From Planctomycetota bacterium (lineage in GTDB: Bacteria > Planctomycetota > SZUA-567), in the NCBI GenBank assembly GCA_031261425.1, contig JAISJR010000006.1, positions 9,701 through 73,700 on the forward strand: a stretch of 64,000 nucleotides of DNA, in the 5' to 3' direction. The translations under genes were made by a program, and so were the position numbers. This document shows, in pieces, positions 1 to 64,000 of the stretch. The notes below the pieces were generated by a model. It saw only the letters and a program-made list of their open reading frames with translations. It was not told where the DNA came from and searched no databases. How positions within the stretch are numbered: position 1 is the first letter of the stretch; the number at the start of each line of letters is the position of its first letter.

Positions 1-493
1 TTGGACGCCGCCGGCAATTCGGGGCAATGCCGCTCGTTTAAGTCGCCGAGCAAATCCTGAAAGCGAAAACTCGCCGCGACGTATGCGCCGCCGGCTTTTT
101 GCGCGTGTTCGGCGATTAAATTTTGTAATTCGTCGCTCGGACGAAACAGTTCCGCGAACGCCGCGCCGTAATCCGCGCAACCGCAGTTGGTAAAAAGACA
201 AACCGGCGATTCTTTTCGGCTTAAAGCGGCGACGGCTTCCGCGAGTTCGTCCGCGCCGGCGTTAAGAAAATCGCGCGGACGGGTCTTGGCGGCGGCAGTC
301 GGCGTCCAATCGTAAGTATTCGGCAAGAGAAAATCGGTCAACGCGAACGGCGCGGTGAAATTGATTTGAAAGTTCAGCCCCTGCGCCTGACAAATCCGAT
401 ACAACGCGGCGATGCCGCGCAAGCGGTCGCTTAACCCGCCGGCGCGCTGACCGGTCGCCGTGTAAATAACTGTGGGGAGGTGGGAGGCAGTCA
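1..493 (-). CDS. Hypothetical protein, partial (3' end runs off the window); possible glycosyltransferase-like fold
   Basis: Minus-strand ORF starting at ATG 493 ('MTASHLPTVIYTATGQRAGGLSDRLRGIAALYRICQ...') with GC3-rich codon usage; it is missing from the ORF track because it runs off the edge. Confidence 0.45.
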
Positions 494-837
494 TCGTTTC
501 TTTTCTAAAAATGCGCGAAGCGCGACATCTAATCGCCCCGCAGGGGCGGCGCGTAACAGCCCAGCGCAACGCGCTGGGTAAAAACGCCCATAAAATTACG
601 CGCCCTGCAAGGGCAGTGCTAAAAATTTTCCACTGCCCTTACAGGGCGTCTGCATTTTCCGGCAACGCGAACCCAGCCCGCCGGAAAATCAAAGAGCCGA
701 TTTTCCTTTGGGCTGGGCTGTTACGCTCTGCCGCTTCGCGGCGTTTAGTGGAATTATCAAAATCACCGCCCCGTCAACCGGCGATACCGCCGCGCCTGCC
801 ACCCCTCCGTAGAACATACAAGAGGGGAATTTTACCG

Positions 838-2508
838 TTATGCCCCACTTCGCAAAAATTGTTCGGCGTAAAACTTCCAGATGGTTTTGGCGCCGCGCTC
901 GGCGCAGAGCGAAAACATCTGCCGCGCTTTTTCTTTTTGTCCGGCTTGCGCGAGCAACAACGCCACGCCGAAAGTTACGCAAATTTCATTCGGCGCGTGC
1001 CGCGCCGCGTTCGCCATCGCCGGCAACGCCTCGGCGTTTTTATCGTCCAACCAGAGCAGAAGCGCCAGCCGCCAATACGACAGCCAGACGCCTTTTTTTT
1101 CCTTTTCTTTCTCGACCTGTTTTTCCAATTGTTTGCGAAGCAGGGCGCGCATCGTCGGCGACAACGTTTTCAATTCCGGCGGGGCGAGCGACAACGCCGG
1201 ATTCTCCGCCAAATCCAGCGCCACGTGTTGCCCGAAAAACGCCAACTTTTCCGGCGGCATCGCGGCGGTTTCGCCCTGCGCCACCTGCGTCAGCCACTGC
1301 CGGTAATCGCGCTGAAAACTCTGCTGAAAATTGACCGCCGGAAACGCCGCTTTATAGGCGGTTTTTATCGCCGCCGCGTGTTGCAAACTGTCGAGCATCA
1401 TACTGAAATTGCCGACCGCGTTCGCCACCGCGTCGGCGGGTCCGTCCACCGGCGAGAGACCAATCACCAAACTGTCGCGGTCCCACTCATACACGCCGCG
1501 CCCGACAAACGGCGCCAACACCACCACCGGCGTCGCGTAACAATTGCGGTCGCACCAGCGCATTTTGTCGATGATTGCCGCCGTGTCCTGTCGCGTTACG
1601 CGGCGGCAGTAGTCGAGCAACACCGATTGCGAGCGCCGGACGCCGCCCGCCATCGCGCCGAGCGGAATAATCGTGCGCAAAAAACGCAGTTCGCCGCCCA
1701 AATAAGTCGTCAGCGCCGCCACGCGCGGGTCGCTTTCGGGGTCAATCGGGTCGTCAAATTCGTTCTCCGCCGCCACGATGACCGTCTTGCCGTCGTCGAT
1801 GGCGGCGAGCCACGCCTCGCGATAATTTTCGTCGATTTTTCCCCGAAGCGGCGTCGCCGGCAAAACGATTTTCGCCTGCGCGACCATTTCGCGCCGCAAT
1901 TTCGCGAGGCGGCTTCGCTGAATGAGCGCCGGTCGTTCGAGGCGGTCGCGCAGTCCGGCGCTCATCGTCGCGATTTGCTTGTCGAGGCGACCGCTGAGCA
2001 ACGCCTCCATCGCGGTCGCCGACACGCCGGGCAACTTCAATCCTTGCCCGCCGTTTTGCGTCGCGAAATAAGCGGCGATTGCCTGATACGGTTCGGCGAC
2101 ATCCGCCGCGCTTCGCTGATTTTCGGCGGTCGCCGCGACGGTGGCTTCGAGGTTAAACCGTTTGACGCGGTCGATGAGCCATTCGCTCAAATAAAAATGT
2201 TGCGGCAAGCCGGCGATGGATTTTTCCTGCTCCATTTCCGCTTCAAAATTTTCCGGCGCGTTGCCGACGAGGCGCGGGTCGAGCAAACCGAAATCCAACA
2301 ACCGCGCGTCGCGCTCGGAAAATTTCAGCGTCAAATCCGGCGTTATCGCGATGCTTTGCGCGACGACGGATTCGACCATCCGCCAATAAATCGCGTCCAA
2401 CGCGGCGGCGAGCGTCTGCTTTTCTTTCGCCGTCGCCGCCGTCGCGGGCGCGTCGCGCGCCGCGAGATACTTGACGATAAGTTCTTCTTTTTCGGAGGCG
2501 AGGGACAT
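838..2508 (-). CDS. Hypothetical protein with C-terminal TPR-like helical repeats
   Basis: 556-aa minus ORF with coding-like composition; the overlapping + ORF 472..2529 is Arg/Pro-rich antisense noise. Confidence 0.6.
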   Translation of the reverse strand: MSLASEKEELIVKYLAARDAPATAATAKEKQTLAAALDAIYWRMVESVVAQSIAITPDLTLKFSERDARLLDFGLLDPRLVGNAPENFEAEMEQEKSIAGLPQHFYLSEWLIDRVKRFNLEATVAATAENQRSAADVAEPYQAIAAYFATQNGGQGLKLPGVSATAMEALLSGRLDKQIATMSAGLRDRLERPALIQRSRLAKLRREMVAQAKIVLPATPLRGKIDENYREAWLAAIDDGKTVIVAAENEFDDPIDPESDPRVAALTTYLGGELRFLRTIIPLGAMAGGVRRSQSVLLDYCRRVTRQDTAAIIDKMRWCDRNCYATPVVVLAPFVGRGVYEWDRDSLVIGLSPVDGPADAVANAVGNFSMMLDSLQHAAAIKTAYKAAFPAVNFQQSFQRDYRQWLTQVAQGETAAMPPEKLAFFGQHVALDLAENPALSLAPPELKTLSPTMRALLRKQLEKQVEKEKEKKGVWLSYWRLALLLWLDDKNAEALPAMANAARHAPNEICVTFGVALLLAQAGQKEKARQMFSLCAERGAKTIWKFYAEQFLRSGA

Positions 2509-2577
2509 AGGCGGGCAATTAAGAATTAGAAAGTAAAAATTACGAATTACGAATTACGGCGCGAAGCGATTTCGATA

Positions 2578-2754
2578 ATCTCCGCTTAATTCCCCTCTAC
2601 GGAGGGGTGGCAATCGGCGGCTCTACCGCCGATTGACGGGGTGGTTTTTCGCGTTACCCCAGATTCCTTTGCGTGCTTATGGAGCAAAACGGGCAACCAC
2701 CCCGTCAGGCGAGATAGAGCGTTTCGCCTGCCACCCCTCCATAGAGGGGAATTT
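2578..2754. repeat. R5 structured element copy A (nested inverted repeats), sitting inside an R2-type palindrome
   Basis: Outer 24-bp perfect inverted repeat 'aattcccctctacggaggggtggc'/'gccacccctccatagaggggaatt', inner 'tgacggggtggtt'/'aaccaccccgtca', internal hairpins; related copies at 52501 and 57198. Confidence 0.8.
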
Positions 2755-2868
2755 AATTTGCCGCGCTTCGCGCAACTTTTAAGAACTTCGTAATTCGTAA
2801 TTTTTAATTCGTAATTTGAAACGGCGCTCACCGCGAGCGCCGACACTTACTCACAAACAGCGAATCGG

Positions 2869-4179
2869 TTACAACTTCCTCTCGCCGCCGACAAAGACCG
2901 CCGCCGGTTTGCCGCGCAATTTTTGTCCGTTCCACGGGCAATTTTTCGACTTCGATTTGAACTCGGCGGGGTTGACCGTCCATTCGCGCGTTAAATCCCA
3001 AAGCGTCAAATTCGCTTTCGCGCCGACGGATAAAGTTCCGCGCTCGCAACCGAGAATTTTCGCCGGCGCGGTCGTCATCGCCTCAATTACCCGCGCCAAA
3101 GGAATTTTTCCCGTGGCGACTAAATGCGTGTAAACGACGCCGAACGAGGTCTCCAAACCGAGCAAACCGAACGGCGCCTGCGCCATTTCGACTTCTTTTT
3201 CTTCTTGCAAATGCGGCGCGTGGTCGGAGGCAATCGCGTCAATCGTCCCGTCGGCGAGCGCCGCGACGCAGGCGTCAACGTCCGCCGCCGAGCGCAACGG
3301 CGGATTGACTTTATAGACCGGATTGAAACTCCGTAAATTCGCGTCCGTCAGCGTCAAATGGTGCGGCGTCGCTTCGGCGGTTACGGGCAGACCGGCGTTT
3401 TTCGCGGCGCGTAACATCGCGACGGCGCCGCGCGTGGAAATATGTTGCAAATGCAGCCGCGCGCCGGTGAGTTTTACCAACAATAAATCGCGGGCGACGA
3501 TGATTTCTTCGGCTTCCGCCGGAATACCGGGAAGTCCGAGTTCCGTCGCGACTTCGCCCTCGTTCATCACGCCGCCCGCCGCGAGCGACGGTTCCTCGCA
3601 GTGTTCGAGCAACGGTTTGCCGAGCATTTTGGCGTAGAGCAACGCTTGCCGCAACAGCGCCGCCGGACCGACCGCGCGTCCGTCGTCGCTGAACGCGACC
3701 GCGCCGCCCCGCGCCATATTCGCCATTTCCGCCAACCGCTCGCTCGCCCGACCGGCGGTAATCGCGCCGACCGCCAAGACCTCCGCCAGTTGCGCGGCGT
3801 GGGCTTCGCGGTAAATAAAATTGATGTCGGCTTCGGAATCAATCGCCGGTTCGGTGTTCGGCATACAGGCGACCGTGGTGAAACCGCCGGCAATCGCCGC
3901 CGCCGCGCCGGAGGCAATCGTTTCTTCGCTCTCGGCGCCGGGCTCGCGAAAGTGGACGTGCATATCAATCAGTCCGGGCGTAATCGTTTGACCGGCGGCG
4001 GAAAATTTTTCGACCGGCGCGGCGGCGGCGAGCGCGGCTTGCATTTGCGCCGCGCGGGCGGGCGTTCGGTCGTCGAGGGCTAAAATTTTGCCGTCGCCGA
4101 GAAGAATATCGGCGGGAACGTCGAACAACTTTTGCGCCGGGTCGATGACGCGCCCGCCGGTGATGAGCAGATGAGACAT
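2869..4179 (-). CDS. pyrC: Dihydroorotase
   Basis: 'DMHVHFREPG', 'SDHAPH' metal-binding motifs and full-length similarity to the class I dihydroorotase family; start at MSHLLITGG. Confidence 0.9.
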   Translation of the reverse strand: MSHLLITGGRVIDPAQKLFDVPADILLGDGKILALDDRTPARAAQMQAALAAAAPVEKFSAAGQTITPGLIDMHVHFREPGAESEETIASGAAAAIAGGFTTVACMPNTEPAIDSEADINFIYREAHAAQLAEVLAVGAITAGRASERLAEMANMARGGAVAFSDDGRAVGPAALLRQALLYAKMLGKPLLEHCEEPSLAAGGVMNEGEVATELGLPGIPAEAEEIIVARDLLLVKLTGARLHLQHISTRGAVAMLRAAKNAGLPVTAEATPHHLTLTDANLRSFNPVYKVNPPLRSAADVDACVAALADGTIDAIASDHAPHLQEEKEVEMAQAPFGLLGLETSFGVVYTHLVATGKIPLARVIEAMTTAPAKILGCERGTLSVGAKANLTLWDLTREWTVNPAEFKSKSKNCPWNGQKLRGKPAAVFVGGERKL

Positions 4180-4198
4180 AAACGCTCCTGAACAGTTC

Positions 4199-4316
4199 AA
4201 TTAACAATTAAAAATTAACAATTAACAATTGAGGAGTCATTGTTAAGACGGCGCGAAACGATTTTGAAAATAAGAACGCCACAATTTTTAATTGTCAATT
4301 GTCAATTGTTATATTG
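4199..4316. repeat. R2-type AT-rich palindromic element ('caattaacaattaaaaatt' arms)
   Basis: Inverted AT-rich arms 'caattaacaattaaaaattaacaattaacaattg' ... 'caatttttaattgtcaattgtcaattgtt' around a GC-containing core. Confidence 0.7.
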
Positions 4317-4372
4317 TGTATCTTGACGCTCGCCGCCGCTTACCTAAATTACACGCTTCGCTCATTTCGCGT

Positions 4373-4456
4373 GCGGAAGTGGCGGAACGGCAGACGCGCT
4401 TGGTTGAGGGCCAAGTGGGGCAACTCGTGGAGGTTCAAATCCTCTCTTCCGCACCA
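4373..4456 (+). tRNA. tRNA-Leu (anticodon GAG), class II with long variable arm, CCA encoded
   Basis: Acceptor stem gcggaag/cttccgc, discriminator A, CCA 3' end; anticodon stem cttgg/ccaag with loop 'ttGAGgg'; T-arm 'ggttcaaatcc'; long variable arm. Confidence 0.85.
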
Positions 4457-4604
4457 ATTCTTTTCGCGCCGGTTCACGGCTCGCCGGTTTATCGGCGCCT
4501 CGCGCTCGTTTTATCCAATCTCGTAAAAAGACGCCGGACAACTTTCGCGCCGCGCCGAACGCCGTATTATGCGGCAAGCGCGACGTTTCAACAAGGAGCG
4601 AACA

Positions 4605-5075
4605 ATGGAAATAACCAAAGTCGAAATCGGCAACCTGCAATTTGCCGCCGCGAAAATCACGCGACCGGACGCTTCGGCGGACGGAGCCGCCGGCGAAAAG
4701 GCGAACGCGGACAAAATCAAAAAAGAGTTGGCGGCGAAAACGGACAAAGCCCAAAAAGAATCGGCGGCGAAAGACGGGACCAACGCGGCGTTGGACGCGG
4801 CGCTGAAGGCAATGACCATCGCGGGGCGGATTGCCGACGGCGACCGCGTGCCGCCGCCGGACGAAGAATTTCTGCTTAATTACAACGCGAAATTGTATAT
4901 GAGCGTTAAAAGCATCGCCAAGAAAAAAGACGACCCCGCCGAACACGACAGTGTGTTGGCTGAGGAAAAAAGCGAAAGCGATGAAAGCGTCGAGGCGGCG
5001 GATATAGCGGCGGAAACGCCGGTCGCGAACGAGACGACCGTTGAAGCGGCAACGCCGGAGATTCCGCCGGCGTGA
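4605..5075 (+). CDS. Hypothetical acidic protein
   Basis: ATG preceded by AAGGAG 8 nt upstream; 'MEITKVEIGNLQFAAAKI...'; no recognisable domain. Confidence 0.6.
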   Translation: MEITKVEIGNLQFAAAKITRPDASADGAAGEKANADKIKKELAAKTDKAQKESAAKDGTNAALDAALKAMTIAGRIADGDRVPPPDEEFLLNYNAKLYMSVKSIAKKKDDPAEHDSVLAEEKSESDESVEAADIAAETPVANETTVEAATPEIPPA

Positions 5076-5116
5076 AAAGGTCCCGCCTTTCCTGTAAAAA
5101 TTATCAAGGTGCCGTT

Positions 5117-6748
5117 ATGCGCGCGTTTTACCGGTGGTTATTTTTGGCGTCCGCCGTGGTCGCGTCGGGGTTGCTCGCAACCGCATTGTTCGCGGCGGAG
5201 TCGCCCGCGCCCGTGTCGTCTGCAACCGCGTTGCCCGCAACTGCGTTGCCCGAACCGCCGGAGTGGGAAGACGCGGCGTTTATCGAAAAACTTATCGGCG
5301 CCACCGCCATCGACACGTTGGTTAATGAAAAAATCGCCCTGCCGCCGACCCTCGACCAAGCCGCCGAGCACCACGCGACGGCGTTGTCGTTGGACGCGGC
5401 GGTGTGGCAAGTCCTGCAAAATAACCTCAATCTCCAAAGCGTCCGGCTCGCGCCGGAAAAAAGCGAACAAGCCGTCCGCGCCGCGCGCGCCGCTTTCGAC
5501 CCGACGTTTTCCGCGTCCGCCGGTTACGACTTGCTCGACCATCAACATTCCGGCGCGACGGAAACCTACGGCAACGCCGCGTCCGGCGGCGTCGGCATTA
5601 CCGAGAAATTGCCGACCGGCACGACGGTGAAAGTCGGCGCCGATTGGAACGGTCAAGCCGCCGCGCCGCGCTCGCGCGGCGAATGGGAATTGTCCGGCGC
5701 CGGCAGCGTAACGCAAAAATTGTTGAAGGGGCGCGGGTTGGACATTAACTTAATTTCGGTGCGGCAGGCGCGGCTCGACGCGCAAATCAGCCGCTATCAA
5801 TTGCGCGACGCGGTCGAAGACGCGCTGGCGCAAACCGAGGACAATTACTGGGATTTGGTCTTGGCGCGGGAAGCCATCGTCATCCGGCAGGAAGCGTTAA
5901 ATCTCGCCGGCGAGCGTTTGCGCGAGACCGAAGAAAAAATCAACGTCGGCAAATTGGCGCCCGCCGACATCGCGCAAGCCCGCGGCGATGTTGCCGAAAA
6001 ATTCACCAATCTTCTCGCGGCGCGCCACGATTACGACCGCTTCTCATTAGAAATGTTAGCCCGCCTCAATCCGAGTAGCCGGCGCTTTCAGCCGCTCGCG
6101 GTGGCGGCGATGCCCGTCGCGCCCGTGGTGGAACTCGACCGTTTCCGCGACCACGTGGCGCTTGGACTGCGCGAGCGCCCCGACCTCAACGAAAGCCGAT
6201 TGCGGTTGCAACGCGGCGAACTCGAAGTCAAACGAACGCGCGACGGCTTGTTGCCGGATTTGGATTTGACCATCACGGTCGGCGGCGGCGGCGGCGGCAG
6301 TCGCGCCGGTTGGAACTGGACGAACAACGACGAATTCGCGGTCGGCGGACGCTTGGATTTTTCGCAACCGTTAGGGCGGCGGCAGGAAAAAGCCGCGCAT
6401 CGCCGCGCGGAAATCGACGCCGCGCAAGCGCGGTTGGCGTTGGAAAATTTGCAACTGCAAATCACGGTCGATATTCGCTTGCGCTATTTAAGCGTGAAAC
6501 GTTATCAGCGGGAAATCGCGACCACGGCGCTGGCGGTGAAGCAATACGAATTGGCGTTGGTGGCGATGCGGGAAAAATTTCGCGTCGGCGCGGCAACGTC
6601 GCTCGACGTGGCGACGGCGGAATTGCAATACACCGAAAGCCGCCTGCGCGCGGCGCAAGCGGTCATCAACACCATCAAAGAATTGACCGGACTTTATCGC
6701 GCCGACGGCTCGCTACTAACGCGGCGCGGCGTGCGGGTGGAGGAGTGA
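5117..6748 (+). CDS. TolC-family outer membrane efflux protein
   Basis: Signal peptide plus two tandem OEP-type helical/beta repeats ('LSLDAAVWQVLQNNLNLQ...', 'ARLDAQISRYQL...'). Confidence 0.8.
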   Translation: MRAFYRWLFLASAVVASGLLATALFAAESPAPVSSATALPATALPEPPEWEDAAFIEKLIGATAIDTLVNEKIALPPTLDQAAEHHATALSLDAAVWQVLQNNLNLQSVRLAPEKSEQAVRAARAAFDPTFSASAGYDLLDHQHSGATETYGNAASGGVGITEKLPTGTTVKVGADWNGQAAAPRSRGEWELSGAGSVTQKLLKGRGLDINLISVRQARLDAQISRYQLRDAVEDALAQTEDNYWDLVLAREAIVIRQEALNLAGERLRETEEKINVGKLAPADIAQARGDVAEKFTNLLAARHDYDRFSLEMLARLNPSSRRFQPLAVAAMPVAPVVELDRFRDHVALGLRERPDLNESRLRLQRGELEVKRTRDGLLPDLDLTITVGGGGGGSRAGWNWTNNDEFAVGGRLDFSQPLGRRQEKAAHRRAEIDAAQARLALENLQLQITVDIRLRYLSVKRYQREIATTALAVKQYELALVAMREKFRVGAATSLDVATAELQYTESRLRAAQAVINTIKELTGLYRADGSLLTRRGVRVEE

Positions 6749-6798
6749 ATTACGAATTAAAAATTACGAATTACGCGTAAGCAAATTTTAATTCTTAA

Positions 6799-7011
6799 CT
6801 CACGTTACGCGCCAAAAAATAGAAGCCACGAATGAACACGAAAAGAACTTAACACGAATTTTCACGAATTAGACGAATTAACACGAATTTTTTGTCCGTT
6901 CTCCGGCTCTTTATTTCGTGTAATTCGTGTAATTCGTGTAATTCGTGGACAAAAAATCTCTCTTTTTTATGCGTAAAAATTCGCGTCTTTTGGTTCACCG
7001 CATAACATCAG
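6799..7011. mobile_element. R4 MITE copy 1 (213 bp) with 7-bp TSD TTCTTAA
   Basis: Ends 'ctcacgttacgcgc...gcataacatcag'; identical 7-mer 'ttcttaa' at 6792-6798 and 7012-7018; inserted in AT-rich R2-type arms. Confidence 0.8.
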
Positions 7012-7090
7012 TTCTTAATTTTTAATTTTTAATTTGGCGCGGCGATAGATTCCATTGCCCGCCCCTCATTTACAAAAACGGAACTCACCT

Positions 7091-8692
7091 ATGCCTCTCG
7101 CAATAAAATTAACCGCCCTGTTGTGCGGCGCGGCGGTGATGGCGCTGGAAATGGTCGGCGTGCGGTTGCTCGAACCGTATCTCGGTAGCACCATTTACGT
7201 CTGGGGCGCGATTATCGGGATTTTTCTCGGCGCGTTGTCGCTCGGCTATTACCTCGGCGGCAATCTCGCCGACCGCTCGCCGAAATTTTCGACTTTATCC
7301 CTTTTGATTTTCGGCGCGGCGCTGTGGATTTTCGCCATTCCGCCGGCGTCCGGTTTCGTCGGCGAATGGGCGCTCGCGGCGTTCGCCGACCCGCGCTGGC
7401 AAGCGTTTTTCGCCGCGCTGATTTTGTATGCCGCGCCGAGCGTGTTATTGGGCGCGGTCAGCCCGTTTCTCGTGCGGCTCGCCGCGCGCGAGGTCGCGAA
7501 AATGGGACAAACCGCCGGCGGCATTTACGCGATTAGCACGTTCGGCTCGATTATCGGCACGTTTTTGGTGTCGTTCGTGTTGACCGAATACGTCGGCAGT
7601 ATGCGGATTACGTGGGGCATCGGCGCGGTTTTGTTGCTCGTCGCGGCGGGCGGTTGCGGCGCGCGTTATTGGGTGAAAGGCGTCGCCGTCGTCGCGTTGT
7701 TGACGGCGGGCGGATTTATCGCCGAGCAAGCGACGGCGGCGCAAGCCGTCGCCACCGGTTTCGGGCGCTCGCCGCAAGCCGCCGCGTGGCGCGAACGGGA
7801 GCAGGGCAAAAATTTGGCGACGCGCGAGTCGGCGTATCACCTCATCAACGTTTTCGACGGCAAATTCGATTTCAGCGACCGCGCGTTCACCGCCGGCGGC
7901 GCGCGTTATATGGTGTTCAACAACCAACTCGAAAGCGGCTGTTTGTTGGACGGCGGCGCGCCGACGGCGGCGACGGCTTGCGGCTATGTGAAATTGCTGT
8001 TTTTGGGCGCGCTTATCACCGGCGCCGCGCCGGAAAAAGTCGCGATTATCGGTTGCGGCGGCGGCGTGGGCGCGTTGATGTTTCGCGACGATTATCCCGA
8101 AGCGTCGCGCATCGACGTGGCGGATATTGACCCGGTGGTGTTTGAGTTGGCGGGAAAATTTTTCGGTTATCCCTATCCCGACCGCGCCGACGGCGTGATT
8201 CGCAGTTACGTGTCGGACGGGCGAAATTTTCTGCGCGGGGCGCCGGATAAAAATTGGGACTACCTCGTGTTGGACGCCTACACGGCGGGCGGGCGAATTC
8301 CGAAACATTTAATTTCGCGGGAATTTTTCGCGTTGGCGGAGCGCAAATTGACGGACGACGGCGTGGTGGTGGCGAACATCATCGGCGATTTCGGCGACGC
8401 GGGGCGTTTGCTTCGCGCCGTCGTCAAAACGGCGGGCGCGGTTTTCCGGCACGTGTATATTTTTCCGCGCCAATTAACCGGCGCGAGCAATATGTTGCTG
8501 GTCGGCTCCAATCACGCCGGCGACCGTCTGTCGCCGCGCGAATTACAAAGGCGTTTCGCGCAATTTAGCGGAACGCTCATCAAACAGTCGGTCGGCTACG
8601 CCGTCCGCAATTCTCCGGCGCAACCGTTAGACCTCGCCGCCGCGCCCCTCCTCACGGACGACTTCTGCCCGACCGACGGTATGTCCAACTAA
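7091..8692 (+). CDS. Fused polytopic membrane domain + spermidine synthase-like (aminopropyltransferase fold) protein
   Basis: N-terminal ~200 aa of hydrophobic helices; C-terminal 'VAIIGCGGGVGA...LVLDAYTAGG...VVVANIIGDF' class I MTase/spermidine synthase-type motifs. Confidence 0.75.
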   Translation: MPLAIKLTALLCGAAVMALEMVGVRLLEPYLGSTIYVWGAIIGIFLGALSLGYYLGGNLADRSPKFSTLSLLIFGAALWIFAIPPASGFVGEWALAAFADPRWQAFFAALILYAAPSVLLGAVSPFLVRLAAREVAKMGQTAGGIYAISTFGSIIGTFLVSFVLTEYVGSMRITWGIGAVLLLVAAGGCGARYWVKGVAVVALLTAGGFIAEQATAAQAVATGFGRSPQAAAWREREQGKNLATRESAYHLINVFDGKFDFSDRAFTAGGARYMVFNNQLESGCLLDGGAPTAATACGYVKLLFLGALITGAAPEKVAIIGCGGGVGALMFRDDYPEASRIDVADIDPVVFELAGKFFGYPYPDRADGVIRSYVSDGRNFLRGAPDKNWDYLVLDAYTAGGRIPKHLISREFFALAERKLTDDGVVVANIIGDFGDAGRLLRAVVKTAGAVFRHVYIFPRQLTGASNMLLVGSNHAGDRLSPRELQRRFAQFSGTLIKQSVGYAVRNSPAQPLDLAAAPLLTDDFCPTDGMSN

Positions 8693-8878
8693 ATAGACCG
8701 GTTCGACTTCGCGGCATCTTTTCGGCTGATTTTCCGTTCCGCCGCGGCAAAATTCCTCGCCATCCACCGGTCTAATCCCTCAACCACAATCGTTAAAGAA
8801 AATTTCCGCCAACGTCCGATAAACTGACGGGCGGCTGTCGCTTGGTGCCGTCCTCTTATCTTGACAGGAGGGACATCG

Positions 8879-11776
8879 ATGAATGCGGCTCGCCATTTTA
8901 TCGCCAAGTGCCGGCGGAAAGGTTACAGCGACGACAGAATTCGGACGGCGGCGGCGGGGAAATCCGTCATTTTGCGCGACGATATTCTCGCGCGGTTAGC
9001 CGCCAATCCGGCGGACAATTTTGAGGCGGCGGGCGACGAGGTCTTTGCCGTCGCCGAACCGACCGTCGCCTTGGCAAGCGAGAACCTCGACGAACCGGCG
9101 AGCGTTACCGCCGTCGCCACGGACGACGCGGATGACGCGGATGACGCGGATGACGCGGATGACGACGACGCCGTCGAAGCGGTTGCGGAAGAGGTCGCGG
9201 ATGTGAGCGTTGCGGCGGCGGACGCGCCGGTCGCCACGGTCGAACAAATTGACGATTTCCCGCCGCTCGACGCGGAGTTGACGGAGTCGCTTGCCCCCGC
9301 CGTCGAAGCGGAATCCGTCGAAGCGTCCGACGACCTCTACGCCGGCTTCGCCACGGGCGATGAAAGCGATTTTCGCGACGATGCCGCCGCCGAAGCCCCC
9401 GACGAATCCGCAAGCGCGCGCGCCGCTTCCGCAATTATCTCCGAGCATCTCCCCGCAATCACCGCGGAAATTATTTTGGCGATTACGCCGTCAAACGCGG
9501 CGACTCCGCCCGCGCCAACGCCGTTGGCGGACATAATTTTTACCATCGAAGAACGAGTCGATTTGGCGTCCGGCTTTTTTGACGACGCGCCCGTTGCGGC
9601 AATTTCGCCGGTGGCAATCGCCGCTACTGCGCAAGCCGCACCGGCGGAACCCGTTCCGGTGGAACCCGTCTCGACGATTCCCGCTTTGGCGGAGCAATTG
9701 GCGGCGCCATACGTCGCCAGCGGCGTGCCGGTGCCGCAATTGACAATTATCACGCCGGTCGCCATCTCGCTACCGAAAAAGCGGCGTAACAAAAACGACC
9801 GCGCGCGCCCGCTCAATCCGCCGTATGCGATTAGCCAAGACGAAACGAAAAAACGGTTGGAAAGTTTGCGCGCGCTCGACGCGGAATACGAAGCGTTAAT
9901 GATTGATTTTGCCGCCGAGTTGTCGGCGCAAAAAAACGACGATTGGCGCGGCGCGGTCGAGGACTTTGACGACCTCGCGCGTCCGGCGGCGGACGTGTTG
10001 CCGCTCGCGGCGGACGAAACCGAAGAATTGCGCTTGGAAAACGCCCGCTGGCAACGCGATTGGCAGGAGGCGGCGGACGGTTATTTGATGTTGACGCTCG
10101 AATTGCAAGCCGCGCGGGAAACCGTCGGCGCGCGCGACGCGCAAATCGCGCGATTGCAAGCGGCGGCGACGCTCGGGCAAACGGCGGCGTTGGCGGCAAT
10201 GGGCAATCGTTACGACGAAATCAAAGCGGCGAATGAAAACGAACTCGCCGAACTCTCGGCGTTGCGCGCGCAAATCGCGGCGGCGCAAGCGCGTTACGAC
10301 GAGCGGGAGCGCGAGATTGCGACGTTGCAAACGCGGTTGGCGGCACAGCAATGCGCGACGCAAATCGCCGAAACGCAAATCGAAGCCGAAACGCAAGCCC
10401 TCGCCGCCGGCAAGACGGCGAACGACAACTTGCGCTACGCGACCGCGCAACTTGAACGCGAAGTCGCGGCGGTGCGGCGGAGTTTGCTGGCGAACGACCG
10501 CGCGTTTATCGAACAGGCGGGCGAAACGCGGCGCTGGCGGCAGACGGCTGACGAAGCGTTGGACGACGCGGCGGCGGTGGCGGCGCTTAACGCCGATTTG
10601 AAACGGGAAAACGCGGCGTTGGCGCGGCAGACGGCGGCGACGGCGGAAGCGCTGACCGACGCGGCGGCAATCAACGCCGATTTGAAGCACGAAAACACGC
10701 TGTTGACGCGGCAGGCGGCGGCGTCAACGTGGAAAATGGAATCGCAATACGTTGACCAGTTGGCGGGCTTGAGCGCCGAATTTGAAGCGACGGCGGCGCG
10801 GCTCGCGCAAACGGAAGCGGAAAATTCGGCGATGAATATGAAGTTGGAAACCGTCAACTTGGCGATGGAAGTGATGAACGAACGCTACGAAGAATTGGAG
10901 CGCGAATACAACGTGTTGACCAACGAAACGGTGCCGAACTTACAGAAGGACAAAGAGGATTTGGTAACGCTCGTCGGCGACGAATTTTCGCGGGCGGAGG
11001 AATACGGGCGCGTGATTTCGGTCAAGAGCCGCCGTTCCTCTTACGCGATTGTCGCGGCGGCGGCGGCGTGCGTGGCGGTGGCGATTACGCCGTTTTTCGC
11101 GATGAGCGCGTGGGAGACGAAAGAGCGCGAATTGAAAAACGTTTACGCCGAAAAAATCGAAGTCGTCGAAGAGCGCCTCGCCGCCGAAAATCAACAACTG
11201 CTCGCGTTGCGCGACGAAAGAAACCATTGGCAGGCGGCGTTGGAACAGACCGGCGCCGAGCGGCAAACGTGGCGTCAGCGCGCCACGAATTTACAGGCGG
11301 AATTGCGGTCGAGCCGCGAAGAAATCGCGCAATTGAAAGAAATCGGCGCGGCGCGGGAAGTGGCGCTGACGCGCTGGCAGGAAGCGGCGCAAAAACGCGA
11401 AACGCCCGCCGAGGAAACGCCGGTGGCGAACGGCGAGCATTACAACGGCATTAGCGGCATCGACGAATGGCTCGACTCCTCGCGCCGGCAGTCGGCGCTA
11501 ACGGCGCGGGCGGAACCGGCGCTCGTCGCCGCGGACGCGGACGACGCGCTGACGGCGAGCGCCGGCATGGTGGAAATGAAAACGGTAATCGTGCGGCGGG
11601 GCGAGGGATTGAGCCAAGTCCTCTGGCGGGTGTGCGGGCGCAACAATCCGAAATTGGTCGCGCAAGTCGCCCGTTACAATCGCCTGCACGCCGACGCGAA
11701 AGGCAATCCGGTGCTGAAAGTCGGGCAGGAAATCCGCGTGCCTTCGGCGGCGAGCGTCGCGATGCTGACGAATTGA
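8879..11776 (+). CDS. Coiled-coil protein with acidic DDADDADD repeats, one TM helix and C-terminal LysM domain
   Basis: AGGAGG RBS before ATG 8879; long Ala/Gln/Glu-rich heptad region; C-terminal 'VIVRRGEGLSQVLWRVCG...LKVGQEIRVP' LysM-like. Confidence 0.7.
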   Translation: MNAARHFIAKCRRKGYSDDRIRTAAAGKSVILRDDILARLAANPADNFEAAGDEVFAVAEPTVALASENLDEPASVTAVATDDADDADDADDADDDDAVEAVAEEVADVSVAAADAPVATVEQIDDFPPLDAELTESLAPAVEAESVEASDDLYAGFATGDESDFRDDAAAEAPDESASARAASAIISEHLPAITAEIILAITPSNAATPPAPTPLADIIFTIEERVDLASGFFDDAPVAAISPVAIAATAQAAPAEPVPVEPVSTIPALAEQLAAPYVASGVPVPQLTIITPVAISLPKKRRNKNDRARPLNPPYAISQDETKKRLESLRALDAEYEALMIDFAAELSAQKNDDWRGAVEDFDDLARPAADVLPLAADETEELRLENARWQRDWQEAADGYLMLTLELQAARETVGARDAQIARLQAAATLGQTAALAAMGNRYDEIKAANENELAELSALRAQIAAAQARYDEREREIATLQTRLAAQQCATQIAETQIEAETQALAAGKTANDNLRYATAQLEREVAAVRRSLLANDRAFIEQAGETRRWRQTADEALDDAAAVAALNADLKRENAALARQTAATAEALTDAAAINADLKHENTLLTRQAAASTWKMESQYVDQLAGLSAEFEATAARLAQTEAENSAMNMKLETVNLAMEVMNERYEELEREYNVLTNETVPNLQKDKEDLVTLVGDEFSRAEEYGRVISVKSRRSSYAIVAAAAACVAVAITPFFAMSAWETKERELKNVYAEKIEVVEERLAAENQQLLALRDERNHWQAALEQTGAERQTWRQRATNLQAELRSSREEIAQLKEIGAAREVALTRWQEAAQKRETPAEETPVANGEHYNGISGIDEWLDSSRRQSALTARAEPALVAADADDALTASAGMVEMKTVIVRRGEGLSQVLWRVCGRNNPKLVAQVARYNRLHADAKGNPVLKVGQEIRVPSAASVAMLTN

Positions 11777-11821
11777 ATAAGGCGTGTCGGCGAGAGTTTT
11801 TAATGAGCGTTTAGCGATGAA

Positions 11822-11856
11822 AAAATCCGCGCCGCGGAGCGCGGATTTTTTATCAT
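11822..11856. terminator. Bidirectional rho-independent terminator
   Basis: 'aaaaaatccgcgccgcggagcgcggattttttat': GC stem with A-run 5' and T-run 3'. Confidence 0.7.
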
Positions 11857-12013
11857 ATAGTTTTCCAGAAAACCCAAATGGCGTTTGCCCCAATCCAGAT
11901 TATCACTAAACACATAAAACTTTACCCGCGCATATTTCATCAACCACCCGTCCGTCTTCGATTTTGCCGGTCATTGGCGCGCCTCCCTTGGTCGGTATGA
12001 ATAATTGAGTTTT

Positions 12014-12850
12014 TTATTTCGCTTGCCAGCGGAAGCCGTCGCCGCTTTTTTCGACCATACCGATGGCGGGGTAGTGCAAATGCATTCCGGCGACGGGGAT
12101 TTTTTCCCGCGCGACGTATTCTAAAATTTGCCGGCGGGTCGCGGCGGCGGCGACGGGGTCGGAGTCGTAAGTAACCGAGACCTCCGGCGCCGGAAATTGA
12201 ATCGCCTGCACGTGGAGCAAATCCCCCCAAATCAATAATTTTTCCCCGTTCGACTCCAACAAATAAACCGTGTGTCCGGGCGTATGACCGAACGCCGCAA
12301 TCGCGGTAATGCCGTCCGCCACCGGAACCGCCGCATCGAAAAACGCCGCCGGCTTGAACGTTCGCCAACGCCCGGCGTAGGGCGCGAGCGCGGCGACGGT
12401 GGCGGCATTGCCGTTGCCCCAGACCTGCTCCGGTTGCGATAAAAATAATTCCGCGTTCGGGAAACGCGCGACGCCGTCCGTTGACAAGCCGCCGACGTGG
12501 TCGCCGTGCGTGTGGGTGATAAGCACGGTGTTGACCTGTTCCGGCGCCACGCCGACGCCGCGCATTTCGTCGATAATCGCGCCGCCGAAACCGGTATCAA
12601 TCAGGATATTTTTCCCGCCGTTTTTCACGAGAAAGGCGTTGATTTCCAGCGGAAATTTTCCGTCCGGCAGATAACGTTTAATCGCGTCGCCGGCGTTGAC
12701 CAAAATTCCCGTCCCGCCGGTGCTTCGCGTTTCGACCAAAGTAAAGACCTCCATCGTCCCGACCTTGTAGGCATACACCATCTCGTCGGCGACCGCCCCC
12801 GTCGCCATCGCCGCCAACAACAAACCGCTCGCCAAAAGTGTTTTCATCGT
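12014..12850 (-). CDS. MBL-fold metallo-hydrolase (secreted)
   Basis: Signal peptide; 'ITHTHGDHVGG' HxHxDH motif. Confidence 0.85.
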   Translation of the reverse strand, partial: TMKTLLASGLLLAAMATGAVADEMVYAYKVGTMEVFTLVETRSTGGTGILVNAGDAIKRYLPDGKFPLEINAFLVKNGGKNILIDTGFGGAIIDEMRGVGVAPEQVNTVLITHTHGDHVGGLSTDGVARFPNAELFLSQPEQVWGNGNAATVAALAPYAGRWRTFKPAAFFDAAVPVADGITAIAAFGHTPGHTVYLLESNGEKLLIWGDLLHVQAIQFPAPEVSVTYDSDPVAAAATRRQILEYVAREKIPVAGMHLHYPAIGMVEKSGDGFRWQAK

Positions 12851-12900
12851 CGCTCTCCAATGAGTGGGCAGTAGAACAATTACCAATTAAAAATTACAAA

Positions 12901-13140
12901 CTCACGTTACGCGCAAAAAAAAGAGAAGCCACGAATGAACAAGAAAAGAACTTAACACGAATTTTCACGAATTAGACGAATTAACACGAAACCGAGCGAA
13001 GCGAAGGTTAGTGTGCTTTCCAAATTTTTTGTCCGTTTTCCGGCTCTTTAATTTCGTGTAATTCGTGTAATTCGTGGACAAAAAATCTCTTTTTTTTTAT
13101 TCGTAAAAATTCGCGTCTTTTCGTTGACCGCGTAACATCA
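12901..13140. mobile_element. R4 MITE copy 2 (240 bp) with 7-bp TSD TTACAAA
   Basis: 'ctcacgttacgcgc...gcgtaacatcag' flanked by identical 'ttacaaa' at 12894-12900 and 13141-13147; inserted into an R2 element. Confidence 0.8.
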
Positions 13141-13242
13141 GTTACAAATTAAAGATTGCGGAGTTTGATTTTTTAAATTCGCTTCGCGCACTTTCAACTG
13201 TCAACTGTCAACTGCCCACTGCCCACTGTCCACGGCGCCCCG

Positions 13243-16200
13243 CTACTTCTCCGCCCCATACCCTAACGCCTGCGCTTGCGCGCGATACGCCGCCGCTTTT
13301 TCCGCGTCTTTTTCCACGCCGAGTCCTTCGGCGTAAATTCGCGCCAACCGCGCGACGGCGCGCGGGATTTTTTTCTCGGCGGCTTTTTCATACCACGCGC
13401 GGGCTTGCGCGTAGTCCGGCTCGCCCGTCCAACCGTTGTCGTAACTCAAACCCAAGTTCAGCATCGCGTTGCCGTCGCCCGCCTCCGCCGATTGGCGATA
13501 CCACTCCATCGCTTTTTCTTTGTCCGCCGCCGTGCCGCGACCGGTGAAAAACGCCACGCCCAAACTGTTCATCGCCGCCGCGTTGCCCGCCTCCGCCGCC
13601 TGTTGGTAATACTGAAACGCCGGCGCGTAGTCCTGGTTATGATTGTAAAGGTTCGCGAGATTGTTGAGCGCTTCGGCGCGCGCCGCCGGAGGCAAGCCGT
13701 CCGTTTCGACCGCCCGCTTCAAATCGACCAACGCCAATTCCCACTTGTTTTGCGTCATTCGCGTTTTGCCGCGCCAATAAAACGCCTCCGCCGACTGCGG
13801 GTTTAAGTCCAGCGCGTTGCCGAACAGTTGTTCCGCCGCCGCGAAATTTTTCGCCGCCAGCGCCCGCCGCCCTTCGTTGACGAGGAGCGCCGCCTGCTCG
13901 GCGTTGCTCTCGCCTTCAAGCGCCTCGTTTTCCTGCGGCGAGGGCGGCAACAGCGGCGGCGCGTCGTCGCGCGGTTTTTCGCGCGCCACGCGGTCAAGCA
14001 ACGCCAGCGTTTCCGCGTCGTTGGCGTAGCCGCGCAATTTCAGAATCTCGCGGAAAATCGCCTCGGCGACTTCGTATTGTTTCATCGCCAGCGACCGCCG
14101 CCCTTCGCCGAGCATCGCCTGATACTCCGCCGCCTGCGTCGCCTGTTGCCGGTCGTATTCGGAAATCGCGACGCCCTGCAAGTCCATTTTTTCGCCGTCG
14201 CGGTTAAATTCTTTACCCTGCGCCTTGCACGCCGACTCCAACAGCGTCAGCGCCTGCTCGTCGTCCTCGAAACCGGACAGGCGCAACGCCGCGCGCGCCA
14301 GCGTTTCGCCGCGGATGAAATTACCGGAGCGGAGCGCGTCGCGCGTTTCGTTCAACAATTCGTTAAATTCGGCGCGTTGTTGCGGCGTCGCGGCGTCGCG
14401 AATTTCCGGCTGTTGATTGTTCGCCGCCGCCAAGCCGCGTTTCGCCGTCGCGTCGTTTTCGTAGCCCTTTAATTTCCGCGCCAACTCAAACGTCCGCGTC
14501 GCGTCAACCCACGATTTTTCTTTCAGATAAACCTTGCCGCTGAAAATCAATTTGTCGTAGAGTTCGCGATTTTTCTCGCGCTGTTGCGCCAAATTTTCCG
14601 GCGAATTTTGGCTTTCGGTCAAACGGTCGGTCGCCATTTTCAACAGCGCCGTCGCCGCCGCGTCGTCCTTAAAATCCTTCCACTGCAAAACGTTGTTCAG
14701 CAATTGCACCGCCGCGTCGAATTTGCCGTCGTCCATAAATTGCTTGGCTTGCGTCATCGCCAAATTGTAAGTCGCCATATCGCGCTCCGAGCCGGCGCCG
14801 ATTTTTTCGTCGGTTTCGCGTTGTTGTTGCCGGTCGTGTTCGTATTGCGCGATGTTGCCGCCGAGTTGCGGCAACGCTTCGTTCGCCGCGCCGTCGAGCG
14901 TCAGCGCGTAGCGGTAAAGATACGCGCCGGCGACCCATTGCCGGTCGCGCAATTGCGAGGTGGCGTTGCTCAACACGGCTTCAAAATCGGTGAACTTGAC
15001 CGCGTCGCCGAGTTTGCGTTTGGCTTCGAGCGCGCGGTTTAAGCCGTCCACGGCTTGCGCGTCGTCGGCGATGCCCGGAATGACCAACGCCAACTGAAAC
15101 GCCTGTTCCGCGTAGCCCCAATTTTGCAAGGCGAGATTTTTCCGCCCTTCGTCGAGCGCCGCCTGATAAAAACGCTGACGCTCCGGCGTGGGCGCAACTT
15201 GCGTTTTTGGCGGCGCCGCCGGACGCGCGGACGCCGCCGCCGCCGGACGCGCGGCGGGCGCGACGAACTCGTCCGCGGACGCATCCGCGCCGAGCGACTC
15301 GGCGAGCGCCGGATTGACTTTTTCCAAGCCGGCGGCGGGACTCTTCGGCGACGCCACCGGCGCGTCCGCGGCGAGAAGCAGATTTTGCACTTTGCCGGTC
15401 GTGGCGGTTACGCCGCGATTGGCGGTCGGGTCGTCCAAATAACCGGGCAACTGCAACGCCAGCGCGTAATGGCGCGAGGCGGCGATAAGTTCGCCGGCGC
15501 GCTCCTGCCGCTCCGCCAAGTTAATCAGATAGCGATAAGGCGCGGAAAAATCCGGCGCCGCCGGCGCGGTCGGTCGCGGCAACGGCAGACGCAGAATCTC
15601 CGGCACGAGCGCCGTAAAAGACGGCAACGCCAGCGCGAACTCTTCGTTTTGGTCTTCCTGTCCGCCGGCTTGTTCCAAATAACGCGCGGCTTGATTCGGG
15701 TCTTTCGGCACGCCGCGCCCGCGCTGATACATATCGGCGAGACGCGCCGCGGCGCGAACGTCCCCGCGCTCGGCGGCTTGGGTGAAATAATTCGCGGCAA
15801 GCGCGTAATCGCGATTGACGCCGGCGCCGCGAAAATACATCAGCCCGTTGTTGAACAGCGCGACCGGCAAATCGCCGGCGCCGGTCAACAATTCGCGCGC
15901 CTGTTCGTAGTCGCGTTTGACGCCGCGACCGGTGAGATAACACACGCCCAGATTGTTTTTCGCCAGCGCGTCGCCGAGTTGCGCGGCGGCGGCGAACGCG
16001 GCGGCGGAGCGTTCGTTGCTCACCTGCCCGCGCAGTTTGCGCCGCTTTTCGGTCAGCCCCAAACCGCCGTCGTAATAAATGTAGCCCTGCACGACGGCGG
16101 CGGACGCGCTCGCCGGCGACGCGCTCGCCGGCGACGCACTCGCTAGCGCGGAATTTTTATATTTTTCAATCCAGTCCAACGCCGCGTCGTAAGCGCGGGC

Positions 16201-19051
16201 GTCCAACGCGAGCAACGCCTGCGCCAAAAGCGCGGGCGCGAAATTCGCGTCGCCGGCGAGGGCTTCGTTAAATTGCGTCTCGGCGTTTTTCGGGTCGGCG
16301 GCAAGCGCGAACAACACGCCGCTCGCCCACCGCCACGCCGCCGGTTGCGCGGCGCCCGTCGCGCCGGAGGCGAAAGTCGCGGCGGCGTCCGCGTATTTTT
16401 CCTGCGTGATTTGCTCCCGTGCGAGCGTCATTTGGTCGGCTAAATCCGCCGCGCGCGCCCCGTTCGCGCCGACGGCGACGGCTTGCAACACGTCGATTAA
16501 CGGACGCTCGTCCGGCGCGACTTGCGCGGCGAGCGCGGTTAATTTTTCCGCCGCCGCCGCGTAGTCCCGATTGCGCCAGTCGCGCAACACCGCCATCAAG
16601 GCGGCATAAACCGGCTCGCGGCGATTGGCGTCGCTCTGACCGGCAATCGCTTTTTGCCGTCCGGCTAACGCCGTTTCGTCGCCCGCGTAACCCGGAATCG
16701 TCAACGCCCGCGCGAAAACGCGCTCGCTGTCCGACCAGCAACCGGCAAGCAACAACTCGTTGCCGCGCCGCATCAATTCGTCGAATTGCGCATCGCCGCC
16801 ATCATCCTTCCCAATGCTCTCTTCCCTTTTCCCTTTTCCCTCTTCCCCTTTTCCCTCTTCCCTTTTCCCTTTTCCCTCTCTACTCGCCGCCTCCGCCAAC
16901 CGTTTCCCGCGAAGCGCGACTTCGTTTTTTTCGTAACCCGGCACCGCTAGCGCCAAATTGAAGACCTCGATAGCGGCGAGATAATCCTTTTGCGCGAGAA
17001 GTTTTTGCGCCTCGACGAGCGCCGCGTTGAAACTGCCGGCGCGGTCGGCGTCGGGATTGGGGTTTTGACTTGCCGCCGTCCGCACTTGTTCGCGCAAGCG
17101 CAACGCCTGCGGATTGTCGCCGTAGCCCTCGACGCTGAGCGCCCACGCGCACGCCAATTCCGCGTCTTCGTATTTTTGCGCGGCGAGATTCTGCTCGGCT
17201 TCTTTCAGCGCGGACCTGAATTTGCCGGCGCGCGCCTCGGCGAGAACTTTTTGTATGTCGGCGTCGGCGGCGTCAATGCCCGCGAGCAACGCCGTTTCCG
17301 CGTCGGTGTATTTTTGCGCGGCGAGCAATTCGCCCGCCTGTTGCAACAACGCGGCTTTACGTTCTTGTTTGGCGAGACCGTTTTGCGCGGCTTGTTTCAG
17401 TCCGGCGATTTCCGGCGCGTCGCTCCCCGCTTCGTTAAATTTCGCGAGCGCTCCGGCGTAATCCCGCTCCCGCATCAGCGCGTTGCCCTCGGCAATTAGT
17501 TGAGACGCGGCGGATTCCGCCTGCACTGCCGCCGGCAGAGACGCCGCAACCGTCGCCGATGGAATCGCGGGCAACCCTTCGTCCAATTCAAAATCCGGCG
17601 TCGCGTTCGCCGAAACCGTGCCGGTCGCCGGAACCGCGTCGTCGTCCAACTCCAAGTCCGTTGCGTCCGCGCCAACCGTCGCGGTCGGAACCGCTTCGGG
17701 AATCGCCGGCAAGTCGGACAATAAATCAAATTCCCCTCCCGCCCCTCGATTTTCCGCCAACATTATTTCGTCTTGCGGCAGTTCGTCGCGCGACGACTCG
17801 TCGCGTAGCGACCTCACCGGACGCGCGGACGCCGGCGGAATGTCAATGCTCACTTCGTTGGCTTGCGGGCTTGCCCAATCGTCGGCGATGCTTAACGCTA
17901 TTTTCTCCGCCGGTTTTTGCGGCGAAAACGCAAAACCGCCGATGATAAAGGCGAAAAATAAAACGGCGGCAACGCCCGCGTAGCGCCAAAGATTTCTTTC
18001 TCGCGCCGGCGCGGGCGCGGCGTCTTCGACCGGCGCGGGCGGCGCGTCGTCAATCAGCGCGGGCGGCGCGGGCGGCGCGGACGGGAAAAGATTGCCGATA
18101 TTCCGCGTCTCGTCGTGATGCCAACTACATTCGACTTCGGCGGCGACGCTTTCTTCGGCGAGAAATTTATCGAGGTCGGCGGCAAGTTCGCCCACCGAGG
18201 CGTAGCGCGTTGCCATCGCGCCGACGACGATATTGGCAAGCCGCGGCGGCACGGTCGGCGGCAACGCGACGCCGCCGTTTAACAGCGCCAAAAATTCCGA
18301 CCGGTCGGCGGCGCCCGCAAACGGATGTTCGCCCACGGCGAGGAAATACAAAATCGCGCCGAGCGCGTAAATATCGCCCGCGACCGTCGGTTCGCCGCCG
18401 CGCAAAATCTCCGGCGCGACATAACCGAACCGCGCGGGCGAAAACGCCGTTTCGTCATCGACTAACGGCGCGATGCCGGTGAGCAACAACCGCGCGTCAT
18501 TGGCGGCAAGCCAGATATTTTCGGGACGCAAATCGCCGTGATAAAATTCGCGCGCGTGCAGATAGGCAACCGCGTCAAGCGCGCGGCGCAGACCGGCGAG
18601 TTTTTGCGGTAGAGGCAACGCGGCGGCGTCGGCGGGCGCGAAATTTTCGAGCGGCGCTAGCACGACAAACGGCGCGGACGCGGCGTCGCGCTCCGGCGCG
18701 GCGAAAAGCCAATTGAGGCGCGGATGGCGCAAATAGACCAAATTGGCGGCGTCGCGCTGAAACCGTTGCCGGTCGGCGAGTTCGTTGGCGCGGAAAAGCC
18801 AGACCTTGCCCGTCGGCAGAGGCAGATTTTGCGCGGCGAGCATTGAGCGCAACGTCGCGGGCGACATCGACGCGAACGCGGAGCGCAACCGGCGCGCGGC
18901 GGCGGCGCGCTCGCCTATCGGCGTCGCGGCGTCAACCTGACTGTAAGCGTAAAGTTCCGCCGCGTCAAAATCGTCGGCGACCGCGGCAAAGAGCGAGCCC
19001 AAACGCAAATTGCGGAGCAAAGTTTGCTTGGCAAACATAATAGTCCCCATC
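13243..19051 (-). CDS. Giant membrane protein: degenerate protein-kinase-like N-domain + TM + ~1500 aa of TPR/Sel1 repeats
   Basis: 'HGDLRPENIW' catalytic-loop-like and 'FGYVAPE' APE motifs but no Gly-loop/VAIK and no DFG ('TGIAP'); one TM helix; long TPR and C-terminal Sel1-like repeats; start codon uncertain (19038 or 19051). Confidence 0.75.
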
Positions 19052-19198
19052 GTTTTCCGGTGAACGCGCGCCGGACGCGAACTTGCCGCGCGCAAGAAAA
19101 GAAACAAGAAAAAAAACAAGGACAAGTGTATGAAAAAATCGCCGAAATCTAACGAAATTTTCAACTTTTTGCGGAGTGATAATTTAGCCGCCGGTCGG

Positions 19199-19942
19199 CT
19201 ACTTTCTCTCCCGCCGCCAATTCCAATCTTCGTTGTCGTATTTTTCTCGGCGCAATTTTTCGGCGGCGACCGGCGACATCGGCGGCGCGACGCGCCAATT
19301 TAATTGCCGCGCTTCCGCGGCGAGCGCCGCGGCGACTTCGCCGACCGTCAATTGCCGTCCGGCGACCGTCGAAAGCGCCACGCAAAAATCGCCGTGCGCG
19401 CGTCCGGCGCGATAGTCCGGCGCGACCGACGGATACCGCAAATAACGCGACAACAACGCCAAATCCGCCGCCGCCAAGAGCGCGCCGTGCACTAAAATCG
19501 CCGACCGCTTGCGCAGTTGCGCCGTGCCGCAAAATTTTTTCCCCGCGCCGTCCCCAACGGTCAAGTCCGACACGCCGCTCATCATAACTTTTTGCCCGCA
19601 TATTTTTGCCGCCGCCGCGCCGACCGGCGCGAGAAGCGTCTGAAAACTTTCGCGAATCCCCGGCGCGTCGCCGCCGGCGACGACGGGCGTTAAAATTTCA
19701 AAACATAAAATTCCGGCGCCCAACAGCACCGCGCCGCCGCCGGACTGCCGGCGATAAAGCCGAACGCCGTCGGCGCGCAAATTTTCGGCGACGACTTCCC
19801 GCGCGGCGTTTTGCGCCAGCCCGACCGCCACCGCCGCGGCGTCGGCTTGCCAAAAATAAATTTCGGTTTGCGCCACGCCGGCGGCGCACCGCGCCTCGCC
19901 GAACGCCAACGCCGCCGCCACCGGTAAAATTTCCACGTTCAT
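19199..19942 (-). CDS. Lipoate-protein ligase / octanoyltransferase family protein (BPL/LPL catalytic domain)
   Basis: 'RRQSGGGAVLL' signature of the LplA/LipM/BirA catalytic fold. Confidence 0.7.
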   Translation of the reverse strand: MNVEILPVAAALAFGEARCAAGVAQTEIYFWQADAAAVAVGLAQNAAREVVAENLRADGVRLYRRQSGGGAVLLGAGILCFEILTPVVAGGDAPGIRESFQTLLAPVGAAAAKICGQKVMMSGVSDLTVGDGAGKKFCGTAQLRKRSAILVHGALLAAADLALLSRYLRYPSVAPDYRAGRAHGDFCVALSTVAGRQLTVGEVAAALAAEARQLNWRVAPPMSPVAAEKLRREKYDNEDWNWRRERK

Positions 19943-20062
19943 AATTTTTGCGCCAAGCATAGAATTGAGCCGCGCCGGATTTTAACCGTCGGCGCCGCAA
20001 ATTTTAATTGTTAATTTTTAACGGTTATTTACCGTATGCGTCAACCTCTTCGGGAGCAAAAA

Positions 20063-20602
20063 ATGAAAAAGATGCGAAGCACGACGATTATTTCGGCGCG
20101 GCGCGGCGGGAAAGTCGCGATTGGCGGCGACGGGCAAGTATCGCTCGGCGACACGGTGTTGAAAAGTTCGGCGCGGAAAATTCGCGAATTGATGAACGGC
20201 AAAGTGCTGGTCGGCTTTGCCGGCGCGACGGCGGACGCCTTCACGTTGCTCGAACGCTTCGAGGAAAAACTCGGCGAATACCCGAACAACGTTCGCCGCG
20301 CCGCGATTGAAATGGCGAAATTGTGGCGCACCGACCGCGTCCTGCGCCATCTCGAAAGTATGATGATTGTGATTGACCGCGACTATTCGCTGATTCTCGG
20401 CGGTAGCGGCGACGTGATTGAATCCGACGACGACATTCTGGCAATCGGCTCCGGCGGGCAATTCGCGACGGCGGCGGCGCGGGCGCTGATGCGCCACACT
20501 GCATTGGACGCCGAACAAATCGTCCGCGAATCCCTGAAAATCGCCGGCGAAATCTGCGTCTATACCAACGACCAAATCATCGTGCAGACGCTTGGCGAAT
20601 AG
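20063..20602 (+). CDS. hslV: ATP-dependent protease subunit HslV
   Basis: '[35 protein letters not shown]...' N-terminal Thr nucleophile region and full-length HslV similarity; precise start ambiguous. Confidence 0.85.
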
Positions 20603-20629
20603 AGTTCAGAGTTCAGAGTTGAAAAAGAT

Positions 20630-20832
20630 GCTCTATTCAATTGCCACGCCTTTTAAGGCGTGGTAGGCGGTCAAAAAAAAGAAAGGGCTTTAGCCCAAAA
20701 TAAAAAATGCGGTCTCATTCCACCGGCTTTAACCGAACAATTGTTCGGGGCTAAAGCCCATTTATTTTTTCTGACCGCCCACGAAAAAACCGCCCCGTTA
20801 AAGGGCGGTTTTATCAATTCGTTGCAACTCGC
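20630..20832. repeat. R3 element, degenerate copy (left 21-bp TIR intact, right end decayed)
   Basis: Begins 'gctctattcaattgccacgcc'; internal 'gggctttagccc...ggggctaaagccc' hairpins match complete copies at 34186 and 44479. Confidence 0.65.
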
Positions 20833-20866
20833 GAGCATCCGGTTACGCCGTCGGGGCGCCGAATCG

Positions 20867-21718
20867 TTACCGCTGGATGCCGCCGCCATAATAGCCGTAT
20901 TTAACGCGGAAATTTTCTTGCGCCGCGCTTAATTTTTCCCAAAGATATTTGTCGCCGGACAACGCCGCGGTGATTTTCTCTCGCTCTTCCACGCTTAAAA
21001 AAGTCCGTCCGCCGCTCGGGTCAGCGCTTCTAATGCCGACTTGATAAACGGCGGCGCGATTGAAACTCTGGGCTTGCACCGAAGCGTATTTGGCAAGTTC
21101 GGGATTGACGCCCGCGTTTTTCAATTTTTTTCGCACGTAATCAAAAAGCGCGTCGCGCTCCGCCATACTCTCAAATTCCATATCCGTAAAAAAATTGTCT
21201 TGCACCGTTTCGACGAATTGCCCGTTGCGCTCCGCCACCGTGTGGCTCCAACCCTTGGCGTCGGGAAGCACTCGCGAAATTTCTTGCAATACCTCGCGGT
21301 GATACACCGAGTCGTAAACACCGTTAGGTATGCGCGGGTCGCCGCCGCCGGCGTTCCGCGCGGCAATTTCGGCAAAGTCATAGACCTGGTTTTCGTCGAG
21401 CGTTACCACGTATGCCGGTTCATTCCACAGCGACGGTTTTTCCGCGCTCGCTTCCGGTTTCAACATTCGCAAAATGCTGTGCGTTTTTATATCGCCGCGC
21501 AACGCCGCCGTGATTTCGTCTTTGTTCGCGACGTCGCCGAGAACTTTAACCTTGCCGTTTTCGTCGAGGTCAAGCGAAAACTCGCCTTCGGCTTTGACGC
21601 CGGCGCGTTCCAACACCGCCGCCGCGTGGTCAGCCAAGACGTCTTCGACGCCGCGCGGTTTGACGGTCGCTTGCTTGTAATAATTGACGTAATCGCTCGC
21701 GTTTATGGAGTTAGACAT
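20867..21718 (-). CDS. Hypothetical protein, paralog A of a tandem pair (repeated 'ITAALSGD' motif)
   Basis: 283-aa ORF clearly homologous to 22866..23789 ('LDLDENGKVKVLGD', 'KITAALSGDKYL'). Confidence 0.65.
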   Translation of the reverse strand: MSNSINASDYVNYYKQATVKPRGVEDVLADHAAAVLERAGVKAEGEFSLDLDENGKVKVLGDVANKDEITAALRGDIKTHSILRMLKPEASAEKPSLWNEPAYVVTLDENQVYDFAEIAARNAGGGDPRIPNGVYDSVYHREVLQEISRVLPDAKGWSHTVAERNGQFVETVQDNFFTDMEFESMAERDALFDYVRKKLKNAGVNPELAKYASVQAQSFNRAAVYQVGIRSADPSGGRTFLSVEEREKITAALSGDKYLWEKLSAAQENFRVKYGYYGGGIQR

Positions 21719-21989
21719 TTTCTCGCCTCCTGAATAATTGATTTGATACCATCCTCTTCCGAAGAATAAAACTCTATCGAATTTTTATTACGGAAGAGGA
21801 CAAAATTAGGATAAATAATGAATTTATTTTTCCTGATCGGATACTTGTTTCTCATCTGGCGTATTCGCCGGCGTGAAAATTGGTCTCGCCAGAAAATTAC
21901 GTTTGTCTTCTCTTGACGATAGATTTTTATGTTCGTCGGACAATGAATTTTCAACCACGACAGGTGATTTAGATTCTATGTCTGTCTTT

Positions 21990-22140
21990 CGAGATATACG
22001 GCGGCGCGTTTTGCTTCTTTAATTAAAAATCGGGACCACGTTAAAAAAAAAAGTAAAATTTTTCAGAATGGTTTTTATTGACCGCGCAAGGCGGGGCGAC
22101 CGGCGAAGATTTTATTAAACAGGTCTAATCGCCGAAATTC
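21990..22140. repeat. Duplicated ~150-bp 5' block, copy 1 (second copy at 23829..23975)
   Basis: Near-identical 'cgagatatacggcggcgcgttttgcttctttaattaaaaatcgggaccacgtt...atggtttttattgaccgcgcaaggcggggcgaccggcg'. Confidence 0.75.
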
Positions 22141-22251
22141 GCCAATAAATCGCGATTTATCGTCTTGACAATCGCGGTGTTTATTTATCCAATTCACGCC
22201 TCGTTTTTTCGCGCGAGGATTATTCCGTCCGATAAATACAACGGTAAAAAA

Positions 22252-22560
22252 ATGGAATTTGACGAAGACGAATTTGCGTGGAGCGAGTGGAAAAATCGCG
22301 TTAATCGGCGCAAACACGGAATTTCATTTGCAGAAGCCGTTGAAATTTTTGCCGACCCGCATTTGTTGGAAGTTCCCGACGAGGAACATTCAATCAATGA
22401 GGAACGTTATATTTGTTACGGCTGTATTGATGATTTGATTTTGGCGGTCGTGATTGCCGATACCGGCGAACAGACGCGGCTAATTTCGGCTCGCCGCGCC
22501 TCCCCCCACGAAGAGAAAGTTTATTATGCCTATTACCGCGCCGCGCTTGGCGGAAATTAA
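22252..22560 (+). CDS. brnT: BrnT-like (DUF497) ribonuclease toxin
   Basis: 'MEFDEDEFAWSEWKNRVNRRKHGISFAEAVEIF...ISARRASPHEEKVY' matches the BrnT/DUF497 pattern. Confidence 0.7.
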   Translation: MEFDEDEFAWSEWKNRVNRRKHGISFAEAVEIFADPHLLEVPDEEHSINEERYICYGCIDDLILAVVIADTGEQTRLISARRASPHEEKVYYAYYRAALGGN

Positions 22561-22723
22561 AGCGTTCAAAAATGTCGATTTTTCCGATTGTCCGCCGCTC
22601 ACCGGCGAACAGGCGGCGCGGTTGCGTCCGTCGCGACACCGCGAACGCGCCGCCGCGCATCGTTTAGCGCGGCAAATGGCGGAAGCCGCCGCTTTCGGCA
22701 AAGAGGAGGTCTTACTGCGATAA
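22526..22723 (+). CDS. Putative BrnA-like antitoxin partner (weak)
   Basis: Small ORF overlapping the 3' end of brnT, contains 'KNVDFSD' like BrnA N-termini; start may be TTG 22547. Confidence 0.35.
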   Translation: MPITAPRLAEIKAFKNVDFSDCPPLTGEQAARLRPSRHRERAAAHRLARQMAEAAAFGKEEVLLR

Positions 22724-22740
22724 ATTTAGCGTTTAGCGTT

Positions 22741-22838
22741 AGACAAACACGCCGTCATCGTCTTCGACGCCGCGCGGTTTGGTCGTCGCTTGCTTGTAGT
22801 AATTGACGTAATCGCTCGCGTTTATGACGTTAGACATT
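22741..22838 (-). pseudogene. N-terminal fragment of a third copy of the 20867/22866 paralog family
   Basis: Minus strand encodes 'MSNVINASDYVNYYKQATTKPRGVEDD...', near-identical to paralog A N-terminus including its RBS region, then breaks off. Confidence 0.55.
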
Positions 22839-22865
22839 TTCTCGCCTCCCGAACAACCCGACTTA

Positions 22866-23789
22866 TTACGCCATCTGAATACCGCGCTTACTCACGCCGT
22901 TATGCATTCCGTAAATATCCCGCATTTGGGCGGCATACTTGTTTTGCGCGGACACCAAACTATCAAGAAGATATTTATCGCCGGACAGCGCCGCGGTGAT
23001 TTTTTGCTTTTCGTCGTCGCTCAACGGCGCGTAATGAGCCGCGTTCGCGACGATTTCATAGCGGTCGCTACGCCAATCATAATTGAGGTCTAACGTCGCG
23101 CGCTTGACGACTTCCGCGTCGATACCCGCGTTTTGCAGTTTTTTCAGCGTGTAATCGAAAAGTTTTTCGCGCTCGTCCATACTGTCAAAATCCATTCCCG
23201 CGAAAAAAATGTCTTCCCGCTTTTCCAACCACTGGTCGTTGGCGATGTCATTGACGTTGCGATGTAGCCAGCCGCGGTCTTCGACTTCCCATAAATGTTC
23301 CGGCTGACGTTTTTCCACCTCTTTGAATACTTCTCGCAGGTAATGTTGTTGATACAGTTTGTCCAAAAGCGCGTTGCCGCCGGCGTAAGGCGCCGGCGTA
23401 TCGGCAAGCCGGTGAACGCCCTCGCTGAGGTCAACGATGCTGGAACGCGAGTCCCACAGCGACGCATTTTCTGCGTCCGCCGAATTTTCAACCGCCGGCG
23501 CGGGCTTTAACCAACGCAAAATGCTGAGGGTTTTCATATCGCCGCTCAACGCCGCCGTGATTTCGTCTCGGTTCGCGGCGTCGCCGAGAACTTTGACCTT
23601 GCCGTTTTCGTCGAGGTCAAGCGACAAGTCGCCGGCGTTTTTTATGCCCGCGCGTTCAAGCACCGCATTGACGTGCGCGTTCAAACTTTCTTCGACATTG
23701 CGGTATTGGGACGCCGGTTTTTCGAGAACGGCAAGGACGTAATTGTTCAGATAACCGTTTGCCGCCGGCAACATTTGGTTGGGTATCAT
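22866..23789 (-). CDS. Hypothetical protein, paralog B of tandem pair
   Basis: 307-aa ORF homologous to 20867..21718. Confidence 0.65.
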   Translation of the reverse strand: MIPNQMLPAANGYLNNYVLAVLEKPASQYRNVEESLNAHVNAVLERAGIKNAGDLSLDLDENGKVKVLGDAANRDEITAALSGDMKTLSILRWLKPAPAVENSADAENASLWDSRSSIVDLSEGVHRLADTPAPYAGGNALLDKLYQQHYLREVFKEVEKRQPEHLWEVEDRGWLHRNVNDIANDQWLEKREDIFFAGMDFDSMDEREKLFDYTLKKLQNAGIDAEVVKRATLDLNYDWRSDRYEIVANAAHYAPLSDDEKQKITAALSGDKYLLDSLVSAQNKYAAQMRDIYGMHNGVSKRGIQMA

Positions 23790-23960
23790 TGTTGTTTCTC
23801 CTCCGCCGAAAAAATCAACCCCATCAACGAGATATACGGCGGCGCGTTTTGCTTCTTTAATTAAAAATCGGGACCACGTTAAAAAAAATTAAAATTTTTC
23901 AGAATGGTTTTTATTGACCGCGCAAGGCGGGGCGACCGGCGGAGATTTTATTAAACCGGG

Positions 23961-25613
23961 CTAATCGCCAATCAGCCGCGCCATCGTCGTCAGCGCGGTC
24001 AAGCCGTAGGCGCGGGCGACTTCCGACAGGCGCGTCAGCGCGGCGGCGCGGGCGTTTTTGTCCGGCGCGTCGATGACGGTTTGCAAAATTTCCAGCGCGT
24101 AGCCGTAAGCCCACGCCGCCCGCAAGTCGTTCGCGGCGGGATTAACCGCGCTCGCCGCCGGACGAAAATAAAATTCGCGCGGCGCGGCGTTCAAACCCGC
24201 CACACGAATAACGGCGCGCTCGCTCAACGCCCCGCGCCCGCGCAATATAAGCGGTTGTCCCCGATACAAATTCGGCAACACCCGCGGAAAAACCGCATCG
24301 GTGCCGGTGCAATTCGCCGCGCAAGCGAACAACACCGGCGCTTCGTAGGCGCGAAAAAAATCCCGCATTTCCGCCGCCGCCGTCGCCGTCGAAGTTTGCC
24401 GCCGGAAAAAACCGCGCGACCGATACGCCAACAATTCCAACAAATCCGCCCTGCCCTTGTCGCCGACCATAAACGTAAAAATCGAAAAATGGTCGCGTTG
24501 CGCGCGGCTAAAATCCTTGACCAACTGCCGGACTTCCTTCACCCCGTAATTGGCGAAGCCGTCCGTGATTAAAAATATGTTGCACGGGCGTCCGTCGTCG
24601 CTCTGCCGCGCCAAAATCATCTGCGTAACGCGGAACAAATCCGTCATATACTCGCCGCTCGGACGCGAGAAAAATCTTGACAAACTCGCCGGTATTTCTC
24701 CGGCGGGCAAAAAGTCGGGACTGAACCGATGCACGCGCTCGCTGAATTTGACGACGTTCCAGCGGTCGCCCGCCGGCAAAGTTTGCAGATAATCGCCAAT
24801 CGCCTCGCGCATCGCGCGAATGGCGTCCGACGAAATGCTTTGACTCACGTCCAACAAAAACAACACGTCTTTGGCTAACGCCGGCAACGCGCTGTCCGCG
24901 CGCACCGTCAGCGACAATTGAAAATACGGCGACGGGTCGGCGGCGGTCGGCGGCGCGTAAAAAAGTTGCGCCGTCAAATCGTTTTCGAGCGACCGGCGCT
25001 CAGACACGGGCGGCGGCAACACCGGCATCGGCGCGGCGGGCTGAAAATCGGGCTGAACATCAAACTGAAAATTTTCCGGCGACGGCGGCGACGGCGGCGG
25101 CAACGCGAAAACCGGCGCCGACCAATGCAACGGCGGCGGCGGATTGTCGTTCCGCCCGGACAAGACCAACTGTTTTTCCACCGGCGCGAGGTATGAATCG
25201 GTCGCCGGACGGCGCAGTTCCGGCGACGCGACGACCGGCGCGGGCAACCAATTTTTTCCCGCCGCCGCCGGCGGCAGATTTAACGCCGGTAACGGCGGCA
25301 CGGCTAACGCCGCGGGCATGGCGACCGGCGGCAATTCCGGCAAATGCGCGGCGGGAAGCGACGGTAAGTTTTCCGCCGCGCGATAATTGCCCTGATAAAA
25401 ATTTTCCGGCAACGCGGGCGCGGTCAACGCGGGCGCGGGCGAAGCGGGCGGGGGCGGAAGCGGCGTTAAATCGACGGCGAAAAGACGCTCGACCTGAACG
25501 CGAAAATTATCCACGTCCCACATCACCCAATAACCGGCGAGCAACAATAAAACGGTCATCGCCGCGAGCGCGGCGCCGAACGCGACGGCGGCATCGGAAC
25601 GAGGGGCAGGCAT
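23961..25613 (-). CDS. von Willebrand factor type A domain membrane protein with Pro-rich linker
   Basis: N-terminal TM; MIDAS 'DVSQSIS' (DxSxS) and VWA fold. Confidence 0.75.
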   Translation of the reverse strand: MPAPRSDAAVAFGAALAAMTVLLLLAGYWVMWDVDNFRVQVERLFAVDLTPLPPPPASPAPALTAPALPENFYQGNYRAAENLPSLPAAHLPELPPVAMPAALAVPPLPALNLPPAAAGKNWLPAPVVASPELRRPATDSYLAPVEKQLVLSGRNDNPPPPLHWSAPVFALPPPSPPSPENFQFDVQPDFQPAAPMPVLPPPVSERRSLENDLTAQLFYAPPTAADPSPYFQLSLTVRADSALPALAKDVLFLLDVSQSISSDAIRAMREAIGDYLQTLPAGDRWNVVKFSERVHRFSPDFLPAGEIPASLSRFFSRPSGEYMTDLFRVTQMILARQSDDGRPCNIFLITDGFANYGVKEVRQLVKDFSRAQRDHFSIFTFMVGDKGRADLLELLAYRSRGFFRRQTSTATAAAEMRDFFRAYEAPVLFACAANCTGTDAVFPRVLPNLYRGQPLILRGRGALSERAVIRVAGLNAAPREFYFRPAASAVNPAANDLRAAWAYGYALEILQTVIDAPDKNARAAALTRLSEVARAYGLTALTTMARLIGD

Positions 25614-25795
25614 TGCGGGGCATCTCCGAATGAGCGGTGGGTTTTCCTCGCCAAAATTGCGCGAAAAAAATCAATTTTTTTTATTCGGTAACGGTTGAAT
25701 CGGCGTCGGACAATCTTACACTTCGCGCCCGTTTTGCGGGGACATTACCGTTTGTTTTTTAACCGAGTTATCTTTCAGGAAAGAGGGTATTATCT

Positions 25796-26014
25796 ATGGC
25801 TACCACCAAAAAAACGCCGGCGGCAAAAGCCCCCGCGAAAAAAACAGCGGCGACGAAAGCGCCCGCGAAAAAAGTAGCGGCGGCAAAAGCCCCCGCGAAA
25901 AAAGCGACCGCCAAAGCGCCGGTCAAGAAAGTCGAAAAGAAAGTGGAAAAAGTCGCCGCGTCCAAAGCGCCGGCGAAAAAATGCACGACCTCCTGCGGTT
26001 GCAAAAAGAAATAA
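25796..26014 (+). CDS. Histone H1-like Lys/Ala-rich nucleoid protein (KAPAKK repeats)
   Basis: RBS 'aaagaggg' before ATG; 'TKKTPAAKAPAKKTAATKAPAKKVAAAKAPAKKATAKAPVKK'; followed by a terminator at 26037. Confidence 0.6.
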   Translation: MATTKKTPAAKAPAKKTAATKAPAKKVAAAKAPAKKATAKAPVKKVEKKVEKVAASKAPAKKCTTSCGCKKK

Positions 26015-26036
26015 TTTTTTGCGACGCCGCAAAACA

Positions 26037-26072
26037 AACCCGCGCCGATGTCCCCCGGCGCGTTTTTTGTTG
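26037..26072 (+). terminator. Rho-independent terminator
   Basis: 'cgcgccgatgtcccccggcgcg' stem followed by 'ttttttgtt'. Confidence 0.7.
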
Positions 26073-26094
26073 GTTGGAGTTGACCCTCTAAATA

Positions 26095-26212
26095 CGAATT
26101 AAAAATTACAAATTAAAAATTAAAAATGATGGAGTTTGATTTTCAAATTGCGCGAAACGAATTTGAGAATCAAACTCCGCAATTTTTAATTGTGAATTTT
26201 TAATTGTGAATT
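26095..26212. repeat. R2 element (complete)
   Basis: 'aattaaaaattacaaattaaaaattaaaaat' - 'ggagtttgattttcaaattgcgcgaaacgaatttgagaatcaaactcc' - 'gcaatttttaattgtgaatttttaattgtgaatt'. Confidence 0.8.
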
Positions 26213-26215
26213 GCC

Positions 26216-27307
26216 CTACCCGAATTTTCCGCTCGCGATTTTGCCGAAACATTCCAACAACTTCGCCGAGACGACGCGCGAGGAAAATTCTTTTTCGACG
26301 CGCGAGCGCGCGTTATACGCCAGCGCCGCCCGCTTCGGCGGATTTTTCAGCAAGTCGCTAATCGCCTCGCTCATCGCTTTCGCGTCCTGACTTTTCACCA
26401 ACAAACCGGTTTCGCCGTCTTTGACCAAATCGAAAATGCCGCCCACGCCGCTCGCCACCACCGGCACGCCGCTCGCCATCGCCTGCAACACCGACAAGCC
26501 GAACCCCTCGCGATGCGTCGGCTCCACAAAAACGTCGATGTTCATCAGATTGTGCGAGCCGCCCATCGTGCTGAACGAAAACGTCAGCCGGTTGTCGATG
26601 CCAAGACCCCCGGCTTCGTCGCGCAAATACTGTTTGTCCGCGCCCTCGCCCATAATCAAAAATTCGACGTCAAAGCCCTGCGCAATCACTAACGCCGCCG
26701 CTTTGAGAAAATCGCGTTGCCCTTTGTTTTCGGCTAACGTGCCGTAAGTGCCGACGACCAACGTCCGCGTTTTTTGGTCCGCGTTGACGAGCAGACGCGA
26801 CGGGGACGCCGGAAACTGCCGCAGGTCCAAACCGTTCGGCACGATAAAAATGCGCTCTTCCGGCAGACGCAAATGCAAAATCAGCGGCGTGCGAATCGCG
26901 TCCGACAAGGCGACGACGCCCCAGTTGACTTGATTCAACGGCAGTTTGCGCAGATATTTTTCGCCGTCGGTGCGGTTGACCGTCAGCGCCAGCGGCGCGC
27001 CGCAACGCTTCGCGACGGGGACGCCGAGCGCCGCGACTTCGACGCAAGTCGTGTTGACGATTTCCGGCTTAAACGCGCGCGTTAGTTTGCGCCCGCGCCA
27101 GTCGAACCAGCCGCCGAGTCCGGGCAGGACGTATTCGGAAATTTTGCGCGCGTCGATTTGGCGGAACATTCCGACCCGCTCGCCGCCGCGCGGCGCGACG
27201 ACCATTATTTCACAACCGGCGGCGACTAAATCCGGCAACAGATTCAGCGTGGCGAACGCCGCGCCGGAGAGACCGAAATCGGGAAGGATTTGCAGGATGC
27301 GCTTCAT
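26216..27307 (-). CDS. Glycosyltransferase family 4
   Basis: GT4 C-terminal fold ('...EGFGLSVLQAMASGVPVVAS...'). Confidence 0.8.
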   Translation of the reverse strand: MKRILQILPDFGLSGAAFATLNLLPDLVAAGCEIMVVAPRGGERVGMFRQIDARKISEYVLPGLGGWFDWRGRKLTRAFKPEIVNTTCVEVAALGVPVAKRCGAPLALTVNRTDGEKYLRKLPLNQVNWGVVALSDAIRTPLILHLRLPEERIFIVPNGLDLRQFPASPSRLLVNADQKTRTLVVGTYGTLAENKGQRDFLKAAALVIAQGFDVEFLIMGEGADKQYLRDEAGGLGIDNRLTFSFSTMGGSHNLMNIDVFVEPTHREGFGLSVLQAMASGVPVVASGVGGIFDLVKDGETGLLVKSQDAKAMSEAISDLLKNPPKRAALAYNARSRVEKEFSSRVVSAKLLECFGKIASGKFG

Positions 27308-27387
27308 AGGTAGAGTTTTTTTTTAGAGTTTAGAGTTGAGATCTGAGAGTTGAGAGTTAAGAGTGATGACGTTTGGCGTTCGACTAA

Positions 27388-27510
27388 TGAATTAAAAATT
27401 ACAAATTAAAAATTAAAAATTTCGGATTGATTATCAAAATTGCGCAAAGCGAATTTGAAAATCAAACTCCGTCATTTTTAATTTTTAATTTTTAATTTGT
27501 AATTGGAAAC
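27388..27510. repeat. R2 element (complete), preceded by an R1 heptamer arm 27309-27367
   Basis: Same arms and hairpin core as 26095. Confidence 0.8.
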
Positions 27511-27513
27511 GCT

Positions 27514-28284
27514 CTAACCGTCGTCGGACAAAATGACTTCCGCCGCCGCGTCGCCCATAATTTGGCGGATTTGGGCGGCGGTCGCTTCGGCGCGCGCGCT
27601 GACATAATACTCGATGCCGCCGGCTTCCGACCAATGATTTGCCGCGAGCAACCGTTTTACCTGTCGCGCAATCGCCGGCGCGGGGTCGATGAGATTGATT
27701 GACCGACCGGCGACTTCGCGAATCAGCGGCGCAATCAGCGGGTAATGCGTGCACGCCAAAACCAATTGGTCAACGCCCGCCGCGCGGAGCGGCGCGAGCC
27801 ATTTTTCCAACGCCGGACGCAACTCGTCCGCCGCGCCGTTTTCAATCATCGTCGCGAGCGCCGGACAGACCTGCTCGAAAATTTTTACGCCGCCGGCGAA
27901 CCGCTCGACGACGCCGGCGTAAGGCGCGCCGCGCAACGTGCCGGGCGTGGCTAAAATGCCGATTTTACCGGCGCGGGTTTTCGCCGCCGCCGGTTTGATT
28001 GCCGGCTCCATCCCGACGAACAGCGTTTGCGGAAATTCCCGGCGCAACGGATACAGCGCCGCCGCCGTCGCCGTGTTGCAGGCGATGACCACGATTTTGA
28101 CGCCGCGCGCCAGCAAGAATTGCGTGATGCGCCGCGCGAGAATTAAAATCTCGGCGAAGTCGCGCTCGCCGTAGGGCATCCGCGCGGTGTCGGCAAAATA
28201 CCGCAGACGCTCGCGCGGCAGTTCGCGCCGGATTTCCCGCAACACCGACAAACCGCCGATGCCGGAATCAAAAACGCCAATCAT
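27514..28284 (-). CDS. murI: Glutamate racemase
   Basis: 'IGVFDSGIGGLSVL', 'VIACNTA', 'LACTHYP' motifs. Confidence 0.9.
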   Translation of the reverse strand: MIGVFDSGIGGLSVLREIRRELPRERLRYFADTARMPYGERDFAEILILARRITQFLLARGVKIVVIACNTATAAALYPLRREFPQTLFVGMEPAIKPAAAKTRAGKIGILATPGTLRGAPYAGVVERFAGGVKIFEQVCPALATMIENGAADELRPALEKWLAPLRAAGVDQLVLACTHYPLIAPLIREVAGRSINLIDPAPAIARQVKRLLAANHWSEAGGIEYYVSARAEATAAQIRQIMGDAAAEVILSDDG

Positions 28285-28290
28285 TTTTGT

Positions 28291-28446
28291 CAGAGTTGAG
28301 AGTTTAGAGTTCAGAGTTGAGAGTTGAAAGTTTAGAGTTGAAAGTTGAAAAAAAGGATTAGGGGCAAGGGTTAGGGGTTAGAGGCGAAATTGCCCCCCTG
28401 TTCTCTCTCTTAACTCTCAACTCTAAACTCTCAACTCTGAACTCTC
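28291..28446. repeat. R1 heptamer-array palindrome with G-rich variable core
   Basis: Left '(agagttg/agagttt/agagttc)n', right '(caactct/aaactct)n', core 'aggattaggggcaagggttaggggttagagg...cccccc'. Confidence 0.8.
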
Positions 28447-28695
28447 CAATTGGCTCATCATCGCGTCCACGCTCGCGAAAACCGGCTGTTTTCCCGCCGC
28501 GATTTCCTTTCGCAAAGCGTTTATTTCTCCGCCTATGGTGTCGAGATACTTTTTCGGATACACCACGACCGGCATCGCCCAAATAACCCCGTCTTTTTCA
28601 AAAAAATCCAATTTGTCGCCAATGGTCAAACCCAATTTGGCGACAATTTCTTCCGGCAGAGTAATTTGCGATTTCGAGCATAATTCCGCGATCAT
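28423..28695 (-). CDS. AbrB/MazE/SpoVT-type swapped-hairpin DNA-binding protein (small)
   Basis: 'SKSQITLPEEIVAKLGLTIGDKLDFFEKDGVI' AbrB-fold signature; C-terminal ~8 aa and stop are encoded inside the R1 repeat. Confidence 0.55.
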   Translation of the reverse strand: MIAELCSKSQITLPEEIVAKLGLTIGDKLDFFEKDGVIWAMPVVVYPKKYLDTIGGEINALRKEIAAGKQPVFASVDAMMSQLESSELRV

Positions 28696-28748
28696 AATTG
28701 TCTCCTCCCGCCTCTAAACTTTCAACTCTCGACTCTCAACTCTGAACG

Positions 28749-29852
28749 CTAATCCACCACCAAGTCCGCCTGAATCGCGTCGGCGCGTTTGAGTTCGACT
28801 AAAATGTTGATGACGTCCTCGGTGGTGCAACGCATCGCCATCAACGTATCGACCAACGATTGCAACGACCGCCGCCCGCTCCCGCCGGATTCGTTGTGTC
28901 CGAACAAATCAACGAGCGCGCGCGGCGTGTCGTTTTCGAGCGTGTAAGCCGGCGGGCGATTTTCGCCGCCGTCCTGCAACGTAACGGTGCGCCCCTGATA
29001 GGTGATGAAGCCGGGCTGAATCCCGATGTTGCCGGTAATCACCGCCGCGCCGGTCGAGCGGTTGATGCGAATCCGCGCCACCGCTTCAATCGGCACTTCG
29101 CCGTCCAAAATCGCCGCGATGTAATCGACTTTGCGCTTCATATATTGGTCGGGAATCCGCACCAGCACCATTCCGGCGTCAATCGCTTTCGCCACTTTCG
29201 GCGTGTTGTCGGCGCCGTCGCTCGAAAAGCCGGTTTGTTGCTGATAGTTCGGATTGGTTTTCGGGTCTTTGTTGATGTTGTTCTCAATCATCATCGCGTC
29301 CATATAGTTCGGCGATTTCAGCACCAAACGGAAAAAACCGTTTTGGTCCACGACCGTCCGGTTGAGCATTTCGCCGTTCAGCACCTGCCCGCCTTCCTGC
29401 ACGATGCCAATCGTCGGCGTGCCGCCGACCATCACCCGCCCGCTCGCCCACACCAACGCCTGCTCGTCCTCGGAGCGGAATTTTAGCGACGTGCCTTTCA
29501 GCGAGCCGTCGCGAAGATTGCTCGCGTCGCCAATCGAACTGACGCGAATCGGAATCCGGTCGCCGGGGCGGGCGAACGGCTGAATTTCGGCTTCAATCCG
29601 CACGACGGCGATATTTTTCAATTTCAAATCGGTGGTCGAAAAATTGAAATTATTCGCCGCGAAATACTTCTGCAACATAATGCCGGCGTTCTTGGCGCTG
29701 TCGCCGGTGCCGTTCAGTCCGACGACGATGCCGATGCCCTCGACGTGCATCGGGTCGGCGTTGAGCAAGCGGCAGACCTGCCGGATTTTTTGCGCGTTCG
29801 CCGCCGGCGCGACGGCGCACAGCAAGAGCAAGATGATGAGGTAGCGTTTCAT
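28749..29852 (-). CDS. flgI: Flagellar P-ring protein FlgI
   Basis: Signal peptide; 'GIVVGLNGTGD' and full-length FlgI similarity. Confidence 0.9.
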   Translation of the reverse strand: MKRYLIILLLLCAVAPAANAQKIRQVCRLLNADPMHVEGIGIVVGLNGTGDSAKNAGIMLQKYFAANNFNFSTTDLKLKNIAVVRIEAEIQPFARPGDRIPIRVSSIGDASNLRDGSLKGTSLKFRSEDEQALVWASGRVMVGGTPTIGIVQEGGQVLNGEMLNRTVVDQNGFFRLVLKSPNYMDAMMIENNINKDPKTNPNYQQQTGFSSDGADNTPKVAKAIDAGMVLVRIPDQYMKRKVDYIAAILDGEVPIEAVARIRINRSTGAAVITGNIGIQPGFITYQGRTVTLQDGGENRPPAYTLENDTPRALVDLFGHNESGGSGRRSLQSLVDTLMAMRCTTEDVINILVELKRADAIQADLVVD

Positions 29853-29871
29853 CGTGAAATCCTTTTCCATA

Positions 29872-29985
29872 CAGAGTTAAGCGTTGAGAGTTTAGAGTTG
29901 AGCAGAGGTCGCGCTTCGCGCATTATTAAAATAACTCCACTGCTCAACTCTCAACTCTCAACTCTCAACTCTAAACTCTACTCTT
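29872..29985. repeat. R1 heptamer-array palindrome (canonical core)
   Basis: 'agagtttagagttgagcagaggtcgcgcttcgcgcattattaaaataactccactgctcaactctcaactct...'. Confidence 0.85.
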
Positions 29986-30753
29986 TTAGAACGGCTTAAA
30001 TTTATTGACGACTTTGGCGAGCCATCCTTGGCGGATGCTGTCCGAGACCTCGCCTTTGCCGTTGAACGCGATGCGCAAATTCATCACGCGCTCGCCGGGG
30101 ACTTCGGAATTTTCATTCAGGTCGTTCGGGTCCACCACGCCGGAAAACAGCACGTCTTGCGTTTCGTCGTTGATGCGAATTTGTTTGCGCGCCTCCACGA
30201 CCAAATGACCGTTGGGCAAAACCTCGACGACGTTGCCGCTTAATTTGGTGGTGAACGTGCCGGTGCGGTTGGTTTTGCCTTCGCCTTTGTGCTCCATTTC
30301 GGCTTCAAAGTTGACCTGCGCGTAGTTGTCGCCGGTTTGCGCGGCGTCGATACTGCCGTCGGCGCTGGTCATCGAATACGGTTTTAACACGCGGTCGCCG
30401 TTGGCGTTTCGCCCGAGTTTGAACCAATTCTTCAAATTGATGAGATTGCTGTTTTGGGATTTCAATTCGTTTTTCGCCTCGATTTTCGTGTCGGTTTTTT
30501 CATCGACGAGAAACGTTACGCGGTCGTGGACTTTATTGGCGCGCGGCTTGACTAATTCGTTGATGTCGGCGCGGTAAGCGTGAAAAAATTTCGCCGCCGT
30601 GCGCTCTTCCGCCAGCGTCGTTTCAATCGCTTCCTCGTCGAGCGTTTTGCGCGCCATCTCGGCTTTGGAAATCGGCTCATACTCCCGATAGACATCGGCG
30701 GCGGCGGCGGTCGCGGTGAAAATCAGCGACAGCGCAATGATGGTTTTCGACAT
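29986..30753 (-). CDS. flgH: Flagellar L-ring lipoprotein FlgH
   Basis: Signal peptide; 'LSGNVVEVLPNGHLVVEARKQIRINDETQ' FlgH core. Confidence 0.85.
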   Translation of the reverse strand: MSKTIIALSLIFTATAAAADVYREYEPISKAEMARKTLDEEAIETTLAEERTAAKFFHAYRADINELVKPRANKVHDRVTFLVDEKTDTKIEAKNELKSQNSNLINLKNWFKLGRNANGDRVLKPYSMTSADGSIDAAQTGDNYAQVNFEAEMEHKGEGKTNRTGTFTTKLSGNVVEVLPNGHLVVEARKQIRINDETQDVLFSGVVDPNDLNENSEVPGERVMNLRIAFNGKGEVSDSIRQGWLAKVVNKFKPF

Positions 30754-30772
30754 TTTTAATCCCCCCGTTTTT

Positions 30773-31867
30773 TTAATTGCCCGACCGCACCAACTCCGCC
30801 GTGCCGCGTCCGGTCAGCCGGACTTTGTAAGTGCGTTTGCCGTCGCCGGCGCTTTGCACCGTGATATAGTCGCCGACTTTGCCGCCGCTGACCGCGACCG
30901 TTCGCTCTTCGATGACGAAGCCGTCGCCGCCGGCGCGGACAATCACCTCGTCGCTTTTTTTGACGATTTCCGGCGTGCCGAAATCCGCCGCCGACAGCGG
31001 CGCGCCGGCGCGCAAGGCGCGGCGACATTCGCGTCCGCGCAACGACGCCAGCGTCAGCCGTTCGGGGCGCGTGCCGGCGTATTTTTCAAATTGCATCGCA
31101 ATATCGCCGTCGCCGATAATATCGCCCGCGTTCATCGACCGCGCCAAAACCGGCGTGCTTAATTCGACCTCGACAAACATTTCCGCCGTGCCGTAATCGC
31201 TGAGGTTGCCCTGACCGTCGTAGGTCGTCAGGTCAACCACGAGCCGCCCCGGAATCCGCCCCTGCCGCACGCCGGTAATTTCCAGCGTTTCATAATCCTT
31301 GCGCGTCATCGTTACGCGCCGCACGTCGATTTTCGCCCGCGCCTCAATGCCGCTGAATTCATTGTCAATAAATTTGTCGAGCGATTTTTTCAACGCCTTT
31401 TCGGTCTTGGCGTCCACCGCGCCGGGGCGCTCCGCCCGTTGCGCCGGAATGACCGCGATTGCCGGGGTTGGTTTTGCCGCCGCCCCCACGACCGGCAACG
31501 CTTTTGCCGGCAGATTAGTCGTCGCCGGATTCGGTTTGTTCGCGCTATTTGCCGCCGGCGCCGGCGGACGGGCGGCGACGGTAACGCAGACCTTTTCACT
31601 GCCGGCGAAAACGACGTCGCGGTCGAGTCCGAGCGTCCGCAGACGCTCGCGCAGTTCGGGGCGCGTGAACGTTTTTTGTCCGCCGCGCGCCGGCGCGGGC
31701 GCGAGAAATTGCTTCCTAATCAGCGTCGCGTGGTCGCCGCTAATCGCGCCGAGGTCGGCGAAACAGATGTATTCGCTCCCCGCCGTCGCGACCTCCGCGA
31801 GCGTGATGACCGTGTCGGCGAAAGCGGCGGGAGCGAGAGTCAGGAGTAGCGCGAGAACTTTTTTCAT
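30773..31867 (-). CDS. flgA: Flagellar basal-body P-ring formation chaperone FlgA (SAF domain)
   Basis: C-terminal 'LRGRECRRALRAGAPLSAADF...VKKSDEVIVRAGGDGFVIEERTVAVSGGKVGDYITVQSAGDGKRTYKVRLTG' matches FlgA/SAF. Confidence 0.7.
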   Translation of the reverse strand: MKKVLALLLTLAPAAFADTVITLAEVATAGSEYICFADLGAISGDHATLIRKQFLAPAPARGGQKTFTRPELRERLRTLGLDRDVVFAGSEKVCVTVAARPPAPAANSANKPNPATTNLPAKALPVVGAAAKPTPAIAVIPAQRAERPGAVDAKTEKALKKSLDKFIDNEFSGIEARAKIDVRRVTMTRKDYETLEITGVRQGRIPGRLVVDLTTYDGQGNLSDYGTAEMFVEVELSTPVLARSMNAGDIIGDGDIAMQFEKYAGTRPERLTLASLRGRECRRALRAGAPLSAADFGTPEIVKKSDEVIVRAGGDGFVIEERTVAVSGGKVGDYITVQSAGDGKRTYKVRLTGRGTAELVRSGN

Positions 31868-31888
31868 TGGTCTATTCCATTGTTTAAC

Positions 31889-31992
31889 AGAGTTTGGAGT
31901 TAAGAGTTTAGAGTTTAGCAGAGGTGGCGCTTCGCGCATTTTTAAGATAACTCCACTGCTCAACTCTAAACTCTGAACTCTAAACTCTATCT
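31889..31992. repeat. R1 heptamer-array palindrome (canonical core)
   Basis: '...gagtttagcagaggtggcgcttcgcgcatttttaagataactccactgctcaactctaaactct...'. Confidence 0.85.
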
Positions 31993-32787
31993 CTTTAACG
32001 ACGCCACGGTCTGCAACATCGAGTCCGCCGTTTGGATGGTGCGCGAGTTAAATTCGTAGGCGCGCTGGGCGCTAATCATATTGACCATTTCCGTCACGGC
32101 ATCGACGTTGGAACCCTCAATCCAGCCGCCCTGCACCGTGCCGAAACCGGCGTCGCCGGGGTTGCCCGCCGTCGCCGGACCGGACGCGGCGGACTCAAAC
32201 CACAGGTTGCCGCCCTCGGCGTGCAGTCCCGCCGGATTGATAAAATTATAGACGCCGACGCGCGGTCCGACTTGCTGAATGGCGCCGTTTTCATCGACGT
32301 ATTGCAGTTGTCCGCCCGGCGTGAAAGTTACGTCGCGCGCGCCGGTCGGCAGTCCGGCAATCGGCGGATTTAACGGATAGCCGGAGGAGTTACGCACTTC
32401 GCCGTTGTTGTCCACGGTGAACGAGCCGTCGCGGGTGTAGGCGATGCGTCCGTCCGGCATCGTCAGCGAAAAAAACGAAGTCGTGTCGGTAATCATCAAA
32501 TTCGTCGGCACGCCGGTTTGAAGCGGGTTGCCCATCACGAAAACCGGCGTGGTGGCGGCGAGGCGCACGCCGTTGCCGATTTCGACGCCGACCGGAATGT
32601 TGACGCCGGGGTCGGCGCCCTGAATACCGGCGGCGCGCACCGTTTGATAATACAAATCCTGAAAATTCAGGTGGCGCTTTTTGTAGCCGTTCGTATTGAC
32701 GTTGGTCAGGTCGTGCCCGATGGAGTCGATGAAATCCTGCATCGCGTTCATCCCCGTCGCGCCCGTCCATAAACTGCGAATCATCAT
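31987..32787 (-). CDS. flgG: Flagellar basal-body rod protein FlgG
   Basis: 'MIRSLWTGATGMNAMQ' N-terminus and C-terminal 'MVNMISAQRAYEFNSRTIQTAD' rod-protein motif. Confidence 0.9.
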   Translation of the reverse strand: MMIRSLWTGATGMNAMQDFIDSIGHDLTNVNTNGYKKRHLNFQDLYYQTVRAAGIQGADPGVNIPVGVEIGNGVRLAATTPVFVMGNPLQTGVPTNLMITDTTSFFSLTMPDGRIAYTRDGSFTVDNNGEVRNSSGYPLNPPIAGLPTGARDVTFTPGGQLQYVDENGAIQQVGPRVGVYNFINPAGLHAEGGNLWFESAASGPATAGNPGDAGFGTVQGGWIEGSNVDAVTEMVNMISAQRAYEFNSRTIQTADSMLQTVASLKR

Positions 32788-32812
32788 TTGGGTATCCTCC
32801 TTTTTTGAAGAA

Positions 32813-32917
32813 CAGAGTTGAGAGTTGAAAGTTTAGAGTTGAGCAAAGGTCGCGCTTCGCGCATTTTTAAGATAACTCCACTGCTAAACTCTCAACTCTA
32901 AACTCTCAACTCTCTCT
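32813..32917. repeat. R1 heptamer-array palindrome (canonical core)
   Basis: Same arms and core. Confidence 0.85.
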
Positions 32918-33747
32918 TAACCGGCTCTCGCCGTCAGGCGCGACAGCGCCTGTCCGAGCGTTTGGTCTTGCATCGTGATAAACCGCATATTCAACTCAAA
33001 CGACCGGTGCGCGTTAATCATATCCACCATTTCATAGACCGGATTCGTCGCCGATTGTTCGAGCAGTCCCGACTTCGTGTCGGCGGTGCGGTTGACGGTG
33101 TCGAACGTCAATTCGTAATTAATCGTTTTATCCGGCACGTATTGATTGTTGCCGAGTTGGCGCAACGCGAAGTGGGCTTCTTCTTTGGTAATCGACGCCA
33201 GCCCGACTTGTCCCAACACCGCGTTGTCAACAAAGTCGTTGGTGACGGTAACGACGCCGTTGTCGCCGACTTTATAGAAGCCCTGCGAGCCGGTGAGTTG
33301 GATAGGTCCGCCGCCGCCGTCCAGCACCAAATCGCCGTCGGTGGTCACCAACATTCCGTCTTCGGCGCGCATAAACGTCCCGTTGCGCGTGTAGCGAACG
33401 TCATCGTCGGCGGCGTCGCGCGGGCGCACCATAAAAAAACTGACGCGGCTACGGTCTTTGTCGTTAATCGCCATATTCAGCGGATTGTCGGTGGTAACGA
33501 CCGGACCGGGCGTAAAGTCGGTCGTCGTGCGGTCCATCCACGCGCCGCCGCCGGTTTTTTCGAGTATCACGTCGATTTCGCGCCGCCCGTCGCCTTTGAT
33601 GACGCTTTCGGCGGGCACGTCGCGGAAAATGGAAAAATTCGGCTTGAAGCCGTCGGTGTTGGCGTTGGCGAGATTGTTGGAAACGGTCTCGTGCCGCGCC
33701 ATCTCGCACGTCGCGCCCATCGTCGAAAGATACATACCGTTAATCAT
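32917..33747 (-). CDS. flgF: Flagellar basal-body rod protein FlgF
   Basis: Rod-protein N-terminal 'LSTMGATCEMARHETVSNNLANANTDGFK' and C-terminal 'MVDMINAHRSFELN' motifs. Confidence 0.85.
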   Translation of the reverse strand: MINGMYLSTMGATCEMARHETVSNNLANANTDGFKPNFSIFRDVPAESVIKGDGRREIDVILEKTGGGAWMDRTTTDFTPGPVVTTDNPLNMAINDKDRSRVSFFMVRPRDAADDDVRYTRNGTFMRAEDGMLVTTDGDLVLDGGGGPIQLTGSQGFYKVGDNGVVTVTNDFVDNAVLGQVGLASITKEEAHFALRQLGNNQYVPDKTINYELTFDTVNRTADTKSGLLEQSATNPVYEMVDMINAHRSFELNMRFITMQDQTLGQALSRLTARAG

Positions 33748-33775
33748 TTTTTACTCGTTTCGTTGTCGGCAAGCA

Positions 33776-33898
33776 ATTGAAAATTAACAATTAACAATTG
33801 TGGAGTTTGATTTTTAATTCGCTTCGCGAAATTTTGACCGCGAACGCCTCAATTGTGAATTGTTAATTGTCAATTGTTAATTGTTAATTGTTAATTCT
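33776..33898. repeat. R2 element
   Basis: 'caattgaaaattaacaattaacaattg' - 'tggagtttgatttttaattcgcttcgcgaaattttgaccgcgaacgcctc' - 'aattgtgaattgttaattgtcaattgttaattg...'. Confidence 0.8.
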
Positions 33899-34185
33899 CT
33901 CTCAATCGCCGTGCCATTTTCGCCGTTTGGCGCATCTCATCGGTTAAAGTTGAAAAATCCGCCGCGTGGTCTATCGGCAAAAACCGGCAAAAAGAATAGA
34001 AAAATTTCCGAACAAAGTTTGCGCGGCGGGAATAAATATCTGCAAGTTTTTTTTGCGGCGGCGATGATTTTATTTACCGGCAGGCAAAAATTGCCTGTTG
34101 CGCGTTTTTTCATTTGGCTTGTTTCTTATCTCGCGGAGGCACGGAGAACACGGATAAATTCAATTATTGGTGGATGCTCTATTCA

Positions 34186-34358
34186 ATTGCCACGCGCTTT
34201 AGCGCGTGGTTAGCGCTCCCGCTAAAATGGGCTTTAGCCCAAACCATAATTTGGCTAAAGCCGATGGAATTTAGACCACGTTTTTTATTTTTGGGCTAAA
34301 GCCCATTTCTTTTTTGACCGTCAACCACGCCTTAAAAGGCGTGGCAATTGAATAGAGC
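34186..34358. repeat. R3 element, complete copy with perfect 21-bp TIRs
   Basis: 'gctctattcaattgccacgcg...ggcgtggcaattgaatagagc' with internal 'gggctttagccc'/'gggctaaagccc' hairpins. Confidence 0.85.
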
Positions 34359-34691
34359 AACCGCGTTTTGCCACCGCCGTTTTGGAAGCGGAGAAAAACT
34401 TCGGCGCCGGGCTTTTTACCCCGCGCCGGAATAATTTTAACTCGTAATTTTCAGTGTTTTAAGCGTCTATTTTTCACCTCGCCAATCGTCCGCGCCGCCA
34501 ACTCACGCCGAAAACTTTGAGAAAAATTAAATTTCTTGCTTGCGAAAACAGTTGAATGACCTAAATTAGCAATGTCGGCGGTGGAAGCGACGAAAAAGGT
34601 GAAAATGTGATAAAAATGCGTCCCGCGCGGTAAAAACGGTTGACGCGCCAAACTTTGGTCGGATTTCTTTGTTTTTTTTATTTTTTTTTAC

Positions 34692-34704
34692 GGGGGGGGG
34701 GGGG
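34692..34704 (+). promoter_or_regulatory. Homopolymeric G13 tract, preceded by T8-A-T9, 5 nt upstream of the GT4 start codon
   Basis: 'gttttttttatttttttttacgggggggggggggagttATG'. Confidence 0.7.
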
Positions 34705-34708
34705 AGTT

Positions 34709-35893
34709 ATGAGAATCGCGATGTTTTCGTGGGAGTCACTGCACTCAATTTTTATTGGCGGTTTGGGCGTGCACGTTACGGAACTTGCCGCCGGCTTGGA
34801 ACGCCGCGGGCATGAAGTGCATTTGATTACCCGCCGCAAAGCCAACCAAAATCCGTATGACTTGGTTGACGGCGTCCATTATCATCGTATCGACCACGAG
34901 GTTACCGGCGACGATTTTGTGGTGTCGATGGACAAAATGTGCCAATCGATGGCGGCGAAATTTCGCGATATTACCACGTTGGTCGGGCATTTCGATTTGC
35001 TCCACGCGCACGACTGGCTGACCGGCAACGCGATGAAATACTCGATGCAAACGTTCGGCACCAAAGGCATCCTGTCGATGCACTCCACCGAATACGGGCG
35101 CGACGGCAACGTGTTTTATGACGGGTTTGCCCGCGAAGTCCGCGACTGCGAAGCCGAAGCGTGCTTCCACGCCGACCAAATCATCTGCGTCAGTTCGTTC
35201 CTCGCCGAAGAAGTCGAACGCATTTACGCCGTGCCGCACAACAAAATTCACGTGGTGCCGAACGGCGTCAACTATCACGCTTTCGACGGTTTCATCGACC
35301 CCGCCGCCGTCAAAACCGAATACGGCATCGCCCCGATGGCGCCGACGGTTTTCGCCGCCGGTCGGATGAGTTTGCAAAAAGGTATGGATATGTTGGTCGA
35401 AGCCGTGCCGATGGTCTTGGCGAGTTATCCCGAAACGAAATTCGTCATTTCCGGTAGCGGTCCCGAAAAAGACAACGTCGTGCGCATTGCCAATCAAATC
35501 GGCGTCAGCGATTCCGTCATTTTCCTCGACGCGCTTCCGCGTCACAAATACATCGACTTGGTGCGCGCGGTGGACCTCGTCGCGGTGCCGAGCCGCAACG
35601 AACCGTTCGGTATCGTCATTCTGGAAGCGTGGGCGGCGGGCAAACCGGTGGTTACGACGACCGTCGGCGGTCCGCGCGAATTTGTGTGGCACAATGTCAA
35701 CGGTTTCCACGTGGACGCGAATCCGGGCGGCTTGGCGCACGGCATCGGCTCGCTCTTGGCGGACCACGACCACTGCCGCGCTCTCGGTCTGAACGGGCGC
35801 AAAGCGTGCGAAGATATGTTCAACTGGGACAACGTCGCGCAATACACCGAAGGCGTCTATCAATACGTGTTGGACAACAGTTTCGCCTACTAA
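34709..35893 (+). CDS. Glycosyltransferase family 4 (glycogen-synthase-like fold)
   Basis: 'MRIAMFSWESLHSIFIGGLGVHVTELAAGLERRGHEVHLIT' GT4 N-domain; C-terminal 'EPFGIVILEAWAAGKPVV'. Confidence 0.8.
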   Translation: MRIAMFSWESLHSIFIGGLGVHVTELAAGLERRGHEVHLITRRKANQNPYDLVDGVHYHRIDHEVTGDDFVVSMDKMCQSMAAKFRDITTLVGHFDLLHAHDWLTGNAMKYSMQTFGTKGILSMHSTEYGRDGNVFYDGFAREVRDCEAEACFHADQIICVSSFLAEEVERIYAVPHNKIHVVPNGVNYHAFDGFIDPAAVKTEYGIAPMAPTVFAAGRMSLQKGMDMLVEAVPMVLASYPETKFVISGSGPEKDNVVRIANQIGVSDSVIFLDALPRHKYIDLVRAVDLVAVPSRNEPFGIVILEAWAAGKPVVTTTVGGPREFVWHNVNGFHVDANPGGLAHGIGSLLADHDHCRALGLNGRKACEDMFNWDNVAQYTEGVYQYVLDNSFAY

Positions 35894-35957
35894 TCGACTC
35901 GATTTGCGGTCTAAAAATAAAAAATGCCACGCCGTTTTGTTCGGCGTGGCATTTTTT

Positions 35958-37506
<1,549 letters not shown>

Positions 37507-37515
37507 ACATTAAAA

Positions 37516-37827
37516 TTAACCGGCATTTCGCTCAAATAAAATTTTGCCGACGCGCCGGATATGGTCGCGCAACGCGGGGTTGTCAAGGTGCGCCCAGAGA
37601 TTCGCGTCCAATTTGTAGGGGAGCAACAAGTCGTCGATTTCGTCTTCGATTTTGCCTTTAACGGTCAAGTTCAAACCGTCGCCGAAAAGCGTCAAGTCGA
37701 TGTCGGAGTATTTCTGAAAATTGCCTTTGGCGCGCGAGCCGTATAAAACGACTTTTTCGACTTCGCCGTGCGCGGCAAAGACGGCTTGCATTTGACAAAT
37801 TTCCGTGTCGGTCAAACCGTAGCGCAT
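37516..37827 (-). CDS. Nucleotidyltransferase-domain protein (MNT, HI0073 family)
   Basis: 'LYGSRAKGNFQKYSDIDL' GSx(n)DxD NTase motif; overlaps the upstream HepT-like gene. Confidence 0.75.
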   Translation of the reverse strand: MRYGLTDTEICQMQAVFAAHGEVEKVVLYGSRAKGNFQKYSDIDLTLFGDGLNLTVKGKIEDEIDDLLLPYKLDANLWAHLDNPALRDHIRRVGKILFERNAG

Positions 37828-38246
37828 TTCCGCTCCATCGTTTTCTGAAATTTCGCCAACCGCGGCGCGTATTGAGTAATGATTTTTTGTCCGACGGCTT
37901 CCGCGACGGCGTTATTGTAAGTGTGCGAGGTCTCGTTGCGACTGCGAATCATCGCCATCCAGACCTCGCCGTCGTCAATCAATTTCAGCGCGAGCGCTTC
38001 CCGCGTGGCATCGCGCGAGCCGCCGACCGCGTTATTGCCCTGATACGCGGCGTAGTCCTTCATCACATTCCACGCCAATTCGTGCGTGTATTCAAACCGT
38101 TGGACTAATCCTTCGCGGGCAATTTCCATCAGCCGCGCGTCGTCGGCAAACAGATGGTTGCCGACCAAGTCAACCGCGTCTTGCAATTTCGCCAACGCTT
38201 TGCGGTAATTGTCAAAACGTTGCGTCCAGCGGATATCGTCTTCCAT
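37812..38246 (-). CDS. Nucleotidyltransferase substrate-binding protein (HepT-like, HI0074 family)
   Basis: 'RSRNETSHTY' Rx4HxY motif; 'GLVQRFEYTHELAWNVMKDY' family signature. Confidence 0.75.
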   Translation of the reverse strand: MEDDIRWTQRFDNYRKALAKLQDAVDLVGNHLFADDARLMEIAREGLVQRFEYTHELAWNVMKDYAAYQGNNAVGGSRDATREALALKLIDDGEVWMAMIRSRNETSHTYNNAVAEAVGQKIITQYAPRLAKFQKTMERKCATV

Positions 38247-38249
38247 CGT

Positions 38250-38972
38250 TCACTCCTCAAAAATTCGCGCCAGCCATTCCGGCGTCAGTTCGATTTTTGG
38301 CGCGTCCGGCGCGAGAACACACCACACCGGCAAGCCGGTAATTTCGGCGATGACCTGCATATTATCGTTCGCCAACGTGTCCGCGAGCGCGTCGTCGAGC
38401 GCGTTCGCCGCGCCGCCGCCGCTCGCGCGAAAGCGATTGAAAACCAAACCGCGGACGATGCCGCGCCGTTGCAGATATTCCGCCGTCAGCACGAAATTAT
38501 TTATCGCGCCCAAGCCGACCGTGCCGACGATGACCGTCGCGAGTCGCAATTCTTTAATCACTTCCGGCAACATCAGCGTCGAGCGCCCGTCGCGCCGGAG
38601 CGGGCAAACGATGCCGCCGCTTCCTTCGACGACCACGTATGCGTATTCGCGGCATATTCGCGCGTAATCGGCGCGAATTTTCGCCAAATCCGGCGGAGGA
38701 CCTTCAAGCCGCGCCGCGAGATGCGGCGACACCGCCGCTTCGTAAATATACGAAACCAGCGTGTTCGGCGGCGCGGACAAACCGGCGATTTTCGCCACGC
38801 GCTCGGCGTCGCCGGCGACGAGCCGCCCGTTCGCATCGCGCGCGTTGCCGCTGGCGGCGGCTTTGTAGTAACCGGCGTTCAGTCCCGCCTCGCGCAGGGC
38901 TTTGACCAACAGCGCGGCGAAATAGGTCTTGCCGGCGTCGGTGCCGGTGCCGGTGATGAAAATCGCGGGCAT
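38250..38972 (-). CDS. bioD: Dethiobiotin synthetase
   Basis: 'IFITGTGTDAGKT' P-loop and BioD fold. Confidence 0.8.
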   Translation of the reverse strand: MPAIFITGTGTDAGKTYFAALLVKALREAGLNAGYYKAAASGNARDANGRLVAGDAERVAKIAGLSAPPNTLVSYIYEAAVSPHLAARLEGPPPDLAKIRADYARICREYAYVVVEGSGGIVCPLRRDGRSTLMLPEVIKELRLATVIVGTVGLGAINNFVLTAEYLQRRGIVRGLVFNRFRASGGGAANALDDALADTLANDNMQVIAEITGLPVWCVLAPDAPKIELTPEWLARIFEE

Positions 38973-39006
38973 AGATGTCTCTCGATGGCGGAGAATTCGT
39001 CTCGCG

Positions 39007-39330
39007 TTACTTTTTGTTTTCAGGATACAGCACGGTCAGCATTTTGCCGACGCGCAGGTATGAGGCATACATTCCCGCGACCGCGCCGAGCGTGATTGCA
39101 ATCGCCATTCCCCAGCCGCCGGTGCCGAGGTAACGGTTGGCGAGCCACCCCGCGCCCGCGAACATCAGCACCATCGTTACGAAAAAGACGCCGATGCCGG
39201 TGGTCATTCCCAAAAAACGCGCCGGATTGACATACGTGTCGTTCGCCTCGGCGTTGCGCGCCTCGGCGTCGCGCGCGGACTCGTCCGGCGCGGGCGACGT
39301 TTTTTTTTCCGCGGTATTTTCGAGATTCAT
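39007..39330 (-). CDS. Small membrane protein, AtpZ/AtpI-like (weak)
   Basis: Two hydrophobic helices after an acidic N-terminus. Confidence 0.45.
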   Translation of the reverse strand: MNLENTAEKKTSPAPDESARDAEARNAEANDTYVNPARFLGMTTGIGVFFVTMVLMFAGAGWLANRYLGTGGWGMAIAITLGAVAGMYASYLRVGKMLTVLYPENKK

Positions 39331-39429
39331 TCCGTCCCCCTATTATTTTCGCGTGGCGATATTAGAATCCGCCCGATTGGTCAACATTCCATCATTCTCC
39401 GCCGTTCCCATTGTCCCCGCGCGAAACCT

Positions 39430-42400
39430 ATGTGCAACGACCGCGACTATAAATTAAGCCGTTTCGGCAAAATCGCTCTCGCCAAGCATTATTTGACGGC
39501 GGCGGATTTGCAGGAATGCGTCAACATTCAGGAAAAATACGAGGAAGCGAACCGTCCGGTGCCGCAACTCGGCGCCATCGTCATCGCCAAAAAATTTATG
39601 ACCGGCGAGCAGGTCGCCGAAGTGTTGCGTCTGCAAAACGAAGAACTCCACGCCAAGGCGAGCAACCAAAACATCCAGCGCCGCTACCAGCCCGGCGAAA
39701 TTATTTTTTCCGAAAACGACGACAACCACGATTTGTTTTTGTTGCGGCGCGGCGCGATTGAATTTTATCACAACAAGGTGTTGGTCGAAGTGCGCTCCGG
39801 CGAAAACGTCTATTTCGGCGTCGCCGGTTATATGCTCAAAAAACCGCGCTACGCCACCATCGTCGCCAAGACCGCCTGCGACGTGTTGCAAATTTGCGAG
39901 GAGAACGCCAACGCGCTGTTCAAGATGCGCCCCGATTTGGCGTTCCGGCTGACCGCCACCATCGCCCATTCGCTCCAAAAGAACGTTGACGCCTACTCGC
40001 AAATTATCGCCGCCTTGCCGCCGGAAATTGTCAAGCGCGCCGCCGCCACGGTTACCGCCAACGTCGAGGTCTCGCCGCCGGCGGTGTTCGAGCGAGCCGC
40101 GCCCGACCCCGAAGTGGTCGGCATCAAAATGCCCGCGCCCGCCGCGCCGGTCGCGCCCGCGCCGCCGGCAAGCCGAGTTGCCGACGACGAATTGGCGTTC
40201 AACGACGACGACGACGATGCGCCGCTCGCCGCGCCCGTAGCGGCGACGCTTGCATCGGCGACGCCCGTGTCGGCGACACCCGTGTCGGCGACGCTTGCAT
40301 CTGCGATGCCCGCCCCCACTCCGCCGCCTGCGGATTTTTTCTCGTCGCCGATTCCCGACAGCGCGTTGCCGCCAAGCGAACCGTTGCCCGACGAGGCGGA
40401 CAAGGAAGTATTGCCGGACGACGAACCGCCGACAGTCGCGCCGGACGCCGCGCCGAAACCGGCGGCGTCACCCGCGTCACCCGCGCCGGTCGCGCCGGTC
40501 GCGCCGCCAACTCCGCCGGTTAAACCGGTTAAAACAGAGAGCGTCGCCGCGCCAACGGATACCGCCGACGCTCAAGAAACCAACGGCGCCAACGCTCTGC
40601 TGGCGGAAATCAAGCGTCTCCAACCGAAACCGTTGGCGCGCGACGCGCTGAAAGGCGTGGAAAAGCGCATCGGGCTGTATTTGGAAATTGAAAAATTGGA
40701 AGCGCAACGCGGCGAGTTGGAGAAGAAATACTCCGACGCGTCCGAGAGTTTCAAAATTGAAATCGCGCGGCAACGGCGCGAATACGTCAAAATTCCGAAA
40801 ACCGATATTCTGCAAACGCAACTCGAAAAACTCCGCGATAAACTCGCTTACTCGCCGGACGCCGACGCGGCGGCGAAAGCCGCGACGGTCATCATCCCCT
40901 CCGCCGGAGCGCCCGCCGCCGCCGCGCCGGAAAAAACGCCGGAAGAAGAAGCGCAGGAGCGGTTGGAAAAAATTAAAAAAGCGCTGTTCAAACAATTCGG
41001 CGCGGCGGCGGAAACTCTCGACCCCAGCGACTTTTCCGATATGGAAATCGCCGACGAACCGGAAGAAGACGCGGAGGGGACCGACGCCACGCCCGCGGCG
41101 GCGCCCGCGGCGTCCGCCGAAGTCGCCGCGCCGAAGCCGAAATTGCCGCCGCTGACGCGCGATATGCGCGAGTTGCTGACCATCGCCGTGCAACAAAAAG
41201 AACTGCTCCTCAAACGCGCCGCCGAAACCGGCAAATTGTTGCGGTCCTGCGCGGCGTCCTGCGACAACGAGCCGTTCTTTCAGATTTTGCGCGAACTGCA
41301 TCTCGACCCCGAACCGGTTTTCGGTTGGGGAATGTTGTTGCTCGCGCTGAAAGAATACGGCGAGACCGCCAACAACAATATCAAAGCCGGACGCAAGCGC
41401 ACCGCCGAATTGAACGACCCGAAAAACGCGCCGCCGAAAAAGAAAGCCGGCTTTTTCTCTTTCGGCAAAAAGAAAGGCGACGAACCGGACGAAAAGGAAA
41501 AAGAATTGGCGGCAATCGCCGCGGCGGAAATCCACTGGAAACTCGTGGCGACCAACGTTACGCGCGACGCCGCCTCCGACGAGCCGGAAATGGTCGCCGC
41601 GTTCTGGGACTTATACGAAAAATTAGGTCTGCAATACGTGGGCGGCATCGCGGGCAAAGCGGGCGTGTTCGCGCGCGCCTATCTGCGCTGGGGAATGCTC
41701 GGCGCCACCTCGCGGTGGCTGACGCCGGACCAATTGCAAACGCTCGTCGAGGATTGTTTTCCCGCGCCGGAGCGACCGACGAACCGGCTGGAAGAAACGG
41801 CGATTTATTACGCCGACGAAGTCATTTTTTTCACGGCGAAGGGCTTTTTGCCGCCGTCGTCGAACGAGGACTTGGAATTAAATCACCGCAATTCCAAGGA
41901 GTGGAAAATCGACCGCGCGTGGCGGAAACTCGTCAACTGCGGCGCCTACAACACGGCGCTGGCGCAAATTCTCGAACAGCAACAAAAACTCATCGACGAG
42001 GCGCGCGCCAACATTGAAAGTTTCAACGCGATGATTGAAAAAACCAAAGCGTCGAACAATCCCGATAAAAAGAAAATTATGGTCAAGTTGCGCGACCAAT
42101 CGCAAAACGACAAAATCAAAGCCGCGCGCGCCGAAAAAATCGTCGAGCAGTTGCGCGGCAAAACCCTGCCCTTTAATGAAGAGGAAATGTTGCGCAGTCG
42201 CGAGCAATTGGCGGAATTTTCCGTGGAAAAGCCGGAAGAGTTGGCGTTAGCCAAACACGAAATCGGCTGTTTGCGCCGCAACGCTCGTTTAGTGGCGAAA
42301 CTGAAAGAGCCGTTTTTGCCGTTCTCGTTGCGCGACCGGTTTAAGCCGGATATGGGGTGCGCCAGCACCCGCGCCGCGATGCTGGCGATGATTGACGACG

Positions 42401-42930
42401 TGGAAAAACGCGACCCGATTATTTTTTTGGAGCCGCTGATTCCCAACGCGAAAAAGATACATCAGGTTTATATGCGGCGCTCGCCGGTGATGATTCTCGC
42501 GCCGGCGGGCGGCGTGATGGGCTTCGTGATGGCGCCGCGCCAGAGTTCGGAAGGCGGGCGGTTCATTCTGCCGGCGTATGTCGAGCGGGCGAATATGCGC
42601 GAAGAGATTTTGTGGTCAACCTTGTCGGATTTCCGCTTCGACACCAGCAAGGCGTCGGCGGGCGCGGATTTGATGACCAGCGACACGCTCGTCGCCAAAT
42701 ATATGGAAGTGCGGTGGAATTTGCGCAAACGCGAGCGCGAGGCGCGGCAAAAAGCCGGTATTTATATGGAAGAAAACGAGCGCACGAATCTCCGCCGTCA
42801 CTACGCGATTTATATGAAGTCGGCGTTCGACGCGGGCAAACAGTTGTTCTTCAAATGCCCCGAACTCTACGAACTCGTCATCAACAAATTCATCGACTTG
42901 CCGGCGGGACAAACGATACTGAAACGGTGA
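39430..42930 (+). CDS. Large multidomain protein: N-terminal cyclic-nucleotide-binding-like domain, Pro/Ala-rich linker, coiled-coil and uncharacterised C-terminal half
   Basis: 'FLLRRGAIEFYHNKVLVEVRSGENVYFGVAGYMLKKPRYATIVAKTACDVLQI' cNMP-binding/Crp-like beta-barrel pattern. Confidence 0.65.
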   Translation: MCNDRDYKLSRFGKIALAKHYLTAADLQECVNIQEKYEEANRPVPQLGAIVIAKKFMTGEQVAEVLRLQNEELHAKASNQNIQRRYQPGEIIFSENDDNHDLFLLRRGAIEFYHNKVLVEVRSGENVYFGVAGYMLKKPRYATIVAKTACDVLQICEENANALFKMRPDLAFRLTATIAHSLQKNVDAYSQIIAALPPEIVKRAAATVTANVEVSPPAVFERAAPDPEVVGIKMPAPAAPVAPAPPASRVADDELAFNDDDDDAPLAAPVAATLASATPVSATPVSATLASAMPAPTPPPADFFSSPIPDSALPPSEPLPDEADKEVLPDDEPPTVAPDAAPKPAASPASPAPVAPVAPPTPPVKPVKTESVAAPTDTADAQETNGANALLAEIKRLQPKPLARDALKGVEKRIGLYLEIEKLEAQRGELEKKYSDASESFKIEIARQRREYVKIPKTDILQTQLEKLRDKLAYSPDADAAAKAATVIIPSAGAPAAAAPEKTPEEEAQERLEKIKKALFKQFGAAAETLDPSDFSDMEIADEPEEDAEGTDATPAAAPAASAEVAAPKPKLPPLTRDMRELLTIAVQQKELLLKRAAETGKLLRSCAASCDNEPFFQILRELHLDPEPVFGWGMLLLALKEYGETANNNIKAGRKRTAELNDPKNAPPKKKAGFFSFGKKKGDEPDEKEKELAAIAAAEIHWKLVATNVTRDAASDEPEMVAAFWDLYEKLGLQYVGGIAGKAGVFARAYLRWGMLGATSRWLTPDQLQTLVEDCFPAPERPTNRLEETAIYYADEVIFFTAKGFLPPSSNEDLELNHRNSKEWKIDRAWRKLVNCGAYNTALAQILEQQQKLIDEARANIESFNAMIEKTKASNNPDKKKIMVKLRDQSQNDKIKAARAEKIVEQLRGKTLPFNEEEMLRSREQLAEFSVEKPEELALAKHEIGCLRRNARLVAKLKEPFLPFSLRDRFKPDMGCASTRAAMLAMIDDVEKRDPIIFLEPLIPNAKKIHQVYMRRSPVMILAPAGGVMGFVMAPRQSSEGGRFILPAYVERANMREEILWSTLSDFRFDTSKASAGADLMTSDTLVAKYMEVRWNLRKREREARQKAGIYMEENERTNLRRHYAIYMKSAFDAGKQLFFKCPELYELVINKFIDLPAGQTILKR

Positions 42931-43020
42931 GGAGATAGAGTTTAGAGTTTAGAGTTGAGAGTTGAGAGTGCGCGAAGCGAATTATAAAAATAAAACTCCG
43001 ACAGCCGCCCTGTAAGGGCG

Positions 43021-43250
43021 AAATATATTAGCCCAGGGTAAGCGGCGACGTTCTATCAGCCGCGCCACCCTGGGTAAAAGGTCGCGAAGCGACCATCCGA
43101 CAGTCCCGCCGTTAGGCGGCATTTCGACGCGGAGCGTCGATTTAGCGCGGCAAAGAACGCCGCGGGACTGTCGGATTGATTATTAAAATAACCGCTACCC
43201 AGGGTGGCGGCGCAAAGCGCGCGCGCCTTACCCTGGGCTAATATATTTCG
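43021..43250. repeat. Unique ~230-bp nested palindrome (multi-level inverted repeats)
   Basis: 'aaatatattagcccagggtaagcg...cgccttaccctgggctaatatattt', 'gccaccctgggtaa/ctacccagggtggcg', 'ccgacagtcccgc/gcgggactgtcgg', inner hairpins 'ggtcgcgaagcgacc', 'cgacgcggagcgtcg'. Confidence 0.8.
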
Positions 43251-43330
43251 CGCTTTCAGCGCGACGGTCGGAACGATTTATCAAGAATTTCCCGCCGCCG
43301 CGCGGCGGCGGGCTGATGGAGGCAAAAAAA

Positions 43331-44329
43331 ATGAGCAAAAAATTTTCCCTGATGAGCGTCGGGTCGCCGATTACGGATTACTTGGCGCGGGTGAGCGACG
43401 ATTTTCTGCGGCAGAACGTCGGCGGCGAGAAAAACGGCATGCGCCTCATCGACAGCGCGCAGATGGCGGAGTTGCTCGGCAAACTGCCGGACGCCTACGT
43501 CTCCGCCATCGGCGGCTCGGCGATGAACACCGCGCGGGCGCTGGCGCGATTGGGCGTCGCCACTTGCGGTCTGGGCAAAGTCGGCAACGACGAAACGGGT
43601 CGGCATTACGTCAAGAAAATGGCGAACGCCGGCGTCAGCCCCGCGAAATTCAAATACGCGGGTTTTTGTCCAAGCGCGCGCTGTTTGAGTTTAATCACGC
43701 CCGACGCCGCGCGCACCTTGCGCACCGACCTCGGCGCGGCAAGCAAACTGTTGCCGGCCGACCTCGCCGCCGCGGATTTCGCCGACGCCGACCACGTTTA
43801 TATCGAAGGTTATTTGTTATGGAATCAGCCGCTCGCCGAGCGGCTTTTCACGCTGGCGCGCGACGCCGGTTGCGAGATTTGCCTGAATTTCGGCTCGTTT
43901 GAAATGGTGCGCCAGTTGCGTCCGCAATTGCAAACGTGGTTGCGCGATTACGTTGACGTCGTGTTCGGCAACCTCGAAGAAGCGCGCGAGTATTTTGGCG
44001 ACCGAGGCGGAAACGCCCAAGAAATGGCGCAGAGTTTAATGACCGTTTGCGGTTGCGCGGCGGTAACCGACGGCGCGAACGGCGCGGTTGTCGCCGAAGC
44101 CGGCGAAGCGACCACGCATTGTCCGGCGCAAACGCCGACGGAGTTGGTCGACACCACCGGCGCGGGCGATTTCTGGGCGGCGGGATTTTTATACGGACGC
44201 ATCAAAAATTACGACCACGCCCGCTGCGGACAAATCGCCGCGGCGCTCGCCCGCGAAATCATCGCCGTCGCCGGCGTGGAATTGCCGGCGGAGAAATGGG
44301 AGGCGTTGCGGAGTGAAATTAAAAATTAA
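43331..44329 (+). CDS. PfkB-family carbohydrate/nucleoside kinase
   Basis: 'DTTGAGDFWAAGFLYG' PfkB signature. Confidence 0.8.
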   Translation: MSKKFSLMSVGSPITDYLARVSDDFLRQNVGGEKNGMRLIDSAQMAELLGKLPDAYVSAIGGSAMNTARALARLGVATCGLGKVGNDETGRHYVKKMANAGVSPAKFKYAGFCPSARCLSLITPDAARTLRTDLGAASKLLPADLAAADFADADHVYIEGYLLWNQPLAERLFTLARDAGCEICLNFGSFEMVRQLRPQLQTWLRDYVDVVFGNLEEAREYFGDRGGNAQEMAQSLMTVCGCAAVTDGANGAVVAEAGEATTHCPAQTPTELVDTTGAGDFWAAGFLYGRIKNYDHARCGQIAAALAREIIAVAGVELPAEKWEALRSEIKN

Positions 44330-44478
44330 AAACTCGTGTTACGCGCAAAAATAAAATCCCCCGATTTATCAGGCAAAGAAGCGTCGTCCGCAGATAACGC
44401 GGATAACTACAAAAAAAACGTTTTTATCCGCGCTAATCCGCGTTATCCGCGGACAAAGTTCTTCGGGGCAACCGCAAC

Positions 44479-44617
44479 GCTCTATTCAATTGCCACGCCC
44501 TTTAGGGCGTGGTCGGCGCTGGAAAATGACCGGCTTTAGCCGAATGGTTTATTTGGGCTAAAGCCCTTTTCTTTTTTGACCGTCCACGCCCTAAAGGGCG
44601 TGGCAATTGAATAGAGC
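44479..44617. repeat. R3 element, complete copy
   Basis: Perfect TIRs 'gctctattcaattgccacgcc'/'ggcgtggcaattgaatagagc'. Confidence 0.85.
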
Positions 44618-44650
44618 GACCGCGTAAATTTGGGTTGACCGCGTAACTCG

Positions 44651-44760
44651 AGTTAAAAATTACAAATTGTGGAATGGACTTAAAAATTGCGCGAAGCGAA
44701 TTTGAAAATCAAACTCCAACATTTTTAATTTTTAATTTTGAATTTTTAATTCGTAATTAT
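44651..44760. repeat. R2 element
   Basis: 'aaaaattacaaattg...gcgcgaagcgaatttgaaaatcaaactccaacatttttaatttttaattttgaatttttaatt'. Confidence 0.8.
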
Positions 44761-45686
44761 TTTCCGCCGTCCGTCGGCGCGGCTTCGATGAGGCCGCCGA
44801 GCGGATTGTCCGCCGGCAAGGCGACGGTGGCTTTGTTTTTCAGAATGGCTTCGAGCGCGTCGAGCCGGCGCAGGAAAATCGCGAGTTGCGGATTCTGCTT
44901 AAATTCCCGATAGAACTCCGCCGCCGCCGCGTCGCCCTCGCCTTTGATTTGCCGCGCTTTCGCCGTCGCTTCGCTTAACAAATTTTGCTTTTCCAAATTG
45001 GCGCGACTGACGATTTTTTTCGCCTCTTCTTTTCCCGCCGTAACGTTGCGCTCCGAGTGCGTCTGCCGCTCTTTAATCATCCGCGCGTTGATTTCTTTAA
45101 TCGTGTCTTTCGGCAACGCCAACCGCGTGATGAACACTTTATCGACGGCAATCCCGTAATCCGACTTTTGCAAATCGCTCTGAATTTGCCGCAACAGCGC
45201 GGTTTCGACCTGCGCGAAAGTCGCCGCCTGTTCGGGACGGTCGCTGACCAAATCCGTCAACGCGAAACTACTGACGACCGTCTGCCGCGCGCCGCGCGCC
45301 AAACTGCTCAACATCTTCGCGGCGTTGGCTTCGCTTCGCCAGCCGGAATCGTTCGCCATTCGCCGCAGATATTTTTCCGCGTCGCTGACGCGCCACGCCA
45401 TCGCCAGCGTCAAATAAATGTGATTCTGGTCGCGCGTCGTAACGATTTCGGTGTTTTTGATTTCCAGCGCGCGGAGGCGCGTATCGACTTTTTCGACGCG
45501 CTCGATGCCGGGCGGCAGACGGAAATACGCGCCCGGAATTTTTTTCACGCCGCCCTCGCGAATGCCGCCGAAAGTATAAACGACGGCTTGCTCGCCCTCG
45601 TTGACCGTAAAAGTCAAACACACCGCCGCCAGCAAAACCACTAACGCCGCCGCGACCGCGATAGTCCACGCCCGTTGGTTGTTCAT
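44757..45686 (-). CDS. SPFH/band-7 protein (HflC-like)
   Basis: N-terminal TM plus SPFH domain ('VNEGEQAVVYTFGG...'). Confidence 0.75.
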   Translation of the reverse strand: MNNQRAWTIAVAAALVVLLAAVCLTFTVNEGEQAVVYTFGGIREGGVKKIPGAYFRLPPGIERVEKVDTRLRALEIKNTEIVTTRDQNHIYLTLAMAWRVSDAEKYLRRMANDSGWRSEANAAKMLSSLARGARQTVVSSFALTDLVSDRPEQAATFAQVETALLRQIQSDLQKSDYGIAVDKVFITRLALPKDTIKEINARMIKERQTHSERNVTAGKEEAKKIVSRANLEKQNLLSEATAKARQIKGEGDAAAAEFYREFKQNPQLAIFLRRLDALEAILKNKATVALPADNPLGGLIEAAPTDGGK

Positions 45687-45718
45687 TTTCTTCCTCGCTT
45701 GGTGAAAAGAATTAACCG

Positions 45719-46129
45719 TTAAAAATAGTCGTTTGCGCGTTGCCGATAATACTCCAAGAAATCGTGGGGATTCATCACCGGAGATTCGCGCGGATAATGT
45801 TTCAGATTGCCGGTAACTAAAATTGCCCCGTAATGTTTGGCGGTGTCATAAAAAATGCGGTCGGTGTTATCGTCCATCGCAAAAACGCTACTGCGCGGCG
45901 GGACGGCGTTTATCCATAAGGAAGAAACTTTGTTCAGAACGCCGTCAATCTGTCCGCGACTAAGTTTGAATTTGGGGCGGTTTAGAACTCGTTCGTATTC
46001 GGCGAATATCGGCGGACAATAATAAACCTCAAACTCGCTCCGCCACGCCAAAGCCAGCGCTTGGGCTGGACTGCCGCCGACCGAAAGCATTGCGGAAATA
46101 ATGATGTTGGTATCAAAGACCGCTCGCAA
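45719..46129 (-). CDS. PIN-domain protein (VapC-like toxin)
   Basis: 'AVFDTNIIISA' PIN N-terminal motif; likely TTG/alternative start overlapping the upstream small ORF. Confidence 0.7.
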   Translation of the reverse strand: MRAVFDTNIIISAMLSVGGSPAQALALAWRSEFEVYYCPPIFAEYERVLNRPKFKLSRGQIDGVLNKVSSLWINAVPPRSSVFAMDDNTDRIFYDTAKHYGAILVTGNLKHYPRESPVMNPHDFLEYYRQRANDYF

Positions 46130-46319
46130 GTTGCTCCCTCCGCATTTCCCGGCGAACTTCGGCAATTTCGGCGTCGATGTCTTCCATAGTCATCCGGTCA
46201 AGACCGTTGCGACGGGACTGTTCCTGTATCTCCCTAAACAATTGCAAAATGTCCGTTTCGTCTTTTTCGGCGACCCGATAAGGTCGTTTTTTTAATAGCG
46301 CGGTCAATGTGGCGTTCAT
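46113..46319 (-). CDS. Putative antitoxin partner of the PIN protein
   Basis: 68-aa ORF immediately upstream and overlapping the PIN gene; Arg/Glu-rich. Confidence 0.45.
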   Translation of the reverse strand: MNATLTALLKKRPYRVAEKDETDILQLFREIQEQSRRNGLDRMTMEDIDAEIAEVRREMRREQLASGL

Positions 46320-46389
46320 CGTTTGTCCCCTTGCGATTAGAACTGTTCGATAATCTCCGCGCTTTCAGCGCGACTGTCGGAGAATATCT

Positions 46390-46450
46390 ACGCTTCGCGA
46401 ATTTGAAAATCAAACTCCAACATTTTTAATTTTGAATTTTTAATTGCTCT
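46390..46450. repeat. R2 half-element
   Basis: 'gcttcgcgaatttgaaaatcaaactccaacatttttaattttgaatttttaattg'. Confidence 0.7.
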
Positions 46451-46976
46451 TACAGCAATTCGTCTTTGGTGAAAATCGCCGACAGCGAGTAGCCCCGCGC
46501 CGCCAACGCTTCGCGTCCGCCGTCGAGCCGGTCAACCAACGCGACGACGCCGCGAATCTCGACGGGACAGGTCTCCAACACGCGGTCGATGGCTTGGAGC
46601 GAACTGCCGCCGGTCGTCACCACGTCTTCGATAATCGCGACCTTTTCGCCGGCGATTAAGTCGGGACCTTCAATCCATTGCGCCGTGCCGTGTTTTTTCG
46701 GCTCTTTGCGCACGATGAAACCGGTGTAAGGCGCGCCGGCGTCGAAACTGAGCGCCACAATCGCGCCGATGAGCGCGTCGGCGCCGAGCGTCATGCCGCC
46801 GACGCGGGTTACGCCGAGCGGTTTTAGCCGGTCGAGAAAAATCCGCGCCGCGAGATTGAGCGCTTCGGGACGGAGCGTCGTCGTTTTGCCGTTGATATAA
46901 AAATCGCTTTTTTTGCCCGACGCGAGCGTGAAATCGCCGCGCAGAAAATCAATCTGTTTTTGCAGACGCAGTTTGC
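46450..46976 (-). CDS. pyrE: Orotate phosphoribosyltransferase
   Basis: 'VAIIEDVVTTGGS' PRPP-binding motif. Confidence 0.9.
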
Positions 46977-47045
46977 GGTCGTCCATTTTTTTCTCTCCGG
47001 TGAAAAATCGCGGTAACGAAATCGTCGGTTTATAGCCGATACAGT

Positions 47046-47187
47046 ATCCGCTTTTAGAGTTGAGAGTTAAGAGTGGAAAGTTGAAAGAGTGGAATTTAAG
47101 CGGATTGGCGGTCAAATATACGCGAAGCGATTTTTACCGTCAAACTCCACCATTGTTAATTGTGAATTTTTAATTGTTAATTGTGCA
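47046..47187. repeat. Composite R1 left arm + R2 right arm
   Basis: 'tagagttgagagttaagagtggaaagttgaaagagtgg...tacgcgaagcgatttttaccgtcaaactccaccattgttaattgtgaatttttaattgttaattg'. Confidence 0.7.
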
Positions 47188-47198
47188 AAGGGGAAAAA

Positions 47199-48335
47199 AT
47201 GCGTTACGCACTGTTAATCGCCGACGGCGCGGCGGATTATCCGCAACCGGAATTGGGCGGCAAAACGCCGCTGGCGGTCGCCGACAAACCGGCGATGGAT
47301 TATATCGCCAGCCACGGTTACGCCGGACAAGCCGCCAACATTCCCGCCGGTTTGGCGCCCGGCTCGGACATCGCCGCGCTGTCGATACTCGGCTACGACC
47401 CGCGCGTCTATTATTCCGGTCGCGCCCCGCTCGAAGCCGCCGCGCAAAAAATCACGCTTTCCCCGACCGAAACCGTTTTTCGCGCCAACACCGTAACCGT
47501 TCGCGACGGCGTTATGGCGGACTTCGCCGGCGGACATCCGAAAGACGCCGACGTGTTTCCGCTGATTGACTATCTCGCCGAAAATTTGCAAATCCCCGGC
47601 GTGAAATTATATCGCGGCGTCAGTTATCGCCATTTGTGCGTCATCGACGGACTGACCGCCGTCGCCGCCACCACGCCGCCGCACGATATTTCCGGGCAAA
47701 CCGTCGCGGCGCATTTGCCGGACGATGCCGTTCTCAACCGCGTTATGAACCGGACGGCGGAATTATGGCGCGAGAAAAACGCGCCGTTCACGCAACTTTG
47801 GCTCTGGGGCGGCGGCAAAACGCGCGCGCTCCCAACGTTTGCCGATTTGTATCATTTGCGCGGCGGAATGATTAGCGCGGTGGATTTACTGCGCGGCATC
47901 GCGACGTTGGCGGGGTTGGAAATTATTCCGGTCGCGGGCGCGACGGGTTTTTACGACACTAATTATCGAGGTAAGGGCGAGGCGGCGCTGGCATTTTTGC
48001 GCCGTCACGATTTTGTCGTCGTGCACGTCGAGGCGCCGGACGAAGCCGGACACAACGGCGACGCGAAGGAAAAAATTCGCGCCATTGAAAACTTTGACCG
48101 CTTCATCGCCAAGCCGTTGTTGGACGAAGCGAAACGGTCGGGCGATTTGCGGTTGTTGGTGTTGCCCGACCACCGCACGCCGCTGAATTTGCGGACGCAC
48201 AGCGCCGAGCCGGTGCCGTTCGCGCTATACGGCGCCGACATTTCGCCGCGCCCAATCGCCGCCTTCACCGAAGCGGCGGCGGCAAACAGTCCGGTCGTCG
48301 CCGGACAGGATTTGATAAAATTGCTGTTGGCGTGA
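47199..48335 (+). CDS. apgM: Cofactor-independent phosphoglycerate mutase, archaeal/ApgM type
   Basis: 'MRYALLIADGAAD' N-terminus and full-length ApgM-family similarity. Confidence 0.8.
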   Translation: MRYALLIADGAADYPQPELGGKTPLAVADKPAMDYIASHGYAGQAANIPAGLAPGSDIAALSILGYDPRVYYSGRAPLEAAAQKITLSPTETVFRANTVTVRDGVMADFAGGHPKDADVFPLIDYLAENLQIPGVKLYRGVSYRHLCVIDGLTAVAATTPPHDISGQTVAAHLPDDAVLNRVMNRTAELWREKNAPFTQLWLWGGGKTRALPTFADLYHLRGGMISAVDLLRGIATLAGLEIIPVAGATGFYDTNYRGKGEAALAFLRRHDFVVVHVEAPDEAGHNGDAKEKIRAIENFDRFIAKPLLDEAKRSGDLRLLVLPDHRTPLNLRTHSAEPVPFALYGADISPRPIAAFTEAAAANSPVVAGQDLIKLLLA

Positions 48336-48658
48336 ATGAAAGATAGAGCCGGTCTAATCAGCGCGACGTCGTCCAGATTTTCAACAATCCCAACTAGCGA
48401 TATTGTTTGCCGCTCGTCCGCCGCGTGATTTTCAACAGCGGCGCTCCGCAAAAATTATATTTGATTTTCTCGCCGCCGTCGCTTTGCGTGATTGACCAAA
48501 CGCTGAATTTTCCCCATTCGCCCCACGAATAAATTTTTTCATAGATGTTTTTTTTTGCGGGTGTTGCCAACTCGCGCCGCCCCACTCGTTCGCCGAAACC
48601 GCTTTTTTGTATGGAATTTTCCTTTGACGAAGGTGGTAAAAAAACGGTCGATGGCTCT

Positions 48659-50050
48659 TCACGGCTCATAAATTTCCAACAGCAAGCATCCCACCGCGGT
48701 GGCGCCGACTTTGCCGAGCGCCGTCTCGAACAGCGGCGCGCCGGCGTTCGGCGACCACGCGCCGCGATAAAAACCGCCGTCGCTTTGCGCGTGGACGGTC
48801 GCCGCTTCCAACGGTTTTTTCAGCGCGTCCCAGTATTTGCCGCCCGCCGCGAACATTCCCGCCGCCAAGCCATACCAGCCGATGAAACTTTCGTCCGCGT
48901 TCGCCTCGCCGGGCAACCATTGTTTGGCGATAAATTCTTCGGCGAGTCCGCGCCACTCGCTACTTTCCAACGCGACCAAACCGGCGAGCGCCAGCGCCGA
49001 CGCGGCGCGGTCGGGCGCGCCGTTGGCGAACGCGACGTAGAGTTGCGCGTTATCTTTTTCGGGGCGCAACGCGCCGCGCCAATAACCGGCGGCGTAATCC
49101 AACACGCGGCGGTCAAAACCCGCGCCGGCGCGCGCCGCCGCCGCCCGCGCCGCCGTCAAGGCGCCGACCCACAAACCGGTGGTAAGCGCGTCCGCCGTTT
49201 TGTCGCCGTTTTTTTCGCTCCAACCGCCGCTGTTTAATTGCGTTTTCCGCCCGAGGTCGAGGAGTTCTTGCAAGCGCGCGCCGAGCGCGTCGTCGTTTTG
49301 CCGGCGCGCTTCGGCGAACGTCCACGCCGTCAACGCCAATTCGCGTGGCGGCAAATTGTGCAAGGCGTCGCCTTGTCTCAGCAGGAAGTTTTGCGCCGCC
49401 GCCGCCGCCGCGCGATAGTCCGCGCCGCCGCCGAGCAACGCGCGCCACGCGAGCGCCGTCGCCGTAAGGTCGTTGCCGCGTCCGGCGTATTTATAAGTGT
49501 TCCAACCGCCGTCGTCTTCCTGCGTTTTCGCCAACCACGCCAAACCGTTCGCGAGGGCTTGCGCGCCGCGCGCCGTGCCGCCGCGTTTTTGGCGCTCGGA
49601 CTCCGCGCGCGAATTCTCGCGGCTCGGTAAAATCAGCGTCGGCGTCAGCGATTCGCCGCCGCCGCGCGTTCCGATCGCAAGCGGTTCCGCCCAATCCCAG
49701 CCGGCGTCGTCCGCCGCCGGCGCGTCAAGGTCCAACAGCGGCGCCATCAGCGGTTCCGTTTTCGCCGGCGCATCGTCCGCGTCCGGGTCGGCGATAAAAT
49801 CCTTTAACGAGGCGGCGGCTTCGGTTTCCGGCAACGATTCTTCGAGCGGAATTTGCGGGTCGATATGAATGACGTGGCGCACGAAAGCGCGGGTTTCCGG
49901 CAAAAACGCGATAAGAAACATCAGCGCTAAAAAATGCAACGCCAGCGAGCCGCAATACCACGGCGCGGCGTGCAGTTGGCGTTTGACGAAACCGAACCAA
50001 TTGCCTTCGGCTAATTGACGGTAACACTCGACGATGCGGACGTCGGACAT
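48659..50050 (-). CDS. Membrane-anchored protein with prenyltransferase/squalene-cyclase-like alpha-alpha-toroid repeats
   Basis: N-terminal TM; repeated 'GGW' aromatic repeat motifs. Confidence 0.55.
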   Translation of the reverse strand: MSDVRIVECYRQLAEGNWFGFVKRQLHAAPWYCGSLALHFLALMFLIAFLPETRAFVRHVIHIDPQIPLEESLPETEAAASLKDFIADPDADDAPAKTEPLMAPLLDLDAPAADDAGWDWAEPLAIGTRGGGESLTPTLILPSRENSRAESERQKRGGTARGAQALANGLAWLAKTQEDDGGWNTYKYAGRGNDLTATALAWRALLGGGADYRAAAAAAQNFLLRQGDALHNLPPRELALTAWTFAEARRQNDDALGARLQELLDLGRKTQLNSGGWSEKNGDKTADALTTGLWVGALTAARAAAARAGAGFDRRVLDYAAGYWRGALRPEKDNAQLYVAFANGAPDRAASALALAGLVALESSEWRGLAEEFIAKQWLPGEANADESFIGWYGLAAGMFAAGGKYWDALKKPLEAATVHAQSDGGFYRGAWSPNAGAPLFETALGKVGATAVGCLLLEIYEP

Positions 50051-50065
50051 TTTTGTTTCCTGACG

Positions 50066-50222
50066 AAAATTTAGAGTTGAGAGTTTAGAGTTCAGAGTTT
50101 AGAGTTTAGAGTTGAAAGTTGAGAGGTAAAAGGTAAAAGGTAAAAGGGAAAAAATAAGAGGCAAAAGAAATTGTCATCTCAACTCTCAACTCTTAACTCT
50201 AAACTCTCAACTCTCAAAAAAA
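50066..50222. repeat. R1 heptamer-array palindrome with A-rich variable core
   Basis: Left arms x6, core '(aggtaaa)3 gggaaaaaataagaggcaaaagaaattgtcat', right arms x6. Confidence 0.85.
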
Positions 50223-51533
50223 ATGTCATTGCCGGTGCAGATACTAACTTTCGGTTGTCAGATGAACAAACTCGATTCCGAGTTGATGACCGAGGCGTTG
50301 TGCGCGGCGGGCTATGAAATCGTCGCCGACGAAGCCCTCGCCGCCGCGATTATTTTCAACACTTGCGCCGTGCGCGAACACGCCGAGGAGCGCGTGCTTC
50401 AGCGCGTCCGCCAACTCAAAAATAAACGCGCCGTCGTCGTCATCGCCGGTTGCGCGGCGGAGCGGCTCGGCAAAACCATTTTCGCCAAACTGCCGCAAGT
50501 CCGCGTCGTGTGCGGCACCCGCTATTTTCCCGACATCGCCGACTTGCTCGCCCGCGCTTTCGCCGGCGAGCGTCTCGCCGCGATTGGCGACGGTCAACTC
50601 GCCGCCGCGGGCGCGTTCGCCGCGCATTCGCGCCCGCGTCATCACGGCATCAAGGGCTTCGTGTCGGTGATGCGCGGTTGCGATAATTTTTGCGCGTATT
50701 GCATCGTGCCCTACGTGCGCGGACGGGAAGAGAGCCGTCCGGCGGCGGCAATCGTCCGCGAAACCGCCGCGCTCGCCGAGCGCGGCGCGATTGAAATCAC
50801 GCTCCTCGGACAAAACATCGACGCTTACGGCAAAGGACAAAATTCGTCGTTCGCGGCATTGTTGGCGCAACTTGACGACGAAATTTCGCCCCGCGTCAAA
50901 CGCTTCCGTTTTGTAACGAGTCATCCGCGCGACCTCACCGAAAAGTTGGCGCGAACGATTGCCGACCGTCCGCGCTTGGCGGCGCATTTGCATATGCCGG
51001 CGCAGTCCGGCTCCAATCAAATTTTGGCGAAAATGAAACGCGGCTACACGCGCGAAATTTACGACGAGCGGTTGCGGATGATTGCCGACGTTTTGCCGGA
51101 GGCGTCGGTGGTCAGCGATTTTATCGTCGGCTTCCCCGGCGAAACGGCAGACGATTTTGCCGCGACGGTAGCCCTCGTTGAACAAGCGCGTTTTCAGACC
51201 GCCTACGTTTTCAAATACTCGCCGCGCCCCGGCACGTGGTCGGCGGAAAATCTGCCGGACGACGTTCCGCTCGCGGTGAAAAAAGAGCGCAATTTGCGTC
51301 TGTTAAAAGTTCAGGAGGTCGTCAGCCGCGAGCGGCACGCGGCGTTAATCGGGCGCGAAGTCGAGGTCTTGGTCGAGGGCTTATCGACCACCGACGCGAC
51401 GAAAATGAGCGGGCGGACGAGCAATAATCTGAACGTCGTTTTTCCGCTGACGGCGGGCGTCGCCGCGGGCGATTGGGCAAAAGTTAAGGTTACCGGCAGT
51501 TCGCCGCTAACGCTCAAAGGAGAGAGAGTTTAG
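50223..51533 (+). CDS. miaB: tRNA-2-methylthio-N6-dimethylallyladenosine synthase (radical SAM MTTase)
   Basis: UPF0004 N-domain Cys triad and 'CDNFCAYC' radical-SAM motif, TRAM C-terminus. Confidence 0.9.
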   Translation: MSLPVQILTFGCQMNKLDSELMTEALCAAGYEIVADEALAAAIIFNTCAVREHAEERVLQRVRQLKNKRAVVVIAGCAAERLGKTIFAKLPQVRVVCGTRYFPDIADLLARAFAGERLAAIGDGQLAAAGAFAAHSRPRHHGIKGFVSVMRGCDNFCAYCIVPYVRGREESRPAAAIVRETAALAERGAIEITLLGQNIDAYGKGQNSSFAALLAQLDDEISPRVKRFRFVTSHPRDLTEKLARTIADRPRLAAHLHMPAQSGSNQILAKMKRGYTREIYDERLRMIADVLPEASVVSDFIVGFPGETADDFAATVALVEQARFQTAYVFKYSPRPGTWSAENLPDDVPLAVKKERNLRLLKVQEVVSRERHAALIGREVEVLVEGLSTTDATKMSGRTSNNLNVVFPLTAGVAAGDWAKVKVTGSSPLTLKGERV

Positions 51534-51628
51534 AGTTTAGAGTTGAGAGTTGAGAGAGTGGAGTTTTATTTTTAAGATGCGCGAAGCGCAACCTCTGCTC
51601 AACTCTAAACTCTCAACTCTAAACTCTG
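51525..51628. repeat. R1 heptamer-array palindrome (canonical core), overlaps the miaB 3' end
   Basis: 'gagagtttagagtttagagttgagagttgagagagtggagttttatttttaagatgcgcgaagcgcaacctctgctcaactctaaactct...'. Confidence 0.85.
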
Positions 51629-51637
51629 AAAAAAAGA

Positions 51638-52413
51638 TGTATCACTTCCTCGACTGCGGCGACCGGCGGCGGTTAGAAAATTTCGGCGGCGTCATTTGCG
51701 ACCGTCCCGCGCCGACGGCGACCGGCGCGCGGCGCGCGCCGGAACTTTGGCGACAGGCGACGCTGATTTACGACGGCGAGAAATGGCGCGGCGCGCCGCC
51801 GCCCGTTTGGCAATTTGCGGACGATGCCGCGCCGACGCGGTTACAATTATATTTGGGCGCGCGGGGGCAAGTCGGATTTTTCCCGGAACAAATTGCCAAT
51901 TGGCGGTGGTTGGCAGAAATCGTCGCGCCCAACGCCGGAATGAAAGTGTTAAATTTATTCGCGCACACCGGCGGCGCGACGTTGGTCTGCGCGGCGGCGG
52001 GCGCGGCGGTTTGCCACGTGGACGCGGCGGGCGCGGCGGTCAAACAAGCGCGGCGCAACGCCGCGCTTTCGGGCTTGGGGGACGCGCCAATTCGCTGGCT
52101 CGTTGACGACGCCTGCCAATTTTTACGGCGCGAAATTAAGCGCGGCAATTTTTACGACGGCATAATTCTCGACCCGCCGGCGTTCGGGCGTTGCGGCAAA
52201 ACGCTGTGGAAATTATCGCGCGATTTGCCGGAGTTGTTGCGCCTCGTCGCGCGCGCGTTGTCGCCGGCGGCAAAATTGGTGCTGTTCACCTGCCACGCGC
52301 CGGACTGGTCGGACGACCTTTCAGCGTATTTTCCGGCGGCGAAAATCGCAACGACGCCGCTAACCGCCGGCGGGAGATTGCCGCTCGGTCAAGCGCGGCG
52401 GATTACCTTTTGA
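51638..52413 (+). CDS. Class I SAM-dependent methyltransferase (RlmI/RlmK-like)
   Basis: 'VLNLFAHTGGATL' and 'ILDPPAFG' motifs. Confidence 0.7.
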
Positions 52414-52414
52414 A

Positions 52415-52500
52415 GAGCAATTAACAATTAAAAATTCACAATTAACAATTTGTGAAATAATTGTCGGAGTTACGCGAAGCGATTTTGATAATCAATCCAC
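52415..52500. repeat. R2 left half, interrupted by R5 copy B
   Basis: 'caattaacaattaaaaattcacaattaacaatttgtgaaataattgtcggagttacgcgaagcgattttgataatc'. Confidence 0.7.
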
Positions 52501-52696
52501 TTAAATTCCCCTCTACGGAGGGCTGGGGCGGACTATCCGCTGGCAGTCCGGCGCGGTTTGCCGGACTGACGGGGTGGTTGCTCGCGTTATCCCGGATTTC
52601 GCAACGCGATTTTTGGGTATAACAGCAACCACCCCGTCATCGCGACGATACTACTGTCGCGATGCCACCCATCCGTAGAGGGGAATTAAGCGGAGA
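52501..52696. repeat. R5 structured element copy B
   Basis: Same nested TIR architecture as copy A; shares the 'cagtccggcgcggtttgccggactg' hairpin with copy C; right end 'ggggaattaagcggag'. Confidence 0.8.
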
Positions 52697-52726
52697 TTAT
52701 TCAGGTCTATTGTATAGGAGAAAAAT

Positions 52727-53767
52727 ATGTCCCTCGCCGCCGCGCTCACCGCGCCTGCCGACCGGAAAATGCTCGGCATTTTGCAAAAAATCACGCCGCT
52801 CGGCTGGGCGGCGAAAGAAATCACCCGCCGCCGTTATGAAAAATTTGCGCGTTTGGCGCTCATCGGCGCCGGCGGCGCGGTTACCCGCGCCACCCTGCCG
52901 CGCTTGTGGCAATTGGCGAACGGCGTCGCGGAAAAACTCGAAGTCGTTTGTCCCGAAATCTATATCGCCGACGCGCCGACCGTCGCCGCCAAAATCATCG
53001 GCGAAGAACAGCCGCTTTTAATGTTGCAGCGCGGGGCGCTCGCGCTGGACGAAAAAATGATGACCGTGTTATTGGCGCACGCGCTGACCGCGCTCGTCTG
53101 CGGGCATCCGCCGTATTTGGCGACGCGCGATTTGACGGCGGCGGCGGCGGATAATTTGGGCTTGTTCAAAGGCGCGACGGCATTGCCGCGGATGTTGTTG
53201 GAAGAATGGTTTTACGCCGCCGAAATGTCCGGCGACCGCGGCGCGTTATGGGTAACCGGCGACGTGGATTTAGTGCTGGAATTTTTGGGACCGCCGTCGG
53301 CGTGGGGCAAAATTCCGGCGAGCGAGTTAATCGCGCAGGGCGAGCGTTATTTGACCGCGTATCGCGAAACGCCGGCGTGTCCGCTGTTTCGCACGTGGTC
53401 GAATTTGTATTTCAATTTGCCGCGCTACGGTTTGCGGGCGGCGGAAATTAAAAAATGGGCGGACAGCGCCGAATACGCCCAATTGCGCGGCGACGAAAAA
53501 ACGGCGGCGGAGCCGGTTTATTGGGGCGCGTTTGCCGGCGATTTATCGGAAATGGAACTCGCGGCGGGCGGAGAAAATGATTTATGGTCGGAGACGCCGG
53601 ACGACCTGCGCTCGGCTGGCGACTCGCGCTCGGCTACCGACTTGCGGTCGGCTACCGACTATTTTGACGCACTCAAAAATGAAGCGCAACACCTCGCCGC
53701 CGCCGCCGCCGACTTCGCCAAAACCGGCGCCGGGGCGGTGAGTATGTGGCTGAGGAAAGCCAATTAA
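52727..53767 (+). CDS. Hypothetical protein
   Basis: 346-aa ORF with coding-like composition; no recognisable motif. Confidence 0.5.
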   Translation: MSLAAALTAPADRKMLGILQKITPLGWAAKEITRRRYEKFARLALIGAGGAVTRATLPRLWQLANGVAEKLEVVCPEIYIADAPTVAAKIIGEEQPLLMLQRGALALDEKMMTVLLAHALTALVCGHPPYLATRDLTAAAADNLGLFKGATALPRMLLEEWFYAAEMSGDRGALWVTGDVDLVLEFLGPPSAWGKIPASELIAQGERYLTAYRETPACPLFRTWSNLYFNLPRYGLRAAEIKKWADSAEYAQLRGDEKTAAEPVYWGAFAGDLSEMELAAGGENDLWSETPDDLRSAGDSRSATDLRSATDYFDALKNEAQHLAAAAADFAKTGAGAVSMWLRKAN

Positions 53768-53886
53768 CAATTGACAATTAACAATTAACAATTAAGAAAT
53801 TTGATTATCAGATTTACCGTGCGCCATTTTGACAATCTACTCCTCAATTGTTAATTGTTAATTGTCAATTGTTAATTGTAATTGCC
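53763..53886. repeat. R2-type AT-rich palindrome
   Basis: 'caattaacaattgacaattaacaattaacaattaag...ctcaattgttaattgttaattgtcaattgttaattgtaattg'. Confidence 0.8.
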
Positions 53887-53887
53887 G

Positions 53888-54778
53888 TTACGCCCGCGGG
53901 TGGAAATCGTGGTAAGTGTCGAATTTGCGGCGGTCGTGGACGTGAGTGTAAATTTCCGTCGTCGCCAAATCGACGTGTCCCAACATTTCCTGCACCGCGC
54001 GCAAATTCGCGCCGCCGGCGAGCAGGTGCGTCGCGAAACTGTGGCGCAATAAATGCGGATAGACCTTCTTCGCAATGCCGGCGCGTTTGGCGCCGGCGCG
54101 CACGATTTCATAGAGATTTTCCCGGCACATTTTTTTGCCGCGGCACGACAAAAAGGCGAACGGTTGTTGATGAAACCGGTCTAATTTCGGGCGGACGTTT
54201 TGCAAATAATTTTCTAACGCCGCCGCCGCCGGCTCGCCGAACGGCGCGACGCGGTCTTTCGTTCCCTTGCCGCGCAAGCGCAACGTCCGCGCCGGCAAGT
54301 CAATCATCCGCAAGCGCAAATCGCAAATTTCCGAGACGCGCGCCCCGCTGGCGTAAAACATTTCCAACATCGCGCGATTGCGAATCGCCAAATCACCCGT
54401 TGCTTCTCCGGCAACGCGCAACATTTTTTCGATTTCGGCGGGCGACAATTCGTCCGGCAAATAGCGGTCAAGTTTCGGCTGGTCGAGATGGTCGCAGGGA
54501 TTGTCGGGGCGGATTTTTTCGGTCAGACAAAACTTGAAAAATTGCCGCACGGTAACCAGATGCCGCGCGCGGCTGGCGGGCGCCAAACCGCGGTCGGCGA
54601 GATAGCCCGCGAAAGCGACGACATCCTCGGCAGTAATCGCGGCGATTTCGGCGCGCGCGCACTCCGCCATATAAGCGGAAAAATCCGCCAAATCGCGCTC
54701 ATACGCCTGCAACGTATTCTTCGCCAAGCCGCATTCAACCTGTAGATGCAATAGAAAATCCTTGCCGTGCGGGAGCAT
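53888..54778 (-). CDS. xerD: Tyrosine site-specific recombinase XerD/XerC
   Basis: N-terminal 'FLLHLQVECGLAKNTLQAYERDL'; catalytic 'HLLRHSFATHLL...GH...TEIYTHV' with RHRY residues. Confidence 0.85.
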   Translation of the reverse strand: MLPHGKDFLLHLQVECGLAKNTLQAYERDLADFSAYMAECARAEIAAITAEDVVAFAGYLADRGLAPASRARHLVTVRQFFKFCLTEKIRPDNPCDHLDQPKLDRYLPDELSPAEIEKMLRVAGEATGDLAIRNRAMLEMFYASGARVSEICDLRLRMIDLPARTLRLRGKGTKDRVAPFGEPAAAALENYLQNVRPKLDRFHQQPFAFLSCRGKKMCRENLYEIVRAGAKRAGIAKKVYPHLLRHSFATHLLAGGANLRAVQEMLGHVDLATTEIYTHVHDRRKFDTYHDFHPRA

Positions 54779-54824
54779 TGGAGGAGCCGTTTTTAAGGGA
54801 ATTAAAAATTACGAAAATGAGGAA

Positions 54825-55066
54825 CTCACGTTACGCGCAAAAAAAAAAGAGAAGCCACGAATGAACACGAAAAGAACTTAACACGAATTAACACGAATTA
54901 GACGAATTAACCCGAAACCGAGCGAAACGAAGGTTAGTGGGCTTTCCAAATTTTTTGTCCGTTTTCCGGCTCTTTAATTTCGTGTAATTCGTGTAATTCG
55001 TGGACAAAAAATCTCTTTTTTTTATTCGTAAAAATTCGCGTCTTTTCGTTGACCGCGTAACATCAG
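54825..55066. mobile_element. R4 MITE copy 3 (242 bp) with 7-bp TSD TGAGGAA
   Basis: 'ctcacgttacgcgc...gcgtaacatcag' flanked by 'tgaggaa' at 54818-54824 and 55067-55073. Confidence 0.8.
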
Positions 55067-55081
55067 TGAGGAATAAGGACT

Positions 55082-56965
55082 TTACGCCCCCGCCACCAAT
55101 TTCGCGGCGCGTTGCAGAAACGCCGCCGGGTCTTTGATTTTGCCGCCGGACGCAATCACCGCGCCGTCGAAGAGCAAGCGCAAATCCTCCGTCGCCGCGT
55201 TTTTGTCCGCCGTTAATTTCGACCGCAACGCCGCGATTGCCGCGTGGTCGGGGTTGATTTCCAGCACCAATTTCCGCTCCGGCGCCGCCTGCCCCAACTC
55301 GCGCAACAGCCGCTCCATCTGCGCCCCGATTTGCCCCTCTTCGCCGATTAAACAAAGCGGACTCGATTTCAGCCGCGCCGACAGGCGCGTTTCGGCGATT
55401 TCGTCGCCTAACGTTTCTTTGATGAACGCCAATAAATCCTTGTTGTCTTTTTCGCGCTGTTCTTTTTCCGCCGCCGGCGTTTCGTCTTTCGCCGCGAGTT
55501 CGCCGCGGTCAATCGCTTTCAACTTTTTGCCTTGGTATTCCGGCGCCGCCGCGACGACCGTTTCATCGACCGGGTCGGTCATAATCAGCACTTCGTAACC
55601 GCGCTCGCGGAAATACTCCATATACGGCGAATTTTCGACCATCGCGCGATTTTCGGCAATCATATAGTAGATTTCTTCCTGCCCCGCCGGCATCGCTGCG
55701 ACATATTGCGCCAGCGTTACGTTTTCCCCGCCCGCGCGCGTGGACGGATACAGCAATAAATCAAGAAGCGACTCGCGATTTTCAAAGTCGCCCATCAAGC
55801 CGGATTTCAACATCACGCCGAATTGCGCCCAAAATTTAAGATACGTTTCGTTTTCTTTTTCCAACATTTCCTTGAACGTGGCGAAGAGGCGCGAAACGAG
55901 CGCCTTGCGAATTTTGTGCAGTTGCCGGTCTTCCTGCAACATTTCGCGCGAGACGTTGAGCGGCAAATCGGAACTGTCCACCACGCCGCGCACGAACGCA
56001 AAATACGGCGGCAACAGTTTGTCGCACTCTTCGGTGATGAACACGCGGTTGACGTAGAGTTGCAAGCCGTGGCGCTGTTCGCGCATAAAAAAGTCGGACG
56101 GGCGGCGCGCCGGAATAAACATCAGCGCCTTAAATTCCTGCGCGCCCTCGGCGGCGAAAGGAATCGTTTTCAACGGCGCGTCGAAATCGTGCGAAATGTG
56201 CTTGTAAAATTCGGCGTATTCCTCGTCTTTGACCTCGCTTTTGGCGCGAAGCCAAATCGCCTGCCGCGAGTTGACGATGTCTTCCTTGTGTTCGATTTCG
56301 TCGGTTTCCTTGCCGTCTTTATCGCGCTTTTTTTCGTCGGTAACGAGGACGACGGGATACTCGATAAAGTCGGAAAATTTTTGCACCAGCGAGCGTAAGC
56401 GCCACGTTTCGGCGAACTCGCTTTCGTCGTCGCGCAAGTGCAAAATGATGGTCGTGCCGCGTTTGTCGCGTTCCGCCGCCTCAATGGTGAAACTGTCTTC
56501 GCCGGAAGAAGTCCATTTCGTCGCCGCGGTTTGGCGCGGCGCGCGCGTGATAACTTCGACCTTATCGGCGACCATAAACGCCGAATAAAAACCGACGCCG
56601 AACTGCCCGATTAAGTCAACGTTTTCGGACTTCGCCTGTTTCATTTTTTCGAGGAATGCTTTGGTGCCGGAGCGGGCGATGGTGCCGAGGTCGTTGATGA
56701 GCGTTTCGCGACTCATGCCGCAACCGTTGTCGCTAATGGTGAGCGTTTTCGCCGCCGCGTCGGGAATGATTTTAATTTGAAAATCGGCGTCGCCCTCGGC
56801 GAGTTCGGCGTCGGTGAGCGCGTCGAAGCGGATTTTGCCGATGGCGTCGGCGGCGTTGGAGATGAGTTCGCGCAAGAAAATTTCTTTGTGCGAATAGAGC
56901 GAGTGGACGATGATTTCCATCACTTGTTTGAGTTCGGCTTTGAATTCCATTTTTTCGGCGGACAT
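55082..56965 (-). CDS. htpG: Molecular chaperone HtpG (Hsp90)
   Basis: 'IIVHSLYSHKEIFLRELISNAADA' GHKL ATPase N-domain and full-length Hsp90 similarity. Confidence 0.95.
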   Translation of the reverse strand: MSAEKMEFKAELKQVMEIIVHSLYSHKEIFLRELISNAADAIGKIRFDALTDAELAEGDADFQIKIIPDAAAKTLTISDNGCGMSRETLINDLGTIARSGTKAFLEKMKQAKSENVDLIGQFGVGFYSAFMVADKVEVITRAPRQTAATKWTSSGEDSFTIEAAERDKRGTTIILHLRDDESEFAETWRLRSLVQKFSDFIEYPVVLVTDEKKRDKDGKETDEIEHKEDIVNSRQAIWLRAKSEVKDEEYAEFYKHISHDFDAPLKTIPFAAEGAQEFKALMFIPARRPSDFFMREQRHGLQLYVNRVFITEECDKLLPPYFAFVRGVVDSSDLPLNVSREMLQEDRQLHKIRKALVSRLFATFKEMLEKENETYLKFWAQFGVMLKSGLMGDFENRESLLDLLLYPSTRAGGENVTLAQYVAAMPAGQEEIYYMIAENRAMVENSPYMEYFRERGYEVLIMTDPVDETVVAAAPEYQGKKLKAIDRGELAAKDETPAAEKEQREKDNKDLLAFIKETLGDEIAETRLSARLKSSPLCLIGEEGQIGAQMERLLRELGQAAPERKLVLEINPDHAAIAALRSKLTADKNAATEDLRLLFDGAVIASGGKIKDPAAFLQRAAKLVAGA

Positions 56966-57197
56966 AATTTTTCCCTCCTGTGATAAGATGACGGTCGCCG
57001 CGCATAAACAATCTTTGTGCCAAAAGCGGACGGGCGTTTTTTCGCGGGAAATCGCGGCGGAAGGCGCGACGGGAGGCGGTCAAAATGACCGGCGCGGACG
57101 GGCGAGAGCGTCCATATTGAGAACGCGAAAACGGCGAGCCGGCGCATAATTTAATCAACTTTTCAACCGCCGGCGAACGATAAACAGAACTACTCTT

Positions 57198-57370
57198 ATT
57201 CCCCTCTATGGAGGGGTGGCAGTCCGGCGCGGTTTGCCGGACTGACGGGGTGGTTGACGATTATACCCCAGAATCGCGCTATGGAATTTGGGGCAACGCG
57301 AAAAACCACCCCGTCAATCGGCGGCTTAACCGCCGATTGCCACCCCTCCGTAGAGGGGAATTAAGCGGAG
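57198..57370. repeat. R5 structured element copy C
   Basis: 'attcccctctatggaggggtggc...gccacccctccgtagaggggaattaagcggag' with inner 'tgacggggtggtt/aaccaccccgtca'. Confidence 0.8.
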
Positions 57371-57399
57371 GTTATTCAACTCAAATAAGGAACCCCCCG

Positions 57400-57885
57400 A
57401 TGAAAACTTGGTTTTTACTTGCGTTGGCAGTGGTGTTGACCGGTTGCGGCGGGTCGATTTTGAGCCAATTCGCCGGCGAGTGGGGGCAATTCTCGGACGA
57501 CCGCAACGACGTTACGGCGATTCGCGCCGGTATGCGCACGACCGACATTTTGCCGAAAATCGGCAAGCCGGAAAAAATCGAAGCCGGCGAAAACATCTAT
57601 GCCGGCTGGCAGGAATGGATTTATCCGACCGGCAGTTTGTTGGTTTATCGCGGGGAAGTGAAGCAGGTCTTCGCCGAGACGCGCGACGCCGACACAATGG
57701 CGAAATTGGCGAAAGCCAACGCCAAGGGCTTTGACCTCGGCTTTGAGAGCGACAAAAAAGAAAACAAAAAGACCAAAGAAGAAGAACTCGCCGAACAAGA
57801 AAAAATGATGTGGGGCGTCAATGAAAAAACGAAAAACAATAAATATCGCGAACTCGACCGCGACGGATTTAGCGCGGTGAAATAA
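57400..57885 (+). CDS. Lipoprotein (possibly BamE/SmpA-OmlA-like)
   Basis: 'MKTWFLLALAVVLTGCGG' lipobox; the earlier ATG at 57208 lies inside R5 copy C. Confidence 0.55.
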   Translation: MKTWFLLALAVVLTGCGGSILSQFAGEWGQFSDDRNDVTAIRAGMRTTDILPKIGKPEKIEAGENIYAGWQEWIYPTGSLLVYRGEVKQVFAETRDADTMAKLAKANAKGFDLGFESDKKENKKTKEEELAEQEKMMWGVNEKTKNNKYRELDRDGFSAVK

Positions 57886-57886
57886 G

Positions 57887-57987
57887 AGTTAAAAGTTGAG
57901 AGTTGAGAGTTGAGCGGAGGTTGCGCTTCGCGCATTTTTAAGATAACTCCACCGCTAAACTCTAATCTCTTAACTCTAAACTCTGCT
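57887..57987. repeat. R1 heptamer-array palindrome (canonical core)
   Basis: 'agagttaaaagttgagagttgagagttgagcggaggttgcgcttcgcgcatttttaagataactccaccgctaaactctaatctcttaactctaaactct'. Confidence 0.85.
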
Positions 57988-57998
57988 CACGAATCACT

Positions 57999-58610
57999 AT
58001 GCAAAAATTCGACATCAAAAAAATCCTGCTGACGGTGCTTGCGGGCATCTCTTTGCCGCAGGTGCGGCGGCTGATTTTTTTGATCTTCGGCATCGCGATT
58101 GCGGCGATTATCACGACGATGGCGGTGGTGCTGATTGCGGAGTGGGAGGACGAAGACACGACGGCGCTCGGCAAAGAACGGTTGCAGACGCTTTACGCGG
58201 CGGTGAAGAAATTTCAGTCCGAAGAATACTTCGCGCGTCCGCCGAAAAATTTAACCGAATTGTTGGATTTGCCGCCACGCGCGGCGCGCGAGCCGGAAGT
58301 CGTCCCGCTACTCGCGGACGCCGCCGCCTTGCGCCTGCCGCGCGCGGCTTCCGCCGCCGACGAGTCCGATTTTTGGCTCGTGCCGTATTACGATTTTTCG
58401 CTCCCCGCCAACGCGATTATTTTGTTAGACCGTCCGGGAAATTACGCGCGCGGCGGACACCTCGTGTTCAACGACGGCACGCTGATTTTTTTGAGCGCGT
58501 CCGCCGCCGATTACCGGCGTTTCGCGCAGGCGGTAATGGAGCGCCGCGACCGCGATTTTGTGCGGGCGCAATCCGCCGGTTGCTCTATCGTCGGTTTCAA
58601 GAGCAATTAA
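57999..58610 (+). CDS. Hypothetical membrane-anchored protein
   Basis: N-terminal TM helix, coding-like composition. Confidence 0.5.
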   Translation: MQKFDIKKILLTVLAGISLPQVRRLIFLIFGIAIAAIITTMAVVLIAEWEDEDTTALGKERLQTLYAAVKKFQSEEYFARPPKNLTELLDLPPRAAREPEVVPLLADAAALRLPRAASAADESDFWLVPYYDFSLPANAIILLDRPGNYARGGHLVFNDGTLIFLSASAADYRRFAQAVMERRDRDFVRAQSAGCSIVGFKSN

Positions 58611-58736
58611 CAATTTACAATTTACAATTAACAATGGTGGAGTTTTTATTGGCAAATCCGCAAGCGCTCGCGAAGCGAATCTTTGACCATAAAACTCCGC
58701 AATTGTTAATTGTTAATTGTGAATTGTGAATTGTTC
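58604..58736. repeat. R2 element
   Basis: 'caattaacaatttacaatttacaattaacaatggtggagtttttattggcaaatccgcaagcgctcgcgaagcgaatctttgaccataaaactccgcaattgttaattgttaattgtgaattgtgaattg'. Confidence 0.8.
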
Positions 58737-59704
58737 TTTCGGACGCCATACGCCATATAGCCCGCCAGCAACAAAAACACGCCGCCCGCAAACGCCAAGC
58801 GTCCGCCGGTTGAAAGTTCGCTCTGGCGCAAAAAACTTTCGATGAGCGCCGCGAGCAAAACCAAAATCGCCACGCCCAACGCGCCGCTCAACACTTCGCG
58901 CCCGCACGCCCGCAAACTCGCCAAGCGCGAGCGATAACCGGGCGCGATAATCGCCCGCGCCAACGCCAACCCGAAACCGCCGCACAACACCACCGCGCCG
59001 AGTTCGGGAATGGCGTGCGGCAGAAACCACGCCCACGTTTCGGCGTAAATGCCGTGACTGTGATACAGGTGCAAAAACGCGCCGATGAGCATCCCGTTGT
59101 AAAAAATCAACAACACCGTCGGCGCGCCCAACAACAGCCCCGACACCAACGTGAACAGCGCCACCCGCAAATTGTTGACGAACAGCAACGCCGAAAAAAA
59201 CGCTTTTTCTTGATTGCCGTCGTCGCGACCGGCGCGCAAGACCGCCTCCAACGTTTCGCGTTCCGCGCCGGGCGCGCGCGGGTCTTCGATGCCGTAAGCG
59301 TCGCCGGTCAGAAACGTGTAGGCGACGAGCGGGTCGCGCTCAATCAGCGCGTAACTCGCGCCGATGCCGCCGAGCATAATCAGTAGCGCCAACAAATGCG
59401 CGCGCCAATGCGCCGCAAGAATTCGCGGCAGGGTCGCGCCGAAAAAACTGCCGGCGCCCCGCCCCGAACGGGCGGGCGGCGTGTAAATGACGCTGTGCGC
59501 CGCCGCGACGAGTTGATTGAGATATTGTTGGAGCGCGGCGTCGGTCGTGCGGGCTTCGATTTGCGCCAAGTCGGCGGCGGCGCGGCGATAAAGATAATCA
59601 AACCGCCATAATTCGGCGGCGGACAAGCCGCGCCACGCGCGCGCCCGCGCCGTCAACGTCGCGAGTTCAGCCCAGTCCTGTCGGCGGCGCGTGCGATTGG
59701 TCAT
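58706..59704 (-). CDS. Polytopic membrane protein, SpoIIM/DUF95-like (weak)
   Basis: Cytoplasmic N-domain then ~5 TM helices. Confidence 0.45.
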   Translation of the reverse strand: MTNRTRRRQDWAELATLTARARAWRGLSAAELWRFDYLYRRAAADLAQIEARTTDAALQQYLNQLVAAAHSVIYTPPARSGRGAGSFFGATLPRILAAHWRAHLLALLIMLGGIGASYALIERDPLVAYTFLTGDAYGIEDPRAPGAERETLEAVLRAGRDDGNQEKAFFSALLFVNNLRVALFTLVSGLLLGAPTVLLIFYNGMLIGAFLHLYHSHGIYAETWAWFLPHAIPELGAVVLCGGFGLALARAIIAPGYRSRLASLRACGREVLSGALGVAILVLLAALIESFLRQSELSTGGRLAFAGGVFLLLAGYMAYGVRKNNSQFTINN

Positions 59705-59904
59705 AGCGATTGAAAAGTTAAGAGTTTAGATTCAAGCAGTATAGTCGCGCCCCGAGTAGTCAGGTATAGCGTTAGTTAAACTCGCGCGAAGCGAAGCGGT
59801 TAAACCAATCAAATTAACGCAAAAAATCGGTTACACTTGCGTCCTTTCGGCGACTATAAGTTGTAAGCAAATTTTTCGCCCACCTCTTTTACAAGGACGC
59901 CCCG

Positions 59905-62361
59905 ATGAAAAACATCCTCCTCGCGCTGTGGTTCGCGCTTCTGCCCTTTGCGCCGGCAAATGCGGCAAACGCGGCGGACGACGACTATCCGAAATCATTG
60001 TCTCTGCCCGCCGGCGAGTTGTCGATTTATCGCCCGCAACCCGAAGAATTAAGCGGGACGACGTTGAAATCCCGCGCCGCCGTCGCGTTCACGCCGTCCG
60101 GCAAAACCGACAAGGAATTCGGCGCGGCGTGGTTTGCCGCCGAACTCGACAGCGACCGCGACGAGCGTCTGGCGACCGTGCGGAAAATCGCGATGACCAA
60201 ACTGAAATTCGCCGACGCGACCGCGCTCGACGCCGAAGCGATTAAAATTTCTTTCAACGCGCTCGCCGCGCCGTCGTCGTTCAAAATTTCGCTCGAAGAT
60301 TTGACCGCCGCGTTGCGGGCGGCGGCGGACGACGAAAATATCCGCCACGACCCGCCGAAAATTTTTGTCCGCCGCGCGCCGGCGATGCTCGTCGTCGTGG
60401 ACGGCGACCCGCAGTATTCGCCGGTGGAAAATTCCGCCGTGTTGCAACTCGTCAATTCGCCGTTCGGCATTTTTTTGCTCGATAAAAAATACTATCTCGC
60501 CGGCGGGACTTCGTGGTTCGCCGCGCCGGCGCTCGCCGGCAAATGGCGCGCGCTCGCCGCCGAAAAAGTTCCCGCCGCGATTATTTCAGCGGCGGCGGAC
60601 GACGTCGTGATGCCGAGCATCGCCGCCGCGCCGGAAATTATCGTCAGCACCGAACCGGCGGAGTTAATCGAAATCGACGGCGCGACGCGAATGTCGCCGC
60701 AAAACGGCAATTTAATGAAAGTAACCAACAGCGAAAACACGTTGTTCTACGACGCCGGTAGCGGCAAGTATTTTGTGCTGTTGTCGGGGCGGTGGTTCGC
60801 GAATAAAGAATTGAGCGAGAAAAATTGGGCATATGTCGAAGCCGACGCGCTACCGGCGGACTTCCAAAAAATTCCGGCGAGCGACGAAAATTTTGCCGCG
60901 CGCGCGGCGGTGGCGGGAACGGACGAAGCGGTCGAGGCGGCGATGGACGCGCAGATTCCGCACACGACAAAAATTTTGCTGAAAGACGCGCCCGTCGTAA
61001 CCGTCGAATACGACGGCGACCCGCAATTTGCGACCGTCGAAAACTCCGCCGTGCGTTATGTCGTCAATGCGTCGCAACCGGTTTTTTACTATCAAAACTT
61101 GTATTACGCTTGCGTGAACGGCGTGTGGTATGCCGGCGCGACGCCGCATTTATGGACGGTTTGCGCGGTCGTGCCGGACGCGCTGTATCAATTGCCGCCG
61201 AGTCATCCGTATTACTACACGCGCTACGTGTATGTCTATGAGCGGTCGCCGGAATACGTCATCGTCGGCTACACGCCGGGTTACACCGGCAGTTTTTACT
61301 ATCGCGGCGTCATCGTCTATGGCACCGGTTATTACTATCGCCCGTGGTATCGGCACCGGTATTTTCCGCGCCCCTACACTTTCGGTTTTCGCGCCGCCTA
61401 TCACAGTTCTTCGGCGGATTGGTTTTTCGCGATTGGCCGGCGGAGTTCGAGCGGCTTTTTCGCGGTGAATTTCCGTCGCGACGCCTACGCCGGCAATTGG
61501 TGGGGACCGCAACGCTACCGCGATAGCAACCTCAATTTTTTCGCCGACGCCAACCGGCGCAACGTGTATGACGACGCGCGACGCGACCGCCCCGCTCCGC
61601 GTCCGGTGTTGCGCCCGCGTCCCGCGCCGGTCGTCGCGCGGCATAACGAGCCGCGTTCCGCCGCCCCCGTAGTGCGCGATAACGTCCGCGAGAGCATTAT
61701 GACCGACCGTAGCGGCAACGTGTATCGGCGCGGCGAAAACAACCAATGGCAACAACGGCAAAACAACGGCTGGGTGAACCGCGCCCCGCAATACAGCGAG
61801 CAGTCGGTAGTGAGCAGTGAAACCCGTCAAGCGCCACCGGCGAAAAACAGCGGGCAGTCGGCAGTGAGCAGTGGGCAGTCAACCCGTCAAATCGAACCGG
61901 CGAGAAACAGTGGGCAGTCAGCAGTGAGCAGTGGGCAGTCGGTAACCCGCCAAGCGGAACCGAATCGTCAACGCGAATCGGCGCAACCGCGTAAAGAAGA
62001 ATCGGTGAAACCGCGCCAACCGGAACCGGCGCGGCAACCGGCGACTCCGAAACCGACGCCGATAACTCGTCAAGCCGAACCGGTGAGAAACAGTGGGCAG
62101 TCGGCAGTGAGCAGTGAAACCCGTCAAGCGCCACCGGCACGACAACCGGCGACTCCGAAACCGACGCCGATAACTCGTCAAGCCGAACCGGTGAAACGAC
62201 AAGCGATTCCGGCGACTCGCCAAGCGGAACCGGCGGCGCCGGAACGGCAACAGAAAGTGGCGCGGAGTCGCGCGGAGAGCGTGGAAGACGAAGCGGCGGC
62301 GCAAGACCGCTCCAATAAGCGCGCGGAAAATTTCAAGCGCGACCGCGGCGGGAAGAATTAG
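59905..62361 (+). CDS. Secreted protein with internally duplicated domain, Tyr-rich segment and C-terminal tandem repeats
   Basis: Signal peptide; 'DGDPQYSPVENSAVLQLVNSPFGIFLLDKKYYLAGG'/'DGDPQFATVENSAVRYVVNASQPVFYYQNLYYACVNG' duplication; Tyr-rich 'YYTRYVYVYERSPEYVIVGYTPGYTGSFYYRG'; C-terminal 'NSGQSAVSS..TRQAEP' repeats. Confidence 0.65.
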   Translation: MKNILLALWFALLPFAPANAANAADDDYPKSLSLPAGELSIYRPQPEELSGTTLKSRAAVAFTPSGKTDKEFGAAWFAAELDSDRDERLATVRKIAMTKLKFADATALDAEAIKISFNALAAPSSFKISLEDLTAALRAAADDENIRHDPPKIFVRRAPAMLVVVDGDPQYSPVENSAVLQLVNSPFGIFLLDKKYYLAGGTSWFAAPALAGKWRALAAEKVPAAIISAAADDVVMPSIAAAPEIIVSTEPAELIEIDGATRMSPQNGNLMKVTNSENTLFYDAGSGKYFVLLSGRWFANKELSEKNWAYVEADALPADFQKIPASDENFAARAAVAGTDEAVEAAMDAQIPHTTKILLKDAPVVTVEYDGDPQFATVENSAVRYVVNASQPVFYYQNLYYACVNGVWYAGATPHLWTVCAVVPDALYQLPPSHPYYYTRYVYVYERSPEYVIVGYTPGYTGSFYYRGVIVYGTGYYYRPWYRHRYFPRPYTFGFRAAYHSSSADWFFAIGRRSSSGFFAVNFRRDAYAGNWWGPQRYRDSNLNFFADANRRNVYDDARRDRPAPRPVLRPRPAPVVARHNEPRSAAPVVRDNVRESIMTDRSGNVYRRGENNQWQQRQNNGWVNRAPQYSEQSVVSSETRQAPPAKNSGQSAVSSGQSTRQIEPARNSGQSAVSSGQSVTRQAEPNRQRESAQPRKEESVKPRQPEPARQPATPKPTPITRQAEPVRNSGQSAVSSETRQAPPARQPATPKPTPITRQAEPVKRQAIPATRQAEPAAPERQQKVARSRAESVEDEAAAQDRSNKRAENFKRDRGGKN

Positions 62362-62375
62362 GGAAAAGAAAGATT

Positions 62376-62419
62376 AAGTGTTTTAAGAATCTTCAGATTC
62401 TTCAGATTCTTAAAACACT
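62376..62419 (+). terminator. Rho-independent terminator / palindrome
   Basis: 'gtgttttaagaatcttcagattcttcagattcttaaaacac'. Confidence 0.6.
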
Positions 62420-62436
62420 TAATCCCCTTTTACGCA

Positions 62437-62931
62437 TTATTTTGCCGGTTTCAACGATTTGACGATGCTTTCTATCGCTTTGGCGTGAACTTTTTCGGAT
62501 TCGTCGGTGGAGAAACTCAGAATTAACGACGCCATGCCGCTACCTTCTTTCGCGACGACTAAGACGCTGACATTTACCGCGTCGCCGTCCATTTCGCCGG
62601 TGCCTTCGGTCAACCACGCGTGAAAGCCGTTAATATCGACCGGTTCCTGATTCCATTCCTGCGTTGCCTCAAAATCTTTCACGATTTTGTCAAGTTCCGG
62701 CGCCAGTTCTTCCATTGCCGCGCTGAAATCGTCTGCCGCGACGCTCATAATGACTATCCCGCAACTTTCGTCCGCCGACAACGCCGACACGACATCCTCC
62801 ACTTCGACCTTCCAATCCTGCGGAAACGTAATCGACAAGGCGGGAGTTTTCTTCGGGAAAATCACCTCGGCGCCCAAAATCACGCCATTCAACGCGATTA
62901 ACGCACATACCGCCACCAAGAACTTTTTCAT
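62437..62931 (-). CDS. Secreted hypothetical protein
   Basis: Signal peptide 'MKKFLVAVCALIALNGVILGA'. Confidence 0.55.
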   Translation of the reverse strand: MKKFLVAVCALIALNGVILGAEVIFPKKTPALSITFPQDWKVEVEDVVSALSADESCGIVIMSVAADDFSAAMEELAPELDKIVKDFEATQEWNQEPVDINGFHAWLTEGTGEMDGDAVNVSVLVVAKEGSGMASLILSFSTDESEKVHAKAIESIVKSLKPAK

Positions 62932-63215
62932 TCGCTTCTCCTACATAAAAAATAGCGCGACCACCGCGCTGACCTCACTTATTCTATGCGCCAAACGCGG
63001 CGCCGTCAAATCACGGTTTGCGCGATAGATTGCCGTTACAAAAGTGAAAATCTCGCTTACCGGCGCCGATTTCTTTCAGGCGGAAAGAATTGGAAATGCT
63101 CGACATTAGAAATGCTCCATTCAATTGATAACGGCTTTTTTCTTTTGGCGTAACATTTAACGGCGCGTATGCTTCGCCGGCAAAAATAGGTCTAACCTCA
63201 CATAAAGGGCTACCG

Positions 63216-64000
63216 ATGACCGAGAAAATTTCACCGACTAACGACTTGGCGTTTAAGAAAATTTTTGCCAGCGAAAAAGACAAAGATGTCTTGGCGGGTT
63301 TGGTCAACGATTATTTCGGCTATCACCTCACCGCCGCGGAAATCGAACTCCGCAATCCATACAGCATTGAGGCGTATCGCGAATTTTTGCGCGACGGTTC
63401 CGGCGCGGGCGCGGCGAAGTTGCGGCAAACCGCGCGCGATATTACCGCCGTGCTGAAACCGCAAGACGCCGATTTCACCGCCGAATTACAGATAAATAAA
63501 GAGTATCATTTTCTCCCGCGCTCGTTGTATTATCCCTGCGACCTTTTTTGCGACGGGTATAATCAGTTTCCACCGCCCAACGCGGCGGGAAAAATTGACC
63601 GTTATGCGTCGCTTCGTCCGGTGTTGTCGCTGAACATTACGAAGTTTAATTTGTTTCCCGATGACGACGATGCGTGGCGGATTTTTGAATTGTATGACGT
63701 GCGCCATCAGCGGAGTTTTCCGAAAAATTATTTACGAATTGCGTATTTTGAATTGCGCAAAAAGAATTTTGCCAACGATAATCAGCGTTATTGGCGGGAT
63801 TATTTTTTGAGCGGCGCGGTGGCGGAGTCGGCGCCTGAACATATCCGCCGCGCGGCGCGATTACTTGAAGCGGTGAACTTTACGGAGGAGGAGCGCAAAA
63901 TGGTATCGTTAGAAGAAAAAGCCCTCGCGACTTACGAGGCGGAGATGGTCTATGCTTGCGGCGAAGCCGAAGCCAAAGGCGAAGCCAGAGGCGAAGCCAA
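63216..64000 (+). CDS. PD-(D/E)XK nuclease-family transposase (Rpn-like), partial at window edge
   Basis: N-terminal 'PTNDLAFKKIFASEKDKDVLAGLVN' characteristic of the Rpn/PDDEXK transposase family; the ORF continues to the end of the window. Confidence 0.65.
   Translation, partial: MTEKISPTNDLAFKKIFASEKDKDVLAGLVNDYFGYHLTAAEIELRNPYSIEAYREFLRDGSGAGAAKLRQTARDITAVLKPQDADFTAELQINKEYHFLPRSLYYPCDLFCDGYNQFPPPNAAGKIDRYASLRPVLSLNITKFNLFPDDDDAWRIFELYDVRHQRSFPKNYLRIAYFELRKKNFANDNQRYWRDYFLSGAVAESAPEHIRRAARLLEAVNFTEEERKMVSLEEKALATYEAEMVYACGEAEAKGEARGEA

What the first reader, a model, noticed from the sequence alone, without database searches (positions are those of the whole stretch)
34672..34711. T8-A-T9-A-C-G13 homopolymer block in the RBS position of a GT4 glycosyltransferase: candidate phase-variable switch
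A 13-G tract ends 5 nt before the ATG of the GT4 gene and is preceded by two long T tracts. Tracts this long are slippage-prone. Length changes would alter RBS spacing or strength, or promoter spacing, for a surface-glycan enzyme. That is the classic contingency-locus arrangement.
Basis: partly seen in the sequence, partly recalled or inferred. Interest (0 to 1): 0.55.

Follow-up and report, generated by a model that had tools for sequence, protein, structure and literature searches.

The report
Expanded poly-G ribosome-binding site, glycosyltransferase leader
A run of 13 G's sits where related bacteria carry an ordinary ribosome-binding site in front of a highly conserved, probably glycogen-type sugar transferase gene; the run is real, recent and mutation-prone, but nothing shows that it acts as an on/off switch.

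Summary
T8 (34672-34679), A, T9 (34681-34689), AC and G13 (34692-34704) are followed by AGTT and the ATG at 34709 of a 394-aa GT4 gene. G13 is the only G run longer than 5 in 64 kb (expected about 1e-4 to 1e-5). It occupies the Shine-Dalgarno (SD) position: the sister lineage (about 95-99% identical in coding DNA, syntenic) has GGGAGGAATGGT-ATG there, a more distant relative has AGGGGGAAGTT-ATG, and about 45 orthologues all have GGAG/AGGA-type SDs with no long G run. The U-rich tract upstream is conserved as a feature in all three close lineages. The block is therefore a U-rich leader plus an SD whose G run expanded recently in this one lineage.

The switch interpretation is not supported, but it is not refuted. 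The gene is not an evident surface-glycan enzyme: it is at least 70% identical across phyla, its closest solved structure is GlgM, and its orthologues sit next to glucan-water-dikinase-like genes and occur in glycogen-accumulating bacteria. Modelled G12/G13/G14 give the same SD pairing and near-identical accessibility. No other long G/C tract occurs in the window. Population-level length data could not be reached: the only second copy is an identical re-assembly.

The parts
34540..34567 (+). Candidate sigma-70-type promoter: TTGCGA, 16-nt spacer, TAAATT (inferred)
   Evidence: The block is conserved in three lineages in alignment A2: window TTGCGA-N16-TAAATT, L002/L003 TTGCGA-N16-TACATT, L168 TTGCCA-N16-TACAAA. 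It matches 8 of 12 consensus positions, below the 9 of 12 threshold of the scan. If it is used, the T/G block lies about 100-130 nt into the 5' UTR. No experiment supports it.
34664..34689 (+). U-rich leader tract: TTTCTTTG, T8 (34672-34679), A, T9 (34681-34689)
   Evidence: Sequence. A T-rich tract immediately 5' of the SD occurs in the sister lineage (TTTCTTTTTTTTCTAATTCTTTTTT) and in L168 (T8-G-T9). Richness in T is conserved, but the exact run lengths are not.
34692..34704 (+). G13 homopolymer in the Shine-Dalgarno position
   Evidence: Searches show it is unique in the window. It aligns with GGGAGG in L002/L003 and with GGGGG in L168. Predicted duplex with a generic anti-SD tail is -14.9 kcal/mol, against -10.7 for the sister SD.
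34709..35893 (+). GT4 glycosyltransferase gene (394 aa), GlgM/GlgA_Coryne-like, probably alpha-glucan metabolism
   Evidence: It differs from the sister lineage at 22 nucleotides and 5 amino acids.
35919..35958 (.). Bidirectional intrinsic-terminator-like hairpin (A6, 16-bp stem, T7) after the GT4 gene

Best explanation
The block is the translation-initiation region of the 5' leader of a conserved, cytoplasmic, alpha-glucan-type GT4 gene. It consists of a U-rich tract followed by a Shine-Dalgarno element. That architecture is ancestral to this group of Planctomycetota. In this lineage alone, the G-rich SD (GGGGG or GGGAGG in relatives) has grown to 13 G's, most likely by replication slippage. 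The run still works as an SD. Five to seven consecutive G's pair with the CCUCC(UU) tail of 16S rRNA through G-C and G-U pairs. Because the run is long, the ribosome can choose among several registers 4-10 nt from the AUG. The tract is certainly mutation-prone, so some length heterogeneity in the population is expected. However, one-G changes are predicted to leave SD strength, usable spacing and local structure almost unchanged. It is therefore best read as a recently expanded, tolerated simple-sequence repeat in a fast-evolving intergenic region, at most a weak expression 'tuning' site, rather than an evolved on/off contingency switch. What is shown: presence, uniqueness, SD homology, lineage specificity, and the conservation and context of the gene. 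What is inferred: SD function of the G run, slippage as its origin, and the small effect of +/-1 G.
For: 1. The position is homologous to canonical SDs. The sister genomes (L002/L003/L006, syntenic) carry TTTTTTAT-GGGAGGAATGGT-ATG. L168 (85% DNA identity) carries T8-G-T9-CTGACA-GGGGG-AAGTT-ATG. About 45 orthologues all have GGAG/AGGA/GGGAG 5-10 nt before the ATG, and none has a G run longer than 5.
2. The organism uses SDs. Most genes in the window have AGGAG/GGAGG upstream. A G-only SD also occurs at flgH, as G6 (C6 at 30761-30766 on the + strand), where the sister has GAGGAA.
3. The predicted SD:anti-SD duplex is -14.9 kcal/mol for any G run of 12 or more. The energy to open the SD-to-+13 region is 13.8, 14.2 and 14.5 kcal/mol for G12, G13 and G14.
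4. Intergenic DNA turns over fast here. It is 60-71% identical to the sister against 93-99% in the coding bins. Another repeat has also expanded: a near-perfect run of 13.7 CAACTCT-type units, against about 6 imperfect copies in the sister.
5. The gene looks like a core gene. It is at least 70% identical across phyla, differs from the sister at only 5 of 394 residues, is most similar to GlgM and neighbours GWD-like genes in its orthologues.
6. There is no other G/C tract of 7 or more in 64 kb.
Against: No expression or read-level data exist, so a functional effect of tract length cannot be excluded. The thermodynamic model assumes a generic anti-SD tail and a guessed 5' end at 34570, and it ignores G-quadruplexes and ribosome kinetics. 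A very long, strong SD can itself alter initiation. A G13 that persists rather than collapsing might indicate selection. In other bacteria, homopolymer changes in a 5' UTR do change expression, for example Mycobacterium tuberculosis espR (PMC11898584) and Moraxella uspA1 (from my own knowledge). The assigned function of the GT4 rests on similarity and on gene neighbourhood in orthologues. In the window itself the neighbours are flagellar genes and a GT2.
Confidence: 0.55

Rival explanations
1. The block is a genuine simple-sequence contingency or 'rheostat' locus. Slippage in G13, and perhaps in the T tracts, produces heritable and reversible variants with different GT4 expression, which gives the population bet-hedging in glucan synthesis.
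For: G13 is well above the length at which G/C tracts become hypermutable (established knowledge for Neisseria, Campylobacter and Haemophilus). It lies 4 nt from the start codon. It is unique in the window and far beyond chance. The tract has clearly changed length in evolution: G5 or GGGAGG in relatives, G13 here. Homopolymers in 5' UTRs that modulate translation are documented (espR).
Against: There are no length variants in the only two assemblies, which are probably built from the same reads. Modelled G12-G14 are equivalent. The gene is a conserved, core-like cytoplasmic GT4 rather than a variable surface function. No other candidate tract occurs in 64 kb. The organism is known only as an uncultured Planctomycetota MAG.
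Confidence: 0.2
2. The G run acts through RNA or DNA structure. It could form a two-tier G-quadruplex, or a G-U wobble hairpin with the upstream U tracts, that masks the SD and start codon and sets a low or conditional (for example K+- or temperature-dependent) translation level. Thresholds would lie at G11 for two tiers and G15 for three tiers.
For: ViennaRNA with G-quadruplex terms predicts a two-layer quadruplex for G11-G14 and a three-layer one from G15. Without those terms, the U tracts pair with the G run in the minimum-free-energy fold of 34660-34740, at -16.2 kcal/mol.
Against: The wobble hairpin is no better than shuffled sequence: z = -1.16 for the 81-nt segment and z = +0.62 for the 161-nt segment. 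The quadruplex energies are coarse parameters, and two-tier RNA quadruplexes with G loops are marginal (from my own knowledge). Neither structure is conserved, since relatives have only G3-G5.
Confidence: 0.08
3. The tract, or its exact length, is a sequencing or assembly artefact, such as homopolymer miscalling or poly-G from two-colour chemistry. The real sequence would then be a shorter G-rich SD.
For: The source is a MAG. Long G homopolymers are error-prone on all platforms (also noted in PMC4488443). The only replicate, L001, is identical over 1647 bp and probably comes from the same reads.
Against: Two different assemblers give the same G13, embedded between unique flanks. Those flanks are syntenic with sister genomes on both sides. 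Read-end poly-G artefacts do not sit inside contigs with correct continuation. The relative L168 already has G5 at this site, so a G-run SD is genuine in this clade.
Confidence: 0.1

Closest known systems
Homopolymer tracts in 5' untranslated regions that modulate expression: Mycobacterium tuberculosis espR poly-G (PMC11898584) and Moraxella catarrhalis uspA1 poly-G (own knowledge)
   Same: A G homopolymer lies in the transcribed leader upstream of the start codon. Single-base indels could change translation or mRNA level without touching the protein.
   Different: In those cases length variants are observed in isolates and shown to change expression, and their tracts are not the SD itself. 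Here no variant has been observed, the tract replaces the SD, and modelling predicts little effect of +/-1 G.
Promoter-spacer poly-G or poly-C phase variation: Neisseria porA and opc, Bordetella fim, Treponema pallidum tpr genes (own knowledge; TprL paper PMC7864442 listed)
   Same: A long G/C homopolymer lies immediately upstream of a gene.
   Different: Those tracts lie between or next to the -35 and -10 elements and act on transcription of surface proteins in host-restricted pathogens. Here the tract abuts the start codon, the conserved promoter-like element is about 125-170 nt upstream, and the gene is a conserved cytoplasmic-type GT4.
Intragenic poly-G phase variation of glycosyltransferases: Neisseria lgtA/C/D and pgtA, Campylobacter LOS and capsule genes (PMC2192423, PMC2193922 listed)
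   Same: A glycosyltransferase gene is associated with a poly-G tract.
   Different: Those tracts are inside the reading frame and switch the enzyme on and off by frameshift, and the enzymes decorate surface glycans. Here the tract is non-coding and the enzyme resembles GlgM/glycogen-synthase-type GT4s.
Canonical Shine-Dalgarno element preceded by a U-rich tract, as in ribosomal protein S1-binding translational enhancers (own knowledge)
   Same: The position 4-12 nt from the AUG, complementarity to CCUCC, and a conserved U-rich tract directly 5' are all shared.
   Different: The SD is a pure G13 homopolymer rather than GGAGG. Pairing needs G-U wobbles and is degenerate in register.

Membership tests
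SSR-mediated phase-variable (contingency) locus | A hypermutable simple-sequence repeat (G/C homopolymer of about 8 or more) within or just upstream of a gene | tested here: met
   G13 at 34692-34704, 4 nt before the ATG at 34709.
SSR-mediated phase-variable (contingency) locus | Tract-length polymorphism within a population or among close strains (+/-1 repeat steps) | not testable with these tools
   Only two assemblies carry the lineage. Both have G13 and are identical over 1647 bp, so they are probably built from the same reads. The 90% protein cluster has only 2 members. The metagenome scan found no near-identical locus.
SSR-mediated phase-variable (contingency) locus | A length change switches or strongly modulates expression | tested here: inconclusive
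   Model only. SD:anti-SD pairing is -14.9 kcal/mol for G12-G18, and the opening energy is 13.8, 14.2 and 14.5 kcal/mol for G12, G13 and G14. Quadruplex thresholds fall at G11 and G15. There is no experiment.
SSR-mediated phase-variable (contingency) locus | The gene is part of a set of such loci (a phasome) and typically encodes a surface or host-interaction function (typical, not strictly defining) | tested here: not met
   No other G/C run of 7 or more occurs in 64 kb. The gene is a core-like GT4 conserved across phyla, most similar to GlgM and linked to GWD-like genes in its orthologues.
Shine-Dalgarno ribosome-binding site | A G/purine-rich element complementary to the 16S 3' tail, about 4-12 nt upstream of the start codon | tested here: met
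   Duplex calculation with a generic anti-SD, positional homology with GGGAGG and GGGGG in relatives, and general use of SDs in the window's genes.
GT4 glycosyltransferase (CAZy GT4; Pfam Glyco_transf_4 + Glycos_transf_1) | Both GT-B half-domains score above the Pfam gathering cut-offs | tested here: met
   PF00534 at 130 bits (cut-off 26.4) and PF13439 at 96.9 bits (cut-off 28.5).
GlgM / GlgA_Coryne-type alpha-glucan GT4 (TIGR02149) | Score above the NCBIfam cut-off for the subfamily | tested here: not met
   157.3 bits against a cut-off of 302.4. It is the top NCBIfam hit over the full length, and GlgM (6tvp) is the best solved relative at E = 3.5e-33. The protein is therefore related, but membership is not established.
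RNA G-quadruplex | Four G runs of 3 or more separated by loops (canonical three-tier) | tested here: not met
   G13 can supply only a two-tier arrangement with G loops. A three-tier quadruplex needs 15 or more G's.

The most novel reading that the evidence does not exclude
In a free-living planctomycete, a poly-G tract that has replaced the Shine-Dalgarno sequence of a storage-glucan glycosyltransferase acts as a heritable, reversible expression dial. Slippage would move the tract across structural thresholds: a two-tier RNA G-quadruplex at G11-G14 and a three-tier one at G15 or more. This would give sub-populations with different carbon-storage investment. It would extend contingency-locus logic from the surface antigens of pathogens to the core metabolism of environmental bacteria.
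Probability: 0.08. Interest if true: 0.6.

Novelty: new member of a known kind. Interest (0 to 1): 0.3.

Why it matters
If the tract were shown to vary and to tune expression, it would be an example of simple-sequence 'tuning' of a core carbon-storage enzyme in an environmental, non-pathogenic bacterium. It would also be a case of an SD replaced entirely by a homopolymer. As the evidence stands, the locus mainly shows how fast intergenic leaders evolve in this clade, and that a pure G run can stand in for GGAGG. It is also a caution against reading every long homopolymer next to a glycosyltransferase as a contingency locus.

Tried and rejected
1. Strain and population variation.
- The exact-protein look-up found only the source contig and one identical Logan contig.
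- The 90% protein cluster has 2 members.
- No paper mentions SRR14710919.

2. Known RNA families. Rfam at gathering level found only a tRNA-Leu elsewhere in the window. At E <= 1 the intergenic region gave only hairpin-like chance hits to miRNA precursors, caused by palindromic repeats.

3. Intrinsic terminator or attenuator ending in the T tracts. No G+C-rich hairpin precedes them, so this was rejected.

4. TTGACG (34640-34645) as the -35 of a promoter spanning the T tracts. No acceptable -10 lies at 16-18 nt, and the motif is absent from L168, so this is judged unlikely.

5. Coding-frame phase variation through the upstream in-frame TTG at 34640. The N-terminus MRIAMFSW is universal and the extension is not conserved, so this was rejected.

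6. A general excess of homopolymers, as a hypermutator signature, in this lineage compared with the sister. Counts of runs of 7 or more in the shared 7.5 kb are similar, 8 against 9, so this is not supported.

7. Chimeric assembly join at the tract. Synteny on both sides rejects it.

8. A search of PMC5320596 for repeats located in ribosome-binding sites found nothing.

Full report
**What is in the sequence.** Reading the window gives ...GGATTTCTTTG-T8-A-T9-AC-G13-AGTT-ATG. The coordinates are T8 34672-34679, T9 34681-34689, G13 34692-34704 and ATG 34709. The ORF 34709-35893 encodes a 394-aa protein with both halves of a GT4/GT-B glycosyltransferase above the Pfam cut-offs. The mechanical ORF list also offers an in-frame TTG at 34640. 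However, every homologue starts with MRIAMFSWE-like residues at the position of ATG 34709, so the block is non-coding.

**Is it more than chance?** G runs in the 64-kb window have lengths 1-5 and then 13, and C runs reach 6 at most. The expected number of G/C runs of 13 or more is 0.012 from base composition alone, and 1e-4 to 4e-6 under order 2-4 Markov models. In 974 kb of related loci from many bacteria, I found only one other G/C run of 10 or more, a G18 in L017. The T8 and T9 runs are less unusual, since the window has eleven T runs of 8-9.

**Is it real?** The window protein is MDR0866982.1 from a Planctomycetota MAG, on a 73.7-kb contig. A Logan assembly of SRR14710919 contains the same T8-A-T9-AC-G13. 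That contig is identical to window 34339-35985 over all 1647 bases. It is thus a second assembler's view of what are probably the same reads, not an independent population. Both of its ends fall in repeat elements, not at the tract. Sister genomes are syntenic on both sides of the tract, which excludes a chimeric join. The exact length, 13, cannot be verified without reads.

**What the block corresponds to in relatives.** Three comparisons bear on this.
- *Sister lineage.* Two genomes (Planctomycetales bacterium MS499-59, GCA_025997475.1, and GCA_026001705.1) and two Logan contigs carry a 99%-identical protein. Coding DNA is 93-99% identical in 200-nt bins. Their sequence at this site is TTTCTTTTTTTTCTAATTCTTTTTTAT-GGGAGGAATGGT-ATG, which is a T-rich tract followed by a textbook Shine-Dalgarno (SD) sequence.
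- *A more distant relative.* L168 (JGI 3300042599, 85% DNA identity) has T8-G-T9-CTGACA-GGGGG-AAGTT-ATG.
- *Wider orthologues.* About 45 orthologues from Planctomycetota, Competibacteraceae, Fibrobacterota, Polyangiaceae, Rhodospirillales and others all have GGAG, AGGA or GGGAG 5-10 nt before the ATG. None has a G run longer than 5.

Hence G13 sits exactly in the SD slot. A U-rich tract directly upstream is a conserved feature of the three closest lineages, although its exact run lengths are not conserved. The long G run is specific to the window's lineage. The window and the outgroup L168 share 'G-run + A(A)GTT + ATG'. This suggests an ancestral G5-type SD that expanded by about 8 G's here and was substituted to GGGAGGAATGG in the sister. 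That polarity is an inference.

**Does this organism use SDs, and can a G run serve as one?** Most genes in the window are preceded by AGGAG or GGAGG at the usual distance. The flgH gene has a G6 SD (C6 at 30761-30766 on the + strand) where the sister has GAGGAA, so G-only SDs are already tolerated here. A duplex calculation with a generic 16S tail gives -14.9 kcal/mol for the G13 region, -10.7 for the sister's SD and -12.2 for an AAGGAGG control. The pairing uses G-C and G-U pairs with CCUCCUU.

**Would slippage matter?** I rebuilt the leader with G4 to G18, assuming a 5' end at 34570.
- SD:anti-SD pairing saturates at -14.9 kcal/mol from G12 upward.
- The energy to open the SD-to-+13 region is 13.8, 14.2 and 14.5 kcal/mol for G12, G13 and G14.
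- Because the run is longer than the anti-SD can cover, the ribosome can slide to a favourable spacing whatever the exact length.

One-step slippage is therefore predicted to be nearly neutral for initiation. That is the opposite of what an on/off switch needs.

With ViennaRNA's coarse G-quadruplex terms, a two-layer quadruplex becomes possible at G11 and a three-layer one at G15. This is the only length threshold I could find, and it is two steps away from G13. Without quadruplex terms the U tracts can pair with the G run by wobble. That fold is no better than shuffled sequence, with z = -1.16 for the 81-nt segment and +0.62 for the 161-nt segment.

**Promoter.** The only promoter-like block conserved in all three lineages is TTGC(G/C)A-N16-TA(A/C)A(T/A)(T/A) at 34540-34567 (coordinates). 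It matches 8 of 12 consensus positions, just under the scan's threshold. If it is used, the T/G block lies about 100-130 nt into the transcript, so 'promoter spacing' does not apply. TTGACG at 34640 has no usable -10 and is not conserved in L168. These assignments are inferences.

**What the gene is.** The evidence points elsewhere.
- The protein is at least 70% identical across several phyla. These include the classical glycogen-accumulating organisms Candidatus Competibacter, Contendobacter and Defluviicoccus, and a Phycisphaerales MAG named 'GAO1'.
- Its top NCBIfam hit is glgA_Coryne, over the full length but below the cut-off (157 against 302 bits).
- Its best solved relative is alpha-maltose-1-phosphate synthase GlgM (6tvp, E = 3.5e-33, full length), followed by BshA, MshA and archaeal glycogen synthase.
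- In the 82% and 85% orthologues, the gene is immediately followed by two genes of about 1170 aa with glucan-water-dikinase-type domains (GWD1_pHisD, PPDK_N).
- Against the sister lineage it shows 22 nucleotide and 5 amino-acid differences.

I therefore read it as a conserved cytoplasmic alpha-glucan-type GT4. Membership in the GlgM/GlgA_Coryne subfamily is not established, and its substrate is unknown. In the window its neighbours are divergent flagellar rod and ring genes (flgF/G-like, flgA, flgH) and a convergent GT2. A cell-envelope role cannot be fully excluded.

**Context of rapid intergenic change.** Coding bins are 93-99% identical to the sister, but the 200 nt upstream of the GT4 gene are 71% identical and the 200 nt downstream are 60%. 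Three kinds of change are visible.
- The window has an extra stretch of about 390 nt (34097-34490) that the sister lacks. It contains a palindromic element of about 190 nt with two more copies in the window.
- Nearly every intergenic region carries inverted arrays of heptamer tandem repeats.
- The array after the GT4 gene is a near-perfect run of 13.7 CAACTCT-type units (98% matches) here, against about 6 imperfect copies in the sister.

G13 is thus one of several recent repeat changes in fast-evolving spacers. Counts of homopolymers of 7 or more over the shared 7.5 kb are similar in the two lineages, 8 against 9, so there is no sign of a general hypermutator pattern.

**Verdict on the interpretation.** The observation and the 'RBS position' reading are confirmed. 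'Candidate phase-variable switch' remains untested, because I could not reach reads or sibling strains. It is weakened by four points: the nature of the gene, the predicted neutrality of +/-1 G, the absence of other such tracts in 64 kb, and the organism, an uncultured Planctomycetota MAG. It is not refuted. A G13 is intrinsically unstable, and 5'-UTR homopolymers do modulate translation elsewhere, for example Mycobacterium tuberculosis espR (PMC11898584).

My estimates are as follows.

| Reading | Probability |
|---|---|
| Tolerated, recently expanded SD | about 0.55 |
| Functional length-dependent tuning or switching | about 0.2 |
| Structure-based (quadruplex or wobble hairpin) regulation | about 0.08 |
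| Artefact of presence or length | about 0.1 |

**Novelty and interest.** An SD made entirely of a 13-G homopolymer is unusual. Even so, the class, a simple-sequence repeat in a leader, is well known, and no function has been shown here. I rate it a new member of a known kind, with modest interest (0.3).

Noticed in passing
window, nearly all intergenic regions, e.g. 27325-27364, 28290-28446, 29873-29979, 31889-31989, 32814-32914, 33774-33896, 35956-36107, 50070-50217, 51524-51627, 53761-53884, 57885-57984, 58604-58735: Gene boundaries carry inverted pairs of heptamer tandem arrays: (AGAGTTG)n facing (CAACTCT)n, (CAATTAA)n facing (AATTGTT)n, and (TTAACACGAA)n facing (TTCGTGTAA)n. These would fold into long repeat-built hairpins. 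They look like a genome-wide family of intergenic, terminator-like or REP-like elements built from 7-nt units.
   Followed up: partly
window 36013-36107: A near-perfect tandem array of 13.7 CAACTCT-type units (TRF consensus ACTCTCA, 98% matches) abuts the stop codon of the convergent GT2 gene. The sister genomes L002/L003 have only about 6 imperfect copies. This is a second recently expanded, slippage-prone repeat at the same locus.
   Followed up: partly
window 34097-34490 (palindromic core 34172-34362); copies at 20627-20777 and 44479-44625: About 390 nt upstream of the GT4 leader are absent from the sister genomes. They contain a palindromic repeat element of about 190 nt (47-nt arms, 83% complementary) that has two further copies in the window. 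The element looks MITE-like or REP-like. Weak Rfam 'miRNA precursor' hits there are hairpin artefacts.
   Followed up: partly
window 30761-30766 (- strand, upstream of flgH ATG at 30753): flgH has a G6 Shine-Dalgarno (CGGGGGGATTAAAA-ATG) where the sister genome has GAGGAA. This is a second case in this lineage of an SD converted to a pure G run.
   Followed up: partly
L166 8354-15185; L170 4342-9220; L171 3657-8535: In the 82-85% orthologous loci, the GT4 gene is followed by two genes of about 1170 aa with glucan-water-dikinase-type domains (Ig_N_CWD1, GWD1_pHisD, PPDK_N; one also has AP_endonuc_2). The GT4 family is also present in the glycogen-accumulating organisms Competibacter, Contendobacter and Defluviicoccus. 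This may be an undescribed bacterial glucan synthesis and phosphorylation module. The window lacks this linkage.
   Followed up: partly
L017 9003-9020 (Candidatus Competibacteraceae MAG JAXMFU010000005.1): A G18 homopolymer lies about 3.8 kb downstream of that genome's GT4 orthologue. It is the only other G/C run of 10 or more in 974 kb of fetched loci. It was not examined further and could be real or an assembly artefact.
   Followed up: no
window 37516-38246 (- strand): A pair of small genes overlaps by a few codons. One is a nucleotidyltransferase (Polbeta/NTP_transf_2, 103 aa) and the other a nucleotidyltransferase substrate-binding protein (144 aa). The arrangement resembles an MNT/HEPN-type toxin-antitoxin pair and is conserved in the sister genome.
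   Followed up: no
L002/L003 about 2985-3006 (sister genomes, immediately upstream of the GT4 ATG): The sister leader reads ATGGGAGGAATGGTATGA. This is a 5-codon upstream mini-ORF whose stop (TGA) overlaps the GT4 start codon (ATGA). It is absent from the window, where G13 replaces it.
   Followed up: no
L168 626-1582: In the JGI contig the GT4 orthologue was called as only 318 aa, although an ATG with the conserved MRIAMFSWE N-terminus lies at 614. It may carry a premature stop or frameshift near its 3' end, or contain a sequencing error.
   Followed up: no
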